Shown here: positions 1 to 637 of the stretch, one piece after another | Layout of the letters: each line of letters begins with the position of its first letter | Numbering within the stretch: position 1 is the first letter of the stretch | Origin: Escherichia coli | GTDB taxonomy: Bacteria > Pseudomonadota > Gammaproteobacteria > Enterobacterales > Enterobacteriaceae | NCBI RefSeq assembly: GCF_003334385.1 | Contig: NZ_QOWN01000158.1 | DNA: 637 bases | Direction: 5' to 3' (one strand) | Position numbers and translations under genes: made by a program | The notes under the pieces: generated by a model | Databases searched by the model: none | What the model was told of the DNA's origin: nothing | Seen by the model: the letters and a program-made list of their open reading frames with translations, nothing else

Positions 1-88
1 TTGCGTTTTGTAGGCTGTCAGGGATACTGTCCCACGAATGGCCACCTGTAAGCTCCAGATGACCATTTTTGTTATTCTCCACAACGAG

Positions 89-637
89 TTAGTTCTTCTT
101 TTCGGATCCGGCACTTCTGGGGGGGAAATCCAGCGATGGCTGGATTATGTCGTCAATTAAAAATGCGGCGAGTAGATTAGCAAATATCCACGCTTTCGCG
201 AGTTCAGGTTCCTTTGCACGCAAAGCATCCAGGTGCAGCAAACTTTTGAGCCGCTTAAAAGCCAGTTCAATTTGCCATCGCAGACGGTAACAATCAGCCA
301 CTTGCTCTGCTGAATATTCATCTTCCGGTAATGATGTTAGCAATAGCACATGGCCCGCTGCTTCCAGCGTTTCCGCCTGAACTACTCGTCCTTTTCGACG
401 ATTCTCGCTGAGCAGTCGGGTTTTACTGATTAATGCTTTTTCGGGAGGAAGTGATACGGCAATGAGACGTGCCGGAAAGGGAGCTCCGGCTTTTTTATTA
501 CCTGAATTGCCTATCATTACAGTGGTTTCACCGTTCTTACCGCAATCCAGCCCGCGCAGAAAACCCATCATGTCAAAGCGCATTCCTTCTGCAGTTAACC
601 AGCGCAATCCTCGCCAGTGAACCCGGACGATATAATC
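89..637 (-). CDS. insL: IS4-family DDE transposase, IS186-type, C-terminal part only (5' end of gene lies beyond the right window edge)
   Basis: Minus-strand ORF with TAA stop at 89..91. The reading frame stays open from 607 to the window edge at 637 (upstream codons read DYIVRVHWRG, no stop). The track start at 605..607 is TTG, not ATG, so it is an internal Leu codon. The translation contains YRLRWQIELAFKRLK, an exact fit to the IS4-family Y-(2)-R-(3)-E-(6)-K signature that carries the catalytic Glu of the DDE triad. The whole visible peptide matches what I recall of the E. coli IS186 transposase InsL; this is recall, not a database search. Confidence 0.88.
   Translation of the reverse strand, partial: DYIVRVHWRGLRWLTAEGMRFDMMGFLRGLDCGKNGETTVMIGNSGNKKAGAPFPARLIAVSLPPEKALISKTRLLSENRRKGRVVQAETLEAAGHVLLLTSLPEDEYSAEQVADCYRLRWQIELAFKRLKSLLHLDALRAKEPELAKAWIFANLLAAFLIDDIIQPSLDFPPRSAGSEKKN
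245..289 (-). other. YREK catalytic signature of IS4-family transposase (Tyr 287..289, Arg 278..280, Glu 266..268, Lys 245..247)
   Basis: Direct translation of the minus strand: tac cgt ctg cga tgg caa att gaa ctg gct ttt aag cgg ctc aaa gives Y R L R W Q I E L A F K R L K, with spacing Y-2-R-3-E-6-K. Confidence 0.85.

Follow-up and report, generated by a model that had tools for sequence, protein, structure and literature searches.

The insertion sequence IS186 was already known in the 1980s and is, to our knowledge, annotated in every record of Escherichia coli K-12. The mechanistic models of the IS4 family are IS10 and IS50, and cut-and-paste transposition through a hairpin intermediate is established in both of them; we know of no study in which this route was directly established for IS186. 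Members of the IS4 family use a cut-and-paste mechanism, and the hallmarks of the family are a DDE triad with the spacing D(60~110)D(100~150)E, the signature Y(2)R(3)E(6)K in region C1, a single open reading frame without a frameshift, and a target duplication of approximately 10 bp (PMC2266710). Insertions of IS186 at one site of the lon promoter are spontaneous and recurrent and occur in either orientation (PMC3045373, citing SaiSree et al. 2001; also PMC12844343); the insertional mutagenesis at this promoter that the initial annotation of the DNA studied here ascribed to IS186 is therefore documented (PMC3045373).

This DNA is a stretch of 637 bp from E. coli, positions 1 to 637, which is designated “the window” and was analyzed over its full length. 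With a probability of about 97%, the window represents an internal segment of IS186, a member of the IS4 family with a length of approximately 1.34 kb that also appears in annotations under the name IS421. IS186 is already known, and the window does not represent a new system.

Identity of the window and its position within IS186

Read as its reverse complement, the window aligns with IS186A of E. coli K-12 MG1655 at positions 623 to 1259 of this 1345-bp feature, with 637 of 637 bases identical and neither a mismatch nor a gap. “IS186-like” had been the term used in the initial annotation: the assignment as an IS186 fragment was borne out over all 637 bases, but the wording was too weak for a sequence that is identical to IS186 of K-12. 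The BLASTN comparison suggested there yielded, as expected, a high-identity match to IS186 that mapped to the 3′ half of the transposase gene and to the distal arm.

The window holds 47% of IS186, and both ends of the element are absent from it. The right end is located 86 bp beyond the window if the end of the annotated feature is used, or 83 bp beyond it if the last base of the inverted repeat is used, which takes the element as CATAAG...CTTATG (1339 bp). The left end is 622 bp outside the window on the side of position 637. The window is thus wholly internal to IS186 and contains no terminal inverted repeat, no flank, and no target duplication. Of its bases, 549 at positions 89 to 637 (minus strand) constitute the 3′ half of the transposase gene including the stop codon, and 88 at positions 1 to 88 are non-coding. 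A division into the 3′ part of a transposase gene and a trailing non-coding arm had been correctly recognized before, albeit with an arm that is in fact incomplete and ends 83 to 86 bp short of the end of the element; the strand of the gene, minus, had not been given. Completeness, activity, and insertion site of the source copy are beyond what a window of 637 bp can show, because the 5′ half of the gene with the codons for D115 and D170 is located outside, as are the flanks and both inverted repeats.

Relationship to IS421 and to other IS4-family elements

The three copies of MG1655, IS186A, IS186B, and IS186C, are mutually identical, and the window does not differ from these elements or from their products InsL1, InsL2, and InsL3: residues 189 to 370, the stop codon, and the non-coding tail are the same. 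A copy from strain 720632, which was annotated by PGAP as “IS4-like element IS421 family transposase” (WP_001300563.1), matches IS186 of K-12 at every base of the inner 1343 bp, and its 370-aa product is identical to that of insL of K-12. In MG1655, insL is itself annotated as “IS186/IS421 transposase.” Judged by this sequence, the names IS186 and IS421 denote one and the same element, because the copies are identical in sequence and protein. An attribution of the window to IS186A, IS186B, IS186C, or IS421 was ruled out, since all of them are identical in this region. PGAP labels the identical transposase as “IS421 family” if it is intact and as “IS186B family” in some partial copies, and this inconsistent naming could mislead automated counts of insertion sequences.

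The relatives of the protein are distributed in a sharply bimodal manner. Proteins with at least 90% identity are those of IS186 itself, and the next IS4-family group follows at 26 to 38%, as exemplified by IS231C from Bacillus thuringiensis and ISApu2 from Aeromonas, the values being those over the window fragment. IS186 shares with other IS4-family elements the DDE_Tnp_1 domain, the Y(2)R(3)E(6)K signature, the single open reading frame, and the duplication of approximately 10 bp, and CAT is found at the start of its ends, a feature of the IS231 and ISH8 subgroups as well. What sets IS186 apart from other IS4-family elements is the preference for G/C-clamped targets that was observed at the reference copies.

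The transposase gene

The sole long open frame of the window enters from the right edge on the minus strand, and it is closed by a TAA stop codon at positions 91..89 of this strand, in agreement with the end of insL1 in MG1655. It is one uninterrupted frame from position 637 to the stop codon, and the reference gene is a single open reading frame of 1113 nt without a programmed frameshift. The 3′ half of insL, codons 189 to 370 of 370, occupies positions 92..637 on the minus strand and continues beyond position 637. Its DNA is 100% identical to positions 623 to 1168 of IS186A, and its translation of 182 residues (DYIVRVHWRG...PPRSAGSEKKN) is identical to residues 189 to 370 of InsL1 from MG1655.

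The full-length identical protein reached 133.3 bits with the NCBIfam model NF033592 (IS4 family transposase), compared to a cut-off of 115. The window fragment alone yielded 91.5 bits (E = 5e-26), which is below this cut-off because the fragment is half a protein. The Pfam domain PF01609 (DDE_Tnp_1) was found at residues 107 to 348 with E = 3.6e-26. A regular-expression match, combined with coordinate mapping, located the Y(2)R(3)E(6)K signature of region C1, YRLRWQIELAFKRLK, to residues 305 to 319, encoded at positions 245..289 on the minus strand. The codon of the catalytic glutamate E312 is part of it and occupies positions 268..266. Both models and the signature confirm the IS4-family transposase that had been named in the initial annotation.

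The two other catalytic residues, D115 and D170, have their codons beyond the window and were located in the identical reference protein. They were assigned by motif recognition and by the start and alignment of the Pfam domain, not by experiment. These residues rest on motif and Pfam because a sequence search of PDB for a structural anchor gave no significant match, the best one being an unrelated protein at E = 0.27. The spacer between D170 and E312 comprises 141 residues, and that between D115 and D170 comprises 54 residues, slightly under the range of 60 to 110 that is approximate for the family. As judged from the sequence, the coding part of the window specifies the C-terminal catalytic region of a DDE transposase of the IS4 family.

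Ends and target sites of the reference copies

A perfect terminal inverted repeat of 23 bp, CATAAGCGCTAACTTAAGGGTTG, was present in all four reference copies, which were IS186A, IS186B, and IS186C of MG1655 and the copy of strain 720632 (locus L001). The target duplications were 10 bp at each of the three MG1655 copies and 12 bp at the L001 copy, and each of the four was positioned within a GGGG(N6-7)CCCC target. This pattern was taken from the four reference copies together with the title of a publication cited in PMC3045373, and it agrees with the “consensus target sequence” that is mentioned in this title (SaiSree et al. 2001).

In a complete copy, the 370-aa InsL would bind to the two 23-bp terminal inverted repeats and would then move IS186 by cut-and-paste DDE chemistry, as may be expected from the membership of the element in the IS4 family (PMC2266710). 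Insertion would occur into GGGG(N6-7)CCCC targets with duplication of 10 to 12 bp. The part of the gene that is located in the window contributes E312 as the third catalytic residue and, with it, the YREK motif.

The surroundings of the reference copies were recorded, too. The L001 copy (NZ_CP025842.1, L001:2415-3759) interrupts the group II intron reverse-transcriptase gene ltrA with the 12-bp duplication in GGGGGTATGGGCCCCC, and the 5 kb around it contain piled-up fragments of IS3 and IS30. Genes for hok-type toxins adjoin IS186 at four separate loci in MG1655 and on plasmids. These genes are hokC (L002:2752-3011) and hokE (L004:3734-3989) in MG1655, a gene for a “small toxic polypeptide” on plasmid pGD80-2 (L006:2178-2393), and hokD on plasmid pB27_2 (L007:640-795). 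We take the two K-12 cases to be the already known insertions of IS186 beside chromosomal hok/sok loci.

Search for additional content and the non-coding tail

Evaluation of the window needs to consider that it may have a second function besides its part in transposition, either through a small protein encoded on the plus strand or through its non-coding tail, which could act as a structured element at the level of RNA or DNA. The plus-strand open reading frames are 26 to 52 aa in length and overlap the transposase frame, which argues against the first of these possibilities. None of the eight open reading frames of at least 20 aa in the window matched a PADLOC defense family, PADLOC being the only library scanned, and this includes those located at positions 1 to 88. 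A comparison of both strands of the window with Rfam at E ≤ 1 yielded no match. Direct repeats or repeat arrays were not found in the window, and the three inverted pairs that were present are short, distant from each other, and imperfect and look like chance. Promoter-like sites were absent from the window. Two terminator-like sites were identified, compared to 0.6 expected by shuffling. Both are positioned inside the coding region, one of them on the antisense strand and the other one with a weak stem of 5 pairs. The window contains no cargo and no other recognizable function, and the earlier statement that a cargo gene, a CRISPR array, a toxin-antitoxin pair, and a defense-like open reading frame are lacking holds with respect to repeats, Rfam, promoter-like sites, and PADLOC.

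The tail deserves a separate consideration. Positions 1..88 of the window, read on the minus strand, are the first 88 of the 174 non-coding bases between the stop codon and the right end of IS186 and map to positions 1172 to 1259 of the 1345 positions of IS186A. A hairpin with 12 pairs, two of them G-U, and a loop of 7 nt is predicted at positions 37..67 for the transcript in the sense of the transposase (minus strand). It begins 21 nt 3′ of the insL stop codon and appears in the minimum-free-energy fold as well as in the centroid fold. The two G-U pairs favor the transposase-sense strand. When the complete tail of a reference copy with 187 nt was folded, it was better folded than all of 200 shuffled sequences (z = −3.83), and a second long, imperfect hairpin was observed just outside the window (L002:2648-2700). 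In contrast, the fold of the 100 nt inside the window was not significant (z = −1.81), and 10 of 200 shuffled sequences folded equally well.

A T-run does not follow the hairpin at 37 to 67 on the transposase-sense strand, and no terminator-like site was called at this position on either strand. The variant copies at loci L006 to L008 displayed zero changes in window positions 1 to 88. Covariation of the hairpin is unavailable as a criterion because the copies of IS186 are nearly invariant. The literature searched reported no role for the tail hairpins of IS186, and we likewise know of no role of the tail structure. The structured tail of IS186, composed of the hairpin at 37 to 67 and the second hairpin, may conceivably be a functional element, for instance, a stabilizer or terminator at the 3′ end of the mRNA, a barrier to transcription, or a subterminal binding site of the transposase, albeit with a low probability. 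The broader idea that the window exerts any second function is likewise improbable: the 12 pairs in both folds, the orientation of the G-U pairs, and the value for the 187-nt tail speak for it, but the in-window fold, the missing matches to Rfam, the missing terminator-like call at the hairpin, and the unavailable covariation speak against it. The reading of the window as an internal piece of IS186, composed of a part of insL and a part of the tail, is used in the following.

Distribution and variant copies

A Megablast search against 5426 complete E. coli genomes resulted in matches with 100% identity over 637 bases (1177 bits, E = 0). The matches were distributed over 8482 places in 2751 records and were present in 2190 of the 5426 genomes, with a median of 3 and a maximum of 22 places per positive genome. 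The annotated features at these places bear the names “IS4-like element IS421 family transposase” or “IS4-like element IS186B family transposase.” In 2698 of the records, the identity was at least 99%, and 2709 of the 2751 possessed a place that covered at least 80% of the window. Among the plasmids in PLSDB, 943 records matched. Escherichia was in the majority, followed by Salmonella with 91, Klebsiella with 71, and Shigella with 45 records, plus Serratia and others, and copies identical to the window are present on plasmids of these other genera, too; the sequence by itself therefore makes E. coli a probable host and not a certain one. The sole “phage” record with the window, OR844776.1 (locus L009, “Escherichia phage ECO111 5-P”), has a length of 5129 bp and a coverage of 3.65 and is flagged UNVERIFIED_ORG; this record probably reflects a phage preparation that contained host DNA and not a phage carrying IS186.

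These data also decide about the possibility that there is no more than a resemblance to IS186 and that the window belongs to a host gene that is not mobile or to a domesticated transposase. Nothing was found in favor of it. It is refuted by the spread in multiple copies over varied chromosomal and plasmid sites, by the exact match to IS186A, in which the 100% nucleotide identity extends through the non-coding tail, and by the inverted repeats and target duplications at the borders of the reference copies, so that its remaining probability is negligible.

Several copies that deviate from the intact element were observed. A run of seven G residues (C7 in the coding sense) was read directly from the sequence at positions 119..125 of the window, within the last 12 codons of insL. 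The IncHI2 plasmid pGD80-2 (KY075659.1, locus L006) carries a 1-nt deletion in this run and has an annotated open reading frame of 1275 nt instead of 1113 nt, and this may be either a genuine frameshift variant or a sequencing error in a homopolymer. The run is also shortened by G125A in the copy of pINV (NZ_CP119442.1, L008:901-1537). This copy is a 98.9% variant with seven differences from the window, five of which are G>A changes (plus strand), and directly adjoins the transposase gene of the IS4-like ISEc60. A coding sequence over this match is not listed in the PLSDB table, which is incomplete and omits pseudogenes.

IS186 was split by IS1A in at least seven E. coli chromosomes with a duplication of window positions 319 to 328 on both sides. 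One of these split copies (NZ_CP119441.1, L003:2501-3914) is located within a DUF2543 gene between sapA and puuP, and this locus is a nested arrangement of an insertion sequence in an insertion sequence in a gene. Partial matches on plasmids comprise window positions 58 to 637, 1 to 288, 1 to 90, or 1 to 38 only.

The existence of such partial, IS1A-split, and frameshifted copies leads to the question of whether the window may originate from a defective copy of IS186, truncated, interrupted, or frameshifted elsewhere, instead of an intact mobile one. Its intactness is not checkable from the window, with the 5′ half of the element outside. On the other hand, the window shows no interruption and has 100% identity with the active element of K-12, and most copies are not truncated in this stretch, as judged from the records with at least 80% coverage. 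A defective source copy is accordingly considered unlikely.

Meaning for E. coli

As an internal piece of IS186, the window is best masked or labeled as a repeat and not pursued as a candidate for a new system. IS186 is common on conjugative plasmids, and the value of the window is one of bookkeeping. Its sole biological meaning is that of a marker, indicating that the source replicon carries at least one copy of IS186 and that the source strain can therefore undergo insertion mutations of the lon type.

Follow-up and report, generated by a model that had tools for sequence, protein, structure and literature searches.

The window (the whole stretch of DNA analyzed here, 637 nt from E. coli) is almost certainly an internal slice of IS186/IS421, a 1339-bp element of the IS4 family, and carries codons 189-370 of insL, the single transposase gene of the element, on the minus strand. 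The features of the window are given below by window position; L001 is a chromosomal copy of the element.

1..88, minus strand: non-coding DNA of the insertion sequence downstream of the transposase stop, placed by coordinates on L001
89..637, minus strand: 3' part of insL (IS186/IS421 transposase), codons 189-370 and the stop, placed by translation, by exact match to part of the 370-aa product and by the annotated CDS
89..91, minus strand: TAA stop codon of insL
158..637, minus strand: part of the DDE_Tnp_1 domain that lies in the window, residues 189-348, placed by the Pfam match and the secondary structure of the model
245..289, minus strand: C1 region, Y-(2)-R-(3)-E-(6)-K, with Y305, R308, E312 and K319 (YRLRWQIELAFKRLK from residue 305)
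266..268, minus strand: E312, the putative catalytic glutamate, from its invariance and the helix in the model
605..607, minus strand: TTG used as a start codon by the ORF track, in reality the internal sense codon Leu199 of InsL
base 637, minus strand: point at which the window edge cuts off the 5' side of insL

IS186 is a long-characterized insertion sequence of E. coli that belongs to the IS4 family and has been known for decades. Read as its reverse complement, the whole window occurs letter for letter in IS186A of E. coli K-12 MG1655, a sequence that carries a mobile-element annotation and the CDS insL1/b0016. When the window is compared to the known system, IS186 (IS186A/B/C)/IS421 with the transposases InsL1-3 (WP_001300563.1, b0016), all 637 bases are identical, residues 189-370 of the protein agree throughout, and the stop codon and the non-coding DNA downstream of it are the same; the only difference is the window boundary that cuts the gene. 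By megablast the window was found at 8,482 places in 2,190 of the 5,426 complete E. coli genomes. The best match had at least 99% identity in 2,698 records, many of them with 100% identity over all 637 bases, and the matches were annotated as transposases of the IS4-like element IS421 family or the IS186B family. The same 370-aa protein goes by three names in the databases: 'IS4-like element IS421 family transposase' (PGAP), 'IS186B family transposase' (partial copies), and 'IS186/IS421 family transposase' (K-12).

In the mechanical list of open reading frames the gene is entered at 89..607 on the minus strand, as a 172-aa protein with the start codon TTG. The first-pass annotation had claimed that this start is an artefact, that the frame upstream of it is open to base 637 and encodes DYIVRVHWRG, and that the 172-aa ORF is the C-terminal part of a longer transposase, with IS186 InsL and a length of about 370 aa as a guess. 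The codon itself can be read directly from the sequence, as the plus strand has CAA at 605..607, which is TTG on the minus strand. When 89..637 is translated on the minus strand, 182 sense codons run uninterrupted to the stop, and the peptide begins with DYIVRVHWRG, as had been stated. The ORF list takes TTG as the start because there is no upstream stop within the window and its rule picks the first ATG, GTG or TTG in an open frame. Ten open codons are little proof that a protein continues, because a stretch of ten codons in random sequence is open with a chance of (61/64)^10, or about 0.6; homology and longer contexts therefore had to decide.

Three contexts were examined in full, namely L001 on a chromosome, L002 on a plasmid, and L003, which is the copy in K-12. 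In all three the annotated CDS is 1113 nt long and has its stop codon in common with the window. On L001, where window base 1 corresponds to position 2501, the CDS lies at 2589..3701 and encodes 370 aa. In each of the three contexts the frame reaches an ATG 564 nt past base 637, at the window-equivalent positions 1199..1201, and it was open to the annotated ATG in every copy inspected. An in-frame stop just past base 637 with no transposase homology upstream was not seen in any copy examined. The 370-aa translation is uninterrupted, is identical to K-12 InsL1, and equals RefSeq WP_001300563.1, so that both the suggested identity and the suggested length of the protein were borne out. The fragment encoded in the window comprises residues 189-370 of InsL and begins with D189; DYIVRVHWRG corresponds to residues 189-198, and the supposed start codon is Leu199 inside the 370-aa frame. 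Among 24 full-length relatives with 41-88% identity, D189 is nearly invariant and R193 is invariant. The N-terminus of InsL is real, because in these relatives the alignment runs collinearly from the first residue and neither M1 nor W8 varies. Thus, the TTG 'start' of the 172-codon ORF is an ORF-calling artefact of a window that cuts a longer gene. For this particular copy, the continuation of the frame past base 637 is expected from the identical copies elsewhere, and the real gene would begin at the ATG 564 nt past base 637 and its product would be a DDE transposase of 370 aa whose RNase H-like fold is of the Tn5 type.

The ends of the element lie outside of the window. In an alignment of the L001 context with that of L002, CATAAGCGCTAACTTAAGGGTTG on one side and its reverse complement on the other mark the limits of identity, and a repeat finder places perfect terminal inverted repeats with this sequence at L001 2416-2440 and 3734-3758, 1293 nt apart, in an element with a full length of 1339 bp. 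The nearer terminal inverted repeat is located about 60-82 nt beyond window base 1. Since the terminal repeats are beyond the window, the window is wholly within the element. A 10-bp direct repeat, GGATCACTCC, flanks IS186 in K-12, and an 11-bp direct repeat, GGGTATGGGCC, flanks it in L001. No matching target-site duplication was found at the plasmid copy L002 (around 2418 and 3756), where the flanks are GGGGCATCGGCC versus GGGTAAATCCCC; this lack of a matching duplication suggests a rearrangement or a recombination between copies after insertion. In L001, IS186 interrupts a gene for a group II intron reverse transcriptase/maturase (ltrA; 1033-2416 and 3755-3892), and the CDSs beside the element are annotated as N- and C-terminally truncated halves of ltrA.

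In a different reading of the cut gene, the IS186 copy sampled by the window has decayed or been interrupted, insL does not continue beyond base 637, where another insertion sequence or a deletion endpoint might follow, for instance, and the 182 codons are a fragment of a true pseudogene. Interrupted copies of IS186 do exist: in the matches H1-H7, IS1A lies within the region of the window, and both halves of the split insL carry a partial-pseudogene annotation. With coverage of 80% or more required, the window is present in 2,709 records, slightly more than the 2,694 with the full 1339-bp element. However, at the level of records more than 99% of the genomes with the window also carry the full-length element, and the window ends in the middle of a string of codons with no sign of a junction, its edge being an arbitrary cut and not a biological boundary. 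We judge a pseudogene fragment to be very unlikely because the window has no mutation relative to the active IS186A of K-12. The reading that is retained is that of an internal slice of IS186/IS421 in which a longer gene runs off the edge.

Several InsL-containing sequences in the databases differ from the 370-aa protein. In H1-H7 the window match is in two pieces over 1414 bp, which is 777 bp longer than the window. The split of IS186 by IS1A (L004 1501-2914) falls at about 335-350 in window-equivalent positions, the base not being mapped exactly. Many partial InsL proteins are also present in the databases. Additionally, four database proteins (P0002, P0004, P0006, and P0008) are 451-585 aa long, are 94-100% identical to InsL, and have unrelated extra Pfam domains (4Fe-4S and others). 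These longer proteins are probably read-through products or mis-called fusions at IS186 insertion sites.

The full protein matches the Pfam domain DDE_Tnp_1 (PF01609) over residues 107-348 with an E-value of 3.6e-26. As the match starts at residue 107, 82 residues of the catalytic domain precede the window edge. The part of DDE_Tnp_1 that is encoded in the window runs from the strands that follow the second Asp, through a beta-rich insertion subdomain and the last core strand, to the catalytic helix. With the NCBIfam model of the IS4 family (NF033592) the full protein scores 133.3 bits versus a cutoff of 115, and the window fragment alone scores 91.5 bits, which is under this cutoff. Four acidic residues do not vary in the alignment of the 24 relatives, namely D115 (in VDGT), E154, D170 (in DRGF), and E312; Y305, R308, and K319 are likewise invariant. 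It had been proposed that the first two aspartates of the DDE triad should be found upstream, outside of the window, by alignment to relatives. The alignment identifies them as D115 and D170, which are indeed outside because both are upstream of residue 189, the first residue of the window. E312 and the complete YREK motif are within the window.

The family to which these residues belong was described by De Palmenaer et al. (2008, PMC2266710), who define the IS4 family by the signature Y-(2)-R-(3)-E-(6)-K, the glutamate of which is the Glu of the DDE triad. Only the definition of the family and the consensus of the ends are taken from that paper here, and IS186/IS421 is not named in its main text. 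Like the IS4 family DDE transposases, InsL is encoded by a single ORF (370 codons) with no programmed frameshift, and it has a DDE triad and the full Y-2-R-3-E-6-K signature. Outside of the window, target-site duplications in the family range of ~8-13 bp were found together with terminal inverted repeats that start with 5'-CA; the 10-11 bp duplications of IS186 fit this range and its ends begin with CAT. The end consensus of the IS231 subgroup, CAT-------AA--TAA--- (PMC2266710), fits the IS186 end CATAAGCGCTAACTTAAGGG, a match that is judged from the ends and not from transposase clustering. The ends of IS50 begin with CT, whereas those of IS186 begin with CA (PMC2266710).

A structure of InsL was predicted with AlphaFold from the 24-sequence alignment (mean pLDDT 82.4, pTM 0.81). 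In the model, D115 is within the first core strand (110-120), D170 is located right after the fourth strand (165-169), and E312 is on a long helix (298-322). The layout of the triad in this predicted structure is the canonical one for RNase H-like DDE enzymes. When the predicted model was used as the query for Foldseek against the PDB, the only significant matches were five entries of Tn5 transposase, with E-values of 3.6e-8 to 2.2e-6, a probability of 1.00, and a TM-score of about 0.44. The Tn5 (IS50) transposase (PDB 1MUH/1MUS) is therefore the best structural match to the predicted fold, and it has in common with InsL the RNase H-like core, a beta subdomain inserted between the second Asp and the Glu, and the YREK motif. 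The two proteins differ in that they are only 14-15% identical and InsL is about 100 residues shorter. HMMER searches of the PDB sequences with the single protein and with the 24-sequence profile did not reach Tn5 transposase and gave chance-level matches (E about 0.3-0.5). For this reason the triad was mapped by family conservation, predicted secondary structure, and the fold search, and the link between InsL and Tn5 rests on motifs and predicted fold. From family conservation and the Tn5 paradigm, D115, D170, and E312 are the likely catalytic residues, and as a set they would coordinate the two catalytic metals of cut-and-paste transposition.

The similarity to Tn5 brings up a second reading, in which translation truly initiates within the gene, at the TTG of codon 199. 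Tn5, the closest structural relative of InsL, makes an N-terminally truncated inhibitor of transposition (Inh), and by analogy the product of codon 199 would be an N-terminally truncated, catalytically dead transposition inhibitor. A purine-rich GAGGA stands immediately 5' of the TTG at 605..607; however, its spacing to the TTG is zero versus the usual 5-9 nt. As there is no spacer, GAGGA is not a credible ribosome-binding site. TTG is also rare as a start codon, and the segment that contains codon 199, directly behind the strand 189-194, is conserved. The product would be without two of the three catalytic residues, whereas the Tn5 inhibitor loses only the N-terminal DNA-binding region and not half of the catalytic core. 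None of the annotations among the inspected records (L001, L002, and K-12) uses codon 199 as a start. An internal start was rejected on the Shine-Dalgarno spacing, the conservation, and the annotation, and we consider it extremely improbable. Hardly any credence can be given either to the function that such a product might have, in which the 172-aa C-terminal fragment of InsL would down-regulate the transposition of IS186, for instance through inactive heterodimers that form via the C-terminal helix.

The truncation of insL of IS186/IS421 by the window edge is ordinary and already known, and nothing new about the biology of IS186 comes from the window. Its value is limited to quality control: ORF tracks that are made on short windows give false starts where a gene leaves the edge, and "TTG-initiated short proteins" at window edges should not be interpreted.

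The remaining features of the window are minor. A scan against Rfam (E <= 1) gave no match in the window, and a promoter scan of the window gave no promoter-like sites. Two terminator-like hairpins were found in the window versus 0.6 +/- 0.8 expected by chance, which is not significant. One terminator-like hairpin is on the plus strand at 471-500, antisense to insL, and consists of GCCGGAAAGGGAGCTCCGGC followed by TTTTTTATTA; it may be coincidental. A single short hairpin was found in the window, a perfect 8-bp inverted repeat at 127-146 with a loop of 4 nt (AATCCAGC gatg GCTGGATT), which is located in the 3' end of the coding sequence. Additionally, a run of seven G is present at 117-123 (C7 on the coding strand), in the Phe-Pro-Pro codons near the C-terminus of InsL, and this homopolymer is potentially prone to slippage.

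Follow-up and report, generated by a model that had tools for sequence, protein, structure and literature searches.

Organization of the Window

The window, i.e., the whole 637-nucleotide stretch of Escherichia coli DNA analysed here, carries on its minus strand the 3' part of a single transposase gene, insL of the insertion sequence IS186/IS421, followed by an untranslated segment of the same element (Table 1). The insL reading frame is open from position 637 down to position 92, where it is closed by TAA, and it continues past the right edge of the window; the initial annotation, made from the letters alone, had already described 182 codons without frameshift or premature stop, and we read them in the same way. 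The N-terminal 188 codons (with D115 and D170), the promoter, the start codon, and both inverted repeats lie outside the window. In the ER1709 locus L001, where window position 1 corresponds to position 1501 and the end of the element (CATAAGCGC...) to position 1418, the element extends for another 83 nt past window position 1; the ends of the present copy would accordingly fall 83 nt beyond position 1 on one side and about 620 nt beyond position 637 on the other.

Table 1. Features of the 637-nt window (position 1 is its first letter).
Feature	Coordinates	Strand	Basis or remark
Last 182 codons of insL, the transposase gene of IS186/IS421 (InsL residues 189-370)	92..637	-	Translation is an exact substring of MG1655 InsL1
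insL stop codon TAA	89..91 (91-89)	-	Translation
YREK signature YRLRWQIELAFKRLK (InsL Y305, R308, E312, K319)	245..289	-	Region C1, DDE catalytic domain
Glu312 codon GAA, third DDE triad residue	266..268	-	Place in YREK; IS4-family definition (PMC2266710); Tn5 equivalent E326 (PMC2566895)
Pfam DDE_Tnp_1 match	158..403	-	Fragment residues 79-160, model positions 125-200 of 200
IS186 sequence 3' of insL, untranslated, lying between the stop codon and the terminal inverted repeat	1..88	-	Repeat itself outside the window
C7 run on the coding strand (G7 on +), codons F359-P360-P361-R362, C-terminal tail	119..125	-	Sequence

The catalytic signature was reported initially with all of its residues at canonical spacing and no strand named; we place it on the minus strand, where positions 289-245 read TAC CGT CTG CGA TGG CAA ATT GAA CTG GCT TTT AAG CGG CTC AAA and are translated as YRLRWQIELAFKRLK (Y R L R W Q I E L A F K R L K). 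Tyr is encoded at 289-287, Arg is encoded at 280-278, and the codons for Glu and Lys occupy 268-266 and 247-245, which reproduces without deviation the Y-(2)-R-(3)-E-(6)-K spacing that defines the IS4-family signature. Each of the other five frames contains 6 to 15 stop codons and none contains the YREK pattern. When the residues of the 182-aa fragment were shuffled, the pattern came up in 219 of 200,000 shuffles (0.11%); shuffling the bases of the window 2,000 times never produced an open stretch of at least 182 codons (mean 86, maximum 180). The YREK pattern and the open frame are thus unlikely to occur by chance.

Several other features of the window deserve a mention. The C7/G7 run in the C-terminal tail is a homopolymer and, as such, prone to slippage or sequencing error; a slip in it would alter only the last 10 or so residues of InsL, in a tail that is predicted to be disordered (residues 355-370, pLDDT below 50 in the model described below). 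P361, encoded within this run, is invariant in our homologue alignment. A scan of both strands against Rfam gave no match at E values up to 1, and a promoter scan of the window found no promoter-like site, positions 1-88 included. Two terminator-like sites were counted, for 0.6 ± 0.8 expected from shuffles. One of them, a hairpin at 471-490 on the plus strand, antisense to insL (GCCGGA...TCCGGC followed by TTTTTTATTA), was dropped as a terminator, as its folding energy does not stand out from that of shuffled sequences (z = -1.19; 21 of 200 did as well); it probably arises simply from the codons of insL at this place (NKKAGAPFPA). The plus-strand ORFs antisense to insL, of 52 aa at most, were treated as chance.

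Identification as IS186

Over its full 637 nt, the window is 100% identical to IS186A, IS186B, and IS186C of E. coli K-12 MG1655, in line with the name IS186 given to it at the outset; its reverse complement is an exact substring of all three, so that the visible part corresponds, with zero differences, to positions 623-1259 of the 1,345-nt annotated element. The 182 encoded residues are likewise exactly residues 189-370 of InsL (WP_001300563.1/NP_414557.1). We are, thus, close to certain that the window is an internal segment of IS186 (alias IS421; IS4 family; about 1.34 kb) with insL on the minus strand, comprising the C-terminal half of InsL and then 88 nt of 3' untranslated sequence. Judged by its letters, this is the known IS186/IS421 itself, base for base, and nothing new. 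IS186 is a long-characterised, active E. coli insertion sequence, best known for its insertions at the lon promoter hot spot and beside hok toxin loci.

The element is widespread. A megablast search of the window against complete RefSeq E. coli genomes returned 8,482 places in 2,190 of 5,426 genomes, with a median of 3 and a maximum of 22 copies per carrier genome; the best place was at least 99% identical in 2,698 of the 2,751 E. coli records, and RefSeq labels the matching places as IS4-like element IS421 / IS186B family transposase. Plasmids carry it too: the 637 nt occur with 100% identity on 943 of them, mostly conjugative, from Escherichia (699), Salmonella (91), Klebsiella (71), Shigella (45), and others.

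Domain Content, Family, and Conservation

A Pfam scan for DDE_Tnp_1 (PF01609), suggested initially as the way to check the catalytic motif, places the motif within the domain, in the fragment and in full InsL alike. On the fragment, the match covers residues 79-160 (E 7.1e-15), with the motif inside, at residues 117-131; on full-length InsL, it extends over residues 107-348 (E 3.6e-26). The best NCBIfam match is NF033592 (transpos_IS4_1, IS4 family transposase), which full-length InsL reaches with 133.3 bits for a cut-off of 115; the fragment alone obtains 91.5 bits, below this cut-off, as expected of half a protein. Weak NCBIfam matches over the C1 region were also seen for IS1634 (41 bits) and IS701 (25-27 bits), far under their cut-offs of 100-250 bits.

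The IS4 family is defined by a single-frame DDE transposase with a YREK motif in region C1, the Glu of which belongs to the DDE triad (De Palmenaer et al. 2008, PMC2266710). The transposase gene is in a single frame here as well, with 182 uninterrupted codons in the window and one 370-codon ORF in the reference copies. As for the triad, E312 is encoded in the window, and D115 and D170 are seen in window-identical full-length copies and in homologues. Neither the main text of PMC2266710 nor the supplements examined mention IS186; like the IS231, ISH8, IS4Sa, IS4, IS10, and ISPepr1 subgroups described there, it combines a single-frame DDE transposase with a complete YREK and target duplications of about 10 bp, and its ends start with 5'-CAT, as do those of the IS231 and ISH8 subgroups (PMC2266710). 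IS701, ISH3, and IS1634, which were split off from IS4, have related transposases of the DDE_Tnp_1 type; one of Y, R, or K is missing in them and their duplications are 4-6 bp long (PMC2266710), whereas IS186 has the full motif and duplications of 10-11 bp.

Searching a protein database with InsL yielded 2,866 relatives (E ≤ 1e-5), many of which, at 41-71% identity, belong to alpha-proteobacteria such as Pseudaminobacter, Labrenzia, Agrobacterium, Mesorhizobium, and Sinorhizobium. None of the YREK residues (Y305, R308, E312, and K319) varies across an alignment of 32 homologues (41-88% identity to InsL), and the same holds for D115 and D170, the other two residues of the DDE triad, encoded outside the window.

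Predicted Fold and Comparison with Tn5 Transposase

An AlphaFold2 model of InsL, built on the 32-homologue alignment, has a mean pLDDT of 81.7 and places the YREK motif on a long predicted helix (residues 298-322). A Foldseek search of this model against the PDB gave five significant matches, all of them Tn5 transposase (1muh, 3ecp, 4dm0, 1mm8, and 1mus), with E values from 1.9e-8 (1muh) to 6.5e-7 and a probability of 1.00; the next-ranked match has an E value of 0.22. PDB searches by sequence only (HMMER), with InsL or with the 32-sequence profile, returned nothing significant (1wty, E 0.27 and 0.67; 3cmn, E 0.68), so that it is the Pfam profile, the motif, and the predicted fold that connect InsL to Tn5 transposase. 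By its predicted fold, InsL belongs to the Tn5/Tn10-type DDE transposases, with the RNase H fold and, in the Tn5 type, an insertion domain.

The YREK residues have the same spacing in both proteins, Y319, R322, E326, and K333 in Tn5 (IS50) and Y305, R308, E312, and K319 in InsL, and lie on a helix in both. Structural alignment of the InsL model with Tn5 transposase (1MUH/1MUS/3ECP/4DM0) gives 14-15% identity and a TM-score of about 0.4, and InsL is shorter, with 370 aa against 477. The elements also differ in their ends and duplications, 5'-CT and 8-9 bp for IS50 elements (PMC2266710) versus 5'-CA and 10-11 bp for IS186.

Copies, Ends, and Target Sites of IS186

We compared 12 window-identical full-length loci, namely the 3 of MG1655 and 9 from other genomes, including one Salmonella plasmid. 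The three MG1655 copies are mutually identical over 1,345 nt; 8 further copies, from unrelated strains and the Salmonella plasmid, are identical across a 1,339-nt core and encode the same intact 370-aa protein (WP_001300563.1), which makes 11 of the 12 copies base-for-base identical over the core. At all 12 loci, the element is bounded by CATAAGCGC...GCGCTTATG, with both terminal inverted repeats (CATAAGCGCTAACTTAAGGGTTG) present, and is flanked by direct repeats of 10-11 bp within GGGG...CCCC targets; these identical copies thus show the duplications of about 10 bp that characterise the IS4 family.

The 12 loci represent eight distinct sites: between dnaJ and hokC, between hokE and entD, between nupC and pdeA, inside the group II intron gene ltrA, between hyfA and hyfB, beside cas3, beside another hok, and on an IncHI2 Salmonella plasmid. 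The annotated IS186A/B/C of MG1655 (L002 588-1932, L003 1508-2852, and L004 774-2118) are 1,345 nt long, i.e., a CATAAG...CTTATG core of 1,339 nt plus three bases on each side. At each of the eight sites, the core is adjoined by CC on its left and by GG on its right and, because of this, neither the exact boundary of the element nor the length of the duplication (10-11 bp or longer) can be read unambiguously from the sequence.

A toxin gene of the hok/gef family (hokC/mokC, hokE, two other chromosomal hok, or a plasmid hok) is found within about 80-200 nt of IS186 at five of the eight distinct sites, the insertion being in every case in a GGGG...CCCC palindrome; of these associations, those with hokC and hokE are already known in the literature. 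A consensus for IS186 targets was reportedly defined by saiSree et al. in 2001. The target pattern given here is drawn from the 12 loci and from the citations contained in PMC3861542 and PMC3903273, the latter stating, with reference to Chong et al. 1985, that IS186 favours GC-rich sequences. Downstream of hokC/gef, IS186 is thought to disrupt the fold-back inhibition element (PMC3562002).

IS186 also disrupts, and is disrupted by, other mobile elements. In NZ_CP025842.1 (239063-241499), IS186 sits inside the group II intron reverse-transcriptase/maturase gene ltrA and is flanked by two partial pseudogene pieces, one mobile element disrupting another. The reverse situation is found in seven genomes (e.g., NZ_CP119441.1, 2022789-2024202), where the match to the window is split into two pieces spread over 1,414 nt; the surplus of 777 nt agrees with an IS1A (768 nt, and 9 bp of duplication) within the IS186 transposase gene, and these copies would, thus, have been killed by another IS.

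Completeness and Activity of the Copy

The IS186 family is clearly active, as identical copies are found at different sites with target duplications and as insertions have been recorded in the laboratory: during E. coli laboratory evolution, IS186 was seen to enter the lon promoter anew, creating a 12-bp duplication, and a precise excision was also described (PMC3861542). Copy identity had been proposed initially as a measure of recent activity, and it speaks for such activity here, with three identical copies in MG1655 and eight more, in other genomes and on a plasmid, that are identical at different sites with intact target duplications. The initial annotation also held that the copy looks functional rather than decayed within the window. 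This view stands, as the window is identical to the active IS186 consensus; the sequence, judged within the window, supports a potentially active copy. Whether the copy is complete is a question about the rest of the element, and we consider it very probable that it is, on the strength of the 11 intact copies among the 12 examined.

The main alternative is that the window derives from a dead IS186, with a pristine C-terminal half and a lesion elsewhere, such as a frameshift, a truncation, an inserted IS, or a lost inverted repeat. Such copies do exist. The ER1709 copy, between entD and hokE, is identical to the window and is nonetheless annotated as frameshifted in RefSeq; compared with the CCCCGGGGGG of MG1655 it reads CCCCGGGGG, having lost 1 nt from a G6 run of the N-terminal half (element position about 215; L001 about 2540-2552). 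IS1-interrupted copies occur in at least seven genomes, and the protein database contains many partial proteins, though most of these were probably cut by contig ends. Against these cases stand the intact ones: 11 of the 12 window-identical copies are complete, identical over 1,339 nt, and provided with both ends and target duplications, and the intact 370-aa product is encoded by 8 of the 9 copies sampled from other genomes. Moreover, the 5' half of IS186 is found at 8,602 places in the complete E. coli genomes and the window at 8,482, and this near-equality of the two halves means that most copies are full length. The deletion in ER1709 itself sits in a homopolymer and could be either a real mutation or an assembly error. 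We regard a dead copy as unlikely.

Far less probable is a copy that departs from canonical IS186 outside the window, for example in the N-terminal DNA-binding region or in the ends, with a change in target choice, or whose 3' half has been kept in a truncated element with a host role; nothing in the window points to an altered N-terminal region or ends, or to a host role of a truncated element. A domesticated, immobile IS186-derived transposase with a host function is more improbable still. This reading was raised since the element ends fall outside the window, and no observation favours it; against it, the nucleotide sequence is identical to that of mobile copies carried at many sites by chromosomes and by conjugative plasmids from several genera, and the identity to the element extends, at 100%, over the 88 untranslated nucleotides, contrary to what domestication would lead one to expect. 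Finally, a chance YREK-like match in a non-transposase sequence, for which one can invoke only the shortness of a pattern of four fixed residues, has virtually no probability left and is refuted by its rarity in residue shuffles, the DDE_Tnp_1 match over the stretch, the 100% identity to annotated IS186 transposase genes, the exact InsL substring, and the invariance of all four residues in the 32 homologues, distant ones included.

A Proposed Tn5-Like Model for IS186 Transposition

What InsL may do can be sketched from Tn5. In Tn5 transposase, the catalytic E326 is separated from R322 by one turn of the helix; Y319 and R322, which are required for hairpin resolution and strand transfer, coordinate, jointly with R210, a phosphate of the non-transferred strand, and the Lys (K333) touches the transferred strand (PMC2566895). 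By analogy, the catalytic divalent metal ions would be bound by Glu312 (in the window) and by Asp115 and Asp170 (outside it); Tyr305 and Arg308 of InsL may hold the phosphate of the non-transferred strand, as Y319 and R322 do, and Lys319 may contact the transferred strand, as K333 does, so that Y305, R308, and K319 would position the DNA end.

IS186 would then move by cut-and-paste, with a nick at the 3' end, formation of a hairpin at the element end, and resolution of this hairpin; its insertion by staggered strand transfer into targets with a G run and a C run would leave the 10-11 bp duplication. We found no IS186 biochemistry in the literature searched, and both the roles of individual residues and the hairpin pathway are inferred here by analogy, from Tn5 and from the IS4 family.

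Significance for the Host Genome

The identification of IS186 provides a firm annotation of the window and has little importance beyond that. It does carry a practical warning, as the region is repetitive (a median of 3 and up to 22 copies per carrier genome) and has, therefore, no unique placement. For the organism, it means that the host genome probably also has a mobile, mutagenic element.
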